A stretch of DNA of 62,907 bases, filler included, from Pseudomonadota bacterium (GTDB taxonomy: Bacteria > Bdellovibrionota_F > JAHFAK01 > JBDREC01), in NCBI GenBank assembly GCA_043820105.1. It is 6 parts of 6 records of this genome, joined end to end, with 100 filler letters (N's around TTAATTAATTAA, not from the genome) between each part and the next. Parts side by side here need not be neighbours in the genome. Positions count along the whole stretch, not along the records: positions 39,499 to 44,584 come from JBDREC010000007.1; 5 more parts are not named here. One strand, given 5' to 3'. Positions within the stretch are counted from its first letter, which is position 1. Every line of letters starts with the position of its first letter. Below are positions 1 to 62,907 of this stretch, one piece after another. The position numbers and the translations under genes were made by a program. A model generated the notes under the pieces. That model made no database searches and was not told where the DNA came from. It saw only the letters and a program-made list of their open reading frames with translations.

Positions 1-150
1 TTTTCTGACAGAATTTCTTTCTTTACCATTAGCTTTATTAGTGTTTCTCTGAACAACTGTGTGATCTTGCCAATATTCCAATTATTGCAAGGATGAAATG
101 TAATATTGTCTTTATCTCTATAATCAAACAGACCATCAGAAAAAGAGAAG
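1..150 (-). mobile_element. Possible IS91-like (Y2 HUH) transposase internal fragment
   Basis: Minus-strand frame FSDGLFDYRDKDNITFHPCNNWNIGKITQLFRETLIKLMVKKEIL resembles the DG.F...LFR..L..L segment of IS91-type transposases. No start codon; begins at the 153 motif and runs off the window. Confidence 0.35.
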
Positions 151-152
151 AA

Positions 153-175
153 GGGTCAGGCCTTGACAATCTACA
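153..175 (+). repeat. GGGTCAGGCCTTGACAATCTACA motif, copy 1
   Basis: Identical to 9928-9950 and near-identical to the arms of the 4468-4616 inverted repeat. Confidence 0.85.
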
Positions 176-195
176 AAAAACACAATTCTCATAAC

Positions 196-400
196 TCAAT
201 AATAAATTAAGTCCCTCTCAACCCCCAATCCTCCAGGTCCCTTCAAAGCCACAAGCTCAACAAGATAAAAATATCCCCATTTTTTTTCAAAGCCGTCAAC
301 TAAGCCAAAGAAGATTCTGGTTTCAGGATTGAACTCATTTGCGTATCAGGTCCAACTTGATAGAGGAGAGATGATTTTACAGACAATTATGGTGTTTTGG
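196..400 (-). pseudogene. DUF2958-like pseudogene (fourth copy, not in ORF track)
   Basis: Manual translation IVCKIISPLSSWT*YANEFNPETRIFFGLVDGFEKKWGYFYLVELVALKGPGGLGVERDLIYY* is colinear with the three intact copies. TGA at 346-348 replaces a Trp codon; the N-terminus is degenerate. Confidence 0.88.
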
Positions 401-429
401 ATTGCTTGCTAGTAAGTATCTTCCATAGC

Positions 430-888
430 TCAATCATCATCATCTTCCTCTTGGAATAAGCTGAGTGAACACCCACAATCATCACTTGTTTTAACAATGA
501 CTTCTTTAGAGGCAATATATACATCTTCATATTCAAAACCCATGTCAAACTCATGCATTAAATAGGGTTCATTTTCTTCAAACCATTTGAATAATATATC
601 ATTATCTCTAAGTCCATCTTCTGGCCATAGCCAGAAAAGCAAACTTGTTAGTAAGTAATAACATTCCTCTTTAAATGCCTCATATTCTTCATCATAATCA
701 CCTTCTTCTTTATCGTAATATTCAAAGGCTTTTTGTGCAAAGGGATAAAGTGTTCTTGCCAGATCTTTGGAATCAGATTTTATACTTCCACATTTTAAGC
801 ATTGGAAATAATTGTTACATTTATGGTAAGATAAAATTTTATCAATTGTTTTTCTGTTGGTTATAGTTGTGATACAATCTTTTATCAT
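430..888 (-). CDS. Hypothetical protein, acidic, with CxxC motif
   Basis: 152-aa ORF with CLKC and an acidic C-terminus; no family recognised. Confidence 0.6.
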   Translation of the reverse strand: MIKDCITTITNRKTIDKILSYHKCNNYFQCLKCGSIKSDSKDLARTLYPFAQKAFEYYDKEEGDYDEEYEAFKEECYYLLTSLLFWLWPEDGLRDNDILFKWFEENEPYLMHEFDMGFEYEDVYIASKEVIVKTSDDCGCSLSLFQEEDDDD

Positions 889-1051
889 TGTTCTTAATTA
901 TTGAGCAGTTTTTATGTTTTTTTATACATAGAATTTTATAAAATGACAATCTATAATTAAAAAGTAGAAGCATAATTAATTCTAAATCAATATATCTTTG
1001 GAGTGTATGATTTTAAAGTAATCTAATGTTTTTTTTAACATGTGCAAATGT

Positions 1052-1315
1052 TTAGTAATACAAATCCCGCTCAACTCCCAACCCCATCGGCCCTTTGAGA
1101 GTCTCAAGCTCATTAAGACTAAAATACCCCCATTCTTTTTCATAACCATGAACTAGGCCATAAAAGATTCTGATTTCTGGATCATACTCTGTTGCATACC
1201 AGGTCCAGTTCAACCAGGGAGTGAAGAATTTGCAGATGATTTTGGGGTTTGGATTGTTTTCTTGTGAGCCTGTTTCTTTGAATTTTTTGATTAATTCTTT
1301 TGTTAGTAGTTTCAT
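1052..1315 (-). CDS. DUF2958-like protein, copy A
   Basis: KFFTPWLNWTWYATEYD...FYGLVHG.EKEWGYFSL.ELE...GLGVERDLY signature; AGGAG RBS upstream. Confidence 0.85.
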   Translation of the reverse strand: MKLLTKELIKKFKETGSQENNPNPKIICKFFTPWLNWTWYATEYDPEIRIFYGLVHGYEKEWGYFSLNELETLKGPMGLGVERDLYY

Positions 1316-1344
1316 GGTTAGCTCCTGTTTTAGTTAAATTATTA

Positions 1345-1367
1345 AAGGGTGAAGGGAGGATCCCTTC
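1345..1367. promoter_or_regulatory. Conserved DUF2958 leader hairpin A (GAAGGGA-GGA-TCCCTTC)
   Basis: Perfect 7-bp stem at 1351-1367 preceded by AAGGGT; same element at 7579-7601 and 10265-10289. Confidence 0.7.
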
Positions 1368-1518
1368 AAGTTTGAAAAAGAGGATCTGAAATTTAATTTT
1401 AAGAAGCTGAAAGTATTGATATATATACAAAAGTAACATTTTACATTTGATATCGCAGAAAAGATCTTGTAAAAATTAATATATTAGAATTGTTTTGCTT
1501 AGTAAATGGAAGGAAATA

Positions 1519-2796
1519 ATGAAGATATTACTTAAAGATACTTTATATTTAAATGAAAATCTGGAATTTATAAATAGTGATATTTTGATTGAAAATAATA
1601 AAATCAATCTTGATTTGAGTGCAAATAACATAGATGATGCTGAAATATTCGATTGCAAAGATTTAATTATTCTTCCTGGCTTGATTAATGCCCACAACCA
1701 TAATCCTTCAATTTCTATACGAGGTTTAACAAAAGAAGTTTCTCTTCATGATTGGTTTGATAATCCTGAAAAAGCTAAAACTTTTCAAACATATTTTGAT
1801 TATATTGAAAATAAATTATCAGAAGATGAATTTCAGGCCTTGTGCTTAAAAGGCTATATGGATCTTATTAAAAATGGAATCACTTTTACTGATAACTCTG
1901 GTTTTACATTTCGAAATTTAAGGCAGCATCAATGTGCTTTAGAAAAAATTGGTTTAAAGGGGATAATTGATGCATATGAAGAATACCCCGATTATATGGG
2001 CTTTAATAGTGACAACGTTATTTATGGCTCTGACTTGTTAGCTGAAGAAGTATTTACTGATGAAGAATTAAAATTAAGAGTTAAGATTAAGAAAGAATTT
2101 AATCCGATTTTTATGGGGCATTGTTTAGAGACAAAATATCGCAAAGAGTTTGTTTATGAAAAATTTGGCAAATCTTCAATTGAACTATTTAAGGAATATG
2201 GACTGCTTGATGAAAAGACTATTCTTTTTCATGGTGTTCATTTAAATGAAAATGATATAAATTTAATAAAAGAAGCAGGCGCTACTGTGGTTCATTGTCC
2301 ATTTGTTAACCTTGAATCAGGTGCTGGCCTTGCGGATATTTCTAGTTGGATGCGAGCTGGTATTAATGTTTGCCTTGGTACAGACTGGGGAAATATCAAT
2401 TTTTGGGAAAACATGAGAATGGCATATTGCTTTTTAAAATTAAACTCAAAGTTGGATGAGTTTAAAGCACAAGATGTTTTTAAAATGGTAACTCAAAATG
2501 GTGCTAGGGCTTATGGGTTTCAAAATAAAATTGGAAAAATAAAAGATGGTTTTTTAGCTGACCTGACATTTATCAATAAAAATGATTTAGATTTTGAACC
2601 AATAATCAATACAAAATCCTTTTCAAATCTGCTTCATAATATATTAATAAATTGTAATCGCGAAAAAATTGAGCATGTGATGATTAATGGTGAGTTTGTT
2701 TTAAAGGATAAGAAATTTCTTTCTGTTTGTGAAGATGATATTAATGATAGAGTTTCATTTATTCATAAAACTATTAAAAAAGAGTGTTTTAATTGA
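1519..2796 (+). CDS. Amidohydrolase family protein (MtaD/SsnA-like deaminase)
   Basis: PGLINAHNH, HCLET, FHGVHL, HCP, LGTD and G.I..G..AD motifs; ATG at 1519 after AAGGA preferred over 1495. Confidence 0.85.
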   Translation: MKILLKDTLYLNENLEFINSDILIENNKINLDLSANNIDDAEIFDCKDLIILPGLINAHNHNPSISIRGLTKEVSLHDWFDNPEKAKTFQTYFDYIENKLSEDEFQALCLKGYMDLIKNGITFTDNSGFTFRNLRQHQCALEKIGLKGIIDAYEEYPDYMGFNSDNVIYGSDLLAEEVFTDEELKLRVKIKKEFNPIFMGHCLETKYRKEFVYEKFGKSSIELFKEYGLLDEKTILFHGVHLNENDINLIKEAGATVVHCPFVNLESGAGLADISSWMRAGINVCLGTDWGNINFWENMRMAYCFLKLNSKLDEFKAQDVFKMVTQNGARAYGFQNKIGKIKDGFLADLTFINKNDLDFEPIINTKSFSNLLHNILINCNREKIEHVMINGEFVLKDKKFLSVCEDDINDRVSFIHKTIKKECFN

Positions 2797-3974
2797 AAGA
2801 AATATATAATATTATATTAAAAAAAGAATATTTCCTTATTTTTACAGTATTCTTTTTATTCTTTTTCTGTGAGGCTCCTTTTTCAGTCGGGAGTTCAATC
2901 TATTTAAAAAATCAAAATATTGAAGAACTCTGGGCTTATATTCTAACTGCATCTAACATTTCAATCCTTATAATGCCATTGATTATATCGAGATTTTCTC
3001 AGAAATTTGGAAATATAAATGTTTTAACATTTTCATTAGTAATAGTTATTGCAATGTTTTCGCTGGTTTTATTTAAATTTAATTATGTCTATCTGGCGTT
3101 TTTTAGCTTTCCATTCTTTATAAGAGTTTTTAATAATACGCTTACGCCATATATCGCTAAAATTGAAGATGATCATGAAAAGTCTTTGGTTTTTTCTATA
3201 AGAGATATATTTTTATCACTAGGAATCGCATGCGGGTTTTTGTTTTCAAGTTATTTAGCTAAAGACAGCTTTAATTTTAAATCTAATGTGTTTATAGTGA
3301 CTATTATTCTCATTTTAATTTTTATAGTTATTAAAGTTTTTAAAACTAATGATACAAAAATAAGTGCTAACAAAAAGCTTAAGTTATTTCAGCTTCCTTT
3401 TAAAGAAGTTAAGAACAAGAAAAGTTTAGCAGCATTTATTATAATTTCATCAGGCTTATCATGGGTATTAATTACTGTTTCATTTTTGCCTATCTATCTA
3501 ACAAGTTTGGGGTTTGAATCAAAATTTATTTTTGATTATTACTCATTAGCATATTTTATTGTACCTTTTTTGGGTTTAATTGCTGCAATGAAATTGAAAA
3601 ATATTAATAAGAAATATATTTATATTTTTGATATAAGTTTTGATATTTTACCTTTAGCATTAATATGCATTTCTCAGAGTGTTTTGGGTATTATTCTTTC
3701 AATAGTCTTATTTCAAGCTCGTGATTTTGTAAAACCAATTAGCTTAGCCTATTTCTTTGAGTCATTTGAAAATAATGAAATCGAAGCTGCTTGGAGTTTA
3801 AATGCTTCAATAAGTGGTGCTATATCTATTTTATCACCAATAATTATTATGTATTTTTACCAAATATCACCTCTTAGTATATTTTTAATTTCGATTCTAA
3901 TCGTGTTATTGATAACTGTTATTGGAATAAAATATTTACCCAATAATATTAAAGAAAAAAAACAAGCATCGTAA
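2793..3974 (+). CDS. MFS-type membrane transporter
   Basis: 393 aa with about 12 hydrophobic segments; SRFSQKFG loop-2 motif; overlaps the amidohydrolase stop by 4 nt. Confidence 0.75.
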   Translation: MKEIYNIILKKEYFLIFTVFFLFFFCEAPFSVGSSIYLKNQNIEELWAYILTASNISILIMPLIISRFSQKFGNINVLTFSLVIVIAMFSLVLFKFNYVYLAFFSFPFFIRVFNNTLTPYIAKIEDDHEKSLVFSIRDIFLSLGIACGFLFSSYLAKDSFNFKSNVFIVTIILILIFIVIKVFKTNDTKISANKKLKLFQLPFKEVKNKKSLAAFIIISSGLSWVLITVSFLPIYLTSLGFESKFIFDYYSLAYFIVPFLGLIAAMKLKNINKKYIYIFDISFDILPLALICISQSVLGIILSIVLFQARDFVKPISLAYFFESFENNEIEAAWSLNASISGAISILSPIIIMYFYQISPLSIFLISILIVLLITVIGIKYLPNNIKEKKQAS

Positions 3975-4033
3975 ATTACAAAGGAATGAAAATGAGACTA
4001 ATTACTTTATGCTGCCTTATTTCAATAAGGTGA

Positions 4034-4276
4034 TTGTACGGAGGTATTGCAGATATTAAAACCATCACCTCCGTATATGGTTTTTTTCTCTATGTAGGTA
4101 ATAGTCGGGGTGGTTTTGAATATAGAAATAGTGAATTCGGGGACCTTTTTGAAATATTTTTTGAAAATAATTCTGAAGATGAGTTGATTGGACTTGATAT
4201 CGAAGAAGCTGTGCATTTTTCTTTATGGGAATCAAATGAATCAACTGAATGTAAGTTCGTGGCCTTTAAGAGGTGA
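4034..4276 (+). CDS. Hypothetical protein (possibly a fragment)
   Basis: 80-aa ORF, TTG start after AAGGTG; no family recognised. Confidence 0.35.
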   Translation: MYGGIADIKTITSVYGFFLYVGNSRGGFEYRNSEFGDLFEIFFENNSEDELIGLDIEEAVHFSLWESNESTECKFVAFKR

Positions 4277-4285
4277 ATTGAAGTT

Positions 4286-4465
4286 TTAGATTCTTATTAA
4301 TTCAAAAGCTAGTTTTGTTGCTCTTGCTTCTGATATTTTTTTCAATGCTTTTCCCTTCTGATGCTTATTAAAGAGCATTTTCGCTTTTCTTCTTTTCCCA
4401 CATGCACACTGCCTTATGAAAAGATAGGCTAGGTGATCCATTAGGAATTTGTTATTTCCAACAAG
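4286..4465 (-). pseudogene. 5'-truncated paralogue of ORF 12562-12864
   Basis: Manual translation VGNNKFLMDHLAYLFIRQCACGKRRKAKMLFNKHQKGKALKKISEARATKLAFELIRI* aligns without gaps to the C-terminal 58 aa of 12562-12864; homology stops at the 4467 repeat. Confidence 0.85.
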
Positions 4466-4467
4466 TG

Positions 4468-4616
4468 GGGCCAGGCCTTGACATTCTACAGCAAAGCTAA
4501 CAAATTAAATGGCGAATACAATAACAGACTGAAATCATTGGAACATTGGGCAACGGTAGAATTGTCTTATTTTCAGGGCACTTATTCAATTGCTGTCGAA
4601 TGTCAAGGCCTGGCCC
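4468..4616. repeat. 27-bp inverted repeat pair (REP/MITE-like)
   Basis: GGGCCAGGCCTTGACATTCTACAGCAA (4468-4494) vs reverse complement of 4590-4616: one mismatch, 95-bp spacer. Confidence 0.9.
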
Positions 4617-4759
4617 TTTATTTTTAAAGTATTATGGGGATCAGACACAATATTAGTTAATAGCTATGTTATGGATTCATTTTTTTTGAGTGGAGATAAC
4701 TCCAATGGGACAACTGTTGAATATATCATTTTAGAAATGTATTAATAGGACAAAATATT

Positions 4760-4909
4760 ATGAATAAACTTTCAATAATGATTATCATTTTATCAATTTC
4801 ACTTAATATGTTTGCTTCTTCCAAATACTCAGTTACCAAAGTCATCGATGGTGACACAATCGAATGCACAGATGGCAATATCAACTTTCGAGTCCGCTTG
4901 GCTGGCTAA
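4760..4909 (+). pseudogene. Truncated thermonuclease (SNase-like) N-terminus
   Basis: MNKLSIMIIILSISLNMFASSKYSVTKVIDGDTIECTDGNINFRVRLAG*: signal peptide plus VIDGDT and VRLAG motifs, ending prematurely at a small palindrome AAGGACTA-TAT-TAGTCCTT. Confidence 0.8.
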
Positions 4910-5057
4910 GGACTATATTAGTCCTTGTAAGTATAGGAAGATGAAGAAATAACTTTTTCAAACGTTTGAAAAAAACATTTCATTTGATCTTGCAAAATAG
5001 GTAAATTTCTAAAATAATATTTTTATTAAATTAAAAATAGATAGATTGAGATTTGAA

Positions 5058-6104
5058 ATGAAAAAGAATCAAATTGTTCCCAACAACACTTTTACTGAAT
5101 TTCTTCTTTATAAATCACCTAATGGCAATGTAAAAGTTGAAATATTTTTAAAGGATGAAAATGTTTGGTTAACTCAGGATAAAATTGCTCAGCTTTTTGG
5201 TGTACAAAGACCAGCTATTACCAAGCATCTTAAAAACATATTTGAAAGTGGTGAATTGCATGAAAAAATGGTTAGTTCCATTTTGGAACTTACCACAAAG
5301 CATGGTGCTATTAAAGGAAAAACTCAAAAAAAGCCAGTTAAGTTTTACAACCTAGATGCAATCCTATCTGTTGGTTATCGTGTTAATTCCAAGCAAGCAA
5401 CTATGTTTCGAATATGGGCAACAGAGCGTTTAAAAGAATACATTATCAAAGGCTTTACTATGGATGATGAGCGCTTAAAAAATCCTAATAATATTTTTGG
5501 TAAAGATTATTTTGAAGAGCAGCTGGAAAGAATTAGAGACATCAGGTCTAGTGAAAGAAGGTTTTATCAAAAAATTACTGATATTTATTCTCAGTGCAGT
5601 AGTGATTATTCCAAAGACAGCGAAGAGACAAAGAAGTTTTTTGCAACTGTGCAAAATAAATTACATTGGGCAATCAGCGGTCAAACGGCTGCTGAAATTA
5701 TAGCAGATAGAGCCAGTAGTAAAAAGCAGAATATGGGACTTACTTCTTGGAAAAATGCTCCTTCAGGAAATATTAGAAAATCAGATGTAGCTATTGCTAA
5801 AAATTATTTAGATGAAAATGAATTAGAAAGTCTTAATCTCATTGTTACAATGTATCTTGATTATGCTGAATTGCAGGCAAAAAAGCGAATTGTAATGACA
5901 ATGAAGGATTGGGTCTCTAAACTTGATGCATTCTTAAGATTTAATGAACAAGATATTTTAAAAAATCTGGGAAAAGTAAATAGCGAAATAGCTAAAAAGT
6001 TTGCTGAAGAAGAGTATGAAAGATATAGAGTGATTTCTGACAAACTCTATGAAAGCGATTTTGATAAAGAAATTAAGAAAATTACAAAGAAAGAGAAGAA
6101 ATAA
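5058..6104 (+). CDS. RhuM family protein
   Basis: VWLTQ..IA.LF, YNLDAILSVGYRVNS, FRIWAT..LKEYIIKGF.MDDERLK, IRDIRSSERRFYQKITDIY, VQNKLHWA. Confidence 0.92.
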   Translation: MKKNQIVPNNTFTEFLLYKSPNGNVKVEIFLKDENVWLTQDKIAQLFGVQRPAITKHLKNIFESGELHEKMVSSILELTTKHGAIKGKTQKKPVKFYNLDAILSVGYRVNSKQATMFRIWATERLKEYIIKGFTMDDERLKNPNNIFGKDYFEEQLERIRDIRSSERRFYQKITDIYSQCSSDYSKDSEETKKFFATVQNKLHWAISGQTAAEIIADRASSKKQNMGLTSWKNAPSGNIRKSDVAIAKNYLDENELESLNLIVTMYLDYAELQAKKRIVMTMKDWVSKLDAFLRFNEQDILKNLGKVNSEIAKKFAEEEYERYRVISDKLYESDFDKEIKKITKKEKK

Positions 6105-6165
6105 GTTAATTTATTCTTAAATTGATGCGGTACTTTAGTTGGCTTTTAATATGACAGGATATATT

Positions 6166-6293
6166 TTGTCCATAAATTTATGCTTTAAAAAGTTAATATC
6201 TACTGAAGACGATTACTTTCATATAAATTAATATATTTTATTTTCAAGTCAAAAACTGTCCACAGCATAATATATATTGCCCCATTGTTCATA
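6166..6293 (+). promoter_or_regulatory. Three degenerate DnaA-box-like 9-mers
   Basis: TTGTCCATA (6166), CTGTCCACA (6256) and TTGTTCATA (6285) versus consensus TTATNCACA, all upstream of the DnaA-like gene. Confidence 0.35.
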
Positions 6294-6309
6294 ATTACTG
6301 GAGACAAAG

Positions 6310-7275
6310 ATGGGACTTTGGGAAAAGATGCAAGGTAGTCTTAAGCAAGAGATTGGGGCTGTATATTATGATCAGTGGGTGAGGCCACTTGAACTAATAA
6401 AAGAGGGTGATGGTGAGATTGAGCTGGGTACTTTTAATATTAATATTAGCAAGTTTATTAGTGAGCATTATGTTCCTTTATTTAAAGCAGTTGCAAAAAA
6501 AGAATATAAGAAGATAATTAATTTCAGGATTAATGCTGAAAGCAAAGATATGTATGGAGATGTTTTTGTAAAGACAGGGCAAGAAGATATTGATATTAGC
6601 ATATGTCCTAATTTTAATTTTGATAATTTTATTGTAGCACACAAAAACCAGAAGTTTATAAGTTGTCTTAAGAAGGTTTGTTTAGTAAAAGAGGTTGTTT
6701 GTGTACCTATTATTATTGCAGCAAAAAGCGGGCTTGGAAAGACTCATTTGCTTCATGCTATTGCTAATGAGATTAAGGCTAACATGCCTAGGGCCAATAT
6801 TACTTTTTTATCTTTTGAGACTTATATAGATAATTTTGATAATTTAAATATGCCTGTTGATAAGAAGGGTAGGAATATTTTATTGCTAGATAATATGGAT
6901 AATTTTTGCAGGATGCATTTGTTTGAAAAGGATAATTTAGCTGAGCATAAGAAGTTTTTTGCTACATTTGATAGGGTATTTATTGCAAGTACTGCCTCAA
7001 AGGATAACCTAGCTGATCAACTCAATAAACATTTTCATGATTTTAAGCTTTATGAAATATTCAAGCTTGATTTTAATTCCAGGCTCAAATTTTTAAGGCA
7101 GCGTTTTGATAGGCATGGTCTTTTAGTAAAGGATAGTGATGTCGAGTTTTTGGCAAGGATGCTTGATAAGGATTTGAGTTATCTTGAGTCTACAGTATTA
7201 AGGCTAAAGGCAATTAGCAGTTTAAGTAAAAAAGCAGTTGATAAGGATTTGATAAGACGAGTTGTGCGGTTTTAG
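6310..7275 (+). CDS. DnaA-like AAA+ protein lacking domain IV
   Basis: DnaA domain I-like start (W...L...YDQWVRPL), FNFDNFIV, Walker A SGLGKTHLLHAIANE, degenerate Walker B LLLDNMD; ends at 321 aa without the DNA-binding domain. Confidence 0.82.
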   Translation: MGLWEKMQGSLKQEIGAVYYDQWVRPLELIKEGDGEIELGTFNINISKFISEHYVPLFKAVAKKEYKKIINFRINAESKDMYGDVFVKTGQEDIDISICPNFNFDNFIVAHKNQKFISCLKKVCLVKEVVCVPIIIAAKSGLGKTHLLHAIANEIKANMPRANITFLSFETYIDNFDNLNMPVDKKGRNILLLDNMDNFCRMHLFEKDNLAEHKKFFATFDRVFIASTASKDNLADQLNKHFHDFKLYEIFKLDFNSRLKFLRQRFDRHGLLVKDSDVEFLARMLDKDLSYLESTVLRLKAISSLSKKAVDKDLIRRVVRF

Positions 7276-7285
7276 CCTAAATGGA

Positions 7286-7552
7286 TCAATTAAAATTCAA
7301 ATCCCTTTCAACTCCCAAACCACCAGGCCCTTTCAAAGCCTCAAGTTCATCTAGTGAAAAATATCCCCATTCATTTTCAAAGCCATGGACTAGGCCATAA
7401 AAGATTCTGGTTTCTGGATCATATTCTGTTGCGTACCAGGTCCAATTAGCCCAGGTAGTGAAGAATTTGCAGATGATTGAGGGATTGGGATTGTTTTCTT
7501 GTGAGCCGGTTTCTTGGAATTTTTTGATTAGGTCTTTTGTTAGTAGTTTCAT
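7286..7552 (-). CDS. DUF2958-like protein, copy B
   Basis: Near-identical to copies A and C; AAGGAG RBS. Confidence 0.85.
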   Translation of the reverse strand: MKLLTKDLIKKFQETGSQENNPNPSIICKFFTTWANWTWYATEYDPETRIFYGLVHGFENEWGYFSLDELEALKGPGGLGVERDLNFN

Positions 7553-7578
7553 TTTGTGCTCCTTTGGGTTTTGTTAAT

Positions 7579-7601
7579 AAGGGTGAAGGGAGAATCCCTT
7601 C
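7579..7601. promoter_or_regulatory. Conserved DUF2958 leader hairpin B (GAAGGGA-GAA-TCCCTTC)
   Basis: Same element as 1345-1367 with a loop substitution only. Confidence 0.7.
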
Positions 7602-7737
7602 ATTTTAAAAGTTGATCTTAATTTTATTGTTCGAGGTGCATGGAACTATCAGTGGGTATTGTTTGTGCTTGAGAATTATATTTTGAGAGGATAGATTATT
7701 TGTATAATTACTGATTTTATTTTGGGAAGATCTAGTA

Positions 7738-8724
7738 ATGAATAAAGTTAAATGCACTTATTTTCTGATATTAATTATGCTTACTTCCTGTCAGGCTTTC
7801 AAGCATACTCCTAAACCATCAAACAATGAAGAATGGCCCAGGATAATAAGCATGGGTGCAGAATTTGAGGAATTTATTAAACTATCTAGAGGTTTGGAGC
7901 CTGAATCTAAAGTGAGATTGTTTAGATCAATGTTTACTGATAAATATCCAGATGTTTATGACAGCTTGGTTTTTGAAAGATATCTTGTTAAGGATTATGC
8001 TAAGGAAAAGCAGGAAAGGCTTGATAGGTATGTTCCCAGGCTTGACCGAATTTCGACGAGGATGGAACCAATATTCAAAGAACTTGCTGTGATCTTGCCG
8101 GAAAATATGCAGGAGTTTAAAAAGCTATTTCCAAGCGCTGATTTTAGGTATTATATTTATGTTATGCCATCTTTAAAGTTTAACGGCAAGGTTGGTTTTT
8201 TAAAGGACGGATCAACTGTCATTGCTTTTGGGGTGGATAGGCTGCTAAGTAAAGCAGATCTTAATGTGCTTGTAAGTCATGAACTCTTTCATGCTTTTCA
8301 TATTCAAAATGCTCAGATTATGGATGAGTGGATAAAGGGTGATTTTACTTATGCACATTATATGTGGCTTGAGGGGATGGCAGTTTATGCAAGTGGCTTA
8401 TTGAATCCAAAAAAGAATGATGATGTTTTATTAGATAGTAAGGAGTTGTCTTTAAATTGTCAGAAGCATGCCAGGGAATATATTATAAAATTTAGAGAAG
8501 TATCAGCTAAAAGTTTTTCTGATCCTGAGTATTTGGATGTTTTTTCCATGTGGTTTGGAGGCAAAGAAACTAATTCCGATATGCCAGCAAGAGCTGCCTA
8601 TTGTGTGGGCTTAAATATTGTAAGAGATATTGCAAAGGAGCATGATTTTAATGACATGCTAAAATGGAAGTTTGATTATGTCACAGGGATTGTTGAGAAG
8701 AAAATGAATGAGGCTAGTCAATAG
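7738..8724 (+). CDS. Lipoprotein, putative Zn-dependent protease (DUF2268-like gluzincin)
   Basis: Lipobox LTSC; HELFH followed by LEGMA; late AAYCVG motif. Confidence 0.7.
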   Translation: MNKVKCTYFLILIMLTSCQAFKHTPKPSNNEEWPRIISMGAEFEEFIKLSRGLEPESKVRLFRSMFTDKYPDVYDSLVFERYLVKDYAKEKQERLDRYVPRLDRISTRMEPIFKELAVILPENMQEFKKLFPSADFRYYIYVMPSLKFNGKVGFLKDGSTVIAFGVDRLLSKADLNVLVSHELFHAFHIQNAQIMDEWIKGDFTYAHYMWLEGMAVYASGLLNPKKNDDVLLDSKELSLNCQKHAREYIIKFREVSAKSFSDPEYLDVFSMWFGGKETNSDMPARAAYCVGLNIVRDIAKEHDFNDMLKWKFDYVTGIVEKKMNEASQ

Positions 8725-8858
8725 ATTATAAGTGTTAAAAAAAAACCCTTGCATTCGTAGAATACAAATTTATAGCCATCAAGAGGGAAAAATGTTGCAA
8801 TGTGTTGAGTATTGTAATATGAAATGGAATTACTGAATAAATAATACTGAGGTTACCT

Positions 8859-9557
8859 ATGAAAATAAATACAATATTTTTCCTAATATTTTCATTAATT
8901 CTTGTTTTTTCAATTAGCTTTAGCTTGGAATTTGGTAATGATTGCATTGATGATCTTGGAAAAAGAATAGGCAGAAATAAAATTACTGCAAGTTTTGAAA
9001 AAATTATAACATATTCAGATTCAACAAGATACAATTCAGGTGAAGACTTTTTGGATCTTAAAGGGCTAAGTTTAAGCTCTCCAATGGAACTAACTCTTTC
9101 AAATGATTATAATACTGTATCAGTAAAATTTGATTTTCAGTATAATTCAGATTTAGTTCTAAGTTATCATCTCTTAACTAGTTATTCACCTTTTCAGAGT
9201 AATTATCTTTGTGAAAATAATGGAATTTCAGTTAAAGCATCAAGCTTAGCTCAAAAAGTTAGCTTTCAAGAACCAGCTATTGTAGGGCAGTCATCTGAGT
9301 TAAAAAGCATCTTAAATAGAGTGTATACTAAATATATTAAGAATCTAAGTGGATCTAATGTGATGCCATTTGAAATTGAAGCAAATGAAGATGATTTTTA
9401 TAGTAGTGGTTATGAAATGCCTGCTATGCCGGATCCATTTCAATCAAAAAATGTTTTTATTTCCTTTTCATCTGTTGATGATGGATATCTCATTATTGAT
9501 GATGGAAGTGAATTAAAATACTTATATAAGATTGATCCTTATGAATTGGAGAGGTAA
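8859..9557 (+). CDS. Hypothetical exported protein
   Basis: N-terminal signal peptide, GAGG RBS; no family recognised. Confidence 0.7.
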   Translation: MKINTIFFLIFSLILVFSISFSLEFGNDCIDDLGKRIGRNKITASFEKIITYSDSTRYNSGEDFLDLKGLSLSSPMELTLSNDYNTVSVKFDFQYNSDLVLSYHLLTSYSPFQSNYLCENNGISVKASSLAQKVSFQEPAIVGQSSELKSILNRVYTKYIKNLSGSNVMPFEIEANEDDFYSSGYEMPAMPDPFQSKNVFISFSSVDDGYLIIDDGSELKYLYKIDPYELER

Positions 9558-9771
9558 AAGGATTCCATAGCTTTTTTAAGTGACTTAAACCTTCCTATTA
9601 AGAGTGACTGTTATAACTAATTAGTTCCCATCCCGAAATTCTAAATCGCAGAATTATCAAGGATAAGAGACAATATTCTTGAAAAATAATCAGGGCTTTT
9701 GTATCCTCCAAATATAAATTAAAAAATCAAACAATATTGCGGAACCCCGCAATATCCAAGGAGGAAAAGCC

Positions 9772-9908
9772 CTGAGGAGAGAAATTATAAAAGATCAACA
9801 AGCACTTGTCGAGACAAATTTTGAGCATCAACATGCAAAAGAATTGGAAAAAATATCAGAACTATTAGACGAATCAAAAAAGATCATGGAACTTGTCCAG
9901 AAATTATA
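9772..9908 (+). mobile_element. Transposase N-terminal remnant (ISNCY/IS5-like)
   Basis: After AAGGAGG the frame reads RREIIKDQQALVETNFEHQHAKELEKISELLDESKKIMELVQ, like the H..a.EL..IS.iLD....l.lv start of ISNCY transposases; cut at the 9909 motif. Confidence 0.55.
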
Positions 9909-9950
9909 CACCGGGTCAGGCCTCACCGGGTCAGGCCTTGACAATCTACA
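9909..9950 (+). repeat. Tandem-duplicated CACCGGGTCAGGCCT plus TGACAATCTACA motif
   Basis: Perfect 15-bp tandem duplication (9909-9923, 9924-9938); 9928-10027 matches 153-250. Confidence 0.85.
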
Positions 9951-9970
9951 AAAAATACAATTCTTATAAC

Positions 9971-10237
9971 TCAATAATAAGTTAAGTCCCTCTCTACCAT
10001 CAATCCTCCCGGCCCTCTCAATGCCTCAAGTTCATCCAGACTAAAATACCCCCATTCTTTTTCATGGCCATGGACTAGGCCATAAAAGATTCTGGTTTCT
10101 GGATCATACTCTATTGCATACCAAATCCAGTTAGCCCAGGTAGTGAAGAATTTGCAGATGATTGAGGGATTGGGATTGTTTTCTTGTGAGCCGGTTTCTT
10201 TGAATTTTTGGATTAGTTCTTTTGTTAGTAGTTTCAT
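9971..10237 (-). CDS. DUF2958-like protein, copy C
   Basis: Near-identical to copies A and B; AAGGAG RBS. Confidence 0.85.
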   Translation of the reverse strand: MKLLTKELIQKFKETGSQENNPNPSIICKFFTTWANWIWYAIEYDPETRIFYGLVHGHEKEWGYFSLDELEALRGPGGLMVERDLTYY

Positions 10238-10264
10238 TATGTACTCCTTTTTTGTTTGTTAATA

Positions 10265-10289
10265 AAGGGTGAAGGGAGGGATTTCCTTC
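10265..10289. promoter_or_regulatory. Conserved DUF2958 leader hairpin C
   Basis: GAAGGGA-GGGAT-TTCCTTC; the stem is kept with one G-T/U pair when read on the + strand. Confidence 0.65.
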
Positions 10290-10427
10290 TTATTTTAAAA
10301 AATGATCTGGAATTATTTGTTTCAAGATATCATTTCTATTATACAGTCTATATTTGTTCTTGAATAATAATTTATTAAAAACTAGGTTAATAATTAATTG
10401 TACCTTTTTCAAAAGGAGCTAAATTCT

Positions 10428-10769
10428 ATGAAAAATCTAATTATATTTGCTATAGCAGTATTATTAACATCCTGTTTTGCACACAAATATCAGCCAAAGC
10501 CAATTGAATACTCTGAAAATACTGAAGGTTACTATCAGGCTGAATCTTATAAGCTTGAATTTGTTACAAATGGCAAAATACTTGATTATGTTGTATATAT
10601 TGAAAAGGATAATGAAGTTGATCTGATTATTAATCTTGATTCATATGTTGGTGGAGCTGTTAATATTTCTAAGGAAATAAAAGTTAATAAGGATGATGTT
10701 GCTAAGGGGGATCCTTGTAAGGGAAGTTTAGAGTTTGAAGTAATGCCTGAGAAGATATTGTTTAGATGA
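10428..10769 (+). CDS. Hypothetical lipoprotein
   Basis: ATG at 10428 after AAGGAG; lipobox LTSC. Confidence 0.7.
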   Translation: MKNLIIFAIAVLLTSCFAHKYQPKPIEYSENTEGYYQAESYKLEFVTNGKILDYVVYIEKDNEVDLIINLDSYVGGAVNISKEIKVNKDDVAKGDPCKGSLEFEVMPEKILFR

Positions 10770-10840
10770 ACTTAATACAGGGATTTTAATATCAAGTCAA
10801 AGAAGAATAAAGGAATTTTTATTATATATAGATAATAAGC

Positions 10841-10876
10841 TTGCAATGTCACAAATAGTATACTAAAATTGTGACA
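10841..10876 (+). promoter_or_regulatory. Sigma70-like promoter with overlapping palindromic operator
   Basis: TTGCAA(10841)-17 bp-TAAAAT(10864) overlapped by TGTCACAA-N14-TTGTGACA (10847-10876), directly upstream of the antitoxin. Confidence 0.65.
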
Positions 10877-10895
10877 ATATAACAAGGATGTTAGT

Positions 10896-11507
10896 ATGCA
10901 AGGTGCTGTAAATAAAATTATAAATAGAATATATGGTAATGGCAGGGGTTGGTGTTTTACTCCAGGGAATTTTAGTGATTTGGGTACTAGTGAAGTTGTT
11001 AGAAAAGCTTTATCTCGTTTAGAGAAACAAGGTTTAATTCGTAGGCTTGCGCATGGAATTTATGATTATCCTCAAAGGCATATAAAACTAGGTGTTTTGC
11101 CACCTGATATTCAAAAAGTTGCTAAAGCTATATCTGATAAATATAAAATACAAATTCAAGTTAGTGGCGCATATGCTGCTAATCTAATTGGAATTTCAAA
11201 ACATGTGCCAGGTAAAATTGTTTATCTTACAGATGGTAGATCAATGAAATATAAAATAGGAAATTTAGAGCTGATTTTTAAAAGGACTACTCCTAAAAAT
11301 ATGAAAAAAGCTGGTAGTATATCAGGAATTGTTATAGCTGCTTTGCGCTTTATTGGTAAGGATAATGTTAATGAACGGATAATAAATATACTTAAGAATA
11401 ATTTATCAGATGAAGATAAGAAAAGGTTGAAACTTGATGCTAGTTTGGCTCCTGTTTGGATATCAAAAATAATTAATGATAAGATTTATGGTGGTCTTCA
11501 TGAATAG
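10896..11507 (+). CDS. DUF6088/AbiEi-like antitoxin (type IV TA)
   Basis: F.DLG..E.VRKALSRL...GLIRRLAHGIYDYP, SGAYAANL.G.S..VP...VYLTDG.S, APVWI. Confidence 0.88.
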   Translation: MQGAVNKIINRIYGNGRGWCFTPGNFSDLGTSEVVRKALSRLEKQGLIRRLAHGIYDYPQRHIKLGVLPPDIQKVAKAISDKYKIQIQVSGAYAANLIGISKHVPGKIVYLTDGRSMKYKIGNLELIFKRTTPKNMKKAGSISGIVIAALRFIGKDNVNERIINILKNNLSDEDKKRLKLDASLAPVWISKIINDKIYGGLHE

Positions 11508-12531
11508 TTTTTTGAGTTATCCTGATAAAGAAAAGAGAACTTATTATAATCAAGTGTCGGCACTAAAAGGTTTTCCTGCTGTCATTATTGAAAAGGATTT
11601 TTGGGTTTGTTGGGTTCTTAATCAACTTTTTAGAATTGAAGGTTTAAATAATCATCTGCTTTTTAAGGGGGGTACATCTTTATCCAAGGTTTATAATATA
11701 ATCAAAAGATTTTCAGAGGATATTGATTTGACCCTGGATAAAGCCTATTTAGGTTTTGTTGGGGACAATGACCCCGTTAACATGGTGAGTAATAAAAAAG
11801 TTAACAAAAAGATAGAGGAGTTAGGGCTTGCTTGTAAAGATTTTGTAGAAAGCAAATTAATAATAATGCTCGATAATATATTCAAAAAGTCTATAGAAAG
11901 TCATAATTCATGGAAATTGGAAATAGACTCTACTGATCCTGACGGGCAAACAATTGTTTTTCATTATCCTAGTGTATTTGGAAAGCCTTTAAGTTATGTA
12001 AGACAGAGTATAAAGATTGAAGTTGGGGCTAGGGGAGATATTTGGCCATGCTCTATGCATATAATATCAACTTATTTAAAAGAAATGATTCCAGAGGGTT
12101 TTATAGATGATTCAGTTAAAATTAAAGTTTTAAATGTTGAAAGGACTTTTTGGGAAAAAGCCACTATACTGCATATGTTTGGAAATTATCCAAAAAGCAA
12201 AGGTTTTCCAAGCAGGCAATCAAGGCACTATTATGATTTTTATTGTTTATTAAAATCAGAGGCAAAAGCCAAAGCTTTTGAAAATATGGACTTGTTAAAA
12301 AGTGTTGCGAAGCATAAGTCTATTTATTATAGAGCAGCTTGGGCAAAATATCAAGATGCCAGCAATGGGAATTTAAAATTAATACCTGATGATATTATTT
12401 TGCAGGCAGTTGAGCATGATTATCAAAAAATGCAAGAAATGTTTTTTGAAGAACCTCCATCTTTTAATAGTATTTTAGAAAAATTAAGGGAAGCAGAAGA
12501 AGATCTTAACAGACAATCTTTATTCAAATGA
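11500..12531 (+). CDS. AbiEii/AbiGii-family nucleotidyltransferase toxin
   Basis: IEKDFWV, FKGGTSLSK...I.RFSEDIDL, ERTFWEK, SRHYYD; overlaps the antitoxin. Confidence 0.92.
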   Translation: MNSFLSYPDKEKRTYYNQVSALKGFPAVIIEKDFWVCWVLNQLFRIEGLNNHLLFKGGTSLSKVYNIIKRFSEDIDLTLDKAYLGFVGDNDPVNMVSNKKVNKKIEELGLACKDFVESKLIIMLDNIFKKSIESHNSWKLEIDSTDPDGQTIVFHYPSVFGKPLSYVRQSIKIEVGARGDIWPCSMHIISTYLKEMIPEGFIDDSVKIKVLNVERTFWEKATILHMFGNYPKSKGFPSRQSRHYYDFYCLLKSEAKAKAFENMDLLKSVAKHKSIYYRAAWAKYQDASNGNLKLIPDDIILQAVEHDYQKMQEMFFEEPPSFNSILEKLREAEEDLNRQSLFK

Positions 12532-12561
12532 TGTACTTTCAATATTTCAAAGTATCTGAGA

Positions 12562-12864
12562 TTATATCCTTAACATTTCACTCACCAATTTCATAGCCTT
12601 TGCCTCAGACAAGTTTTTCAATGGTCTTCCTTTACGATATTTGCAAAAGATTGATTTAACCTTTCTTCGTTTTCCACTGGCGATACTTCTCACATAAAGA
12701 TAAGCCAGGTGATTCATCAAAAATTCATTGTTGCCTGCTTTTTTGAAATGCAGCTTTAAATCAATGAATTTTCTTAGAAGTTTTCTTATAAAACATCTTA
12801 TATCAAGAAAGAATAGCTTAAAGCCTTCAATTTCATTTTTTATAAATTCTTTGATCATTAGCAT
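12562..12864 (-). CDS. Small basic hypothetical protein (paralogue at 4286-4465)
   Basis: 100 aa, GGAGG RBS; protein-level conservation with a diverged second copy supports coding status. Confidence 0.75.
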   Translation of the reverse strand: MLMIKEFIKNEIEGFKLFFLDIRCFIRKLLRKFIDLKLHFKKAGNNEFLMNHLAYLYVRSIASGKRRKVKSIFCKYRKGRPLKNLSEAKAMKLVSEMLRI

Positions 12865-12878
12865 ACCTCCTCACAGGC

Positions 12879-12978
12879 NNNNNNNNNNNNNNNNNNNNNN
12901 NNNNNNNNNNNNNNNNNNNNNNTTAATTAATTAANNNNNNNNNNNNNNNNNNNNNNNNNNNNNNNNNNNNNNNNNNNN
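12879..12978. other. Artificial contig linker
   Basis: N44-TTAATTAATTAA-N44, stops in all six frames. Confidence 0.98.
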
Positions 12979-14180
12979 TCACGCATCTTAAAATTCTTTA
13001 TCCATTTTTGTAATCTTGATCTGGCTTCTTCTTTTAAGAATAAAGTTACCTCAAAAAATTCACTTAAATCAAATATGCCAAAATATTCACCAGAATATAC
13101 AACAACATTATTTGTTCCCAATAACTCTTCCTGTCTTAAGGAAGATATTGTTTTATTTGCTAATTCGTTTAAATGTTTTTTATTTAGATAAAGTTGAACA
13201 AGGCTATACGTTAATAAAGTAAACATTACATGAGCTTCTACTAAAGATTCATTAGGAGAACTAAATTTATTTATGTTCCAATATGATTTTAATTGGCGAT
13301 GTCTTTCTTCTATTTGAGTTCTTAACTTGTAAAGCTCGAATGCTTCATTTTCATTCTTTGGTTTAAAAGTTGTGGCCAAACCCCAGTATTTTACTGATCC
13401 ATCGGATCCCGTTATGCGCATCAAAGATACATGTAAGGGTACTTCACATTTATCCCATAGCTTAACATCTTCTATAACAATAATATCTTCTGTATAACTT
13501 GTTCCATGGTTTTCATATTCTTTATATTTTTTCCATTTCTTTTTTTCTAAAGTTTCAGCTATCAGTTTTGAATCTTTTAGTATATCCATATTTGACCTTA
13601 ATGGTATTAACACATCTGACTTTAAATCTTTCTTTACTTCTGTTATAAATTCCCCTGAAATGTATCCTCTATCAATAATCAATAGTTTCATTACTTCCTT
13701 GCCTACAGCTTCAGTGAAATCATTAACAATTTTCTTTCCCTGAGGAAGCTCATCCTCGTTACCTGGACCAAATTGATATCCTGCTATTATAAATGATTGT
13801 TCTTCCTTTCCAATATGCAAAAGCTCACTTAAGGAGTAGCATGAATGATATTTGACTCCTTTTTTTTGCTCTTCTGACATGTTACTCATATCGATCAATT
13901 GCCCGTGTTCATCTACAGGCATCCTGACAGCATTCTTATAATTATCATTCTCCGGAACCACTAAATGACTTTGATCCAATAAAAATATTCCATGTTTATC
14001 AAAACCTCGATTGTGCTTTATAAAATTTTGAACATCCTTATTGTGCCAAGCCTTCATCTTTTCTGGATCTGTATCTTTGTAAAATTTCCTTGCTGTATCT
14101 TGATCAACAGCTGATTTTCTTTCATTTTTATTCTTATTGTTAAATCCGCCTAGCGCTCCTCCAACATTGAATTTAACTCA
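12979..14180 (-). mobile_element. DDE transposase (IS4-like superfamily), partial
   Basis: LLDQS, LIIDRGY and Y.LR.QIEE.HRQLK motifs. The frame extends upstream of 14057 (GGFNNKNK...DQDTARKFYKDT) to about 14180; the 3' end is cut by the linker. Confidence 0.8.
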
Positions 14181-15405
14181 AGACAAAACAGCACGCCTTT
14201 CAGATCCTGTAGCTGGAACAGTTTTTGGGCTTTTTATGGCTTCAAGAGCATTTTTCATGCTATTTGTGGGTTTTATTGCAGACAGTTTAGGAATAAAAAA
14301 AGCTTTTTTGTATGGGTTTATAATAGCATTACTTGGTTGAGCAGTGATTGCTTTTACAACAAATCCATGGATAATTTTCCCCAATTTAATCCTCTTATCT
14401 ATTGGTTTCTCTTATATTTTGCCCCTCATTGCTGCATCAGTAAAACTATTTTCAACTAAAAAAATCCAAAAATTTGCTTTTTCATGGTACTATGTTTTTA
14501 TGAATATAGGGGCTTTAATTGCTGGATTTACTGTAAATCATATTAAAATTCATATAAAAACAAACATTTTAATACCAATATTAGGATTTGAATTTAGTGT
14601 TCGACCTGTCCAGATTATATTTTTTATTCCACTCATTTTAGCAGGAATTATAATATTTTTAATATTCAGATACATGAATTCTGAACAATTGGAGAATAAA
14701 AACCATATTCATTCGACAGTCCCAGAAAAAGATGTTTTTACAAAAAAAGAAAAAAGTATTCCATTGAAGATTATGAAGGACATTGGATCAGATAAGTTAT
14801 TTTGGGTTTTTATGTTATTCTTATTTCTATTAGTACTAGTTGAAATGGTTTTTGAATATAGTCATTCTGTTTATCCTGTATATGTAGAAAGAATTGGTCT
14901 AGCTGAATGGATTGAAAAACTCTACATAATAAATCCTATTATTATTATATTGGTTCCGGTTATAACTGCTTTGACAGGAAGATTAAGGGGATATACTGTT
15001 ATTACAATTGGTGCTTTCGTAGTTGCTGGTTCTGTTTTCTTTCTAGGTATATCAGAATCCGTTTTAATGATTATCATCTACCAAATATTTTTATCAATTG
15101 GTGAAGCTATCTTTTATCCAAGAATATACGATTATACTGCATCTGTAGCACCAGAAGGACACCTTGTATCATATATGGCTTTATCGAAAATTCCACTTTT
15201 CTTTGGAAGGACAATGACAGGTCCTTTAACTGGAATACTTTTGTTTTCACTTTGTCCTGAAACTGGTGAAAGAAATACTATGCTAATGTGGTTTATAATT
15301 GGCTTTTCAGCATTGATTACACCAATTACTTTATTAATTTGGAGAAGAAAACTCGATGTTGAATCATTGAGAAGAGCTGAAAAGTTTAAAGGCCTTGGAA
15401 AATAA
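14180..15405 (+). pseudogene. POT/PTR2-type MFS peptide transporter, 5'-truncated with an in-frame stop
   Basis: GFIADSLG, AFSWYYVFMNIGALIAG, INPIII, SIGEA..P. ORFs 14137-14340 and 14344-15405 share a frame, separated by TGA at 14338-14340. Confidence 0.75.
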
Positions 15406-15462
15406 TTCAGTATTTCGTATCCACTATTCTGCGTTCATTATTCAGTGTGAGATGATAGGCTT

Positions 15463-15684
15463 TCAAAAAGCCCTTTTCATTGCTTTCCTTTTTCTTTTTA
15501 GTGAGTCCATGTGATTATAGTTCATTATTTTAACATTATATCTATCTTTGTATTTGCATAAAAGATTATAATAAAGCTTTTTTGCCCAATATGGCTGCAG
15601 AGCCCAATCATAGTTATGAAACTTAAGAGTTACATGAAAGTAACAGTCATTTTCTAAGATAGCAGATCTTGGGATAGAAGGCAT
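15463..15684 (-). mobile_element. Truncated RAYT-like (Y1 HUH) transposase
   Basis: MPSIPR...YFHVT...HN...Y..LL..YK..Y.VKI..Y..MDS matches the RAYT N-terminus but diverges just where the HUH motif is expected. Confidence 0.7.
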
Positions 15685-15863
15685 AGATCACCCTTTTAAA
15701 ATTAAACTTAGGAAAAAATATATACAAAATATATGCCAATTTTATAGGGTTATTTATAAGGCAAAGAAGACATTCCTTAATAAACATTTCACCTGTATAG
15801 CAAGGATCTTTTAACTGAGTAAATTTTGTTTTTTCATTAAGTTCATCTGCAACTTTTTTCAAT

Positions 15864-16166
15864 TTAAGGTGTGCCACCTGAAACACAGGAATCGTAACCT
15901 ACAGCAGCGCGATTTTGGTAAACTGTGCCTGCTGAACATGAACCATTTCCAACCCCAGACCCATCTAGGCAATTGTTATAAAAAGGAGCATTAAAATCAG
16001 TAGCCCCATTTTTGCATATTGATGAACTGGTCGGAGAACTACCGGATGAACATAGAGTCATATGTGAGGCACCACCAGTGCCATCTCCACCACCAGCTGT
16101 GGTTCCACTAAAACAAACACAATCACTATTTGCAATTGAATGCAAAAAAGGTTTTGAATATTTCAT
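15864..16166 (-). CDS. Cys/Gly/Ser-rich putative RiPP precursor
   Basis: YSKPFL leader motif; six CxxG motifs (CFSG, CSSG, CKNG, CLDG, CSAG, CVSG) in 100 aa. Confidence 0.7.
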   Translation of the reverse strand: MKYSKPFLHSIANSDCVCFSGTTAGGGDGTGGASHMTLCSSGSSPTSSSICKNGATDFNAPFYNNCLDGSGVGNGSCSAGTVYQNRAAVGYDSCVSGGTP

Positions 16167-16179
16167 ATTATTCTTTCAA

Positions 16180-16279
16180 NNNNNNNNNNNNNNNNNNNNN
16201 NNNNNNNNNNNNNNNNNNNNNNNTTAATTAATTAANNNNNNNNNNNNNNNNNNNNNNNNNNNNNNNNNNNNNNNNNNNN
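16180..16279. other. Artificial contig linker
   Basis: N44-TTAATTAATTAA-N44. Confidence 0.98.
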
Positions 16280-17234
16280 TATCTTTTTTGTTTTTTTCAA
16301 ATTCAACAATAGATTTTGCAGCGAGAATCCCAGAAATCATGGCTCTTCCTGTGCCATTTCCAGAAAAGGGATAACTTGAGCCCAAGGTTTCACCAGCAAG
16401 AATTAGGTTTGGAAAATATCGCAGGTGTTTCAAGTTGGATAAATTAGTTCTCAAAAATGCAGCCCTTGGAGCTTCCAGCCAGCTTCCCTTTGTGTTAAAG
16501 CTTAAGTCTGTTTGTAATATCATGTTTGACAAGCATTCTTTTAAATTTAAATTTCTGGTTTTAAGTAACTTTCCACCACAACCAACATTAAAAACATTAT
16601 TGCCAAGGGGGAATATCCATGAATATCCTGGGTTTAATTCTTTATCAAAATAGTATCTGTTTTCTGAAATAGTCCAATTTGCTTTATAATATCCTCTAAA
16701 GGCAATCTGATCTGGGTCTTTAATTTTAGTGTGTTTTTTGATGCTAGAAAAAACAGCAGGATCCTGGCAACCTGTTGCTAAAATAACATATCTGGAAAAA
16801 AGATAAAATGGTTGGTTATTGTTTTTTGATATAAATTCTATTTTGTGTTTAATATTGTCATATTCAATATTTCCTGTAAATATAGCGTTTATAAATTCAA
16901 CACTTTGACTAGCTTTTTCAAAAAGAATGCTATCAAATACTTTTCTTTTTATTATTACAGCATTTGTATCAAAAATACATGCATCTTCTTTGTTTGCATA
17001 TCTATAGAGTTTGTTTACTGCAAAGGCCTTTTGTCTAACTTCTTTTTCTAGTTTGTATTCTTTTAATATTTTCAAAGTATGATTTGTGATTGCATCTCCA
17101 CAAATCTTATCCTTTGGAAAGCTGTTTTTGTCTATAAGGAGATGAGGATAGTCATTTTTGCTTAATTCTAAAGAAGCAGCAAGTCCAGCTGGACCTGCTC
17201 CAATTATAATTGTGTCATGGATTTTGTTTTCCAT
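16280..17234 (-). CDS. Geranylgeranyl reductase-family FAD oxidoreductase (3' partial)
   Basis: IIGAGPAG, FPKDKICGDA, R..FD..L, PGYSWIFP, AGE...YPFSGNG...AM.SG..AA. Confidence 0.85.
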
Positions 17235-18215
17235 TTATACAAACCAAATTAGGGATGAAAAAAATAACTCTATAGCAATGAATATCAGGACAATCTGCTT
17301 TTCTGTAAAATGGCCAGTTCTGGTGAAAATATGTATTAATGAGTAAATATTCTGATAATGTAATGATCTGACTTTTCCATTATCATAATATCCATATGAT
17401 TGGGCTTTGAACTTGCTTCTTGCCTTTAACACAAATTCAATTGCAAAGGGGATTAAAATAATCATCACGACTGTTTTTAGGTTACCCAAGACAGCAATAG
17501 AGGCTAAAGAAGCTCCCAACAGATAGGTTAAAGAATTTCCAGGTAAAATTTTAGCTGGAAACTTATTGTAGAAATAAAAAACAACTAGGGCTGAAAAAGT
17601 TATTAGGGAAATGAAAAATCCAATTTCAATATTATTAACGTATGTATAAATTGCAAGCATTCCCATGTAGACAATTCCCATTCCTGCTTCTAAGCCGTTT
17701 AATCCAGCTAATAAATTAACAGCATTAGCAGGGAAACCAATAAAAAAGGGTAAAATACAAAGAGGATATAAAATTCCAATATCAAGACTGCCCAAAAAGG
17801 GAATGAAAATAAAGGTATCATCATGCTTTAAAGCCATAAGAGGGACTGCTGTAACTAAGGTAAGAAGAGGTTTTTGAATGTTGCTAAGGCCACAGCTTGA
17901 GTTTTTTGACTTTAAGATAAAGACATCATCAATAAAGCCAATTAGGGTTATTAAGAATATTGTTAATAAGTAGGTAAAGAAAAATAAAAGTTTATTTTCT
18001 TTTCCTAGAAAAAACACATTGAAATAAACAAAAGTAATTGTTGTAAAGGAAATAGAAAATAAAACAGCAAGACCTCCAGAAGAAGGGAGAAGAGGCTTAT
18101 TTTCTTTGTTCAAATCTTTAACTGTAAGATCAGCTTTTTTTAAAAAGGATAAAAAAAATGGCATTATTAAAAGAGTAATTGTAAAGCAAAATATGGCTGT
18201 AAGAAATATAATCAT
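17235..18215 (-). CDS. Polyprenyl-phosphate GlcNAc-1-P transferase, archaeal AglH/GPT-like (MraY superfamily)
   Basis: DLNK..KP.LP.SGG, IGFIDD, NAVNLLAGLNGLEAG, NKFPAKILPGNS, IEFVLKAR; multiple TM helices. Confidence 0.85.
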   Translation of the reverse strand: MIIFLTAIFCFTITLLIMPFFLSFLKKADLTVKDLNKENKPLLPSSGGLAVLFSISFTTITFVYFNVFFLGKENKLLFFFTYLLTIFLITLIGFIDDVFILKSKNSSCGLSNIQKPLLTLVTAVPLMALKHDDTFIFIPFLGSLDIGILYPLCILPFFIGFPANAVNLLAGLNGLEAGMGIVYMGMLAIYTYVNNIEIGFFISLITFSALVVFYFYNKFPAKILPGNSLTYLLGASLASIAVLGNLKTVVMIILIPFAIEFVLKARSKFKAQSYGYYDNGKVRSLHYQNIYSLIHIFTRTGHFTEKQIVLIFIAIELFFSSLIWFV

Positions 18216-18400
18216 TATATTAAGTTAATTTGCTAATTTCTGGTTAAATAAAAAATAATAATACTTGCCTGTGAATTTTAAGTCAAATTCTTAGTATGCA
18301 GAGAAAAATAAATAGATGACTTAAGCTTCATTTTATATGATACGTTTTGTGTTTAAAAAGCATAAAATTAATTTTAACTAAAATAAGTTTAATATTACTA

Positions 18401-19723
18401 ATGTCAAAAAAGATTAGAAGGCTGCTTTTAATAAAACCAGCGTTTAAAAATGGATTATGGGGTATAGATCTTTTTAAAATGCCACCTCTTTCTCTTGTTA
18501 ATATTGGTTCTCTGGTTTTGGAAAATTGTCCCAATTGGGAAGTTGAATTTTTAGATAATGATTTTGAAAAGATAAATTTTAATGGCAATTATGATTTAGT
18601 TGGAATAACAGTGAGCACTTCTTTGGCTAATGCAGCCTATTCAATTGCAGATAAATTTCGTTCAAGTGGTGTTTCTGTAATTTTGGGAGGTATTCACGCT
18701 ACCTTTTGTTTTGAAGAGGCAAAAAAACATGCAGATTGTGTAGTTAAGGGAGAAGCAGAAGAAATTTTTTTACAAGTACTGAGGGACTTTGAAAATAATA
18801 AAATGCATGCTTTTTATGACGGTGGAACCATTAAAGATCTTTCTAGTATTCCAAAACAAAGATTTGAATTAATTGCTAAGTATAACTATTTTGTCCCAAA
18901 TGTTATTCAGGCAACTAGAGGTTGCCCAGGCAAGTGTGCCTTTTGTTCTGCACAAAAATTTAATGGATCTAGGGTTAGATATCTTCCTGTTGATAAGGTT
19001 GTTGAAAATATCAAGAATGTTAAAAAATATGGAAAAAGCTTTTTTGGCCAATTTGGATTATTTTTTGCAGATGATAATATATTTACTAATAAAGAATACG
19101 CCAAGGAATTATTTAAAAAGATTACTCCCCTGAGAATCAGATGGGGTGCGCAGTGTTCTTTAAACATTGCTAAAGATCAAGAGCTATTGACTATGGCAAG
19201 AAAAAGTGGTTGCAGAGCACTTTTGGTAGGTTTTGAATCTATAAATCAAGAAGCCCTGAATGAAGTTAATAAAGGCTATTCTGTGCATGACTATGAAAAA
19301 ATGATTTTCAATATTCACAAAGCAGGTATTGCAGTTGATGCTTCAGTTATTTTTGGTTTTGAAAACGAAGATAAAAATACCATAGAAAAAACAGTGAAAT
19401 ATTTAATTAAAAATGAAATCGAACTTGCACAGTTTTCCATTTTAACACCTTATCCTGGATCTAAGCTATATGATAGTCAGGTAAAGCAATCTAAAATAAA
19501 AATATGGGATTGGAATCACTATGATCAATTTCACATGGTGTCTAAACACCACACCTGGTCAATTGATGAGCTTAATGATGGTTTAATCAATGCATATAGA
19601 TCTTTTTATTCAATAAGGTCTATCTTTAAAAGAATGTACAAAAATTTTAAAAGAATGAATTATCATTATGGATTAATAAGCAGTAAGATGAACTTTCAGT
19701 TTAGGAAATTTAATCCTAATTAA
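18401..19723 (+). CDS. Cobalamin-binding-domain radical SAM protein
   Basis: ILGGIHAT, VVKGEAE, RGCPGKCAFC (CxxxCxxC), FADDN, GFES, LTPYPGS. Confidence 0.92.
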   Translation: MSKKIRRLLLIKPAFKNGLWGIDLFKMPPLSLVNIGSLVLENCPNWEVEFLDNDFEKINFNGNYDLVGITVSTSLANAAYSIADKFRSSGVSVILGGIHATFCFEEAKKHADCVVKGEAEEIFLQVLRDFENNKMHAFYDGGTIKDLSSIPKQRFELIAKYNYFVPNVIQATRGCPGKCAFCSAQKFNGSRVRYLPVDKVVENIKNVKKYGKSFFGQFGLFFADDNIFTNKEYAKELFKKITPLRIRWGAQCSLNIAKDQELLTMARKSGCRALLVGFESINQEALNEVNKGYSVHDYEKMIFNIHKAGIAVDASVIFGFENEDKNTIEKTVKYLIKNEIELAQFSILTPYPGSKLYDSQVKQSKIKIWDWNHYDQFHMVSKHHTWSIDELNDGLINAYRSFYSIRSIFKRMYKNFKRMNYHYGLISSKMNFQFRKFNPN

Positions 19724-20805
19724 ATTCTATCTCTGTCTTGAAAATATTTGCTTACATCATTAATTAAGGCACTCTTATCAGTGCTCCATTCCAGACACTG
19801 GTTTTCACTTATTTTAACATCATTTTGTGGATCAAAATTATTTTTTTCAAGGATGTTATATCTTAAAACATGCTTTTTTCTTTTTTGATATCCATGCCAA
19901 AAATGATAACAAGTACTGTCTAGATAATAGATAGAGCCATTTACAGCGTTGTAAACCACATTAAACCAGTTAGAAAAATCAAGTTTTAAGGATTCTACTC
20001 TTGAGATTGCAAGAGAATGATATTTGTTTCCGATCATAGCATTTGCCATGACAGTATCACCGCCTCCTACTATGCACCTATCATAAAAAAGCATCTTTAA
20101 TAGCACCTCTTTTCTGAAACACCAGCAAAGCCCAGGATTATAATAAGATTTATTATTTGATCCAATTATATATTTTCTGATGTAATTGAAAAGGCCTGCT
20201 TTAATAAAAAAGTATTGGCCCCAATAGAAAAGCTTTGGATTAATTTTATCTCTTTGAAAAAAAGAAAAGATAAACTTAGCTTGAGGTTTTGCTTTTTTAT
20301 CATGCTTTTTGGAACTGATGTAATAATGTGCAAAACTGTATTTGAAATTGCCTTCTTCTTTTCCTGGTTTAATTGTTTTGTTTATTAAAGAGGGAGCATA
20401 ATTGGCTGGCGATTTGTCTTTCTTCATTAATATGGCATATTTGAAAGGTTGTATTGCTTTGTGCTTTTTTAGAGCCTCAATACTTTTGCTTATCCAATTC
20501 TTATCATTTATGACTATATCACAGTCAATTGCACAGACATATTTGCAGGTTTTAGGAAGTTTGTTTAAGGCAATGTTAAGAAATCTTTCTTTTTGCCAAA
20601 GAACAGAGTCTGATTTTAGTTGAATCAATATCTCAGCATCTTTTTCTTTTATAAGCTGAAATGATTTGTTTGTTTTTGCTAGCTCAATAGTTATCAGTTG
20701 AAGGCCCTGTTTTTTGCTGTTTTCTCGAAATATCTGATAGTTTTTATATCGGATATCATTTTTAGAATAAGAAAAATATGTTGTGATTCCCCAAAAAGAT
20801 TCCAT
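19720..20805 (-). CDS. Glycosyltransferase-like hypothetical protein
   Basis: LWQKERFLN, IDCD (DxD), IVGGGD and HFWHG motifs; cotranscribed with wzt. Confidence 0.6.
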   Translation of the reverse strand: MESFWGITTYFSYSKNDIRYKNYQIFRENSKKQGLQLITIELAKTNKSFQLIKEKDAEILIQLKSDSVLWQKERFLNIALNKLPKTCKYVCAIDCDIVINDKNWISKSIEALKKHKAIQPFKYAILMKKDKSPANYAPSLINKTIKPGKEEGNFKYSFAHYYISSKKHDKKAKPQAKFIFSFFQRDKINPKLFYWGQYFFIKAGLFNYIRKYIIGSNNKSYYNPGLCWCFRKEVLLKMLFYDRCIVGGGDTVMANAMIGNKYHSLAISRVESLKLDFSNWFNVVYNAVNGSIYYLDSTCYHFWHGYQKRKKHVLRYNILEKNNFDPQNDVKISENQCLEWSTDKSALINDVSKYFQDRDRI

Positions 20806-21480
20806 TTAGTTGCTGCCCTTGTTCAAACAAATTGTTTTATTACATAATTTTTTTAACAACTCAGGATCATGGCTGACAATTGCTACGATCTTATTTTTAG
20901 CTTTAATGATATTCTTTATTTTTTCTTTGCATTTGAGTTTAAATTCCTGGTCACCTACAGAAAACACTTCATCAATTAATAAAATATCAGGATCAATATT
21001 AATTGCTATTGAAAAACCAAGTCTAGAGTACATGCCAGAAGAATACGTCCTAAGGGGTTGATAAATAAAATCACCTAGGTCTGCAAATTCTATTATATTA
21101 GGTAGCAATGCTTTAATTTTATTTTGTGACAAGCCATGAATTGCACCATTTAATAAAATATTTTCAAAGCCACTTAAATTTTTCTCAAAACCAGAACCAA
21201 TAGAAAGCAATAAAGGTTTTCCTTGAACAGAGATTTTGCCTTCATCTGGGCGATAGATTTTACCAATTAAGCGTAAAAGAGTTGTTTTTCCTGAACCATT
21301 TTTTCCTTTTATTCCAAGAGTATCTCCTGCTTTTAAGTCTAGGTTTATGTTTTTTAAGGCCCAAAAAACCTTTTTTTGTGGTGCTTGAAAGCAGTCGAAA
21401 AGCTTGTGTTTTATACTTCTTTGCCTGGTATTGTCTAAAATATATTTTAAACCAACATTATCAAGTTTAACGCTTACCAT
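20806..21480 (-). CDS. wzt: Polysaccharide ABC exporter ATP-binding subunit (Wzt/TagH-like)
   Basis: GKNGSGKTT, YSSGM.SRLGFS, LLIDEVFSVGD..F..KC. Confidence 0.9.
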   Translation of the reverse strand: MVSVKLDNVGLKYILDNTRQRSIKHKLFDCFQAPQKKVFWALKNINLDLKAGDTLGIKGKNGSGKTTLLRLIGKIYRPDEGKISVQGKPLLLSIGSGFEKNLSGFENILLNGAIHGLSQNKIKALLPNIIEFADLGDFIYQPLRTYSSGMYSRLGFSIAINIDPDILLIDEVFSVGDQEFKLKCKEKIKNIIKAKNKIVAIVSHDPELLKKLCNKTICLNKGSN

Positions 21481-21482
21481 AT

Positions 21483-21960
21483 TTATAATATCTTTGCATA
21501 GTTGTGTTCATATTTTGAGATTAAATTAAATCCAATTACCATGAGACCTATCGAAAAGCACAATAGAATGGATAGTGAAAATAAATCAGGCATTTTATTG
21601 TATAAAATGGTGTTTCTGTAAGCTGTAAATAAAATAGTAAAGGGATTTAGTTTGAAAAGCCATAATATACTGCTAGGCACCTCATTAATAGAATAAAGGC
21701 CTGGTGATAGAAAAAACCAGAACCTTAAAATATGTGTAAGGAGGTTGCTTGTGTCTTTTGCATAAACATTAAAGTGAGCAAGAATAGTTCCAATACCAAG
21801 GCCAAATAATAATTGAACTATAAGGATATAAGGAAAAAATATAATATTAAATCCAATTTGTATTTTATATAAAGCCAGAAGTATTGCTAAAATTAAAAGG
21901 CCAAAGAAAAAACTAAGAGTATTAGACAGGATGGGAATTATAGGGAAAATTACTTTTGGC
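21483..21960 (-). CDS. wzm: Polysaccharide ABC exporter permease (Wzm-like), 5' partial
   Basis: Frame open to the linker: PKVIFP...FNVYAKDT...WFFLSPGLYS...LNPFT....YR. Confidence 0.85.
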
Positions 21961-22060
21961 NNNNNNNNNNNNNNNNNNNNNNNNNNNNNNNNNNNNNNNN
22001 NNNNTTAATTAATTAANNNNNNNNNNNNNNNNNNNNNNNNNNNNNNNNNNNNNNNNNNNN
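21961..22060. other. Artificial contig linker
   Basis: N44-TTAATTAATTAA-N44. Confidence 0.98.
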
Positions 22061-22084
22061 TTAATACTTTTTATATTATTATGT

Positions 22085-22189
22085 ATACTGAATACTGAAT
22101 ACTGAATACTGAATACTGAATACTGAATACTGAATACTGAATACTGAATACTGAATACTGAATACTGAATACTGAATACTGAATACTGA
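22085..22189 (+). repeat. Heptamer tandem repeat (ATACTGA)x15
   Basis: 15 perfect units followed by degenerate ATACCCA/ATACCAA units. Confidence 0.95.
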
Positions 22190-22312
22190 ATACCCAATAC
22201 CAAAACCATTGGCAATTAAAAAAGATTTTTATTATATTTTTTTCTTGCGTATTCAAATAAAAGATTTTAATTTCACATCATTACATGGCAATCTTTTATG
22301 AAAGGAAGATTC

Positions 22313-22645
22313 ATGACTTTAACTAAAGCAGATATTGTTGACTCATTAGTACAAGAATTAAATGTATCAAGAAAAGACGCTGTAAACTATACAGAGCTTG
22401 TTTTTGAGACAATCAAGGAGACTCTTGAAAGAGGTGATAACGTTAAAATTTCTGGATTTGGAAATTGGAACGTAAGATCTAAACAATCCAGAGTTGGAAG
22501 AAATCCTCAAACAGGACAAGCAATGGAAATATCTTCAAGAAAAGTTGTCACCTTTAAACCTAGTCAGGTGCTTAGAGATGTATTAGCAGGAATCGAAACA
22601 CCTGTAGCAAAAGAAGACCCTGTTGCTGAAAACACAGATTTTTAG
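22313..22645 (+). CDS. ihfA: Integration host factor subunit alpha
   Basis: MTLTKADI, VKISGFGN, GRNPQTG, RKVVTFKPSQVL. Confidence 0.9.
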   Translation: MTLTKADIVDSLVQELNVSRKDAVNYTELVFETIKETLERGDNVKISGFGNWNVRSKQSRVGRNPQTGQAMEISSRKVVTFKPSQVLRDVLAGIETPVAKEDPVAENTDF

Positions 22646-22698
22646 TACTGATTATAACGGATAATACTTTTTACCTTTACAAAGGCCTCTAAATCTAA

Positions 22699-24663
22699 AT
22701 GACTGAAGACAAAAGTGTAAGCTCCTCAAAGCAAGAGAAGCATATTGTATTTTATAATCCACAAAATTTGGATATTTTTGACCCTGACAAACTAGCATGC
22801 CAAGTAAAAACAGTTCTTAATGAAAAAGAAATATTGGATAATAAAAATTTAAATTTTATTTTATTATCTTTAGCTAATTACCCTGAACAGCTTATTGACT
22901 TCTTTATTGAGAATGATCTTCTAAAGAAAACAATCATTATATCAGATGAACTAGAATCAGAAGATTTTACAAAATTATTTCAAAAAGGATTATATACTTT
23001 TACTGGCTCAAAAAATTCTCATCTTTTGATTCAAAACGAGATTATAAAATTAAGTTCTGCAATAAAACCAATGAATTCCCAAGAGAAAATAAATCTTCTC
23101 ACAGAGCTCAATACAATTGGAGTTGCCCTTTCATCTGAAAGAGACATTCATTCTCTAATGGATCTCATTTTAACAGAAACAAGAAACATTACTCAAAGTG
23201 ACGCTGGAAGTATCTATCTTAAATCTGAAAAAAATCCGAACCTTTATCCGGAAGATGAAAAGCTTATAGGAATTGAAACCGGGGCTTCTATACTTCGTTT
23301 TAAAACAGCTCAATCTGATTCTATGAAGATTAATCTTCAAGAATATCCTTTGCCTCTAGATTTAAAGAGTATTGCTGGCTTTGTTGGAATTACAGGATCA
23401 GCCTTAAATATTAAAGATGCATACCAGATGGACCCAAATCTTCCGATTCAGCATAATGATGAATTTGATAGACAGATGAATTATATAACCCGTTCTGTCT
23501 TAGCAATTCCAATGAAAAATAGAACAGGCGAAGTAATTGGTATTATCCAACTAATTAATAAAAAAGACAGCACTAAGGTAAGGTTACCTCAAGATGAAAT
23601 AAAAAATTATCTAAATTCAGATAAGAAAATAAATCCTTCATCTGAATTATTAAAACCATATGTTTTCAGCTTTGATGATAATGACATTGAAATTGCTTTA
23701 TCAATTGCCTCTCAAGCTGCTGTAGCACTTGAAACAGCAATACTTTATGAGCAAATTCATTCGTTGTTTGAAAATTTTATTGAAACTATGGGTGATGCAA
23801 TTGATAGAAGAGATACTGTTACTTCTGGTCATTCAAAACGTATGGCTCAATATGCTTTAAAAATTGCAGCTGCTATAAACACTTCGGATAAGGCTCCTTA
23901 TAAAAATGTATTTTTTACAGCTGATGAATTAAGATCACTAAAATATGCAGCACTACTTCACGATGTTGGAAAAATTGGGGTTCCAGATAGTGTTATGAAT
24001 AAACGTACGCGCCTACCAGATGGCCAAGAAGATACAATTGTAAATCGCTTAAAACTTATAGACATTATATCAAAACGGTCACACACAAAAGCATCTGATA
24101 TTAATGAATATAGTTTTGAAATATTATCACTAATAGAGAATGTAAAAAAATGGAATATTGCTGATTTCATTCCAGATGATGCAAAAAAAGAAATTCAAAG
24201 TTTTAATGGAAAAGAAATAATTGACCTTGATGGTCTGCCACTTCCTTACTTAACAAATGAAGATGCTGAGAATCTTTCAATTAAAGCTGGAACATTAAAT
24301 GCAGAAGAAAGAAAAATAATTGAAGGCCATATGAATCATACAATTGGTATTTTATCAACAATTCCATGGCCAAAAGAACTAGGAAAAATTCCAGAAATCG
24401 CTGGAAGCCATCATGAAAGAATTGATGGATCAGGTTATCCAAATGGCTTAGATGCTTCCCAAATCCCACTTGAAGGAAAAATTCTAGCAGTTGTTGATAT
24501 TTTTGAAGCAATTACAGCTCATGACAGACCATATAAACCCCCTATGCCAATAGCTAAAGCCCTTAGTATTCTAAAAATGGAAGCTGAAAATAATAAACTT
24601 GATAAAGATATTGTAAATATTTTTATTGAAGAAAAGCTTTATGAAGATGTGATTGCAAATTAA
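22699..24663 (+). CDS. GAF + HD-GYP phosphodiesterase
   Basis: GAF (DAGSIYL, IIQLINKK), LLHDVGKIG, HHERIDGSGYP, DIFEAITA.DRPYK. Confidence 0.9.
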   Translation: MTEDKSVSSSKQEKHIVFYNPQNLDIFDPDKLACQVKTVLNEKEILDNKNLNFILLSLANYPEQLIDFFIENDLLKKTIIISDELESEDFTKLFQKGLYTFTGSKNSHLLIQNEIIKLSSAIKPMNSQEKINLLTELNTIGVALSSERDIHSLMDLILTETRNITQSDAGSIYLKSEKNPNLYPEDEKLIGIETGASILRFKTAQSDSMKINLQEYPLPLDLKSIAGFVGITGSALNIKDAYQMDPNLPIQHNDEFDRQMNYITRSVLAIPMKNRTGEVIGIIQLINKKDSTKVRLPQDEIKNYLNSDKKINPSSELLKPYVFSFDDNDIEIALSIASQAAVALETAILYEQIHSLFENFIETMGDAIDRRDTVTSGHSKRMAQYALKIAAAINTSDKAPYKNVFFTADELRSLKYAALLHDVGKIGVPDSVMNKRTRLPDGQEDTIVNRLKLIDIISKRSHTKASDINEYSFEILSLIENVKKWNIADFIPDDAKKEIQSFNGKEIIDLDGLPLPYLTNEDAENLSIKAGTLNAEERKIIEGHMNHTIGILSTIPWPKELGKIPEIAGSHHERIDGSGYPNGLDASQIPLEGKILAVVDIFEAITAHDRPYKPPMPIAKALSILKMEAENNKLDKDIVNIFIEEKLYEDVIAN

Positions 24664-24680
24664 ACAAAGACCCTTACTTT

Positions 24681-25628
24681 CTACCTTGCCAAATCAATAA
24701 TAAAATCCTTCATCTCAAATTCAGAATTATTGGGCCTGCTTTTTAGATTAATATCTATTTGAGAAAGACTTGAAATGGCTTTAAAAAGCTTATCATTTGA
24801 AAAATTTGCAGCCTGGCTAATATAGTTTTTAGCATAAAATGGATGAACTCCTACTTTTCCTGCGATTGATGATGAATCATTTGATATTTTTAAATATGCT
24901 TTTATTTTAATTAATATTCTTATATGCCGAGCAACCATTGTTAAGATTTTTAGTGGATGTTCATTATCTCTTCTTAAATTTGAAAGTAGCTTTAAAGCTT
25001 TTTTAATATCCTTATTTCCAATACTATCTGTAAATTCGAAAATATTAGCAGCCTTAGCTGAAGCCATTCCGCCTTCAAGGTCAGTTAAAGTTATAGTATC
25101 AGCATCGGAGTTAAAAATAGAAGCTTTTTCTAGCTCATTATTTATTTTTATTAAATCATTACCTAATATTTCCAGTAAATATCTAGCAGCTTGTGGATCA
25201 ATTTTCTTTTTAAAACCCTTGGCTATTTCACCAATATAAGGATAGATATCTTTTTCTTTGACTAAATTGCATTCAATAACCTTACCGTGCTTTTTAAAAC
25301 TTGAAAAAAGCTTGCCTCTTTTATCAAGCTTTGTAGCAATAAATACAAGAGTAACATTTTCAATGCCAGCTTGTATAAGATCAATCAATTTTTTTAAATC
25401 AGCTTCTTTTAGTTTAGCACTTATAGTTCCAATTAGTAAACGATTAGAACTAAACAAAGATGGAGAAGAGGCTTCAAATAAAAATTCATCAATATAGTTT
25501 GTTTTATCAAGACCATATCTAAGAATATCATCTGCTTGATACTCAAAAGATAAAATTATACTTTTTAAGTTTTTATTTACTAAATATTGTTCTGCACCAT
25601 GTAATAGATATATTTTATTTGTATTCAT
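24681..25628 (-). CDS. holA: DNA polymerase III delta subunit
   Basis: YLLHGAEQYL, SLFS..RL, LDKR, NELEK, NIFEF.D.I, GVHPF, ID..LK. Confidence 0.88.
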   Translation of the reverse strand: MNTNKIYLLHGAEQYLVNKNLKSIILSFEYQADDILRYGLDKTNYIDEFLFEASSPSLFSSNRLLIGTISAKLKEADLKKLIDLIQAGIENVTLVFIATKLDKRGKLFSSFKKHGKVIECNLVKEKDIYPYIGEIAKGFKKKIDPQAARYLLEILGNDLIKINNELEKASIFNSDADTITLTDLEGGMASAKAANIFEFTDSIGNKDIKKALKLLSNLRRDNEHPLKILTMVARHIRILIKIKAYLKISNDSSSIAGKVGVHPFYAKNYISQAANFSNDKLFKAISSLSQIDINLKSRPNNSEFEMKDFIIDLAR

Positions 25629-25718
25629 AAGCTAACTTTTGGCAAATCAAAGCAAAATATGCAAGAAAGAAAAAAAACATTGCATTTCATTCTAAATTCT
25701 ATTATTCCAGTCGCCATT

Positions 25719-26237
25719 ATGAAAAAAACTATTTTATATTATATTATTTTGATGATGTTTATATCAATATCAGTTTATTCTAAACCTTATTTCAACATTA
25801 AAGCTGGGGGTTTATATTCAATTTCCAATGAAGCAAGTGATCATTCAATTATTTCTTCCATTGGAATTTCCACAGGGTCAAAAAGAAACAGTGAGTTTTT
25901 AGGTCTTGAAATAAATGCTGGTCTTGATCCTGGTGAAGTCTCTGCATTTAGGTACATGACAATCAATGCAGCCTATACTTTTATTCCATGGAATCTACTT
26001 GTCTTTAAAGTTGGTCTAGGTGCAGCTGGAGCTAGAGCAGTAATTGATTCTCAAACATTCACAACTGGACCATATTTAAATGCAATATCCACAATAGGTG
26101 GACTTGGCTTGAATTTTGAGTTGTTGAGACATTATTTATGGTTACAAGTTCTAGGAGAATATATTGCAATTTGGGACTTAGATTTAAATAGAGATTTTGA
26201 TCTATTTTTAGTTAGTCTTCAACTTTCATTCTTTTAA
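25719..26237 (+). CDS. Hypothetical outer-membrane beta-barrel-like protein
   Basis: Signal peptide, amphipathic strand pattern, terminal Phe. Confidence 0.6.
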   Translation: MKKTILYYIILMMFISISVYSKPYFNIKAGGLYSISNEASDHSIISSIGISTGSKRNSEFLGLEINAGLDPGEVSAFRYMTINAAYTFIPWNLLVFKVGLGAAGARAVIDSQTFTTGPYLNAISTIGGLGLNFELLRHYLWLQVLGEYIAIWDLDLNRDFDLFLVSLQLSFF

Positions 26238-27401
26238 AGCTTCAATACCAGGCAACTTTTTTCCTTCAATAAATTCCATGGAAGCACCACCACCAGTTGA
26301 AATATGATTCATTCTGTCTTGAACACCTGCTTTATTAATCGCAGAAACTGAATCACCACCACCAATTACTGAAATGGCATTTGATGCAGCTAAAGCTTTT
26401 GCAATACTCAAAGTACCATTTGCAAAGGCTTCATTTTCAAAAACACCAACTGGTCCGTTCCAAAAAACTGTTGCAGAATTATTTATAATATCTTTATAAA
26501 GTTCAACTGTTTTTTCTCCAATATCAAGTCCCATGAAGTCTTTTTCAATACATGTACCTTCTGTTTTTATAATTTCTGTTGTATCTTTAATAGATTTTGA
26601 AATCACATGATCAAGAGGAAGAACAATTCTCTTATTTAAATCAGCAGCTTTTTTCATAATAATTTTTGTAAGTTCTAGTTTGTCATCTTCAACTAAAGAA
26701 TTGCCAACTTCAACACCTTGTGCCTTTAAAAAAGTATAAGACATAGCTCCACCAATGCAAATAACATCAGCAATATTTAATAAATTTTCAATTACTGTAA
26801 TTTTATCAGAAACCTTTGCTCCACCTAAAATTGCACAAAAAGGTCTTTCTGGATTTTCTAATATTTTACCTAGATAATCCATCTCTTTTTTTATTAATAA
26901 ACCACATCCTTTGTTTTCAACAAACTTTGTTATTCCAGCAACAGATGCATGAGCTCTGTGAACTGTTCCAAAAGCATCTGAAATAAATATATCTATGCCC
27001 TTTGCAAGTTCCTTTGAAAAACCTTCATCATTATCAGTTTCACACTTATCAAACCTTAAGTTTTCTAGTAAATAAATCTGTCCTTCATTTAGATCTTCTT
27101 TTACAGCTTCAACATCATCACCAATAGTTAAACCATTAAATAAAACTTCTTTATTTAAAAGTTCAGAAAGTCTTTTTGCTACAGGTCCTAAGCTCATTTC
27201 TGCAACAATCTTCCCCTTAGGTCTTCCCAGGTGAGACGCCAAAACCAGTTTTGCATTATTTTCAAGCAAGTAATTTATTGTAGGTAAACTCGCTTTAATC
27301 CTGGTATCATCAGAAATGATCCCATCTTTAATAGGAACATTAAAATCAACCCGAAGAAATACAAGTTTCCCCTTGAATTCAAAGTCTTTTAAAGTTTTCA
27401 T
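26226..27401 (-). CDS. pgk: Phosphoglycerate kinase
   Basis: RVDFNVP, ASHLGRP, LLENLRF, GGAKVSDK, HISTGGGAS. Confidence 0.98.
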   Translation of the reverse strand: MKTLKDFEFKGKLVFLRVDFNVPIKDGIISDDTRIKASLPTINYLLENNAKLVLASHLGRPKGKIVAEMSLGPVAKRLSELLNKEVLFNGLTIGDDVEAVKEDLNEGQIYLLENLRFDKCETDNDEGFSKELAKGIDIFISDAFGTVHRAHASVAGITKFVENKGCGLLIKKEMDYLGKILENPERPFCAILGGAKVSDKITVIENLLNIADVICIGGAMSYTFLKAQGVEVGNSLVEDDKLELTKIIMKKAADLNKRIVLPLDHVISKSIKDTTEIIKTEGTCIEKDFMGLDIGEKTVELYKDIINNSATVFWNGPVGVFENEAFANGTLSIAKALAASNAISVIGGGDSVSAINKAGVQDRMNHISTGGGASMEFIEGKKLPGIEALKE

Positions 27402-27459
27402 TAGATTTCCTTTCAAAGATTACACCGCACACCGTACGCTGTACGCTGTACGCCGTTCG

Positions 27460-28464
27460 CTACAGGCTTTTCCCAACCAATTCAGTTAAATCAACCATTC
27501 TAACAGAATATCCCATTTCATTATCATACCAGCTCATGACTTTAACTGTATTTCCATTTGAAACATAGGTTGTACCAGAATCATAAATTGATGATAAGTG
27601 TGATCCATTAAAATCAATAGAAACCAGGCTTTCATCAGAATATCCTAAATAACCTTTAAGTTCACCTTCAGCTGCTTCTTTAAAAGCTGCATTTACTTGA
27701 TCAACTGTTACATCTTTTTCAAGCACAGCAACAAAGTCTACAACAGAAACGTTTGGAGTTGGAACTCTCATTGCTAATCCATCAATTTTTCCTTTCATTT
27801 CTGGAATTACAAGCCCAACAGCTTTAGCTGCACCAGTTGTTGTTGGAATCATTGAAATAGCAGCAGCTCTTGCTCTTCTTATATCACTATGTGGAAAATC
27901 AAGAATTCTTTGATCATTTGTATAGGCATGAATTGTTGTCATTAAACCATTTTTAATACCAAAATTATTGTGCAAAACTTTAACAACAGGTGCCAAACAG
28001 TTAGTTGTACAAGATGCGTTAGAAATAATATGATGTTTTTCAGGATCATAAAGCTCATCATTAACACCAAGAACAATAGTTATATCTGGGTCTTTAGCAG
28101 GAGCTGAAATCAATACCTTTTTAGCGCCAGCATCAATATGTTTTTGACAAGTTGCCTGATCTCTAAAAAGCCCAGTAGATTCACACACAATGGAAACTCC
28201 AAGCTCAGCCCATGGCAATTCAGCAGGATCTTTTTGTGCGAAAATCTTAATTTCTTTTCCATTAACAATAATACTGTTTGCTGTGTGATCAACCGTGCCA
28301 TTAAACCTACCATGAACAGAATCATATTTAAACAAATGTGCAAGTGTTTTTGAATCAGTCAGATCATTAATAGCAACAACATTAACATCTGCTCTTGTCA
28401 TAGCAACTCTTAAATAAGCTCTGCCAATTCTACCAAATCCATTAATAGCAACATTAATACTCAT
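27460..28464 (-). CDS. gap: Glyceraldehyde-3-phosphate dehydrogenase (type I)
   Basis: [26 protein letters not shown]. Confidence 0.98.
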
Positions 28465-28595
28465 AATTTACCTCCAATATGTAAAATAATTATTAGATTT
28501 TAATATGTTTGTCCAAAATCAAGCGTTCAAATATCAGAAAGCACAATATGAGTCAAATTTATTCGGCAAAAACAATAGGCGACATTTATTTTTTA

Positions 28596-28812
28596 TGAAA
28601 AGGAAGGGGTATTTAACTCAAAAAAAGTGTATCGGAGCCGCGCTAGCCGGTTTTTCCTAGTAGAAGTTAAATGAAATTAGTATATATAAATGAATGTAAT
28701 TCTTTAATTTCATTTTACTTATACTTGGAAAATAGCGCGGCGAGACCAAGGGCAAAATTTCGCTGGAAATTTTGACCCGTCTTTTTTTGAGTTAAATACC
28801 CCTTCCTTTTCA
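28596..28812. mobile_element. MITE-like element with perfect 32-bp terminal inverted repeats
   Basis: TGAAAAGGAAGGGGTATTTAACTCAAAAAAAG (28596-28627) is the exact reverse complement of 28781-28812; nested internal inverted repeats; non-coding. Confidence 0.75.
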
Positions 28813-28916
28813 AAATCAGGCAAGGTGCCCACCTTTTTTCCTTGTAATTTATTTTGTCTTTTTATACTCATATTAGCTCCAAACGCATTAAATCGTTCTT
28901 TATTAGGAGGTATTTT

Positions 28917-30221
28917 ATGTCTTTAAAGGAAAAATTCGCTGCCAAGATCGATCCAGTCCGAGATGAAATAAAGTCAATATTAAAAGAAAATGGAGATAAA
29001 GTAATAAGTGAAGTTACTTTAGCTCAAGCTTATGGCGGAATGAGGGGAGTTAAATGCATGGTTACTGAAACCTCATCTGTGGACCCAAATGAGGGAATTA
29101 GATTTAGAGGATATACAATACCTGAACTTAGAGAAAAACTTCCTAAAGCAAAAGGAAAAGAAGAACCCTTGCCAGAAGGTGTTTTTTATCTTCTATTAAT
29201 GGGTGAATTGCCATCTGAAGATGATGTTTCAGAACTTTCTTCTGAATGGAATAAAAGAAATGAAATTCCAAGCTACCTTTGGACAATGCTTGATAATCTT
29301 CCCAGGGAATGTCACCCAATGACTCAATTTTCACTGGCTATTTTAGCACTTCAACAAGAATCAGTTTTTACAAAACAATATAGAGCTGGTATTAATAAAA
29401 AAGATTACTGGGATCCCTGCTATGAAGATGTTATGAATATTTTAGCTAAACTTCCTAGAATCGCTGCCTATATTTACCAAAGAAGTTATAAAGAAGGAAA
29501 GAAAATTGACCCTGATAAAAATCTAGATTGGTCTGGAAACCTGGCTCAAATGATGGGAATCGAGGGTGATAGCTTTAAAGAACTAATGAGGCTATATATG
29601 GTTCTTCATAGTGATCATGAAGGCGGAAATGTTTCTGCTCATGCTACACACCTAGTAGGCTCTGCATTGTCTGATCCTTACTATTCCCTATCATCCGGAA
29701 TCAATGGGCTTGCTGGCCCACTTCACGGCCTAGCCAACCAAGAGGTTTTGAGATGGATTATTGATACAAAAAATAAAATTCAACAAAAAGGCGGCGGTGA
29801 AATAACACCTAATCTACTCAGAGAATTTTGCTGGGACACCCTAAAAGGTGGACAAGTTATTCCAGGATACGGACATGCAGTCCTTCGAAAAACTGATCCT
29901 AGATTCGCTGCCTTATTAGAATTTGGTAAAAAACACTGTCCAAATGATGAGATATATAAAGTAGTAGAAATGCTTTATGATATTGTTCCAGACGTATTAA
30001 TGGAACATGGAAAAGCACAGAATCCTTGGCCAAATGTTGATGCAGGATCAGGCTGCTTACTTGTTAATTTTGGGATGAGTGAATATGATTTCTACACAGT
30101 ACTTTTTGGTGTTTCAAGGGCAATTGGTGTTTTATCATCCCTAATTTGGGATAGAGCCCTTGGCCTTCCAATTGAAAGACCAAAATCTGTCACCTCTGAA
30201 TGGGTAAAAACTCAAATCTAA
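28917..30221 (+). CDS. gltA: Citrate synthase, eukaryotic type
   Basis: AYGGMRG, PLPEG, HSDHEGGNVSAH, GLAGPLHGLANQEV, PGYGHAVLRKTDPR, NPWPNVDA, PIERPKS; AGGAGG RBS before 28917. Confidence 0.95.
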   Translation: MSLKEKFAAKIDPVRDEIKSILKENGDKVISEVTLAQAYGGMRGVKCMVTETSSVDPNEGIRFRGYTIPELREKLPKAKGKEEPLPEGVFYLLLMGELPSEDDVSELSSEWNKRNEIPSYLWTMLDNLPRECHPMTQFSLAILALQQESVFTKQYRAGINKKDYWDPCYEDVMNILAKLPRIAAYIYQRSYKEGKKIDPDKNLDWSGNLAQMMGIEGDSFKELMRLYMVLHSDHEGGNVSAHATHLVGSALSDPYYSLSSGINGLAGPLHGLANQEVLRWIIDTKNKIQQKGGGEITPNLLREFCWDTLKGGQVIPGYGHAVLRKTDPRFAALLEFGKKHCPNDEIYKVVEMLYDIVPDVLMEHGKAQNPWPNVDAGSGCLLVNFGMSEYDFYTVLFGVSRAIGVLSSLIWDRALGLPIERPKSVTSEWVKTQI

Positions 30222-30322
30222 TTTGAGCATATTTCTCACAAAAAAGCGCATATAATAAGCATCTTTAATAAACCCTAAACAAATAAGGCATTAATTTTAT
30301 AACACAATTTCAAATATTTCTT

Positions 30323-30338
30323 TGGCCCAGTTCTTGCA
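30323..30338 (+). promoter_or_regulatory. Sigma54 -24/-12 motif
   Basis: TGGCCCAGTTCTTGCA (GG-N10-GC), 46 bp before the ATG at 30385. Confidence 0.6.
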
Positions 30339-30384
30339 ATTTATTAAATTGATAAATTATTTTACTAAACTAAGGGGCAGAATT

Positions 30385-31155
30385 ATGAAAAACTCACTAG
30401 GAAGAATTTATAGTCTCATCCTATTCTTAATCGCACTTTTAATCTTTTCTTTATCAGGACAAAATTTGTTTGCAAATCCTAACCCATATGTACATCAAGG
30501 ATTTTCAGGAAGAGACAATTACACACCCGCCCCATCATCAATATTTCAAGCAAAAGAATCTTGTGAAGAACAAAGAGCTGGTATTTTTACACCTATCAAT
30601 GTCCAAGGAATGCCATATCCAGATGAAGTTCCAATATCATTATTTTTAAAAAGTAAACTTCCGGAAATGGATCAAGATTGTAGAAAAGAGACATTGAAAT
30701 ATATAAAAAAGCTTTTAAGCGAAAAAAAATGGTCAAAAGATGGTCAGCTTCTTGATTATTGTGAATATAATTATTTTGGAGATCCCACTATGGCATTTAC
30801 ATGTAGTCAATATATTAGCATAATTGACAATGAACTTTCAGGAAAAAATCCAATTGCAGATCAAATAAGACAAGCAATGAACAGAGATGTTCAAGAATAT
30901 CAAAGTACAAGGCAAGAAAGAAAAAAGCCTTGTGGAAATAGCTTAGTTGTTATAGAAACCCAAGAAAATGCTGAAGAAATTGCACAACTAGACCCTGAAA
31001 CCATGGAAATGCTTAAAGCAATCGCTGAAGCTGAAACAATTGGACTTAAACTTCAGCAAAATGGTGCCCCTGAAAAAGCCAAAGAATATTTAGACCTAGC
31101 AAATCTTTTAAGAGAAACACTTGGAATGTCCCCAGAAATTTATGAGGACATATAA
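30385..31155 (+). CDS. Hypothetical exported protein
   Basis: Signal peptide after Met at 30385; no family recognised. Confidence 0.7.
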   Translation: MKNSLGRIYSLILFLIALLIFSLSGQNLFANPNPYVHQGFSGRDNYTPAPSSIFQAKESCEEQRAGIFTPINVQGMPYPDEVPISLFLKSKLPEMDQDCRKETLKYIKKLLSEKKWSKDGQLLDYCEYNYFGDPTMAFTCSQYISIIDNELSGKNPIADQIRQAMNRDVQEYQSTRQERKKPCGNSLVVIETQENAEEIAQLDPETMEMLKAIAEAETIGLKLQQNGAPEKAKEYLDLANLLRETLGMSPEIYEDI

Positions 31156-33071
31156 TTCAATAAGCCACCAGCTTTAAGGATATCTATCTGTCTATTGCTT
31201 AATTTGTAAGCAAGTTTTAGCTCTGAATTTTTTGTAATATTTTTTGCAAGTACATTTTCTGAATTATCAATATAGGAAAAAATATTTTCTATTTCTATTA
31301 CGTCTTCCATATCAATATTTTCATAATCTTCTTGATTTACAAAGAATAGAGGAAATATTCCAAAGTTAATTAAATTAGCTGTATGGATTCTTTCAGCTGA
31401 TTTTGCAAGGAGGACTGAAATTCCAAGATACTTTGGACAAATTGCAGCATGTTCTCTGCTTGATCCTTGACCATAACTTTCAGAAGCAACAATGATATTA
31501 TCTACTCCCTTACTTTTGTTCATTAAAGCTTTGGAAGCAAAGTGTTCATCTAAAGTTTCAAAAACATATGTAGCATACTTTGGAATATTTGATCTGTATT
31601 TTAACCTCGCGCCAGCAGGCATAATATGATCAGTGGTAATCTTATCACCAACTTTTATCAAAACAGCTCCAGCAATATTGCCAGTAGGTTTTTCAATTTG
31701 CAAAGGATCACCAATATTAGGGCCTCTGGATATTTTTATATTTTCTGGATTCTCAGAAGGTTTTAAAATCATAGAATCATCAATTAAAAATTTATGTGGC
31801 ATTTGAAAATCAGGATATTCCATTTCAAGATCTCTTGGATCAAAGAATTCTCCTTTTAAAGCACAAGCCACAGCAGTTTCGGTTGAAACTAAATAAATGC
31901 CGGCTGATTTTGTTCCACTTCTTCCAAAGAAATTTCTATTATTAGTTCTTACAGAAATACTATTGGTTTTAGGCGCTTGACCATTACCAATGCAAAATCC
32001 ACAAGTAGCTTCTAATATTCTAGCGCCAGATTTTATTATGTCTGAAAGGTGGACACTTTCGGAAATCATTTGTAAAACTTGCTTTGATCCAGGAGCCATT
32101 CCAAAAGATACCTCTTCACTAACTTTTTTCCCCTTTAGCATTGATGCAGTAATGATCCAATCTCTATATGAAGAATTTGTACAACTTCCAATAAGTATTT
32201 GATCAATCTTTTTTCCCTTTAGCTCATTAACTTCAACAACATTATCAGGACTATGTGGACATGCAACCATTGGTACTATTTTTGAAAGATCAAGATCTAT
32301 TACTTTATAATACTGGGCGTCATCATCCGCTGATAATTCCGTAAAATCCTCACCTCTTCCCTGAGCTAGTAGAAAATCTTTGGTAATTTCGTCACTTGGA
32401 AACAATGAAGTTGTAACACCGAGTTCTGCGCCCATGTTTGTAATTGTGGCTCTTTCTGGAACAGATAAAGTTTTAACACCAGCACCAGAATATTCAACTA
32501 CACATCCAACATTTCCTTTTGTTGTAAGCATCTTTAACACAGTTAAAATAATATCTTTTGCCGCGACCCAAGGAGATAATTTTCCAATTAAATTTATTTT
32601 GATAACCTTTGGACAAGTTAAATAAAAAGGTCCTCCTGCCATAGCAACAGCTATATCAAGACCGCCTGCCCCAATGGCTATCATTCCAATTCCACCACCA
32701 GTTGGAGTATGGCTGTCAGATCCAAGCAAGGTAAGGCCAGGTTTTCCGAAACGCTCTAAATGAACTTGATGACAAATTCCATTTCCAGCTTTTGAATAAA
32801 GAACACCATATTTTGCAGCTACATCTTTTAAATAGACATGATCATCTGCATTTTCAAAACCATCTTGTAAGGTATTGTGATCAACATAACTCACGGAAAG
32901 CTCAGTTTTAACTTTAGAAATATTCATTGATTCAAATTGCAAATAAGCCATTGTACCTGTTGCATCTTGTGTAAGAGTTTGATCAATTTTTATTCCGATT
33001 TCTTCGCCTTCTCTTAAATCACCATCTTGTAGGTGAGCCTTAAGTATTTTATAGCATAGATTGTCAGGCAT
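31140..33071 (-). CDS. Aconitate hydratase (short ~640-aa type)
   Basis: TQDATGT, GSDSHT, IGSCTNSS, CGFCIG, TTDHIMP, YGQGSSREHAA. Confidence 0.93.
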   Translation of the reverse strand: MPDNLCYKILKAHLQDGDLREGEEIGIKIDQTLTQDATGTMAYLQFESMNISKVKTELSVSYVDHNTLQDGFENADDHVYLKDVAAKYGVLYSKAGNGICHQVHLERFGKPGLTLLGSDSHTPTGGGIGMIAIGAGGLDIAVAMAGGPFYLTCPKVIKINLIGKLSPWVAAKDIILTVLKMLTTKGNVGCVVEYSGAGVKTLSVPERATITNMGAELGVTTSLFPSDEITKDFLLAQGRGEDFTELSADDDAQYYKVIDLDLSKIVPMVACPHSPDNVVEVNELKGKKIDQILIGSCTNSSYRDWIITASMLKGKKVSEEVSFGMAPGSKQVLQMISESVHLSDIIKSGARILEATCGFCIGNGQAPKTNSISVRTNNRNFFGRSGTKSAGIYLVSTETAVACALKGEFFDPRDLEMEYPDFQMPHKFLIDDSMILKPSENPENIKISRGPNIGDPLQIEKPTGNIAGAVLIKVGDKITTDHIMPAGARLKYRSNIPKYATYVFETLDEHFASKALMNKSKGVDNIIVASESYGQGSSREHAAICPKYLGISVLLAKSAERIHTANLINFGIFPLFFVNQEDYENIDMEDVIEIENIFSYIDNSENVLAKNITKNSELKLAYKLSNRQIDILKAGGLLNYMSS

Positions 33072-33090
33072 TAATATCTCCTTGTTTTTT

Positions 33091-34191
33091 TTATCTGCGT
33101 AACTTTGGTGGTTTGCCAGGTTTTCTTCTTAAGTTGGAAGGTATGTTTTTATTTACAAGAGGAATCTCAAATTTATTAATTTTATTGGGATCTAAAAATA
33201 CTTTGAGCCGTTCAGGATTAAATCCCTGCTTTTTAATAATAAAAACATCCTTACCAGGCTTCCATAAAAACTTTAGAGGAGTAACTCCAATCATTTTATC
33301 ATTTAGTGTATAAACAGCAGCATCAGGGGGATAAGTCCTAATTACAACTTTAGACTGATTTTTTTTATCAGAAATTCTGTCCCTTTCTGGCTGAATTTTT
33401 TTATGAGCTGGAATAAGCTTAAGATGTTCAACAGAAATTACAGAATCCTCAACCGTAATATTAACTTTTTCTTCGTGAAATCCTTTTTTCATGACAATAA
33501 ATTGATAGTCTCCAGGTTTTTTATTAAATTTAAATGGTGTTTTTCCAATTAGCTTACCATCAATTGTAAGAATTTCAGCCTTATCAGGGGTAGAATGTAT
33601 CAGCACCTGACCAAAACCTTCAGGTATTATATCTGCTGATAAATCACTTTTGCTTTCAGCACTTGGCAATTCACTTTTATTCTCATTTGTAGGTTGTTCA
33701 CTCTTTGGGCTAACATATGAAAAGAGTTTTTTTGTTGTTCCTTCTAATACTTTTTGAATGGCGTTTGCATCTATTCCAGTTGCAATGGAAGATCCCAGCA
33801 AAGAACCAGTTGACGAGTCATAAATTTTTAATACAATATTAATATTATCACCCATCTTAACAACGTTTCCTGTAATTCCGTATTTGGCCTGAATAAGCCT
33901 CATTGTCTCAACTTCACAATCCCCTTCACTTTCACAAAGCTTGACAGCATTTGCCTCAAGCATTTGAAGTAAATTTTCATTGGTATAAATCATGTATTCT
34001 TCTTTAGATAAATTATTAACTGCAAAACCCCTAACATATTCTTCAATAAAATCTACCTCTTGATCTGTAAGAGCCTTGTACTTATTGTAGAAATTGAGAA
34101 CAACAATATTGCTTTTTGAAAAAGCGCTTATTGAAAAGAATAAAATAAAAACAAACAATAGAATAAAATGAACTACTTTTAAATTTCTCAT
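33091..34191 (-). CDS. Exported PEGA-domain protein
   Basis: Signal peptide; two S/T.P..A......G.TP......PG...K.GF repeats; N-terminal domain with a C..EGDC motif. Confidence 0.75.
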   Translation of the reverse strand: MRNLKVVHFILLFVFILFFSISAFSKSNIVVLNFYNKYKALTDQEVDFIEEYVRGFAVNNLSKEEYMIYTNENLLQMLEANAVKLCESEGDCEVETMRLIQAKYGITGNVVKMGDNINIVLKIYDSSTGSLLGSSIATGIDANAIQKVLEGTTKKLFSYVSPKSEQPTNENKSELPSAESKSDLSADIIPEGFGQVLIHSTPDKAEILTIDGKLIGKTPFKFNKKPGDYQFIVMKKGFHEEKVNITVEDSVISVEHLKLIPAHKKIQPERDRISDKKNQSKVVIRTYPPDAAVYTLNDKMIGVTPLKFLWKPGKDVFIIKKQGFNPERLKVFLDPNKINKFEIPLVNKNIPSNLRRKPGKPPKLRR

Positions 34192-34736
34192 TTTTCGATT
34201 CCTTTTTTAATTATTTCTATATAATCATCACCTTCAAGTCCAATGATTTTTTGAATCATTAATTTTTTATCAATCAAAAATGTTACAGGCAATGAGGCTC
34301 CTAAAACACCATATTTCTTTGATATAGCGCTAGTAGTATCTTTTATAACATTAATTTTTATATCATTATCCTTTAGATATTTCTCAAGCAATTTTTCTTC
34401 TTTTTTGGTTGAGTAAGTAAGATTTACAGCGATAACTTTTACTCCAGATTCCTTAAGACTGTCTAGGTTTTTTGAAATCATTTTCAAGCCAATTTTACAG
34501 TGACTACACCAGGTAGCAAAAAAAGTTAAAACAATAGTGTGACCTTGAAATTTCTCAATATCTTCTTTAAAATTATACATATTACCTGAAGTTGTCCATC
34601 CTCCAAAAGTGCTGGCATCGGCTGGAGGTATAATTTTGCTATAAGACTCATAAATTTCTGACTTTGCTCTTGGAAAAGCATTTGTTGTAATTAAAAGTAT
34701 CAAAAATAATAAATAACAGCTTAGACGTTTTTTCAT
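34188..34736 (-). CDS. TlpA/ResA-like thioredoxin-fold protein
   Basis: FFATWCSHC, LPVTFLIDK; signal peptide. Confidence 0.85.
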   Translation of the reverse strand: MKKRLSCYLLFLILLITTNAFPRAKSEIYESYSKIIPPADASTFGGWTTSGNMYNFKEDIEKFQGHTIVLTFFATWCSHCKIGLKMISKNLDSLKESGVKVIAVNLTYSTKKEEKLLEKYLKDNDIKINVIKDTTSAISKKYGVLGASLPVTFLIDKKLMIQKIIGLEGDDYIEIIKKGIEK

Positions 34737-34740
34737 ATAC

Positions 34741-35835
34741 CTACTCAAAATATGTTTTTAATTCTTTTAATAAATTATCATCTAGCGGTGTCTTTTCAAA
34801 TTCTTTATAAAGGCGATTTAGGGCCTTATCCAAACTATGGGTATCAAAAGCTTTAAACTTTTTTGAATTCAAATCTACTGTAAAAATTGTTGCATTAGTT
34901 GAACAAGCTCTCAGCTCGGCTTGAAAAGTATCAAACTTACATGAAGGGCCAAGCAAACCCTCTATACAATTTTCAGAAATATTCATTTTTAAAACATAGT
35001 TCAGAGGATCTCTATTGGCACAAGTTTTATCATTTTCAACCTTTAGGGTCAGCTTATTAAAAACAGCATGTAATTTATTATAAATCTTTTTTTTATCAGC
35101 TGATCTTAATTTTTCTGGAAGCTTTATTGAAATCAAGCTATTTTTCTTCAGATTTTCATAGACTTGAGTTGCTGCAAAGTAATCTTTTTGGCAAGCTGTA
35201 TAAGCACTTTTTATTTTATCATTAAGTGATGTTAAAACATTTAGTTGGAAGTAAATATTACTTAAATCTTCAAGCGTCCTTTTTAACTCCAGCATATAAA
35301 TATTTAACTTTCGCAAATCCCCTTCAGTCAACAAATTAGATGCAACCGCATATTTTTTCTGAAATTCTTTTAAACTAGACGTAAAGTCAACAAGCAAAGC
35401 ATCCCGCAAATCTGCCCTATGAAGATATGCAAAAACATATCTGGTTCCATCTTCTTTTTTAATTTTATTGCCTTCATCAAACTTAATCAATTCAGCATGC
35501 TTAAAATTTGTAGAAAGCTTAATATCAGAAAGGATACTTTGATTTTCCTTGAATTCATTATTTGTACTAGCATTTTTTTTGAGGTTTATTTTTTCTGTGT
35601 ATTTATGTTCAACCTTAAGGCTAATATTTTTAATAATTTTAACAATAGCATCATTACGAGCATTTTCATAGCTTCTGTGAGAAATACCAACAGAAACAAT
35701 ATAGGTTTGCGGCTTGTACTTTGGATGTAAGTTATGATCCTGCATAAAAGGAGGTAAAATAACCTTTGAGTAGCAACATGAAAACAAAAGAAATATCATA
35801 AAAATTTGAATCAAAATACTTTGTTTTTTCTTCAT
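34741..35835 (-). CDS. Lipoprotein (LPP20-like N-terminus)
   Basis: Lipobox LFSC; YIVSVGIS...ARNDA motif. Confidence 0.6.
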   Translation of the reverse strand: MKKKQSILIQIFMIFLLFSCCYSKVILPPFMQDHNLHPKYKPQTYIVSVGISHRSYENARNDAIVKIIKNISLKVEHKYTEKINLKKNASTNNEFKENQSILSDIKLSTNFKHAELIKFDEGNKIKKEDGTRYVFAYLHRADLRDALLVDFTSSLKEFQKKYAVASNLLTEGDLRKLNIYMLELKRTLEDLSNIYFQLNVLTSLNDKIKSAYTACQKDYFAATQVYENLKKNSLISIKLPEKLRSADKKKIYNKLHAVFNKLTLKVENDKTCANRDPLNYVLKMNISENCIEGLLGPSCKFDTFQAELRACSTNATIFTVDLNSKKFKAFDTHSLDKALNRLYKEFEKTPLDDNLLKELKTYFE

Positions 35836-35916
35836 TTCTACTCTGATTTTTTTCTTTATTAATAAAAGCAAAGTAATAAATAATATTAAAAAAGTAAATT
35901 ATTAAATATTGTCATG

Positions 35917-35945
35917 TTGACACAAAGATATCTTATTTTTATACT
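35917..35945 (+). promoter_or_regulatory. Sigma70 promoter
   Basis: TTGACA-17 bp-TATACT, 26 bp before the ATG at 35972. Confidence 0.65.
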
Positions 35946-35971
35946 TCTAATTATCTTTTTTATAAGGAAAT

Positions 35972-37087
35972 ATGATGGCTAAGATTTTCAATTCAAGAAG
36001 TCTAATTATTATCCTTTCAATTTTTATTTTTTTAAATTCTAAAGTTTATACAAATAATTATGATAATCAATTTAGTGCTGATAATCAGGACTGGGATGAA
36101 GATGACGATTGGGAAGAAGATGATAATTGGGAGAAAGTAGATCAGAAAGATGAACTAGATAAGGGAAGAAGGTCATATAAGAACAAAAGATATCAAAAAC
36201 TTTCTAAAGATATTTCATTCCAAATATTCACAGGGTATCCCATCTTAAACTCTACAATTAGCCCACAGGAGCTTACAAATGACGAAGAAACTGATATAAA
36301 CTGGGATCCAAATTCTATGTTCACCCTTGGTATAGCAGGGTCATATAAGGGCATTGGATTATCTTTAGAATTCAACATCCCAAACAGTGCACGTGATGAA
36401 ACTCTATATGGGAATACAGATTATTGGGATCTTCAATTTCACTATTTTCATAGATATTTTGGTGTGGATTTATTTTATCAAACCTATAGTGGTTTTTATT
36501 TAGATAATCCGGCTGACTTTGATTCAAGCTGGGAAGAAGGCGATGCCTTTACTCAAAACTCCACTATGCATATGTTCACAACTGGAGCTAACCTTTATTA
36601 TATTCATTCTGAGAAATTTTCAATTAAAGCAGCTTATGAGCAATCAGAAAGACAGATGAAAAGTGGAGGTTCTTTTTTATTAATGTTTTCAAATCATCTC
36701 CTTACCATTAGCAATCCAACATCCCTGATTCCTGAAAATCAACAAGAATACTATGGTGATGAGGCATCCTTTTCAGGTGGCAGCTTTTTTACTTCCTCTT
36801 TAGCCCCAGGCTATGGCCATATGTTTGTGCATGACATTCTATACTTTGCACCAATTGCATTTTTAGGTGGAGGTGTGCAATTTCAAAAATATGACCTGGA
36901 TTCTGGTAGAATTCAAAAAATAAAGGGAGCATTCAAGTTTAATCCTAATTTTTCACTTGGATTAAATGGAGAAAAGTTTTTTACTGGGCTTACAGTTTTA
37001 ACAAACATGAATTACATTACTTTGGAGCAAGCAGATATACTTTCAATGTCATTTTATATGAAGTTATATGTTGGAATGAGGTTTTAA
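35972..37087 (+). CDS. DUF4421-like outer-membrane protein
   Basis: Signal peptide; YQTYSGFY, KFSIKAAY.QSERQ.KSGGS, C-terminal GMRF. Confidence 0.7.
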   Translation: MMAKIFNSRSLIIILSIFIFLNSKVYTNNYDNQFSADNQDWDEDDDWEEDDNWEKVDQKDELDKGRRSYKNKRYQKLSKDISFQIFTGYPILNSTISPQELTNDEETDINWDPNSMFTLGIAGSYKGIGLSLEFNIPNSARDETLYGNTDYWDLQFHYFHRYFGVDLFYQTYSGFYLDNPADFDSSWEEGDAFTQNSTMHMFTTGANLYYIHSEKFSIKAAYEQSERQMKSGGSFLLMFSNHLLTISNPTSLIPENQQEYYGDEASFSGGSFFTSSLAPGYGHMFVHDILYFAPIAFLGGGVQFQKYDLDSGRIQKIKGAFKFNPNFSLGLNGEKFFTGLTVLTNMNYITLEQADILSMSFYMKLYVGMRF

Positions 37088-37207
37088 TTTCAATTTCCAA
37101 ATGTAGTCAAATAAAGCTAGACAAAATCTGCAAATTGGTCTATAAAGCCACATCGTTTATAACAAAAGAGTTGAATACTATCATAGTTTAAAAAAAGGAG
37201 TTTTAAA

Positions 37208-37693
37208 ATGATGGAAATTACTTTTATTTTTATGGTTGGGTTAATTGTGGGCTTAGTTGTTGCTAGATTTACTATTGGCTATAATTTTGTAACAAAAAGC
37301 AAATTTAATAAACTTAATGAAACTATGAATGATTATAAAAGAGAAATTGAAATAAAAGATAGGTTCTTTAATTCACTTAAAGGAGAAGTATCAAGCTCAG
37401 CTAAAGAACTTTCAACTCAAGGTGATAAGGTTTATGAAAAATTCCTTATGCTAACTGATAATCTTACCGAAATCGGTGATTACATTGAGCTTATGAAAAA
37501 ATCATATGATTCCATTATGACAAAATTCACAACTTCAGACATCAAAGACGATACAATCATTCAGAAAATGCAAAAAATTAAAGAGCTTTCTTTAAAGGTA
37601 AATATGGAAATTCCTCCAGAATTTAAAAACCCTGAAGATGAATATATTACTCTTGATGAACGCAATGATAACTTTAGAGAAATAAATATTTAA
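37208..37693 (+). CDS. Hypothetical membrane-anchored coiled-coil protein
   Basis: N-terminal TM helix, AAGGAG RBS. Confidence 0.7.
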   Translation: MMEITFIFMVGLIVGLVVARFTIGYNFVTKSKFNKLNETMNDYKREIEIKDRFFNSLKGEVSSSAKELSTQGDKVYEKFLMLTDNLTEIGDYIELMKKSYDSIMTKFTTSDIKDDTIIQKMQKIKELSLKVNMEIPPEFKNPEDEYITLDERNDNFREINI

Positions 37694-37795
37694 TCTCATC
37701 ACCCATAAGTTTCTTTTCTGTTGATTTTCTTGGTTTGAACTTATACCTTTTCTACTTTCAAATCTTTTCTTTAAAACTGACTTTTCGGAGGTCTT

Positions 37796-39139
37796 ATGCC
37801 TAATTTTAAACATGTAAATATTCCAGAAGGTGACTTAATAAAAATTGAAAATGGCAAACCACTTGTAGGAAACAAACCGATAATTGGCTTATTAAGAGGT
37901 GATGGCATTGGCCTTGATATTGCTCCAGTAATGCAAGACGTTGTAGAAGCTTCCGTAAACAAAGCGTATAATGGTGAAAAAGCAATTGCCTGGGCGCCTA
38001 TTTATATTGGATTAGAAGGTCTTCAAAAATATAGTGAAGTTTTACCTAATGAAGCAATTGAAGCTATTCAATATGTGAAAGTTGCAATCAAGGGTCCATT
38101 TACGACTCCAATTGGTGAAGAAACACATGTTTGTTTACATTGTGCTCACCAACAATATCATGATGGTGTTTGCGATAAATGTGGAAAAGATGATGGTGTT
38201 GCAGAAAGATTTAGATCAATTAATGTTGGCTTAAGACAGAAAATGGATCTTTATGCTTGTGTTAGACCAATTAGATACATTGAAGGTGTTCCTTCTCCAA
38301 ACAAATATGCAAATAAAGTAAATTTCGTCATTTTCAGAGAAAACATTGAAGATGTCTATGCAGGTCATGACTTTGAAAAAGGTTCAGAAACAGCACTGGC
38401 AATTATTGAATTAATTAAGGAAAAAACTGGACGTCAAATTAGATTAGATTCTGGAATTGGGGTTAAACCAATCTCAGTTTTTGGTTCAAAAAGATTAATT
38501 AAAAAAGCAATTCAATGGGCAATCAGTCAAAACCTTCCTTCAGTAACCCTAGTCCATAAAGGTAATATCATGAAGTTTACAGAAGGTTCTTTTGCAAAAT
38601 ATGGCTATGAGCTGGCTGAAGATGAATTTAAAGATTATTTTATTTCCGAAAAAACATTATGGGATAACTTTGATGGAAAAATGCCAGAAGGAAAACACTT
38701 AATCAAAGATAGAATCGCGGATTCAATTTTCCAACAAATACAAACAAGACCTGAAGAATATTCTGTGCTTGCTCTCCCAAATCTAAATGGTGATTATTTG
38801 TCTGATGCAGCGATTGCCTTAGTTGGTGGACTGGGCCTTGGACCTGGTGCTAATATCGGCGACGAAGTCGCTTTGTTTGAAGCAACTCATGGAACAGCTC
38901 CTAAATATACAGGAATGGACAAAGTCAATCCTGGTTCCTTAATACTTTCCGCAGTTATGATGCTAAATCACATGGGCTGGAATGAAGCCGCTGATCTAAT
39001 CATAAAAGGTCTTGAACAATCAATCAAAGACGGTCATGTAACATACGACCTTGCTCGCCTAATGAAGGCAGAAGGCAGAGAAGACGTAACAGAAGTTTCT
39101 TGTTCTGGATTTGGAAAAGCGATAATTAATCGAATGTAG
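37796..39139 (+). CDS. icd: NADP-type isocitrate dehydrogenase with a 4-Cys insertion
   Basis: GDGIG, AIKGP.TTP, RS.NV, FREN.ED.YAG, VHKGNIMKFTEG, NLNGDYLSD, EATHGTAPKY. Confidence 0.96.
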   Translation: MPNFKHVNIPEGDLIKIENGKPLVGNKPIIGLLRGDGIGLDIAPVMQDVVEASVNKAYNGEKAIAWAPIYIGLEGLQKYSEVLPNEAIEAIQYVKVAIKGPFTTPIGEETHVCLHCAHQQYHDGVCDKCGKDDGVAERFRSINVGLRQKMDLYACVRPIRYIEGVPSPNKYANKVNFVIFRENIEDVYAGHDFEKGSETALAIIELIKEKTGRQIRLDSGIGVKPISVFGSKRLIKKAIQWAISQNLPSVTLVHKGNIMKFTEGSFAKYGYELAEDEFKDYFISEKTLWDNFDGKMPEGKHLIKDRIADSIFQQIQTRPEEYSVLALPNLNGDYLSDAAIALVGGLGLGPGANIGDEVALFEATHGTAPKYTGMDKVNPGSLILSAVMMLNHMGWNEAADLIIKGLEQSIKDGHVTYDLARLMKAEGREDVTEVSCSGFGKAIINRM

Positions 39140-39152
39140 AGCTGTTAAACAT

Positions 39153-39182
39153 TTGCCTGATTTTGAAAAGGAAATCGGGCCA
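39153..39182 (+). terminator. Palindromic repeat / possible terminator after icd
   Basis: TTGCCTGATTT-TGAAAAGG-AAATCGGGCC; related copies at 28803-28823 and 51458-51492, both reversed. Confidence 0.5.
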
Positions 39183-39240
39183 ATATTTAAATATAAAGAA
39201 GGATAAATAATTAACAGTCTTAATAATACATCAAGATGTG

Positions 39241-39390
39241 TATTTTTGGCTCATCTCCATTTTGAGTACCCACCAAGAATAATTATTCTGAAAATATAAA
39301 ACACTGTTCTATCTATTCCATGATATTAAAATTGAAATAAATATTTCTATACATGAAACCATTGGATTAATCTTAGGATTATGATTATGA
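39241..39390 (+). repeat. About 150-bp dispersed non-coding repeat, copy 1
   Basis: Colinear high-identity match to 62550-62700; runs into the contig end. Confidence 0.85.
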
Positions 39391-39398
39391 TTAGGATT

Positions 39399-39498
39399 NN
39401 NNNNNNNNNNNNNNNNNNNNNNNNNNNNNNNNNNNNNNNNNNTTAATTAATTAANNNNNNNNNNNNNNNNNNNNNNNNNNNNNNNNNNNNNNNNNNNN
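39399..39498. other. Artificial contig linker
   Basis: N44-TTAATTAATTAA-N44. Confidence 0.98.
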
Positions 39499-39752
39499 AT
39501 GTTTCCTTAAACATTTATGAAGTGTCTATGTTTTCGGTTTATATTGCATCTGCGAATAAGCAAAATAAAGGTATATTAACAGGATTCCATAAATTTATTA
39601 ATATGTCTTTTATGCTGATTGGGACTGTCTTTTATATATTTATATCTGATTTTCTTCCAATATCTATAATCGCATTGGTTCCTGCAGTAATATTGATTAT
39701 TTCCGTATCTTATCTAATCTTAAATAGAAAGAAATTTTATGAAACAAGCTAG
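39499..39752 (+). CDS. Membrane protein, 5' partial
   Basis: Hydrophobic C-terminal fragment overlapping the kinase start. Confidence 0.5.
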
Positions 39753-42504
39753 AATAAATACTAGAATATTTTTATTTTTGATTATTATGTCTATATTGTT
39801 AGGGATTTTCTTGTTTGCTTATAGCTATTTTTTATCAAAAAAACATGTTAAAAGTATTTTTATAGAGGATAAAAGCAAATATTGTAAGCAAATTGCAAGG
39901 CTTATTGAGCCATACTTGAAAACACATAATTATTTTGAACTTTCTAAAATAGCAAATCATGTATTTGATGAAAATATTATGGAATATATTGCTGTTTTTG
40001 ACAATGATGGTAAATTAATAACACTTCATCCTCAAAAAATACAGGATAAAATAAATTCAAATCTAAAACATAAAAATTTAAATTATTTTATCGAATTAAA
40101 TGACAGAATAACATTTTATAATATAATTAAGGATAGAAATGAAAATTTATGGGGTAATCTACAGATATCATACTCAGCAAATTCTATTGAACTAGTAATA
40201 CTTAATAATCTTTTGCCTTTTCTTGTTGCATTAGGTTGTTTTATTTTTATATGGGTGATTTATTTAACATATTATACTAAATCAATTGTTAGACCTTTAA
40301 TAAATTTTATAGATAATCTTGAAGCAGTATCGAAGAAATGGCCAATTACACATGATAAATTTAGAAAAGATATTTTCCTGCCAAAATCTACCAAGGAAGT
40401 AAATGTAATATCTTGTGTTTTAAAAAATTCATTGGAAAATATTATTACTCTTGAAAAGCAGGCAAAAAAAAATGAACAGTTAGCAGCAATTGGTCAAACC
40501 ACGGCCGCTCTAGCCCATGACATTCGTAAACCTTTTACTAGCATTAAATCAATGTTGTCTATGATTGATAAATATAAAGAAGATCCAGAATTTTTATCAA
40601 AAGCTAAATCAACAGTTAATCAGACAATAGTTCATGTTGAAAAAATGATTTCAGATATTTTGGACTTTTCAAGAGAAGTGAAAGTAGAAGTAAGGCCTGA
40701 GGCGATAGTTAACATTATTGACTTTGCCATTAGATACACCTCACAGGCATTTAAAGATTTATCACTAAAGTTTGATTATAGATTAGAAAGCAAGTTTAAA
40801 CCTCTGTGTGATGATGAAAGAATGGTTAGAGTCTTTGGAAATATTATTGGTAATGCAATCGAGGCTATTGGTAAGAAAAAAAATGCCATTATTTGGGTTT
40901 ATACAAAAGAAATAATAAAAGATGATAGAACATTTGTTGAAATTACCATTGGAAATAATGGGCCGTGTTTTACAGATGAGGATATCCCCAGCCTATTTAA
41001 ATCGTTTTTTACTAAAGGGAAGAAACGAGGAACTGGTTTAGGGCTTGCTTCTGTGCAAAAGATTGTGCTTTTGCATAATGGAACTATAGATGCAAGAAAT
41101 GTAAAAGATAATAATGGAGTTGAGTTTGTCATATGTTTGCCAGCTTCAAAAGAAATTGAATATCATAAAACACATTATTTGCCTCAAGATATTAATGAAA
41201 TATTGATTGCTCATTATGTCCCTAAAGAAGATGATTATGATGCTAAGCTTAATTTCTTATCAAAGCAAAAAAATATAAAAGTTGCTTTGCTAGAAGACGA
41301 AACCCTATATAGGGCTTTTGTTAGAAACACCATAAAAAATAATGAAATTTTAAGTAATCTAATCAGCCTTTATGATGTTAATAATGTTAATGATTGTATA
41401 AAATTAATTGAAAAAGAAAATGTGGATTTCGCTATTGTTGATATTGATTTGAATGAAGAAAAAAATGGTTACGATTTTCTGAAAGAAGTAAGAGTAAAAA
41501 ACATTAACCTCATTTCAATGGTGCACTCTAATAGGTATTTGGATGAAGAAATACAGCAAGCTTATGACCTTGGAGCAAAAGCTTATGCTAGTAAGCCACT
41601 CAGCATTGAACAGCTTTCAGATTTCTTATTTAAAAGTTTAAACAAAGATACATCATATGATAATAAAAATATTAGAACAGTAAAGCTTGAAGTTGATAAA
41701 CCGGAATTATCTATTTTTATTGCCGATGACAATCTTATTATGAGAGACTACCTACATTCTATATTATTGAAAGTTTTAACACCATATAAATGCCACTTTT
41801 ATAAATTTGAATGTCCCCATGAGGTTTTAGCAAACTTTGATAAAAAGAAACCTGATATTGTCGTGAGTGATAACCATTATGCTGCTTCAGTTGAACTTTT
41901 AGGAGAAGATTTGCTTGTGAAGTTAAGAGATAAGGACAATCACGTTCTTTTATATTTGTGTTCTGATTTAAGTGAAGAGGAACTAAAAGAAAAATGCTTA
42001 AAAAGCAAAGCTAATGGATATTTTGATCCAACAGTGACTACAATTAAACTAAAAACATTGGTGATAAAGCAGATTGAGGATTATTTAGATAAGAAAATAT
42101 CAAGGGAGAGTGATGATAACCATGCAATTTCTAAATATCTTCATGATATAAATAAGCCCATCTTGAATACAGCGATTGCTTGTAAAATGATGATTACAGA
42201 GAAATCAACAAAGGATAAAGAGTTGATGGATAAACAGTTGGCAGAAATAAAAAAAGTTTACACCAATTCTAAAGATGTTTTTGAAAAAGATAAAGTGTTA
42301 TTTAAAAAGCATAAAAAGATATTGGGTGATGACTTAAAAAAACACTATGAGGAACAATTTCAATTTATAGAAACCATTTTTGAAAAACCAAATTCAGAAA
42401 ATTTTTTCGTAGATAATAACCTTAAAGAGACATTTGAAAAAGTGAATGCGTTTTTAGATAAGAATAAAAATTTAAATACACTTATAAGGAAAAATATAAA
42501 TTGA
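39739..42504 (+). CDS. Hybrid sensor histidine kinase with two receiver domains
   Basis: Two TM helices; LAHDIRKP H-box; NIIGNA, GNNGP, FFTKGK..GTGLGL; receivers LLEDE...IVDIDL...KP and IADDN...VSDNH. Confidence 0.88.
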   Translation: MKQARINTRIFLFLIIMSILLGIFLFAYSYFLSKKHVKSIFIEDKSKYCKQIARLIEPYLKTHNYFELSKIANHVFDENIMEYIAVFDNDGKLITLHPQKIQDKINSNLKHKNLNYFIELNDRITFYNIIKDRNENLWGNLQISYSANSIELVILNNLLPFLVALGCFIFIWVIYLTYYTKSIVRPLINFIDNLEAVSKKWPITHDKFRKDIFLPKSTKEVNVISCVLKNSLENIITLEKQAKKNEQLAAIGQTTAALAHDIRKPFTSIKSMLSMIDKYKEDPEFLSKAKSTVNQTIVHVEKMISDILDFSREVKVEVRPEAIVNIIDFAIRYTSQAFKDLSLKFDYRLESKFKPLCDDERMVRVFGNIIGNAIEAIGKKKNAIIWVYTKEIIKDDRTFVEITIGNNGPCFTDEDIPSLFKSFFTKGKKRGTGLGLASVQKIVLLHNGTIDARNVKDNNGVEFVICLPASKEIEYHKTHYLPQDINEILIAHYVPKEDDYDAKLNFLSKQKNIKVALLEDETLYRAFVRNTIKNNEILSNLISLYDVNNVNDCIKLIEKENVDFAIVDIDLNEEKNGYDFLKEVRVKNINLISMVHSNRYLDEEIQQAYDLGAKAYASKPLSIEQLSDFLFKSLNKDTSYDNKNIRTVKLEVDKPELSIFIADDNLIMRDYLHSILLKVLTPYKCHFYKFECPHEVLANFDKKKPDIVVSDNHYAASVELLGEDLLVKLRDKDNHVLLYLCSDLSEEELKEKCLKSKANGYFDPTVTTIKLKTLVIKQIEDYLDKKISRESDDNHAISKYLHDINKPILNTAIACKMMITEKSTKDKELMDKQLAEIKKVYTNSKDVFEKDKVLFKKHKKILGDDLKKHYEEQFQFIETIFEKPNSENFFVDNNLKETFEKVNAFLDKNKNLNTLIRKNIN

Positions 42505-42718
42505 ACCTAAAAAAAGCCCTGAACAAGTGCCTGACAAATAAGCAAAACCACTAAACCTAAAAACCCATTTTAGACCCATTTTAAAAGAATCTACAAGAAA
42601 ATTAAAGAAAATAGGGGAAAATAAAAGCAAATTAAAAAGTGGGTTAAGTTAATAATAGGATTTAATAATTCAGTATAATCGGTGTGTTGCGCAAAGGTAT
42701 GTTTTGCGCACTGTTCTA

Positions 42719-42759
42719 ATTTCCAGTCGTGCACCTTCGGCCAACTCGGTCACCTCTCC
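42719..42759 (-). tRNA. 5' half of tRNA-Ser(GGA), interrupted after the anticodon loop
   Basis: GGAGAGGTGACCGAGTTGGCCGAAGGTGCACGACTGGAAAT gives acceptor 5' strand, D arm, CACGA stem and CTGGAAA loop. The expected CGTG, variable arm and T arm are replaced by TAGAACAG. Confidence 0.85.
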
Positions 42760-42771
42760 AAAAGAGAATTT

Positions 42772-42800
42772 CTAATATTTGATTTGCTTATTTATGTCAA
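42772..42800 (-). promoter_or_regulatory. Sigma70-like promoter of the tRNA half
   Basis: TTGACA (42800-42795)-17 bp-TATTAG, 12 bp before tRNA position 1. Confidence 0.5.
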
Positions 42801-42889
42801 ATAAATTTAGTTGCTTATCTGGTTTTCTTAAAAAATAAAATAATTGTAGACTTTATACTGTGTATATTATATTAATTTTATATATCATT

Positions 42890-43315
42890 ATGAAAAAATA
42901 TTTGGATTCAAATATGACAAAAAAGGATTTGGCGAAACTTGTTCAATACTGGAAAAATGGTTCAAAAATCAACTTTGATTCAGCAAAAGAAATTGGCAAG
43001 AAAACTGAAAATTATGTTGATGCTTTGTTTCTTCTTCATTTGACGACTGAAAAAATATTAAAAGCATATTTAGTACAGGCAAGTGGAAAACATTCTCCTT
43101 TATCTCATAATTTGCTATACTTGGCTCAGCTATCATCTTTAAGATTAACTAGGGATAAAACAATACTACTTTCTGAGATTAATGAGTTTAATCTAGAATG
43201 CAGATATCCTGATGATAAATACACTATTTATAAATTAGCCAACAAGGCTATGTTTGACAATTATTTAAAAAAGATAGAAAAGTTTAGAAAATGGATATTA
43301 AGCAAATTAAAGTAA
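42890..43315 (+). CDS. HEPN domain protein
   Basis: W...S..D...A, ALF.LHL..EK.LKA, HNL..LA, ECRYPD. Confidence 0.88.
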   Translation: MKKYLDSNMTKKDLAKLVQYWKNGSKINFDSAKEIGKKTENYVDALFLLHLTTEKILKAYLVQASGKHSPLSHNLLYLAQLSSLRLTRDKTILLSEINEFNLECRYPDDKYTIYKLANKAMFDNYLKKIEKFRKWILSKLK

Positions 43316-43611
43316 TAGTTATTCAATTGCGGAAATTATTACTACAAAACAATATAAAGCCTGATTTATTTATTCTTTATGGTTCATATGCTCAAGGTAA
43401 TCAAACAGATGAAAGTGATATAGATATCGCATGTGTTTCAAGAGATTTCGGGAAAAATAGATTCAAAGAAGGAAGCTTATTAAATTATTTAATATCAAAA
43501 ATTGATGCTAAAATCGAGCTTGTACCCATAGGACTAGAAGAATACTTATCAGGAAAATCAATTTCTCCAATTTTAAATGAAATTATTAAAAATGGAACAC
43601 CATTACTGTGA
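43291..43611 (+). CDS. Minimal nucleotidyltransferase (MNT), HEPN partner
   Basis: LYGSYAQG...ESDIDI; overlaps the HEPN gene. Confidence 0.9.
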   Translation: MDIKQIKVIVIQLRKLLLQNNIKPDLFILYGSYAQGNQTDESDIDIACVSRDFGKNRFKEGSLLNYLISKIDAKIELVPIGLEEYLSGKSISPILNEIIKNGTPLL

Positions 43612-43791
43612 AGCGTAGAAAGAAAACCACAAGACGAGCCTATAGGGTACAAATAGCATTTTAGCCCAAGGGATCCTGAAACAAGTTCAATCTGACCTCG
43701 CCTTGTTCCCTTGCGCTCTTGTTCTCTTCAAAAGCGCCTGTTCCTTTTTCACCTAATGTCGCCTGGCACTTTTTTCTTTTCTGAGAATAAA

Positions 43792-44316
43792 TTAGTCTTC
43801 AGCAAGTGTAGTAATAGATCCACCCTTATAGGCGTCTGCAGAACCGGTACTATCTCTTCTTACTATTTGTTGATATTTTGCAACGGTATCGTCATTATCT
43901 AGATCTTGAAAAACAAGAATTCCAACGCTCACAGTAACGCTGTTTTTTGTGTCTACTTCAAATGTTCCATACAAATCGCCATCAGGGACATAACCAATTA
44001 TTTTACAGTCTGTATTATTGGCTACGATGCTTTGACTGCCCTGGTTTTTATCACCAGTAAGCTTGGCGAATTGTCCTGTGTTCCATGGTGTAGCAGCAGC
44101 TCCGTTTCCATTAGCTCCAGTAAATTCATGAAATTTTGCATTATTAATATTGTAATCAGCTTCAGCTGCAAACACACCATTAATAAGCATTCCAACTTCT
44201 GACTTCTTAGACTTCTTGATATAAGCCATAAAAGACGGAATCGCGATCGCTGCCAAGATGCCGATAATGGCAACTACGATCATTAGTTCAACCAGGGTAA
44301 AGCCTTTCTTTTTCAT
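43792..44316 (-). CDS. Type IVa pilin
   Basis: MKKKG|FTLVELMIVVAIIGILAAIAIP prepilin cleavage/methylation motif; AAGGAG RBS. Confidence 0.92.
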   Translation of the reverse strand: MKKKGFTLVELMIVVAIIGILAAIAIPSFMAYIKKSKKSEVGMLINGVFAAEADYNINNAKFHEFTGANGNGAAATPWNTGQFAKLTGDKNQGSQSIVANNTDCKIIGYVPDGDLYGTFEVDTKNSVTVSVGILVFQDLDNDDTVAKYQQIVRRDSTGSADAYKGGSITTLAED

Positions 44317-44352
44317 GTGGTCTCCTTTGGAAAAAGTTTATGTTATTTTTGG

Positions 44353-44380
44353 TACAGCGTACAGCGTACGGCGTACAGCG
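44353..44380 (+). repeat. Heptamer repeat (TACRGCG)x4
   Basis: TACAGCG TACAGCG TACGGCG TACAGCG; same unit reversed at about 27433-27460. Confidence 0.8.
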
Positions 44381-44449
44381 TGAAGGTGTTACCCTGCACG
44401 CTCTTTCAGTGAAGGTCCGTCTTGCACTGTTTTAACTTTGTGAAAAAAC

Positions 44450-44565
44450 AATTTTCCTCCGCGGGATTTTAGGCTTTGGCGAGTGGTCGGGCTTATAGAA
44501 TATTTCTATTTACCGTTGCGGGACAGCACCGGATTCTCACCGGATTTTCCTCTATCCAAGCCATT
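44450..44565 (-). ncRNA. Cobalamin riboswitch (short, class II-like)
   Basis: Transcript-sense GGCTTGG ATAGAGGAAA ATCCGG-TGAGAAT-CCGGT GCTGTCCCGCAACGGTAA ATAGAA-ATA-TTCTAT AAGCCCGACCACTCG CCAAAGCC. This has the T-loop hairpin, the CCCGCAACGGTAA core, a B12-box-like segment and a closing stem. Confidence 0.82.
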
Positions 44566-44584
44566 AGGTTTCAAAGTTGTTTCT

Positions 44585-44684
44585 NNNNNNNNNNNNNNNN
44601 NNNNNNNNNNNNNNNNNNNNNNNNNNNNTTAATTAATTAANNNNNNNNNNNNNNNNNNNNNNNNNNNNNNNNNNNNNNNNNNNN
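44585..44684. other. Artificial contig linker
   Basis: N44-TTAATTAATTAA-N44. Confidence 0.98.
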
Positions 44685-44808
44685 CCTGAAAATTTAAAAA
44701 AGCGTTAATTTTAGGTGCACCTTTCCTATTGTTTTTTGTTTAAATACTATCTGGAGCCTGTTTAAAGCTCTAAGGGTATCGGATTATTGCATCTTTCCCA
44801 AAGAGCAT

Positions 44809-45037
44809 TTATTTGCAATAGGCAAAAATTTGCATGATGATAAGCTCCATAGCCATTCCTTTTTTACTTTTTCTGAAATGACTGACGATATTAAATACAA
44901 GGCTAAAGAAATTTATAGATTCAATATATCTGAGAAATAGTAACAATCCACCACGACTGCTTATCTTATCATTTGTAATTTCTATTTCATTGATTATTTT
45001 TTTTGATGACTTTTGAAAAGAATTTTTGCTTTTTCAT
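44809..45037 (-). mobile_element. IS1380-like transposase N-terminal pseudogene
   Basis: After a frameshift in an A-run: IEITNDKISSRGGLLLFLRYIE...FRKSKKG......QIF. A long hairpin (45043-45118) covers its RBS; an IS-end-like GAGCCTGTTTAA lies at about 44754. Confidence 0.6.
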
Positions 45038-45473
45038 ATAACACCTATTGAGTGAAGGGTTTGTATTTTTTATAATACCTTTATAACCATTATTTATGGT
45101 TACTTCAACTCAATAGGTACTTTTTTTATGTTTTAAATCGCATCAATCTGATTTAAATAAACCCTATCAAAGAGTCCTATGATATTGTGGGTAACTGTCA
45201 TAAAAATAGAGGCTGTGGACAATTGACAGTTATCCATAATTCCATCAGGACTCTTTTATCCATGTGTCACAGAATTTTAGTGATTATCTTATTTTTTATT
45301 GAATATTTGAGTATGCACCCATTGGGTTATTTGTGAAAATATTAATCTTTTGCTTAATATCCCGACCTTATCTTGGTTTGCTCTGTTTTCTATTCTTCTC
45401 TTTTATTAAGAATCGCCTTGTTTAGGTTATAGTATAAATTTAATGATGGGATATAAGGTTAGGGAGTAAAGAA

Positions 45474-46337
45474 CTATTCTTTATCAATATCTCGATGTTT
45501 TGCTGTAACATTTAATTTTTTTTGGGAAAAAATATCTTTAAGCATTTCTACAATATAAACTGATCTATGCTTTCCACCAGTACAACCAATACCAACATTC
45601 AAATATACTTTTCCTTCTTTTTGATAATTTGGAAATAAATAATCAAAATATATCTGGGTTTTTTCAATGAATTCAGTAAGCTCTTTTTTGTTAGAGAAGT
45701 AATCAATTATTTTTTGATCTCGTCCTGTAAACATTTTTAGTTCAGGTATAAAAAAAGGATTTGGCAAGAAACGGGTATCAATGATTAAATCAAAAAGTGA
45801 AAAGTTACCATATTTATATCCAAAAGAAGTTAGTATAATATTCAAAGATTTAGATTGCTCATTTTGTGCATTAAAAGTTTTATATATATATTGTTGTAGA
45901 GTGTGAACATTTAAATCACTTGTATCAATTTTAAAATCTGCTATTTCTTCTAATTTATCAATTAATCGTCTTTCTAATTTCATAGCACTTTCAGTGCCTG
46001 AGCCTGAATCAAGCGGATGAGCTCTGCGAGATTCTCGAAAACGTCTTAGAATGAGTTCATCAGATGCATCAAGAAAAACGATTTTAATTGAATGTTTATT
46101 TTTTAATTTTATAAGCTTTTCAAAATTTTCTTCAAAAAAATCACGACTTCTGACATCTATGGCAATTCCAATATTTTTGTATTTTTTAGAAATTCCATCC
46201 ATTAAATAAAGAAATTTGTTGAATAAAGGGATAGGTAGATTATCAATACAAAAATACCCCATATCTTCAAGACATTTAACAAAGGATGTTTTGCCAGCCC
46301 CTGATACGCCAGTTATTAATAGGATATTCTGCAGCAT
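45474..46337 (-). CDS. rapZ: RNase adapter RapZ (YhbJ/YvcJ family)
   Basis: TGVSGAGKT, CIDNLP, DVRS, SFGYKYG, RFLPNP, GCTGGKHRSV. Confidence 0.95.
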   Translation of the reverse strand: MLQNILLITGVSGAGKTSFVKCLEDMGYFCIDNLPIPLFNKFLYLMDGISKKYKNIGIAIDVRSRDFFEENFEKLIKLKNKHSIKIVFLDASDELILRRFRESRRAHPLDSGSGTESAMKLERRLIDKLEEIADFKIDTSDLNVHTLQQYIYKTFNAQNEQSKSLNIILTSFGYKYGNFSLFDLIIDTRFLPNPFFIPELKMFTGRDQKIIDYFSNKKELTEFIEKTQIYFDYLFPNYQKEGKVYLNVGIGCTGGKHRSVYIVEMLKDIFSQKKLNVTAKHRDIDKE

Positions 46338-46343
46338 TTGAAA

Positions 46344-46676
46344 TTATTCCTTAAAGCCCATGTCAGTCACATCGGAGATACTTTTATGCTTATGATTTTT
46401 CATTTTATCTTTATATTTTTTAAGCTTTCGTTCAATTTTATCAACTACTGCATCAATTGAAGCGTACATATCATTTGTTGATTCAGTAACTTTAATAGTA
46501 GTTCCTTTTGTAGTTATTGTCACATCTGCGATATGATTAAATTTTTCCACTGAAAGAACTATATTGGCAGAGATGGCTTTGTCTAAATACTTTTGAACTT
46601 TTTCAATTTTATCAGTAGCATATTGTCTTAATGCCTCGGTTGTTTCCATGTGCCTGAAAGTTACATTTATGTTCAT
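46344..46676 (-). CDS. hpf: Ribosome hibernation promoting factor (short HPF/RaiA)
   Basis: MNINVTFRHM..TEAL, DMYASID...DKIER; downstream of rpoN. Confidence 0.93.
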   Translation of the reverse strand: MNINVTFRHMETTEALRQYATDKIEKVQKYLDKAISANIVLSVEKFNHIADVTITTKGTTIKVTESTNDMYASIDAVVDKIERKLKKYKDKMKNHKHKSISDVTDMGFKE

Positions 46677-46886
46677 ATTCTCTCCTTTTTTTAAGTGGTA
46701 AGTCGTAAGTGGTAAGAAGTAAGGTTTTTGTTTCCACTTTTTAACCTACCTTAAGTTAAAAATAAAAAAAATTACTCTATAATGTCTCCTTTTTTTTATG
46801 AATAATACATAGAATAAGCTTTTGGCCTGTAATTTCAAGGCCGGGATGGTTTTCAAATAATGTTTTAAGGTTTAAGTTTTTTATCA

Positions 46887-48308
46887 TTAAAATAATTGTT
46901 TTCTTTTAGAGGATGGTAAAATTCCCAACATCTCTCGGTATTTTGCAACTGTCCTTCTTGCTATGTTTATATTAGATTTTTTCAAAATTTCAACAATATC
47001 CTGATCACTATAAGGCTTAGCCTGGTTTTCCTGGCTAACAACAGTTTTTATTTTATCCTTAACAGACTCTGAAGCAATATTTGCTCCTTCAACTCTTTTA
47101 ATACCACTGTTAAAGAAAAATTTCAATTCAAATATTCCCTGAGGAGTATGTACATATTTTGAGGTAGTAACTCTAGATACCGTTGATTCATGCATATCAA
47201 TATCTTCTGCTACATCTCTTAAAACCATGGGCTTTAAGGCTGAAATACCCTTGTTTAAGAAGTCGCCTTGGAATTTAATGATACTTTCAGCAACTTTATA
47301 AATTGTTCGATGCCTTTGATGTATGCTTCGAATAAGCCAAACAGCAGATTTGAGCTTTTCATAAATGTATTCTTTTGCTTTTGCTGATGATCCTTCTCTT
47401 TGTAAGACATTTTTGTAAAATGCGCTTATTCTAAGCTTAGGCATTCCATCTTCATTTAGAGCAATTGTAAATTTTTCACCTACTTTAAAAATAAAGATAT
47501 CAGGAGTAATATATTGTGCTGAAGCATCATAAAAAGGTCTTCCAGGTTTAGGTTCAAGCTTTGAAATTTGCTTAACTGCATCAATTACATCATCTTCCGT
47601 TATACCCATGGCTTTTTGAATTGCCTTGTAATTTTTTATTTCCATGTGATGGAGATGTTCTTTAATCATTTGTTGAATTATATGTGGATTTTCTAAGCTT
47701 CTTGTTTGAAGAATAAGGCATTCTTGCAGATCTCTTGCTGCAACACCTAAAGGATCAAAATCCTGGATTTTTCTTAAAACTCTTTCAACTTCTCCTATTT
47801 CAGCCTTACATTGAGAAGCGATATCCTCGAGATCGCTTTCTAAGTATCCGTCATCATTGAGGTTGCCTATGATCATGTTTCCGATCTCATCTTCCTTTAC
47901 ATCAATAGAAGAAAGTTTTAATTGCCATTCAAGGTGGTCTTTTAATGAATGTTTTTTAGACATGGTATTTTCAAAAGAAGGAATTTCATCATCAGTAGAT
48001 AAAACAGTTCCAGAAGAAGGGGCTGAATAGCTTTGCAGATAGTTTTCCCAGTCAAAATCTTGCTGTCCTTCACCTTCACCTTTAACTTCCTCTTTTGTTT
48101 CACTTTCTTTTTCAGGATCTTTTTCTTTTTCTTCTTCCTCTGTTAGACCTGAATCTTCTTCTAAAATAGGGTTTTCTAAAAGTTCTGTTTTTAGCAAGGC
48201 TGATAGCTCAAGTCTATTCAATTGTAATAATTTTATTGCTTGCTGCAATTGAGGGGTCATAACTAGTTGCTGGCTCAATTTCAGGGTTTGACGTAAGTCT
48301 AATGCCAT
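46887..48308 (-). CDS. rpoN: RNA polymerase sigma-54 factor
   Basis: LVMTPQLQQAIKLLQL, HESTVSR, RpoN box ARRTVAKYRE. Confidence 0.98.
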   Translation of the reverse strand: MALDLRQTLKLSQQLVMTPQLQQAIKLLQLNRLELSALLKTELLENPILEEDSGLTEEEEKEKDPEKESETKEEVKGEGEGQQDFDWENYLQSYSAPSSGTVLSTDDEIPSFENTMSKKHSLKDHLEWQLKLSSIDVKEDEIGNMIIGNLNDDGYLESDLEDIASQCKAEIGEVERVLRKIQDFDPLGVAARDLQECLILQTRSLENPHIIQQMIKEHLHHMEIKNYKAIQKAMGITEDDVIDAVKQISKLEPKPGRPFYDASAQYITPDIFIFKVGEKFTIALNEDGMPKLRISAFYKNVLQREGSSAKAKEYIYEKLKSAVWLIRSIHQRHRTIYKVAESIIKFQGDFLNKGISALKPMVLRDVAEDIDMHESTVSRVTTSKYVHTPQGIFELKFFFNSGIKRVEGANIASESVKDKIKTVVSQENQAKPYSDQDIVEILKKSNINIARRTVAKYREMLGILPSSKRKQLF

Positions 48309-48421
48309 AAGAAATCTCCAAAATGTGTTAATTTATTTAACATTTAATGTTGAATAATCAGAGTAAGCGCGAACATTAATACAATATTAACACTAATTTT
48401 TTGAAATGTAAAGAGACTTGT

Positions 48422-48437
48422 TGCAAATTTTATGCCG
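48422..48437 (-). promoter_or_regulatory. Sigma54 -24/-12 motif facing rpoN
   Basis: Minus strand CGGCATAAAATTTGCA (GG-N10-GC), 113 bp upstream of the rpoN start. Confidence 0.55.
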
Positions 48438-48736
48438 ATTGTTGGCATGGCTTATAAGTGGTAAGCGGTAAGTGATAAGTGGTAAGTTTAGAGGAGATTA
48501 TTTTTTTTGATATTTTTGGAATAAGGATTTATTAAACATTCTGTATTTGCTTGCTTTATAAGTTATCATTTGATACTCATTTGTGCGAATAAATTGAATT
48601 TTATTAATAATTTTATAGTGGATCCTAGAAAAAACAGGAAAAGCTGGGTTTTTAATTCAAAATCCAAAATTTAGAATTTAAAATTTACATACAGCTTACC
48701 ACTTACCACTTATAACTTTTAACAAGGGGTAAAAAT

Positions 48737-51445
48737 ATGACAGATAAATATGTATATCGATTTGGTGGTGATTCTACCGATGGAAATGCTGAAATGAAGA
48801 ACTTATTGGGTGGAAAAGGGGCAAACCTTGCTGAAATGTCAAATATTGGAATACCAGTTCCAGCTGGTTTTACGATTACTACAGACGTTTGTACCTACTA
48901 TTACAAAAATGATTTAAACTATCCTTCAGAACTTAATAATGAAGTTTTGGATGGCATCGCGCATATTGAAAATGTAATGGGTGGCAAGTTTGGTGATAAT
49001 GAAAATCCATTATTAGTATCTGTGCGCTCAGGGGCTCGTGCTTCTATGCCTGGTATGATGGATACTATATTGAACCTTGGTCTTAATGATGCAACTGTAG
49101 AAGGTCTTGCCAAAAAAACAAATAATGAACGATTTGCATATGATTGTTACAGAAGATTTGTGCAAATGTATGGAGATGTTGTTTTAGGCCTTAAACCAGA
49201 ATCTAAAGATGATATTGATCCATTTGAAGAAATTTTAGAAAAGAAAAAAGAAGAAAAAGGAATCGAATTTGACCATGAATTAACTGGCGAAGATCTTAAA
49301 GCATTAGTTACTGAATTCAAAAAAGTAATTTTAGAGAAAACTGCAAATGAATTCCCAGAGGATCCTAAAGAACAACTTTGGGGAGCAGTTGGAGCAGTTT
49401 TTGGTTCATGGCAAAATGATAGGGCAGATACTTATAGAAGACTAAATAATATTCCAGCAGAATGGGGAACAGCTGTTAATGTTCAGGCAATGGTATTTGG
49501 CAACATGGGTGAAGATTGTGGAACAGGCGTTGCTTTTACAAGAGACCCTGCAAGTGGTGAAAATGTTTTCTATGGCGAATATTTAATTAATGCACAAGGC
49601 GAAGATGTTGTTGCAGGAACAAGAACTCCTCTGCCTATTAGTAAATTACAAGAAGACAAACCTGAAATTTATGCTCAACTTGAAGGTTTTTATAAGAAAC
49701 TAGAACATCATTATAAAGACATGCAGGATCTTGAGTTTACAATCCAGAATGACAAACTATGGATGCTTCAAACAAGAGTTGGAAAAAGAACAGGTTTTGC
49801 TTCATTTAGAATTGCCGTTGATATGGTTTCCGAAGGGCTTATTACAAAAGAAGAAGCTTTATTGAGAGTTGAACCTGATCAATTAAATCAACTTTTAAGA
49901 CCAATTTTTGATATGGATCAAAAAAAAGAAGCTGTTTCTGCGGGTAGACTTCTTGCTAAAGGTTTGAATGCAGGACCTGGAGCAGCTTGTGGAAAAGTTG
50001 TTTTTAATGCACATGATGCAGTTGAGGGCAAGAAAAATGGCGATAACGTAATTCTAACAAGGATTGAAACAAGTCCAGAAGACATAAAAGGCATGGATGC
50101 TTCTTTAGGTATTCTAACTGCTCGTGGTGGAATGACTTCTCACGCTGCCCTGGTTGCCAGGCAAATGGGAAAAGTTTGTGTAGCTGGTTGCGGTGAGCTG
50201 CAGATAGATTACAAAGAAAGAACTATGACTGTTCGTGATAAAGTTATTAAGGAAGGTGATTTTATTTCTATTGATGGAACAACAGGTGAAGTTATTCAAG
50301 GTCAGATTGAAACAAGACCTTCAGAAGTTTTGCAAGTTCTTTTAAAGAAAACACTTGATCCCTCTGAATCCAAGACTTTCCAGGCCTATGATTGTTTCAT
50401 GAAATGGGCTGATGAATATAGAAAGTTAAATATTCGTACAAATGCTGACCAACCAGATCAATCTGAAACAGCTATTGCTTTTGGGGCAGAAGGTATTGGT
50501 CTTTGCAGAACAGAGCACATGTTTTTTGGCGGAGATAGAATTAACTCCGTTAGAGAAATGATTCTTTCAGACACTGAAAAAGGAAGACGTGGGGCACTTG
50601 AAAAACTATTGCCAATGCAACAAGAAGACTTTGAGGGAATTTTTAGAGCAATGGAACACAGGCCTGTTACAATTAGAACACTAGATCCACCTTTACATGA
50701 ATTCCTACCTCACACAGAAAAAGAAATCGAGGAATTATCAATTGAAATGGATGTTTCAATTGATAAATTAAAAGCAAAAATTGAGTCCTTACATGAAATG
50801 AATCCAATGCTAGGTCATAGAGGATGTAGACTTGGTATTTCTTTCCCTGAAATTACAGAAATGCAAGCAAGAGCAATCCTGCAAGCTGCTTGTGTTGTTA
50901 AAAAAGAAGGCGTTGAAGTAAAACCTGAAATCATGATTCCACTTATTTCACATGTTAATGAACTAAAAGACCAGGAACAGATCGTTCGAAGAGTTGCCAA
51001 AGAAGTATTTGAAAAATTTGAACTTGAAGTTGATTATTTAGTTGGTACTATGATCGAAATTCCTAGGGCTGCTATCACTGCTGATAAAGTAGCAGAAGTT
51101 GCTGAATTCTTCTCATTTGGAACCAATGATTTAACTCAAATGGCTTTTGGTCTTTCAAGAGATGATGCTGGAACTTTCCTGCCTTCATACGTTGAAAAAG
51201 ACATTTTACCTGCTGATCCATTCCAGACAGTTGATCAAGAGGGTGTTGGCGAGCTTATGAAGATAGCCATTGCAAAAGGAAGACAAGCAAGAAAGGGTTT
51301 GAAAATTGGTATTTGCGGTGAACACGGTGGTGATCCTGCATCAGTTGAATTCTGTCATAGAATAGGCCAGGATTATGTTTCTTGTTCACCATATAGAGTT
51401 CCAATTGCACGACTTGCTGCTGCCCAAGCTGTTTTAAGGAAATAA
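48737..51445 (+). CDS. ppdK: Pyruvate, phosphate dikinase
   Basis: [57 protein letters not shown]. Confidence 0.98.
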
Positions 51446-51637
51446 CACTTTCCACTCTTGCCCGATTTCCTTTTCTATTAAAATCAGGGAATGTACGGAA
51501 TTGAATGAGAGGATCGGTTTTGATTTAGCTTACGATTGTGAAACGTCGCCCTCACCATTTCGATACCGAAAACGACTCCTTACCATAACCATCAATCGAT
51601 ACGGACCTCATTACCAAAACCGTATTCAAAATAATAT

Positions 51638-52735
51638 CTACAGTGTATTCAGTTTCGTAATTCTCTTTGAGCAAACACTTGAAAGTGTGATTGGCTTCTT
51701 TGATATTTTTTCCCAAAGTTTGTCATGGGCCTTTAATAGAGTTGAATAGACGCTTTTGGGTACTTTTTCCCAAGCCTTTTCTTTGCTTTTTATAAGTGTT
51801 TCTAGATCTTTATATTCTGTGCATGGAAACCTTTCATGCCAGTAATCGAATACAGAATTATTTTTTAAAGCTATTTCTTTAACTTGATCCCAATATTCTA
51901 CAACATCTTCTTTATAGGTTGTTATGTCAAAACTTCTTGAGCCAGCATCATAAATTGTGCATCTTTCTAAAGCATATTCAAGTTTATCAAATTGTGAAAG
52001 CTCAAGTTCCGGAGTTAATAGGGCAGGGGATCTTAATAGATCAGTTCCTGTAAGTTTTATGGAAAGTTTTGAATTATCATTTGCCAGGCCAAAGATTCCA
52101 TCTAAATAAATTATATATGTGTTTTCAAACTTTGGGAAATTCTTTTTAAATTTTTTATGGAATTTATATAAGATCTCATCTGTTTTTGCGCAGCCTATTG
52201 TGTAAAAAACAATATTTCGAATTTGAATTTTATTTTCTAGAAAATACTGGCCAATTCTTTCAAAACCATTTTCAATTGTTGAACCAGTTGCAATTACATC
52301 ACCACAAAAGATATTTGCCTCATCATAAAAGGTGAATTTTTGGTATTGATCATCTTTTATTTTCCACTCATTTTGCCTTTTATAGCGCTGTGAGGAGAGA
52401 AATGAAGAGCAATGGTTCTTTATACCAAAAGAAGTAGAAATTGCTCTTCTAAGGCCAAAATTTAGACCTCCTCTTAAAAAAGATAAAATATTAAAAGTTT
52501 TTTCATCTTTAATATTAAGGAATTTTTTCTTGTCTGGAAAAGCTTTTAAAGAAAGAACAAGGGCCTTTTCTAGATAGTCAGTATACTTAAAACCTACAAG
52601 TTCTGGTTGATTGCAAATAGCTCTTGAATAAGTGCTGGTGAAAACATATCGTTTAAAACTATCTTCAAATTTGCTGTTTTTTACTTTGTAATAATTACCA
52701 TTTTTATTATTATCTAACTTTATTAATTTATCCAT
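51638..52735 (-). CDS. Hypothetical protein with a type I phosphoribosyltransferase-like motif
   Basis: FLRGGLNF and IFCGDVIATGSTI resemble the UPRTase LRAG and PRPP-binding loops. Confidence 0.6.
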   Translation of the reverse strand: MDKLIKLDNNKNGNYYKVKNSKFEDSFKRYVFTSTYSRAICNQPELVGFKYTDYLEKALVLSLKAFPDKKKFLNIKDEKTFNILSFLRGGLNFGLRRAISTSFGIKNHCSSFLSSQRYKRQNEWKIKDDQYQKFTFYDEANIFCGDVIATGSTIENGFERIGQYFLENKIQIRNIVFYTIGCAKTDEILYKFHKKFKKNFPKFENTYIIYLDGIFGLANDNSKLSIKLTGTDLLRSPALLTPELELSQFDKLEYALERCTIYDAGSRSFDITTYKEDVVEYWDQVKEIALKNNSVFDYWHERFPCTEYKDLETLIKSKEKAWEKVPKSVYSTLLKAHDKLWEKISKKPITLSSVCSKRITKLNTL

Positions 52736-52840
52736 AATCTAACATTCCCAGTTCAAATATAATTATTTATCTGTTACAGAAATGTAGATTTAAAATCAAG
52801 CATGATTTTGAACCATAAACTATAAATGTTGTGTTTAGTA

Positions 52841-53770
52841 TTATTCAGTTAGTAATTCTTCAATTGTTTGATAATTGCCATCAGAAAAGCATTCGTTGAA
52901 TTCTGTTTTAGAATAATATGAGCCGCCGAAATTGTAACCTGCTTGTACATCTTTTCCATAGATATAGAAATAAGAGACATTTCCTTCAAGGTCGATTTCT
53001 GTGCCATCATCACAGACACTGCTTTCTGATACATCTTCTCCATAAGAAGAAGCTGACATTGCAAACATGTTAGCAGCTGTTGGTGTGTATGATGAATCAC
53101 CATATGTGTTTAACATTACCATAAATCCATCAAATATAAAAAATTCGCCTTCTAAAATATATGCGCTATCTGGGTCTTCTTTAGATTCACCAGAAAACAT
53201 TCTAAAGGTATTATCTTCAAATTGCAGGAATGAAATAAAAGGATCAGCGCATTCACCTTCTTCATCACAAGTCCCATCTTCAAATGGATTTCCATCAAGA
53301 TATTCAACGATTTCAGCATCAACATTTCTAGTTGTAGTTCTTCTTGGTTCAACTATTAAAACTATTGAGTCAGGGCTTGCGCCATATTCTGCTAGCTTAG
53401 CTTCCAGATTTGCAATAGATTCTTCAGGAGAATTTTCATCAAAATATTCTTTCATTGTTCTTAATGTACTAACGCCTTCAGCAGCTGAGGGAGTATCATT
53501 TGCATCATTTGGATCTGTGCCATAAGTTTCTTCTAATGAGTCATAATAACCATCGCCATCTGAATCAACAAAACTGGCTGAATCACTTCCTAGGGTCCAA
53601 GAAGTTGAAGATCCTGCTTCTCCATCTAAATAACTTGTACTACCATCGCCACTTGTGAAAGTAGATCCACCGTCATCCATATTTCTGCTTGAAAAACCAG
53701 TTTGACAGGAGATTATTAAACTTCCTATTCCTAAGACTAAAACTAAATTTCGTAGGTAAAATTTTTTCAT
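52841..53770 (-). CDS. Acidic lipoprotein with a Ca-binding DxDxDG repeat
   Basis: Lipobox IISC; DSDGDGYYDSLEETYGTDPNDAND. Confidence 0.75.
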   Translation of the reverse strand: MKKFYLRNLVLVLGIGSLIISCQTGFSSRNMDDGGSTFTSGDGSTSYLDGEAGSSTSWTLGSDSASFVDSDGDGYYDSLEETYGTDPNDANDTPSAAEGVSTLRTMKEYFDENSPEESIANLEAKLAEYGASPDSIVLIVEPRRTTTRNVDAEIVEYLDGNPFEDGTCDEEGECADPFISFLQFEDNTFRMFSGESKEDPDSAYILEGEFFIFDGFMVMLNTYGDSSYTPTAANMFAMSASSYGEDVSESSVCDDGTEIDLEGNVSYFYIYGKDVQAGYNFGGSYYSKTEFNECFSDGNYQTIEELLTE

Positions 53771-53814
53771 ATGCTTTAATCCTGCACATTATTAATCATT
53801 TTAATATCTTAAGT

Positions 53815-53830
53815 TGCAACATGTGTGCCA
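53815..53830 (-). promoter_or_regulatory. Sigma54 promoter
   Basis: TGGCACACATGTTGCA, full TGGCAC-N5-TTGCA consensus, 44 bp before the lipoprotein ATG. Confidence 0.75.
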
Positions 53831-54081
53831 TTATAAGTAGTTTTTAGATGGAATTAAATTTGTATAGAAGTGCTTGAAATAATTGACTATAATTGACAAC
53901 AATCTATGCTTGTTCTGTGAAGGGTGAATTTTTATTAAAGCTAGTTTTTTTTATAGAGAAAAAAACAAGCACAATTCATATAAATAGCCTGAATTTTCAA
54001 CAATTGATTTTGACTTTTAAAAATAAAAGAAATAGTTTATCTTTTCAATGGTTTAGATGTATTGTTTTTGGAGTAAGTAAT

Positions 54082-54957
54082 TTGCCAGAGATAAAAAAAG
54101 TTTTAATTGTTCGAAAATTAAGCACATATGAGACTTTTTCCCTTGAAAAAAGCAACCTTAGCAAAAAGCAACTTGAAAAATATGAAAAATATCACCTTGA
54201 AAACCTAGAAACAATTGAAAAAGTAAAAGCTGTATTAGAAAATCTATCAATTAAATATAAAATAAAAAAACGAACTGAAGTTAAAAAAATATCAAAACAG
54301 GATCTGGTAATTTCTATTGGCGGGGATGGTACTTTTTTTGATACTGCAAGGCTTGTAAAAGATATTCCCATTATTTCTATTAATTCAAATAAAATGGGTT
54401 CTGTTGCTTTATTTAGTTCAATGGATATTTCAAATATAGAAAAAAAGCTCTATAAGCTTTTAACAAAACCATTAATACCTCTTTTTCTAAACCGAATGCA
54501 AATTATTTTAAATAATAAAATTTTAGATGATTTTATTTTAAATGATATTTTAATAGCCAATGCCTCACCCGTGAATATGTCAAAGTACATAATTTCTATT
54601 GATGGAATTAGAGAATCGCAGAGAAGTTCAGGTGTTTGGATTAGTACTGCTGCAGGATCTACAGGAGGCATATTTTCAGCTGGTGCTAAGGCTTTACCCT
54701 TGGGTTCAAAAAGATTACAGTTTCTAATTAGAGAACCAGTGAATAAAAGACTTTATAAATACTCAAAAGGTTTTATTAAAGAAGGGCAAAAATTTAATAT
54801 AATTTCAAAGATGCCAAATGGTAAAATTTATTTAGATGGTTCTACAAAATATTATTCTTTTAATATCCAGGATAAATGTTCTTTAGTAATTTCACCACAT
54901 CCTTTAAAAATTCTTGGCTTTGATAAGAAAAAAAGAAATTCTTATGTTAGTTCATAA
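54082..54957 (+). CDS. NAD(+)/NADH kinase
   Basis: IGGDGT, LND, SSGVWISTAAGSTG; TTG at 54082 after GGAG preferred as start. Confidence 0.88.
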   Translation: MPEIKKVLIVRKLSTYETFSLEKSNLSKKQLEKYEKYHLENLETIEKVKAVLENLSIKYKIKKRTEVKKISKQDLVISIGGDGTFFDTARLVKDIPIISINSNKMGSVALFSSMDISNIEKKLYKLLTKPLIPLFLNRMQIILNNKILDDFILNDILIANASPVNMSKYIISIDGIRESQRSSGVWISTAAGSTGGIFSAGAKALPLGSKRLQFLIREPVNKRLYKYSKGFIKEGQKFNIISKMPNGKIYLDGSTKYYSFNIQDKCSLVISPHPLKILGFDKKKRNSYVSS

Positions 54958-54975
54958 AAGGTTGGCATAAATATT

Positions 54976-56403
54976 ATGAAAAAAAATATTTCAATTCTTT
55001 TTCTTTTTCTTTTTCTTTTTCATACAGAAAAGCCTTTTGCCAGTGATCTGCAAAATATTTTTAAAAATGTTATTGAATATAAAATTGAAGATGGTCCAAG
55101 GTTTTTGCTTTATCAAAGAAATCATACTTCAACTGTTGCTTTTAATATTGTATATCCTTATGGTGCTACTAGTGATCCAAAGGGTAAAAGTGGTTTGATG
55201 CATGTTCTTGAGCATATGTCTTTTCATGGAACAAATATAGTTTCAGGTAACTATTTTGGAACTTATACAAAAATTGGTTCAAATGGACCTTCAGCTACAA
55301 CAGCTTATGATTATATTTCTTTTAAAAATGTTTTGCCAGCTCCCGCGATAAAAGCCTGGTTTATTTTAGAATCTGACAAAATGCTTTTTCCTTTGTTTAC
55401 GAACTTTGCAGCTGAACTGGAAATTGTTAAGAAAGAAAAATATTTCAGAGAACTTTCGCACCCACACAAAGAATTTATTAAAAATTATTTAAATTTTGTA
55501 TTTGCTGGTACTACTCAAAATCGGATGCCTGTAATCGGTACTTCTGAAGACCTTAACAATTTGAAGCAAAATGATGTTATTGACCATTTCAAGAAATACT
55601 TCAATCCAACAAATGCTACAATTTCAATAGTTGGGAAATTTGATCTGGCAAATGTCCTGAGTCTTATAGAAAAATATTTTGGAGAAATTGGGAAAATTGA
55701 TCGGAATAAATTGGATTTTGATGAAAATGGTTACCCTGTTGTCAAAGAAATTAAAGAGCTTCAGGGAATTACTTTTAACAATTCACCTGCACCACCATTG
55801 TACAAAAAGGAAAAAATATCAGATTTAAAAAAAATAAATAAGGAACATATTTATGTAGAAAAAAGTGAGACGGCACCGGTGTTACTTTTATCATTTTTTA
55901 GACCACCTTCTGAAAAATTAAGCATTGAATCTGTTGCTCTAAATGTTTTGGCTTATTTCTTAAACAAAGAAGAATCCAGTTTTAGAAATGCTTTACGTAA
56001 AAATGAAGCAATCAAGGAATTAGTAGTTAGTGATCCTGAACCCACAGATAACAAAGATGATCTTTTTCTTATTATTACTTTTCTTAATCCGGGATTTGAA
56101 TTAAATTTTTCATTGCTTGAGGATTTTATAATCAATAGCATAAAAACTGAAATCATTAATAATTTAGATGAATCGTTTCTTAATAAAATAAAACAAAAGA
56201 TGATATTTGAATTTTATGCAAATAAATCCACAAATCTTGAAATCGCTCAAATGCTTGCCAAATCTTCTTCTCACTTTCAAAATTTAAAATATAATGGCGA
56301 GTACTTGGAATTAATTAAAAAAGTTACAATCAATGATTTAAATTGTCTGATAAAGAATTATTTTTCTAAAGAAAACATTTTTATTGGAAGGCTTGGCAAT
56401 TAG
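54976..56403 (+). CDS. M16 family peptidase, catalytic subunit
   Basis: Signal peptide; inverted zincin HVLEH; YFNPTNA...IVG. Confidence 0.88.
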   Translation: MKKNISILFLFLFLFHTEKPFASDLQNIFKNVIEYKIEDGPRFLLYQRNHTSTVAFNIVYPYGATSDPKGKSGLMHVLEHMSFHGTNIVSGNYFGTYTKIGSNGPSATTAYDYISFKNVLPAPAIKAWFILESDKMLFPLFTNFAAELEIVKKEKYFRELSHPHKEFIKNYLNFVFAGTTQNRMPVIGTSEDLNNLKQNDVIDHFKKYFNPTNATISIVGKFDLANVLSLIEKYFGEIGKIDRNKLDFDENGYPVVKEIKELQGITFNNSPAPPLYKKEKISDLKKINKEHIYVEKSETAPVLLLSFFRPPSEKLSIESVALNVLAYFLNKEESSFRNALRKNEAIKELVVSDPEPTDNKDDLFLIITFLNPGFELNFSLLEDFIINSIKTEIINNLDESFLNKIKQKMIFEFYANKSTNLEIAQMLAKSSSHFQNLKYNGEYLELIKKVTINDLNCLIKNYFSKENIFIGRLGN

Positions 56404-56412
56404 GATAAACAA

Positions 56413-57816
56413 ATGACTAAATTAAAATTTATTTTTATATCTTTAATAATAGTATTTATTAGCTCATGCACTACTGCAGTGAAAAAAAGAAGTGCATTTG
56501 ACGAATTGAATTTTATTACAAATCAGGAATATAAAATCGACAAACTTAAATACGATTCCTTGCAGTTAGAAAGTGGCATATCACTAAATTATTTAAAAAA
56601 TAATGAAACACCAATTGTGAATATTTTATTTATAATTAGTAATGCAGGTTCCATCTTTGATCCAAAAGGAAAAAAAGGTTTATCAGATCTTACATGCTCT
56701 GTAATTAAAGAAAAACTGGATGATAGCCTTACAAAAAATGGTAATTTTAAAAATGGATATTTATTGGAAAGTTATACTAGTCCATTTTATACAATATTCA
56801 AGGCAAGTGTTTATTCTGAGGATGTTGGAAATTATTTGAAATATTTTGGCAGAACTTTGAAATTAGTTAGCTTTAATCAAGACAAGATAAATAAACTTTC
56901 TTTGAGAATTGATAATTCTCGAGAAAGCTTTGAATATTATGACTTTGTGCAGGTCTTAAAATCAAGGCTATTTGCAAAAACGAATCCGTTAGGAGCATTG
57001 CCTTTTGATAAAACAGAATTAAATTTTTCAGATCTAGAACTTGCTGGTTTTTTTAAAAAACATTATGACCCTTCAAAAATGGCTCTTTTTGCAAGTGGAG
57101 ATATTGCATCTAATCAATTTTTTAAATACTGTGAGGATTATCTGGATTTAGATTTAAAGGCAGTAAATACACAGCAATATAATTTTAATGAAATATCTGA
57201 TTCAATAGCCAGACTGTTTATCTATAAGATGAATACAAGTATGGCTACAATTGTTACTGGAAATCATATTAAAGATTCAAGTATTGAGGATTTGCCATAT
57301 ATCAAATTATTAATTAATATGATTAATAATAGAATTATTGCTATTATCAGGGGCAGGGAAAACATGAGCTATTTTATTACCTCAGAATTACACAACCCTG
57401 GTTTTGATGGTACTGCACTAAGACCTGGTGTCTTTTTTATTATTGGTAGCACTGAATATTCAAATATTCCAAATTTTATTAAACTAATTTTTCAAGAACT
57501 TGATAAAATTAAACTCGAAGGTTTTAGTGACTATGAAATAAATATTAATAAAAACAAATTAATAAATTCATTATATTTTGAGGATGAAAATATTGTTGAT
57601 TATATGTTATTTGATTACGAAAGAAAAAATAATGGGTATGGTAGTAACTATTTGGAAAATTTTATTGATCAACTGTCAAAATTAGACAAAAGCAGAATGT
57701 TCGATTTATATAAAAAATATTTTGATTCTATGTCCTTTAAAACCGTCGTTTTTGGGAAAGAAATGTTAATTAAAAATAGGTTACTAAATGAAAACATCGA
57801 AATAATAAATCCATGA
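56413..57816 (+). CDS. M16 family non-catalytic subunit, lipoprotein
   Basis: Lipobox ISSC; GS.FDP.GK.GL, IRGRE.MSY; lacks HxxEH. Confidence 0.8.
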   Translation: MTKLKFIFISLIIVFISSCTTAVKKRSAFDELNFITNQEYKIDKLKYDSLQLESGISLNYLKNNETPIVNILFIISNAGSIFDPKGKKGLSDLTCSVIKEKLDDSLTKNGNFKNGYLLESYTSPFYTIFKASVYSEDVGNYLKYFGRTLKLVSFNQDKINKLSLRIDNSRESFEYYDFVQVLKSRLFAKTNPLGALPFDKTELNFSDLELAGFFKKHYDPSKMALFASGDIASNQFFKYCEDYLDLDLKAVNTQQYNFNEISDSIARLFIYKMNTSMATIVTGNHIKDSSIEDLPYIKLLINMINNRIIAIIRGRENMSYFITSELHNPGFDGTALRPGVFFIIGSTEYSNIPNFIKLIFQELDKIKLEGFSDYEININKNKLINSLYFEDENIVDYMLFDYERKNNGYGSNYLENFIDQLSKLDKSRMFDLYKKYFDSMSFKTVVFGKEMLIKNRLLNENIEIINP

Positions 57817-57919
57817 AATTTGGATATAACTTTGGTTTTTTAATAAATCTTTTGACACCTATAATTTTGTCAATATACTCAAGCGCAATTAAAATGAAAT
57901 TAGTTTAGGAGTAACTGAT

Positions 57920-58522
57920 ATGAAAAAAGCAATTGTTTTATTTCTGGTATTATCAATGATTTTTATTGTTTCTTGTAGCTCGAAACGAAGAGTTACCCGT
58001 GTCAATCCTGATGAAGCTATTGATTTGTCTGGAAGATGGAATGATACTGACTCAAACTTGGTATCAAAAGAAATGATTAAGGATTGTTTGTCCGGCTCTT
58101 GGATTGATAAGTATAAAGCTCAAAACAAAAAGGCTCCTGTTGTGATTGTTGGAAGAGTTGTTAATAAAAGTCATGAAAGAATTAATGTTGAAACTTTTGT
58201 TAAAGATCTTGAAAGAGCTTTAATTAACTCCGGTGAAGTTGACTTTGTTGCTGACAAATCTCAAAGAGAAGAGCTAAGAAGCGAAAGACAAGATCAGGCA
58301 ATGAATGCTTCTGATGACACTCAAAAATCACCAGGACACGAAATTGGAGCTGATTTTATGGTAAAAGGGCAAATTCACACAACATTAGATACTCTTGGTG
58401 GGGAACAAGTAAGAGCCTATCAAGTTGAACTAGAACTTATTGATATTAAAACAAACAGAAAAGCTTGGATACTTCAAAAGAAAATTAAGAAGTATATTGA
58501 AAAGGCAGATACATCTTGGTAG
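57920..58522 (+). CDS. LpoB-family lipoprotein
   Basis: Lipobox IVSC; DLSGRWNDTD, NKSHERI, GADF...G.I. Confidence 0.82.
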   Translation: MKKAIVLFLVLSMIFIVSCSSKRRVTRVNPDEAIDLSGRWNDTDSNLVSKEMIKDCLSGSWIDKYKAQNKKAPVVIVGRVVNKSHERINVETFVKDLERALINSGEVDFVADKSQREELRSERQDQAMNASDDTQKSPGHEIGADFMVKGQIHTTLDTLGGEQVRAYQVELELIDIKTNRKAWILQKKIKKYIEKADTSW

Positions 58523-58585
58523 TTTTGGGGAAAGTATTTAGTATTCAGTGATTTGCATGTTAATAATTTATTGTAAGTATGTGTA

Positions 58586-59971
58586 TTGATGAAAAAGATT
58601 TTTTTTATCCTTTTTTTGATTCCAATAATAATCACTTCTGTAACTTCCTGTGGTGTTAGTCAGAAACATTGGCACAATATTGAACAACAGATGCGCTATG
58701 GCGAACTTGAAGACGCAACATTAGCAATTGATGAGAAAAAAGAATCTGAATATGGAGAAAGGAATGCTGTTTTATATTATCTTGATAAGGCAATTTTACT
58801 TCATCATTTAGGTAAATATCAAGAAAGCACTAAGTATTTTGATTTAGCGGAAAAAAAAATAGATGATCTATATACAGTAAGTATTTCAAATCAAGCAGCT
58901 TCACTAACAACCAATGATAACCTTGTGCCATATGATGGGGAAGATTTTGAAGAAGCATTGTTAAATCTGTTTACTGCTTTAAATTTTGCATATGCTGGAG
59001 ACTGGGAAAATGCCTTGGTTGAAGGCAGGCAAGTTGATCATCAGTTGCAAGTTCTCAGCGATAGATATGAAAAAGAGAATAAAGACCTTAAAGAAGATGA
59101 AAAACCTACAAAGGTTGTTTATACTGAAGATGCATTTATCAGATACCTTATGGGGCTATTTTTTGAAGCCCAGGGTGAATATAATGATGCCTTAATATTT
59201 TTCAGAAAAGCATATGAAGCTTATCAGAAATATGAAAAATATTATAATACCAAGACACCAGAAATAGTTATTCAAGATTACTTAAGGCAGCTTAAATCAA
59301 GTGGCTTAAAAAACGAATTTGCAGAAATTCAAAAGAAACATCCTGGTGTTAAGTATTTATCAAGAAAAGAATATGATAAGCATGCAAGTGTAATTTTTAT
59401 TCATTACGCTGGCTTTGCACCCTATAAAGAAGATGAAGTAGTTGGCACAGCCCAGTTTGGCTATATTGCTGGTCCAAATGTTGCCTTGCCATATTATGTT
59501 CCACGTCCACCTTATATTCAAAAAGCCCAAATAAAATTAAAGGGAAAAAAAGAATATATACAAGAAACAGTTTTAGCTGAAAATATTACCAAAATCGCAG
59601 TAAGAAACTTAGAAGACCGTTATCCATCAATTGTTAGACGAGCCATTGCACGCCTGGTAATAAAAGAAGGTGTGAAGTTTGCTACAAAAGTAATGTCAAA
59701 AGCTGATAATGATACTGTTAAAGCAGTTGGTACAGTTTTAAATATTGGAACAATTATTGCAGCCTGGGCAACTGAAAGAGCAGATAAACGAAGCTGGAGG
59801 CTTTTGCCTGCAAGTATTAACATTGCACGCGTTTATGTAAAGCCAGGAAAATATAAGCTTGATGCTAAGTTCTTAAATAAGTATAATAATCCTCAATTTT
59901 CGGAATCTTTTGGTGAAATGACTTTGCAATCAAAAGAGATAAAGGTAATTGGTTTTAGAACATATAGATAA
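58586..59971 (+). CDS. COG3014-type TPR lipoprotein
   Basis: Lipobox VTSC; Y.GEDFE, ALVEGR, ERADKRSWRLLP; usual LpoB neighbour. Confidence 0.8.
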   Translation: MMKKIFFILFLIPIIITSVTSCGVSQKHWHNIEQQMRYGELEDATLAIDEKKESEYGERNAVLYYLDKAILLHHLGKYQESTKYFDLAEKKIDDLYTVSISNQAASLTTNDNLVPYDGEDFEEALLNLFTALNFAYAGDWENALVEGRQVDHQLQVLSDRYEKENKDLKEDEKPTKVVYTEDAFIRYLMGLFFEAQGEYNDALIFFRKAYEAYQKYEKYYNTKTPEIVIQDYLRQLKSSGLKNEFAEIQKKHPGVKYLSRKEYDKHASVIFIHYAGFAPYKEDEVVGTAQFGYIAGPNVALPYYVPRPPYIQKAQIKLKGKKEYIQETVLAENITKIAVRNLEDRYPSIVRRAIARLVIKEGVKFATKVMSKADNDTVKAVGTVLNIGTIIAAWATERADKRSWRLLPASINIARVYVKPGKYKLDAKFLNKYNNPQFSESFGEMTLQSKEIKVIGFRTYR

Positions 59972-59994
59972 TAATTTATTTTAGGAGTTATCCA

Positions 59995-60546
59995 ATGAGA
60001 AAATTGTTTTTTTTGATTTTTTTTCTATGTTTTTTTGCGCATACACTAATTATGGCTGAAACATTTACTAATGATAAATATAAAATTTCATTTACTATTA
60101 GTGACGCCTGGGAAAAAGCTCCCAAAGTTCCTCAGCAGATAATTGCTTTGTACGTAACTAAAGATTCACTAATGCTTGAAAATCAGTTTATACCCAATGT
60201 TTCTATGACAGTTGATGAAGCCTCAGCTGAAAAGCTATCAAAATGTGAAGATTTTACTAAACAAATGGTAGAAACTCTAAAGAAAAATGGATATGAAGTA
60301 AAATCTACTGGAAAAGAAGATAAAGTTAAAAAGCTAGATGTTTTTTCGAACACTTTCACCAGACAAGTAAAGTCTGTTTCAGAAGACTCAAAAGATGAAA
60401 AACTTGAGCTAGTTCTAAAACAAAAGCAATATTATATTTTACATAATAAAAAATATTATATTGTCACTTATTCAGGTAAAGAAAATGACTTTGAAAAGCA
60501 CGAGCCTCAAATATTAGAATTGCTAAACTCCATTACTTTTAAATAG
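59995..60546 (+). CDS. Exported PsbP/DcrB-like protein
   Basis: Signal peptide; F.....W, F.PNV, YIVTYS...F.......SI.F pattern. Confidence 0.55.
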   Translation: MRKLFFLIFFLCFFAHTLIMAETFTNDKYKISFTISDAWEKAPKVPQQIIALYVTKDSLMLENQFIPNVSMTVDEASAEKLSKCEDFTKQMVETLKKNGYEVKSTGKEDKVKKLDVFSNTFTRQVKSVSEDSKDEKLELVLKQKQYYILHNKKYYIVTYSGKENDFEKHEPQILELLNSITFK

Positions 60547-60573
60547 TCTGAAAAAATTTCTAATTTTAATCTT

Positions 60574-61458
60574 TTAGACCAGCAATATTATTACTGTTGA
60601 TGTAAGCCAGAATACAATTGTAAGAATAATGTGAATATCATTGATTAATAATTTTGTTGGGTTTCCACCTTTTTTCTCTTTATGTACTAAGTACAAGTAT
60701 CTGAAAATTCCATAAATTACAAATGGAACTGTAATGAACATTTTATCTGTTCCTAATGTTTTTAAGGTGTGCTCTGAAACAGTATAAAGCGCATAGGAAA
60801 GAACTGTTGAAGCTGTAACAACTGCTATCAATTGATCAAGAAAATAAGGGGAATAATGTACCAGGACTTTTCTATGTTCATAGGCTACACCTTTTAGAGT
60901 TGTTAACTCATGTCTTCTTTTAGAAAATCCCAGGAATAGGGCACCCAAAAAAGTGCAAAGGACAATCCAATTTGATACATCAACATTAATTAAAAAAGCT
61001 CCAGCAACTATTCTTATAACATAAAATGAGGCTAAAAACATTACATCAATAATTACTAATTGTTTTAAATAAGAAGAGTAGAAGACGTTTGTTGTAATAT
61101 AAATTGCTAAAATAATGCTAAAAGATAAAGAGCCAAGAAAAGCGCAAAAAGTGCAAAGAAGCACTAACAAACTTATATCTAAAATAATGGCTGATCTGAC
61201 CGAAATTTCACCACATGCTATGGGTCTTGATTTTTTTATTGGATGCACTTTATCTTTATTATAATCTAAGATGTCATTTAAAACATATACAATGCTTGAT
61301 GCCATTGAGAAAAGACAAAATCCTAGGAATATTTTAAATGTATCTTCTAAATTATAAAAATGCTTAGAGAAAATCAGTGGGGCAAATAAAATTAAATTTT
61401 TAATATAATGGCTGGGCCTTAATAAATTGATATAAGATTTTATCATAATATTTCTCAA
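60574..61458 (-). CDS. UbiA-family decaprenyl-phosphate phosphoribosyltransferase-like protein
   Basis: RP.HYIKN, YVLND..D...D..HP.K..RPIA.G, KRRHEL, YGIFRY. Confidence 0.88.
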   Translation of the reverse strand: MRNIMIKSYINLLRPSHYIKNLILFAPLIFSKHFYNLEDTFKIFLGFCLFSMASSIVYVLNDILDYNKDKVHPIKKSRPIACGEISVRSAIILDISLLVLLCTFCAFLGSLSFSIILAIYITTNVFYSSYLKQLVIIDVMFLASFYVIRIVAGAFLINVDVSNWIVLCTFLGALFLGFSKRRHELTTLKGVAYEHRKVLVHYSPYFLDQLIAVVTASTVLSYALYTVSEHTLKTLGTDKMFITVPFVIYGIFRYLYLVHKEKKGGNPTKLLINDIHIILTIVFWLTSTVIILLV

Positions 61459-61504
61459 ATAATTAAATGACTATAAAAGATGTGAATATTTTACTGATGG
61501 AAAA

Positions 61505-62152
61505 TTAGATTTCAAGAGTTTTAATATCATTGTAGTGATTTAATACTTTTTTGGCATAAGCTGATGGTACTTTCATGCCTGAACTGATCAAACTTCTAAT
61601 CTTTGTTGGTCCAAAGTTATAAGCTGCTAAATAATAAAGCTCGTTATCTTTATAAAGTTCTGACAAGGTTTTAAGGAAAAATAATCCAATTGAAATATTC
61701 ATATATGGATTGTATAAAGTAGTTTCATCACTAAAATCAATATTCATTTGTTGAGCAAGATCATTAGCAACAAATGGCATTAATTGCATTAAGCCTTGCG
61801 CACCAACGTATGATGTTGCCTTGTGATTAAATGAAGATTCAACAGCTATTAACGATGTAACTAAAAGAGGATCAAAATCATATACCTTACTTTCATCAAT
61901 TATAAATTCAGCAAGTTTATATCTTTCAGATCCACGTATAGAAGCATTGAACTGTTTCATAACATTCATTATTAAAGTTCTTACTTCTGTTTTAGATAAA
62001 TTTCTTTCAACTTTAGGGTTGTAAAAATAGTTTTGACTTTCAATCAAGTCAGACCTTGATATATTGAGCTTGAATACCTCCTCCTCCTGAGAAAGTGGTA
62101 TGGCAAAAAGTACTGCCGCATACAATATCAAGGCTGTTTTAACTAGTTGCAT
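61505..62152 (-). CDS. Lytic transglycosylase (SLT domain)
   Basis: IAVESSF, GAQGLMQLMP, LAAYNFGP. Confidence 0.9.
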   Translation of the reverse strand: MQLVKTALILYAAVLFAIPLSQEEEVFKLNISRSDLIESQNYFYNPKVERNLSKTEVRTLIMNVMKQFNASIRGSERYKLAEFIIDESKVYDFDPLLVTSLIAVESSFNHKATSYVGAQGLMQLMPFVANDLAQQMNIDFSDETTLYNPYMNISIGLFFLKTLSELYKDNELYYLAAYNFGPTKIRSLISSGMKVPSAYAKKVLNHYNDIKTLEI

Positions 62153-62549
62153 TTTAAATCACCTTTTGTTGATCTTTAATATTTTTCTATAATTTATATT
62201 TTATCAGAAAATATTATTTATGTCCAATTTTTATCAAAAACCGAGGACATTTATAATGCTAAGTTATTAATGTCAATAGATTATCTTTATTCGATATTGC
62301 TATTGCATATATATCAGACACTTACATTATACAATTATTATGCCAAAGCTAAAAAAGATAATATAATACATAACTTATTGTAATTTAATGATTTATGTTA
62401 ATTGAAAATGCTTTACTTGAAATTTATAAGGTTCATTATGGCGCTGAAATAGAAAAATGGCCCTAAATAAAAGAATTTTGGTTCATATCAAAATCATAAA
62501 GCACTTAAAAAGTTTAAGAAAATCTTTTTTTAAAAACTGTTTTAGAAGA

Positions 62550-62700
62550 TATTTTTGGATCATCTCCAATCTGAGTACCCACAAAGAATAATTTTTTTAA
62601 AAAAATATAAAACACTGTCCTATCTATTCCATGGATTCAAATTGAAATAAATATTTCTATATATGAAACCATTGGATTAATCTTAGAATTATGATTAAGA
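62550..62700 (+). repeat. About 150-bp dispersed non-coding repeat, copy 2
   Basis: Colinear match to 39241-39390. Confidence 0.85.
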
Positions 62701-62767
62701 TGAGGCTTATGATTTTTGCGCTTTTGTTCTCTGATTTGACCGGAAACTGGTGCTCTATTGTTTGGGT

Positions 62768-62819
62768 TGCCAATCGGATTGAAAACTGGTCCACGAATCG
62801 GACGCAAAAGTGGTCCACC
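62768..62819 (+). mobile_element. IS21-family-like terminal sequence
   Basis: Starts with TG and carries two 23-bp direct repeats (AATCGGATTGAAAACTGGTCCAC / AATCGGACGCAAAAGTGGTCCAC) at 24-bp periodicity, as in IS21 ends; no transposase in the window. Confidence 0.6.
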
Positions 62820-62907
62820 TAGCCCAAAAATTTTTATCTAAAATTTTTATAAAAATTGCAACTCATAAATTAAAACTCCTTACATTAATATGTTAAAAAT
62901 AATGAAA

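Follow-up and report, generated by a model that had tools for sequence, protein, structure and literature searches.

Few enzymes are as well studied as isocitrate dehydrogenase (IDH), and textbooks use its 'phosphorylation loop' to illustrate active-site regulation. In the window analyzed here, by which we mean the whole stretch of 62,907 nucleotides (filler included) from the genome of a Pseudomonadota bacterium, an IDH gene carries a cysteine-rich segment within exactly this loop. The locus raises the question of what such a segment does beside the isocitrate-binding serine of a TCA cycle enzyme, and whether it supports the structure, controls the activity or serves some other role.

The icd gene and the enzyme it encodes

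The icd gene (37796..39139 including the stop codon, + strand) is the final gene of its contig, with the N spacer beginning at 39399. Its open reading frame, profile matches and predicted fold identify the product as a 447-residue type-I homodimeric NADP-isocitrate dehydrogenase. The protein matches Pfam PF00180 at 2.2e-75 and PDB entry 2iv0 at 1.3e-131, and exceeds the cut-off of NCBIfam NF005425 (510.9 bits, cut-off 490), while it falls just under that of TIGR00183 (558.1 bits, cut-off 567.3), a match that is split by the insert. The AlphaFold2 model has a pLDDT of 95.5 and reaches Foldseek TMt values of 0.92-0.93 against IDH structures. Pairwise alignment gives 54% identity to E. coli K-12 Icd, and the residues that we take to be catalytic or substrate-binding in the E. 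coli enzyme (S113, N115, R119, R129, R153, Y160, K230, D283, D307, and D311) are all conserved as identical columns or motifs. The same holds for those that presumably specify NADP (K344, Y345, V351, Y391, and R395), and the segments HGTAPKY, KVNPGS, and VTYDLARLM are kept as well; use of NADP is predicted from these conserved specificity residues. The motifs RS[IV]N, FREN.ED, HKGNIMK, and N[LF]NGDY occur in 119-121 of the 121 members of the insert-bearing clade. The preliminary description had regarded the enzyme as otherwise intact, and the profile score, the identity to E. coli Icd and the retained catalytic residues bear this out. Catalysis itself would be unaltered by the insert.

The genomic setting is that of a core metabolic enzyme. 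Citrate synthase and aconitase share the contig with icd, and the sole further IDH match in this genome is a paralogue of 33% identity; a monomeric IDH was not found there. In all five other insert-bearing genomes, the insert-bearing IDH is the only close IDH match. Judged from its sequence and relatives, the window gene is the organism's housekeeping homodimeric NADP-IDH, from a distinct subfamily that has spread horizontally. As a separate observation on this contig, the best relatives of the aconitase, at 54-74% identity, are scattered among Nitrospirota, Thermoplasmata, Syntrophia-like genomes and other MAGs.

The enzyme shares its fold, its catalytic and NADP residues and its predicted dimer interface with E. 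coli Icd and the other solved type-I NADP-IDHs (1ai2, 3icd, 2iv0, 3dms, 5m2e, and 1hqs), but adds to them a 29-residue insert with four cysteines (Cys4) and a second mini-insert of four to five residues near the C-terminus. The latter, which includes E426-G427-R428 (39071..39079, + strand), accompanies the Cys4 insert across the whole clade: 98-99% of 173 insert-clade sequences have it, 67-70 of 80 plain IDHs show a gap in its place, and it is retained in Cys-less variants and in P0121.

Position, conservation and spread of the insert

The preliminary description had placed a CxxC-x9-CxxC insert immediately before the regulatory serine, and the sequence there reads exactly as claimed. The insert comprises residues E108-F139 (38117..38212, + strand) inside the 'phosphorylation loop' (Cd loop), where the DNA translates as TTPIG-EETHVCLHCAHQQYHDGVCDKCGKDDGVAERF-RSINV. 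From G107 through R140 there are 34 residues, against five (GGGIR) in E. coli Icd, which amounts to a net insertion of 29. The insert ends two residues before Ser141 (38216..38218, + strand), which aligns with E. coli Ser113, both an isocitrate ligand and the target of AceK according to the available text of PMC6313988. Its four cysteines, C113, C116, C126, and C129, are arranged in two knuckles. The first, C113-L-H-C116 (38132..38143, + strand), has C113, L114, and C116 invariant in all 95 Cys4 inserts, whereas the second, C126-D-K-C129 (38171..38182, + strand), has C126 and C129 invariant in the same 95 and is followed by G130 in 84 of them. Between the knuckles lie Q119-Q120 (38150..38155, + strand), invariant residues that are not ligands; Q119 is retained in Cys-less variants too.

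The pattern G-x5-CxxC-x9-CxxC-x8-R[FY]RS[IV]NV was present in 121 of the 121 closest protein clusters or representatives, well beyond what chance would give. Of 97 distinct inserts, taken from 136 genome loci, 95 keep all four cysteines; it was on such conservation that the preliminary description had made its reading depend. The four histidines that it had named alongside them (H111, H115, H118, and H122) are not conserved as a set: H118 alone comes close to invariance (92 of 95), while H111 is replaced by Phe or Tyr in six inserts and H115 and H122 are His in only 60 and 78, respectively. The invariant residues of the insert are E109, V112, C113, L114, C116, Q119, Q120, C126, C129, and D133. 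Its length does not vary: in 95 of 95 Cys4 forms, 30 residues separate TTP[IV]G from R[FY]RS (31 counting that Arg). Over 173 clade members, the mean column entropy is 0.63 for the insert and 0.62 for the remaining enzyme; by this measure of sequence variation, the insert is constrained as strongly as the enzyme core. The constraint spans host loci of 36-71% GC, and the fixed length hosts of 31-71% GC, the GC3 of the window icd being 0.21.

Two nested lineages, L067 and L072, depart from the Cys4 form. In both, the tip bearing the knuckles has been swapped for an unrelated 32-residue segment and the Cys4 core has been lost, while the insert length, E108-L114, Q119, D133, the final Cys, and the TER-F-RS stem are retained. 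A compensated frameshift was considered for these Cys-less forms and rejected, as no alternative frame yields a Cys4 peptide. That L067 and L072 lost the Cys4 core but kept the length and the non-Cys invariants argues that the metal site is a scaffold and not the point of the module.

About 165 species-level genomes with more than ten phylum labels carry the insert, and all 160 rows among the matches listed (with records overlapping between the two listings) are MAGs. A tree computed on the alignment without the insert columns groups the 54 insert-bearing rows in a single clade (support 100), so that, on the phylogeny of the sequences, the insert-bearing IDHs have a single origin and a patchy distribution. 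Two relatives from the same order as this genome carry a plain IDH, so the insert-bearing gene has spread horizontally. The nearest insert-less clade, a sister with a support of 99 and an identity of 46-48%, is the cyanobacterial NADP-IDH (NF005610 / PRK07362 type), a relation that is tentative given FastTree, biased sampling and an unrooted tree. Those enzymes have a plain loop, TTP[IV]GGGIRSLNV, without Cys4, and their length of 472-474 residues is due to an extra segment elsewhere.

With the whole protein, ESM Atlas returned the protein's own 130-member IDH cluster in which Gemmatimonadota is the commonest phylum; with the insert alone, it gave no usable match. The best 60 of 79 matched relatives in the PDB are all plain enzymes of the superfamily, and three PDB alignments break at query residues 107 or 138-139, which indicates that those solved structures are without the insert. 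A literature search found no description of an IDH into which a zinc ribbon or Cys4 module is inserted, in agreement with the preliminary description, which knew of no such example. The variant has gone unnoticed because annotation pipelines label it simply as an NADP-IDH.

Predicted fold and probable role

AlphaFold2 confidently predicts the insert as a small autonomous beta mini-domain, with the caveat that it may draw a knuckle merely from seeing CxxC...CxxC. In the full-length model, the insert has pLDDT values of 87-92 and strands at 111-113, 119-120, and 135-137; when modeled by itself from an alignment of 55 sequences, it gives 85-89 and identical strands. The likeness to solved structures is faint, as Foldseek returned nothing at E ≤0.001 (best E 0.5) and the 37 VIA chains at Z ≥2 reach a maximum of only 3.4. 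Within these weak scores, however, the top-ranking look-alikes are almost all Cys4 zinc or iron sites. They include the LapB rubredoxin-like domain (rmsd 1.5 Å over 33 residues), ribosomal zinc ribbons, the MCM zinc finger, Nob1, Rpb12, the RanBP2/Nup153 zinc fingers and the zinc lid of Bacillus adenylate kinase. The insert alone had no match above cut-off to a curated zinc-ribbon profile in Pfam; DZR_2 (double zinc ribbon) came in below threshold (E 0.0086, 16.3 bits, cut-off 27). Taken together, the sequence pattern and the predicted fold fit a small metal ribbon, with zinc as the most likely metal and iron as a less likely one.

Minimal two-knuckle zinc ribbons (DZR_2; RanBP2/Nup153; ribosomal, Rpb12, Nob1, and Nop10 ribbons; LapB) share with the insert the CxxC-x9-CxxC spacing, a size of about 30 residues and short beta strands. 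In contrast to these free or terminal modules, the IDH ribbon is internal to an enzyme loop, and none of the scores is significant. A different kind of parallel is offered by the zinc LID of Gram-positive adenylate kinases (1zin, 5g3y, and 4qbh), where a small Cys-rich metal knuckle likewise forms part of a moving active-site segment in an enzyme of central metabolism. LID chains appeared among the Foldseek look-alikes of the insert with 31% identity over 35 columns and weak E values of 1.5-2.5, but neither the enzyme nor its fold context is related to IDH, and the knuckles are spaced differently. The likeness, drawn by analogy, is one in the way of working and not of family membership.

As to where the module lies, ESMFold2 gave the homodimer a score of 0.90, the best of three controls reaching 0.00; Zn was co-folded but does not count toward the score. 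Among solved proteins, 20 of 30 one-chain pairs attain this mark, as does 1 of 23 single chains, and since IDH dimers have already been solved, the result may mainly reflect likeness to them. The runs agreed in at least 95% of their contacts, with a partner pLDDT of at least 93. At the foot of the insert, residues 104-108, 141, and 144 belong to the confident interface, and none of residues 109-139 does, unnamed residues counting as 'uncertain'. The modeled dimer is compatible with a module that projects outward.

From the evidence above, we consider it reasonably probable that the insert is a structural zinc-ribbon scaffold that stiffens or caps the 'phosphorylation loop'. In plain IDHs, this loop is solvent-exposed and flexible; it is disordered in the apo form of the S. 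tokodaii enzyme and, in ternary complexes, connects the nicotinamide ribose with isocitrate, as far as the available portion of PMC6313988 describes it. In the insert-bearing enzymes, a Cys4 mini-domain of about 30 residues would fold autonomously while spliced into the normally flexible Cd loop that leads to the isocitrate-binding Ser141. It would be a minimal two-knuckle zinc ribbon, most likely with one structural Zn2+ per subunit. A beta-hairpin stem (111-113 and 135-137) would carry the knuckles outward from the mouth of the active-site cleft, and the metal site would act as a scaffold, fixing the invariant polar residues E109, Q119, Q120, D133, and R138 in position. In plain IDHs, the loop is mobile and connects the NADP ribose with isocitrate; here it may be stiffened or capped as a result. 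We infer zinc as the metal, the scaffold or flap role, with flap or cap geometry at the cleft, and the effect on loop dynamics.

Other readings and significance

The invariance of the four cysteines would be equally expected of a regulatory site, and a thiol/zinc switch that responds to redox or metal status is possible, though on the unlikely side. Oxidation of the Cys4 site or loss of zinc would unfold the mini-domain and perturb both the start of the Ser141 helix and the NADP/isocitrate loop, so that the main NADPH-producing enzyme would be tuned by redox or metal status through an AceK-independent control of the same loop. The site lies two residues from the regulatory and catalytic serine, and IDH is a source of NADPH. 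AceK (PF06315), which could do the job, was not found in this genome (92.9% complete) or in the five other insert-bearing genomes, while the E. coli control was positive. The insert also falls within the very loop that E. coli regulates, according to the available text of PMC6313988. Against a switch stand the L067 and L072 lineages, which have preserved the insert and its non-Cys invariants despite losing the Cys4 core. Moreover, most Cys4 ribbons are purely structural. The gene neighborhood also speaks against it. When ORFs were clustered across 63 insert-bearing loci, the larger neighbor clusters (up to 46 of 63 loci) were judged, by the coordinates of example members only, to be ORFs overlapping icd; besides these and icd itself, no neighbor occurs in more than five of the 63 loci, and no redox-related gene is conserved beside icd.

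It is unlikely that the module is instead a docking handle, an exposed ribbon that binds another macromolecule, for instance a regulator, nucleic acid, or an enzyme that belongs to the TCA cycle or consumes 2-oxoglutarate, or that builds a higher-order IDH assembly. Absent from the confident dimer-interface residues, the insert is probably exposed in the model. None of the invariant polar residues Q119, Q120, D133, and E109 is a metal ligand, and zinc ribbons often mediate protein or nucleic-acid contacts, as the ribosomal, polymerase, MCM, and RanBP2 look-alikes illustrate. However, the 63 loci yielded neither a conserved gene neighbor nor a partner candidate, and horizontal spread into more than ten phylum labels argues against a lineage-specific partner.

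Less credible still, and very unlikely, is a neutral passenger tolerated in a surface loop. The loop of plain IDHs is exposed and flexible in the accessible part of PMC6313988, and the tip sequence has proved replaceable in two lineages. An insert that is as constrained as the enzyme core, with a fixed length and ten invariant positions across hosts of widely differing GC content, is not what such a passenger would be expected to look like.

A rubredoxin-like Fe(Cys)4 center with a role in electron transfer appears highly improbable. The second knuckle does read CxxCG, and rubredoxin, rubrerythrin, and the LapB rubredoxin-like domain are among the Foldseek and VIA look-alikes. Rubredoxins have two CxxCG knuckles, a long spacer, and an aromatic core, whereas the first knuckle here is CLxCA and the spacer of nine residues is far shorter. 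Pfam rubredoxin gave no match to the insert at E values up to 10, and all of the structural matches are weak (E ≥0.5). In addition, there is no flavin or other redox partner domain, and hydride transfer by IDH needs no electron carrier.

Finally, a steric shield that keeps AceK or another kinase off Ser141, as the preliminary description had suggested from the insert directly preceding the Ser113 equivalent, is barely tenable: in contrast to the AceK-regulated system of E. coli, neither AceK nor isocitrate lyase was found in this genome, the latter absence leaving no glyoxylate-shunt branch point to control, and AceK was not found in any of the six insert-bearing genomes.

A conserved IDH subfamily thus carries a predicted metal-binding mini-domain in exactly the 'phosphorylation loop'. 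If the module is structural, it would provide a clean natural experiment on loop rigidification versus induced fit. If it is regulatory, it would represent a new mode of TCA and NADPH control; the Cys4 module would then be a built-in, kinase-free redox or metal switch for IDH flux and NADPH supply, horizontally spread through many uncultured phyla, a prospect that we regard as rather improbable. The Cys4 and Cys-less sister forms offer an immediate comparative pair for biochemistry, and the insert may serve as a sharp marker for tracing the horizontal transfer of a core metabolic gene.

The icd gene and its genomic setting

The icd gene (window 37796-39139, plus strand) encodes a 447-residue protein whose sole Pfam match is Iso_dh (2.2e-75). 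The protein passes NF005425, the NCBIfam model for NADP-dependent isocitrate dehydrogenase (IDH; 510.9 against a cut-off of 490), and falls slightly below the cut-off of TIGR00183 (558.1 against 567.3), the match to which is split in two. In alignment A1 with E. coli K-12 Icd (locus L101; 54% identity), the G-G-G-I-R of the E. coli enzyme corresponds to G107...R140, a net insertion of 29 residues, and Ser113 aligns with Ser141. The insert, E108-F139 (EETHVCLHCAHQQYHDGVCDKCGKDDGVAERF; window 38117-38212, plus strand, read from the DNA), lies between TTPIG and RSINV. As both the DNA reading and the alignment agree with it, the preliminary description of this segment, including its four cysteines and four histidines, was accurate. 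We take the catalytic residues of E. coli Icd to be S113, N115, R119, R129, R153, Y160, K230, D283, D307 and D311, and the NADP-specifying residues to be K344, Y345, V351, Y391 and R395; all 15 positions are conserved columns in A1. A sequence search of the PDB matched 79 chains. All 60 listed are insert-less ("plain") enzymes of the IDH superfamily, and the three alignments printed are interrupted at query residues 107 and 138/139.

The gene is the last on a 17,338-base contig (window 22061-39398). The GC content of the window is 31%, with a GC3 of 0.21 for icd and 0.06 for the insert; icd is therefore fully adapted to the AT-rich host genome, and its residence on a stray high-GC contig is ruled out. 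The same contig encodes GAPDH (27460-28464, minus strand), citrate synthase (28854-30221, plus strand) and a short, 642-residue aconitase (31140-33071, minus strand). The icd product is the working IDH of the organism, and this context fits a TCA enzyme. The only other match in the whole assembly (92.9% complete) is a 33% identical paralogue, and neither a monomeric IDH nor an isocitrate lyase was found there. Two genes lie directly upstream of icd: one (35972-37087) codes for a DUF4421 protein whose N-terminus resembles a signal peptide, the other (37208-37693) for a 161-residue protein weakly matching the RmuC family. Neither has an apparent link to icd, and neither is kept beside it in other genomes. 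The nearest relatives of the aconitase (54-74% identity) are scattered across Nitrospirota, Thermoplasmata, Syntrophia-like and other MAGs. The contig joins (39399-39498 and others) consist of N runs around a linker, TTAATTAATTAA, with stops in all frames; ORFs on opposite sides of 39399-39498 are not true neighbours, and a separate contig carries the hybrid histidine kinase (39739-42504).

Conservation and spread of the insert

The cysteines to which the preliminary description drew attention are strongly kept. The pattern G-x5-CxxC-x9-CxxC-x8-R[FY]RS[IV]NV occurs in 121 of 121 sequences, namely the best 120 of 8000 scored homologue clusters (77-82% identical, 436-457 residues, mostly 446-450) and a 62% identical representative, P0121. 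Among 97 distinct inserts from 136 loci, 95 have the exact CxxC-x9-CxxC spacing, and in the same 95 the distance from TTP[IV]G to R[FY]RS is 30 residues (31 through that Arg). E109, V112, C113, L114, C116, Q119, Q120, C126, C129 and D133 are invariant in these 95. Only one histidine, H118, is nearly so (92/95); H111 is replaced by F or Y in six, H115 is His in 60 and H122 in 78. A second clade-specific feature, a mini-insert of 4-5 residues containing E426-G427-R428 (window 39071-39079), co-occurs with the Cys4 insert. It comes after VTYDLARLM, where the counterparts of E. coli Y391 and R395 form the Y/R motif binding the NADP 2'-phosphate.

Among the best 150 of the 50%-identity representatives, the insert is confined to P0121 and two fragments (P0130 and P0224). 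P0121, the most divergent carrier, reads HGTAPRRAG where HGTAPKY[TA]G stands elsewhere (alignment A2); both positions presumed to specify NADP (K344 and Y345) are Arg, and its cofactor preference may differ. The nearest insert-less representative, P0122, is 54% identical to the icd protein; with 589 residues and a C-terminal extension of about 170 (A2), it is probably an IDH-CBS fusion.

A scan of species genomes with insert-region patterns matched 176 stretches, 165 of which encode a relative. The records in two listings of 80 each are all MAGs or named cyanobacteria, and every insert-bearing record among them is a MAG. The 54 full-length insert-bearing sequences are labelled Gemmatimonadota (22), Planctomycetota (5), Eisenbacteria (5), Acidobacteriota (3), Fibrobacterota (3), Myxococcota (2), Vulcanimicrobiota (2), and Hydrogenedentota, Krumholzibacteriota and Pseudomonadota (1 each); one bears only the class label 'Deltaproteobacteria', and eight have no phylum label. 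In an unrooted FastTree phylogeny of 133 IDHs, from biased sampling and with the insert columns removed, all 54 fall in one clade (support 100) with two state changes in all, which implies that the Cys4 core was gained once and later lost once. Within this clade the sequences closest to the icd protein are labelled Gemmatimonadota (81% identity). The closest insert-less clade in the sample is cyanobacterial (support 99), a sister relation that is tentative because the method was quick, the sampling biased and the tree unrooted.

The subfamily is patchy and has moved horizontally, because two reference genomes of the host's own order carry plain IDHs (loops TTPIGEGFRSINV and TTPVGEGFRSINV; 58-59% identity), a genome related to the host only at domain level (G018) has the insert form at 75% identity, and the insert region was matched in only 4 of 121 sampled genomes from the phylum of G041, a Gemmatimonadota-labelled genome. 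The one same-class genome sampled gave no match to the icd protein. In 5/5 other carriers examined, the insert form is the only close IDH.

The loss concerns L067 (4292-4435) and L072 (4097-4240), from Fibrobacteraceae-labelled MAGs, which are 72-73% identical and nested in the clade. Their 32-residue insert, EETHVCL-ATGKQGSREELIAKHH-CDPADITER, lacks the Cys4 core; the replacing segment is unrelated to the Cys4 peptide and possibly helical, and a frame check rejected the idea of a frameshifted version. The stem (E108-L114, [IV]TER-F-RS), Q119, D133, the first and last Cys of the insert and the C-terminal mini-insert are all kept. Such an insert is a naturally occurring 'metal-free' version of the module. 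Because they lost the Cys4 core yet kept the length and these residues, the enzyme can dispense with the metal site, but not with an insert of such size bearing the kept residues.

Predicted structure of the insert

AlphaFold modelling, proposed in the preliminary description, folded the insert as a mini-domain. A full-length AlphaFold2 model from a 110-sequence alignment had a mean pLDDT of 95.5 (87-92 in the insert blocks), short insert strands at 111-113, 119-120 and 135-137, and a TMt of 0.92-0.93 to IDH structures. Residues 100-146 folded alone (55 sequences) gave a core pLDDT of 85-89 with strands unchanged, so the insert is predicted to be autonomous. Foldseek found no match to the isolated insert at E 0.001 or better (best E 0.5), and VIA-align against 48,161 chains gave 37 matches at Z of at least 2 (maximum 3.4), weak scores that are expected for only about 35 residues. 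Nearly all top matches by either method are Cys4 Zn/Fe modules. The rubredoxin-like domain of LapB is a statistically weak match (rmsd 1.5 Å over 33 columns); other weak look-alikes are archaeal and eukaryotic ribosomal zinc ribbons, MCM zinc fingers, Nob1, Rpb12, Nop10, RanBP2/Nup153 zinc fingers, rubrerythrin and the zinc lid of Bacillus adenylate kinase, where the metal is known in a structural role only. The sole Pfam match, to the double zinc ribbon DZR_2, is weak (16.3 bits, below the cut-off of 27).

An ESMFold2 homodimer model (two copies, with Zn included) had a score of 0.90, whereas the best of three controls had 0.00. It thereby passes a mark that 20 of 30 proteins solved as one-chain pairs attained, compared with 1 of 23 that were solved as single chains; this pass may reflect memory, as IDH dimers have already been solved. 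At least 95% of contacts agree between runs, with a partner pLDDT of at least 93. The confident interface includes residues 104-108, 141 and 144 and none of 109-139, which fits an insert that projects outward, although residues outside this list are only 'uncertain'.

Possible roles of the insert

AceK, the IDH kinase/phosphatase, regulates E. coli IDH at Ser113 within a 'phosphorylation loop'; in S. tokodaii IDH the counterpart of this loop, the Cd loop, is disordered in the apo form, and in ternary complexes the loop connects isocitrate with the nicotinamide ribose (PMC6313988). A rigid, metal-stapled hairpin spliced into this loop would restrict its motion and set E109, Q119, Q120 and D133 at the mouth of the cleft. 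Because it should do so, we favour, as slightly more likely than not, a structural zinc ribbon serving as scaffold or flap. The presence or absence of the Cys4 core resembles the adenylate kinase lid, whose Cys-X2-Cys-X16-Cys metal motif occurs in some bacteria and is absent from others (PMC4141199).

A redox or metal switch, akin to the sensing module first suggested, is unlikely, and a docking handle for another molecule slightly more so. That the insert is a neutral passenger is very improbable; mean column entropy over 173 clade members is 0.63 in the insert vs 0.62 in the other 415 columns, and the constraint on it equals that on the enzyme core in hosts of 31-71% GC. An iron centre of the rubredoxin type seems a shade less probable again. 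Least credible is a shield over Ser141 against AceK, which was not found in the 92.9% complete assembly.

Searches of the openly accessible full-text literature turned up no account of an IDH carrying a zinc-ribbon or Cys4 insert, though an earlier mention in a subscription-only paper is possible. In the source annotations these proteins go by the plain name 'isocitrate dehydrogenase'. The Cys4 module is unusual, precisely placed and probably metal-binding. The insert-bearing IDHs form a well-supported, widespread and uncharacterised subfamily whose enzymology would be ordinary.

Follow-up and report, generated by a model that had tools for sequence, protein, structure and literature searches.

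A predicted compact cobalamin riboswitch with a 20-codon leader ORF upstream of a lone type IVa-like pilin gene

RESULTS

Gene content of the locus

The DNA analysed here (the window, 62,907 nucleotides from assembly GCA_043820105.1) consists of six contigs joined by N44-TTAATTAATTAA-N44 linkers. One of them, a contig of 5,086 bp (39499-44584), carries a cobalamin riboswitch, a very short ORF and a pilin gene on the same (minus) strand, and the 3' end of the riboswitch is 129 nt from the pilin ATG. The features are as follows.

44446..44575, minus strand: cobalamin riboswitch, compact class-II-like aptamer with regulatory hairpin P13 (RF01482; core invariant in comparison with six Bdellovibrionota riboswitches)
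44521..44523, minus strand: L5 loop U-C-C, aptamer side of the putative kissing loop (its middle base and the L13 base covary in all 22 riboswitches compared)
44455..44466, minus strand: P13/L13 regulatory hairpin UCC-CGCGGA-GGA (element of the relatives, AUCCCG.G(G/C)AGGA)
44389..44451, minus strand: leader mini-ORF of 20 codons (MFFHKVKTVQDGPSLKERAG), UUG 4 nt after GGAGGAAAA, stop UAA at 44391-44389 (ORF scan)
44407-44429 and 44377-44402, minus strand: two similar tandem hairpins (GUGCA.G...ACCUUCAC) over the end of the mini-ORF (minimum-free-energy and centroid folds)
44352..44381, minus strand: tandem array of the heptamer GCUGUAC (×4.3 on the RNA strand), hairpin-forming, intergenic (TRF)
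44314..44336, minus strand: the pilin's own translation start region, CUUUUUC...GGAG (44325-44322)...AUG (44316-44314) (sequence and folds)
43792..44316, minus strand: type IVa-like pilin, 174 aa, 5-residue leader, one Cys (PF07963; family of 25 relatives)
42860..43611, plus strand: HEPN and nucleotidyltransferase gene pair, convergent with the pilin gene

Since the HEPN/nucleotidyltransferase pair is convergent, no further gene follows the pilin in its transcription unit. No prepilin peptidase or assembly genes (pilBCDMNOPQ) were found on the 5,086-bp contig. At the other side, the riboswitch lies 9 nt from the contig end, which places the promoter and the upstream sequence outside our view; rpoN, hpf and rapZ, which adjoin the riboswitch in the window, sit on a different contig. 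Among the contigs of one DNA sequencing run (0.22 of sampled words), none crosses the junction or extends past the contig end. Some of these contigs are low-depth fragments of the source organism; the others represent riboswitch cores and conserved pilin N-termini from other organisms. We rejected a misassembly at the heptamer repeat, as the longest repeat common to another contig is 20 nt. The window also encodes a B12-binding radical-SAM-like protein (18347-19723), which indicates that the organism uses B12. The affinity of RpoN is with Bdellovibrionota, and RapZ (best match 42%) and PPDK (best match 70%, Ignavibacteria) point to mixed phyla.

The riboswitch and its kissing loop

A cmscan of the whole window at gathering thresholds returned AdoCbl (RF01482, clan CL00101) as the sole Rfam family (44446-44575, minus strand; 50.5 bits, E 2.6e-6, positions 1-149 of the 149-position model), and the match was obtained again in a local search (E 3.6e-8). 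The score is marginal, only 0.5 above the gathering cut-off of 50 bits. The initial annotation had proposed a cobalamin riboswitch on the pilin strand, ending 135-155 nt before the pilin ATG. The Rfam match bears out the riboswitch and its position upstream of the gene and corrects the distance to 129 nt.

A score so close to the cut-off might reflect a chance match with no riboswitch at the locus, but the E value was obtained over the whole window, and, across the aptamer, the riboswitch nearest in sequence (locus L490 of a Bdellovibrionota genome, score 69 versus 47 for the next) agrees with the window element in about 85% of aligned columns, an estimate made by eye from the alignment and not computed. 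Moreover, the conserved core (GGUG..AAUCC..C.GUCCCGCAACGGU ... AAGCCCGA) is present in the cmscan alignment, its columns are invariant in an alignment of the window element with six Bdellovibrionota riboswitches, and a loop base covaries as described below. A chance match, already disfavoured, thus has next to no probability. The element is assigned to the riboswitches on account of its core and covariation and not by score alone. Compared with 45 places carrying cobalamin riboswitches in Bdellovibrionota genomes, it is a standard compact switch of the phylum, and corrinoid binding and gene control by it are predicted.

In the regulatory hairpin, G-G-A of L13 (44460-44458) is the partner of L5, and the Shine-Dalgarno sequence GGAGG occupies 44460-44456. 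The middle base of L5 is C in the window and G in some other riboswitches. Covariation with L13 was complete (13 C:G and 9 G:C pairs, no mismatches) in 22 riboswitches including that of the window, these being the ones in which a regular expression recognized the 3' element, which was unseen in 9 of the 31 cores found. The element AUCCCG.G(G/C)AGGA is kept in these 22 riboswitches, with an ATG, GTG or TTG no more than 10 nt from the GGA among the rows listed. The seven-sequence alignment contained one compensatory L5-L13 pair with 100% of cells paired, and the P13 stem was also 100% paired; the compensatory pair is a single event, and the observed value was reached in 82 of 500 shuffles. The kissing partner originally suggested, CGCGGAGG (44462-44455), was correctly located, and its pairing register is revised from the relatives to U-C-C (44523-44521) with G-G-A (44460-44458). 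Comparison with relatives supports the prediction that L5 docks on L13 and masks the Shine-Dalgarno sequence of the leader ORF.

The gated start codon opens a 20-codon ORF

The UUG of the mini-ORF occupies the position where the regulated genes of the relatives start. At another riboswitch locus (L497), a TonB-receptor-like ORF, named by its N-terminus, opens at a UUG with the same spacing as in the window. The mini-ORF, whose UUG overlaps the last bases of the Rfam match, is the sole minus-strand ORF of at least 20 aa between this match and the pilin ATG, so the earlier statement that no substantial gene separates riboswitch and pilin holds, 20 codons being the longest ORF found. Direct control of the pilin by the switch, as the initial annotation implied, does not follow: the occluded Shine-Dalgarno sequence and start are those of the mini-ORF. 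A separate GGAG (44325-44322) serves the pilin, whose AUG lies 72 nt past the mini-ORF stop. Because the switch directly gates the mini-ORF, any B12 control of the pilin would be indirect. We also considered mini-ORF and pilin as a single broken frame and rejected this; the frame is the same, but two UAA stops intervene.

B12 binding might still act on the pilin directly by refolding the long leader and hiding or exposing the pilin's own ribosome-binding site. The pilin Shine-Dalgarno sequence and AUG indeed lie within a 7-bp hairpin in the folds, in which CUUUUUC pairs with GAAAAAG of the first codons (44313-44307). The minimum-free-energy fold also pairs the 3' strand of P1 with GGCUU of pilin codons 5-6, and the whole-leader fold has a z-score of −3.0. 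But the hairpin at the ribosome-binding site is local and independent of the aptamer, the long-range pairing is short (6 bp) and its GGCUUU merely encodes a conserved Gly-Phe, and the platform conserved in the relatives is P13 with its own Shine-Dalgarno sequence. We therefore regard direct control as improbable.

Cobalamin riboswitches are almost always found at genes for B12 uptake, B12 synthesis or B12-independent isoenzymes. The eut locus of Enterococcus and Listeria has a riboswitch-controlled non-coding RNA, EutX/Rli55, and by analogy the two tandem hairpins could form a B12-dependent protein-binding decoy. The best-scoring family here is RF01482, which we take to be class IIb. Class IIb switches are found at eut loci (PMC11477304). 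The two hairpins are similar, each with a loop of 6 nt, and the units of the duplication differ in their mini-ORF reading frame, which suggests a feature of the RNA rather than of the peptide. They matched no Rfam family and are not repeated elsewhere in the window. Hairpins targeted by ANTAR proteins have a hexaloop with A at position 1 and G at position 4; the first loop (ACGGAC) fits this rule, but the second (GUAACA) fails it. Nor did we find a terminator after the hairpins or ANTAR or eut genes in the subset of window ORFs scanned, and the relatives use the platform for ordinary translational control. A non-coding RNA of this kind appears, if anything, a shade less probable than refolding of the leader.

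Transcript continuity between switch and pilin

The stretch from the switch to the pilin ATG was scanned for transcription signals. Neither a sigma-70-like site on the minus strand nor a terminator-like one emerged from a crude scan, with the proviso that a weak promoter in the AT-rich leader could escape it. The sigma-54 consensus, at up to two mismatches, matched 38 times in the window and not at all in 44317-44584, in agreement with the initial annotation, which saw no such motif in the visible leader. The lack of promoter-like, terminator-like and sigma-54 sites between switch and pilin supports continuity of the transcript.

The pilin and its family

The N-terminus of the protein, MKKKG/FTLVELMIVVAIIG (PF07963 N_methyl, 37.7 bits), carries a class III signal (MKKKG/FTLVELMIVVAIIGILAAIAIP; TIGR02532, 37.7 bits) with a short basic leader, Gly-1, Phe+1, Glu+5 and a hydrophobic helix. 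The whole protein contains a single cysteine and thus lacks the C-terminal disulfide-bonded D-region. It has a DxDxDG-like loop, QDLDNDD, in which QDLD.D is invariant in the family. The AF2 model had a mean pLDDT of 79.7. In Foldseek, its six best matches were Neisseria and Myxococcus pilins, all weak (best E 9.4e-3, TM 0.34-0.46, none at E 1e-3). The head is without a match to any named family. A head resembling a B12 binder was considered and rejected, since Foldseek matched the model only to pilins, and weakly. The only Pfam family at E values up to 0.01 was PF07963, so that PF07596 was not found, and a C-terminal H-X9-DG motif was not seen either (the only His, residue 63, is not followed by DG at a distance of ten residues). 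The pilin is thus not of the DUF1559 type and belongs to a separate family.

This family is small (25 relatives), with the closest members (P0002-P0004) at 75-76% identity. It is also highly paralogous: all eight NCBI members examined fall in one narrow accession range, with three accessions in direct succession, and a single contig of 93,318 bp carries three family members. The MKKKGF-gap-QDLD.D pattern was found in no stretch of genome contigs or viral contigs. A profile of the family matched 11 of 401 sampled genomes of the phylum at E 1e-20, always partially and never at full length, and no match at E 1e-24 in the 38 genomes of the nearest order. Genome and metagenome contig searches returned only pilins sharing the N-terminal helix among the matches listed.

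Riboswitch-pilin pairs at other loci

The comparison set comprised 45 places with cobalamin riboswitches in Bdellovibrionota genomes. A prepilin motif downstream (same strand, up to 1.5 kb) was present at one of these, in a DUF1559 prepilin-type protein; a type IVa-like pilin followed the riboswitch at none. The DUF1559 gene, at a locus of the nearest Bdellovibrionota order (L460), is a lone gene whose first codon is the gated AUG itself. At 7 of 12 candidate loci elsewhere, in several phyla, Rfam confirmed a B12 riboswitch paired with a prepilin-type gene, and 4 of the 5 complete ORFs at such loci contained DUF1559 (PF07596); the ORFs lie 162-221 nt past the riboswitch core, a distance set by the search pattern. 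A regular-expression prescreen for the cobalamin core, a crude test, found none at 160 generic pilin loci (L001-L080 and L161-L240); over all 320 loci it gave four short-core matches only, all at non-pilin loci. Among the papers listed in our literature searches, none dealt with a type IV pilin or prepilin gene preceded by a cobalamin riboswitch; PMC13194489 proved unrelated.

At L490, the switch also gates a 20-aa ORF, which stands ~200 nt from the next gene; its peptide has no similarity to that of the window mini-ORF. Switch and mini-ORF of the window might likewise be self-contained, or the leader remnant of a lost gene (a TonB receptor or a small exported protein), with a mobile pilin paralogue that landed downstream and is expressed independently. 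In line with this, relatives with a recognized 3' hairpin have their start codon directly after P13, and that of the window opens 20 codons only. The pilin has its own Shine-Dalgarno sequence and a highly paralogous family, the heptamer repeat, whose unit also occurs at 27434-27461, lies exactly between mini-ORF and pilin, and none of the 45 places in the phylum shows the pairing. Against a relic, the aptamer, P13 and the Shine-Dalgarno sequence are intact, as is the covarying loop base, and this points to present function. Furthermore, no promoter-like site was found for the pilin and no terminator-like site follows the unit, so that read-through into the pilin would be expected anyway. We consider a stand-alone or relic switch rather unlikely, but a good deal more probable than the two leader-RNA alternatives above.

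DISCUSSION

A possible relay from the switch to the pilin

Our tentative preference, which we rate a little short of an even chance, is that a functional compact switch heads a transcript running through the 20-codon leader ORF into the single pilin gene, and that a relay lowers pilin expression with B12. When B12 is bound, L5 (U-C-C) would dock on L13 (G-G-A), which would close P13 and hide the GGAGG of the leader ORF. If the leader is left untranslated, expression of the pilin, 72 nt further on, may drop. Rho loading sites are richer in C than in G, and 60 nt of the leader past the mini-ORF stop contain 19 C and 8 G. The most likely cause of such a drop would be Rho-dependent termination, or else quicker decay of the C-rich leader once it is bare of ribosomes, and pilin synthesis would then be largely confined to B12 scarcity. 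In favour of the relay we count the continuity of the transcript, the ppe2 precedent, the 20-aa ORF gated by the nearest riboswitch (L490), the riboswitch-prepilin pairs elsewhere and the use of B12 by the organism. We found no structure joining the switch to the ribosome-binding site of the pilin, a point against the relay. Also counted against it were the strong Shine-Dalgarno sequence of the pilin, the weak promoter that the scan could have missed, the dissimilarity of the mini-ORF peptide to that at L490, the single prepilin motif and the 0 type IVa-like pilins at 45 places, the single compensatory event and the marginal Rfam score.

Candidate roles for a pilin made under B12 starvation are attachment to prey or partners and corrinoid capture. 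We regard what the initial annotation proposed (scavenging of corrinoids, or attachment to prey or to B12-producing partners) as speculation. If the relay exists, a surface-filament subunit is under a B12 switch, which would be an unrecognized link between vitamin status and pili. A second, independent pilin family would then join the DUF1559 proteins in being linked to B12, and M. tuberculosis ppe2 would gain a companion as a gene on which a B12 switch works via a leader ORF. If the link fails, the locus is still a clear instance of a riboswitch with a gated start codon that opens no gene any more.

A wider reading, which we think has only a small chance of being right, is that B12 sensing has repeatedly and convergently recruited pilin-like proteins as its output, the examples being the DUF1559 pseudopilins of PVC and Armatimonadota and a Bdellovibrio-like type IVa variant controlled via a leader ORF. 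A special pilus might then be built under B12 starvation, for TonB-free corrinoid capture or, in a predator that takes cofactors from its prey, for hunger-armed prey attachment.

Comparison with known systems

In compact class II switches of the env8HyCbl type, an L5-L13 kissing loop masks the ribosome-binding site (Polaski et al. 2016, PMC5028336; Rfam RF01482/RF01689). The window element shares with this class the four-way-junction core, the short P6, the short J1/13 linker (UAAAA in the window) and a P13 loop that pairs with L5, carries the Shine-Dalgarno sequence and is followed at once by the start codon. It differs in that the gated start opens 20 codons, and the first real gene, the pilin with its own Shine-Dalgarno sequence, begins 72 nt past the stop.

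PPE2 of M. tuberculosis is a surface protein. Its gene is preceded by a B12 OFF switch of compact, class-IIb-like type, and the Shine-Dalgarno sequence of a uORF, uPPE2, lies in the L13 hairpin of this switch (Kipkorir et al. 2024, PMC11260477). Expression of ppe2 depends on translation of the uORF through termination-reinitiation; the uORF stop overlaps the main start (AUGA), which has no Shine-Dalgarno sequence of its own, and the function of PPE2 is uncertain (PMC11260477). The window locus is alike in that the L13 hairpin holds the Shine-Dalgarno sequence of a short uORF (GGAGG 44460-44456, UUG 44451, 20 codons), and unlike in that there is no AUGA overlap but 72 nt between UAA and AUG, with the GGAG of the pilin at 44325-44322. 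The pilin Shine-Dalgarno sequence and AUG lie too far from the switch (129 nt) and from the mini-ORF stop (72 nt) for termination-reinitiation of the ppe2 type, and with such a gap and a good pilin Shine-Dalgarno sequence any coupling must differ from the ppe2 mechanism. By analogy with ppe2, B12 control of the pilin through translation of the leader ORF is plausible.

Neisseria PilE (1ay2/2hi2), Myxococcus PilA (8tj2) and the window pilin all have a short leader and Gly-1/Phe+1/Glu+5, and the latter, by its predicted model, may also share with PilE and PilA a long N-terminal helix and a beta-sheet head. Unlike type IVa major pilins, the window pilin has one Cys and no D-region disulfide, and a QDLD.D loop instead. 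The DUF1559/H-X9-DG loci also combine a cobalamin riboswitch with a gene carrying a prepilin-type N-terminal methylation motif; at the window locus this gene encodes a 174-aa type IVa-like pilin lacking PF07596 and H-X9-DG. Finally, the type IV pilus operon of Clostridioides difficile (CD3513-03) has a c-di-GMP-II riboswitch in its leader (PMC11477304). Both loci thus have a type IV pilin gene with a riboswitch in its leader, with a transcriptional ON switch that responds to a second messenger and serves a whole pilus operon in C. difficile, versus a predicted vitamin OFF switch before a lone pilin gene in the window.

The cobalamin riboswitch and its surroundings

The riboswitch is typical of its class. 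What makes the locus unusual is the output, in which a mini-ORF precedes a lone type IVa-like pilin gene. RF01482, the AdoCbl-type cobalamin riboswitch, was the sole Rfam family to pass gathering thresholds in the 62.9-kb window, and on the same strand the pilin ORF starts 129 nt downstream of the match:

44446-44575, minus strand: AdoCbl riboswitch RF01482 (50.5 bits against a cut-off of 50, E 2.6e-6, whole model covered)
43792-44316, minus strand: pilin ORF, 174 aa, N-terminus MKKKG followed by FTLVELMIVVAIIG, prepilin methylation motif PF07963

The initial annotation had placed a cobalamin riboswitch directly upstream of a lone pilin gene on the pilin strand, and the covariance search that it proposed, with a score over the cut-off, bears out this arrangement together with the ORF. 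Only 9 nt separate the riboswitch from the end of its contig (39499-44584, 5,086 bp), so the promoter of the pilin-riboswitch unit lies off the contig. The rest of the contig carries a hybrid histidine kinase gene and, convergent with the pilin gene, a toxin-antitoxin-like pair of overlapping HEPN and minimal nucleotidyltransferase genes (42860-43611); ORF and family searches found no other pilus- or B12-related gene on it. The six contigs of the window are joined as follows:

12879-12978, 16180-16279, 21961-22060, 39399-39498 and 44585-44684: linkers N44-TTAATTAATTAA-N44

Gene neighbourhoods across these linkers are therefore not real, and rpoN-hpf-rapZ, which lies on another contig and adjoins the riboswitch in the window only, is no true neighbour of it. 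The heptamer TAAGTGG and its reverse complement flank rpoN.

Affiliation of the organism

The sigma-54 factor RpoN had its named relatives at 58-62% identity in Bdellovibrionota, Bdellovibrionales and 'Pseudomonadota bacterium' MAGs, followed by Desulfobacterales and Deltaproteobacteria MAGs at 57-58%. Its best match among 401 sampled Bdellovibrionota genomes reached 59%, and no close relative emerged from protein searches with RapZ and PPDK. The window has ~31% G+C. From these comparisons we treat the organism as a deep, AT-rich, apparently Bdellovibrionota-like lineage. It uses B12, since a B12-binding radical-SAM-like protein is encoded at 18347-19723. The window also encodes a citrate synthase of 'eukaryotic' type (28854-30221; TIGR01793, 634 bits, over its cut-off).

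Comparison with other Bdellovibrionota riboswitches

RF01482 and RF00174, run against the 38 genomes of the order closest to the organism in RpoN, yielded 18 distinct places. RF01482 against 151 genomes of the phylum yielded 45, of which 27 were fetched as new loci; 45 riboswitch places were examined in all. The core of the compact relatives is almost invariant relative to that of the window. A chance match, for which one might point to a score so near the cut-off, is barely credible.

The compact switches share a 3' element, AUCCCG.G(G/C)AGGA, with a start codon at most 10 nt past the GGA. Its sequence forms a 3-bp hairpin, P13 (UCC/GGA), with a loop, L13, that is able to pair with the aptamer loop L5. 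In the L5 triplet the central base is either G or C, and opposite it L13 has C or G. A regular expression detected the element in 22 switches, that of the window among them, and these gave 13 C:G and 9 G:C pairs and no mismatch. No element was recognised by the expression in 9 of the 31 cores found. In a seven-sequence alignment, 91 of 91 cells of four helices were paired, with one compensatory pair, which is a single event and a value reached by 82 of 500 shuffles.

PMC5028336 describes class II cobalamin switches in which an L5-L13 kissing loop depends on cobalamin and L13 carries the ribosome-binding site. By comparison with relatives, the 3' element of the window forms a kissing loop of this kind with L5, and its ribosome-binding site likewise lies in L13. 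The initial annotation had the position of the kissing partner right and its register different, the relatives favouring U-C-C (44523-44521) with G-G-A (44460-44458).

The gated ORF is long in most relatives. The products identified by Pfam include TonB-dependent receptors, a ribonucleotide reductase, a 4HBT thioesterase and a protein that ends in a T9SS sorting tail; further ORFs, named from their N-termini only, are TonB-receptor-like, lipoprotein-like or small proteins that have twin-arginine-like signals and lack a Pfam family. The small proteins (181-194 aa; signals RRQFL/RRTFL) are gated by compact riboswitches at three loci of the nearest order, L457 (G127:C35), L461 (G093:C99) and L462 (G161:C3), and are candidates for unnamed periplasmic B12-related proteins. 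In three Bdellovibrionota genomes (loci L510, L504 and L488) the riboswitch precedes a 4HBT-type thioesterase gene, called by Pfam for L510 and by sequence likeness for the other two; the thioesterase appears to be an unusual member of the B12 regulon.

A mini-ORF between riboswitch and pilin gene

At the gated position the window has a UUG codon, four bases past GGAGGAAAA. A TonB-receptor-like ORF at another locus (L497), named from its N-terminus, begins at UUG with the same spacing. The UUG opens a short frame:

44389-44451, minus strand: mini-ORF, UUG start, 20 codons, MFFHKVKTVQDGPSLKERAG

The pilin gene has its own GGAG and AUG 72 nt past the mini-ORF stop. The intervening leader has two similar hairpins in tandem and a heptamer array of four copies, and 3' of the stop it is C-rich and G-poor (19 C against 8 G in 60 nt). 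Tandem heptamer arrays occur in several intergenic regions:

22085-22193, 27434-27461, 44352-44381, 46692-46716, 48455-48487 and 48695-48712: tandem heptamer arrays

The heptamer ATACTGA forms an array of 15.6 copies, and GCTGTAC is the repeat unit in the pilin leader and again, on another contig, ahead of the gene at 26226-27416.

Of the riboswitches compared, the closest in sequence to that of the window, at L490 (G062:C178, 1515-1692; score 69 against 47 for the next), likewise gates a 20-aa ORF, which is very hydrophobic (MCGIVFILFVTFFSVFSLAP), and the combination of switch and mini-ORF may therefore be a genuine arrangement in this sub-lineage. The two peptides show no sequence relationship. 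The next long ORF at L490 begins ~200 nt further on; it encodes 408 aa, is open at the locus end and has a hydrophobic signal-like N-terminus, and no Pfam family was found in it.

Comparison with relatives indicates that B12 closes P13 through the kissing loop and hides the Shine-Dalgarno sequence of the mini-ORF. Expression of the pilin would then fall, via Rho or decay, as the leader is left untranslated. Such a relay, from B12 switch through leader-ORF translation to pilin expression, is our preferred, if tentative, reading. The main rival takes the switch and mini-ORF as self-contained, or as a relic, and the pilin gene, with its own ribosome-binding site, as an unrelated neighbour, which we consider somewhat less likely. 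A scan of the leader between riboswitch and pilin start found no sigma-70-like site on the minus strand and no terminator-like site. Nor was there a sigma-54 consensus in this region, in agreement with the initial annotation. Direct long-range control of the pilin ribosome-binding site is improbable. A non-coding RNA under riboswitch control, as with EutX, is slightly less probable still.

The pilin and its family

No Pfam domain other than PF07963 was found in the pilin. Among 5.8 billion proteins searched, 25 were full-length relatives (E 4e-81 to 7e-24), beyond which matches fell sharply to generic PilA-like proteins (E 1.6e-16). The accessions of eight NCBI members that we looked up lie within MFH1727435-MFH1728991, three of them consecutive, and one 93,318-bp contig carries three members. 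From this narrow range and the shared contig we infer that the members come from one assembly with many paralogues, in which the family looks strongly expanded. The window holds no paralogue; full-length members were not found in the 401 phylum genomes or the 38 genomes of the nearest order, and the family pattern had 0 matches in genome contigs and 0 in viral contigs.

In the family alignment (A1), IG(Y/F).P is conserved and a QDLD.D loop is invariant; the loop reads mostly QDLDDDG, in line with the calcium-loop pattern DxDxDG. The pilin has a single cysteine and hence no D-region disulfide; in place of the usual disulfide, the DxDxDG-like loop is possibly a calcium site. The AlphaFold model (mean pLDDT 79.7) shows the long helix together with a sheet of four strands. 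The top six Foldseek matches to the model were Neisseria and Myxococcus type IVa pilins and were weak (best E 9.4e-3, TM 0.34-0.46). A profile search of PDB sequences matched the N-terminal part only (Myxococcus PilA, 8tj2, E 3.6e-16), and neither search gave a sign of a B12-binding fold.

Riboswitch-prepilin pairs in other genomes

A prepilin motif within 1.5 kb downstream was found at one of the 45 phylum riboswitch places, L460. Its gene stands alone, starts at the gated AUG and encodes a 357-aa N_methyl and DUF1559 protein with an H-X9-DG motif. In this frame (1501-2705, G032:C6) the gated AUG lies 97 residues ahead of the GFTL motif, which would imply an unusually long leader or an internal start.

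With one genome per species, at least 119 stretches had GFTL.E 162-221 nt after a riboswitch core. Twelve, chosen by eye for a riboswitch-like core, were submitted to Rfam, and in seven a match to the cobalamin clan lay immediately ahead of the prepilin ORF. DUF1559 was present in four of five complete prepilin ORFs from these core-GFTL.E stretches, and an H-X9-DG-like motif, by eye, in all five. By Pfam and sequence, the pilin of the window is not of this DUF1559/H-X9-DG family.

Comparison with known systems

In the literature searched, we found no report that connects cobalamin riboswitches with genes for type IV pilins or prepilins. In Mycobacterium tuberculosis ppe2, according to the available text of PMC11260477, a B12 switch acts on the downstream gene through a uORF, which overlaps the gene and is coupled to it by termination-reinitiation. 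In the window, unlike in that account of ppe2, 72 nt separate the mini-ORF stop from the pilin gene, and termination-reinitiation is therefore unlikely. In Clostridioides difficile, as far as the available part of PMC11477304 describes it, a c-di-GMP riboswitch stands ahead of a pilus operon, whereas the window pairs a cobalamin riboswitch with a lone pilin gene.
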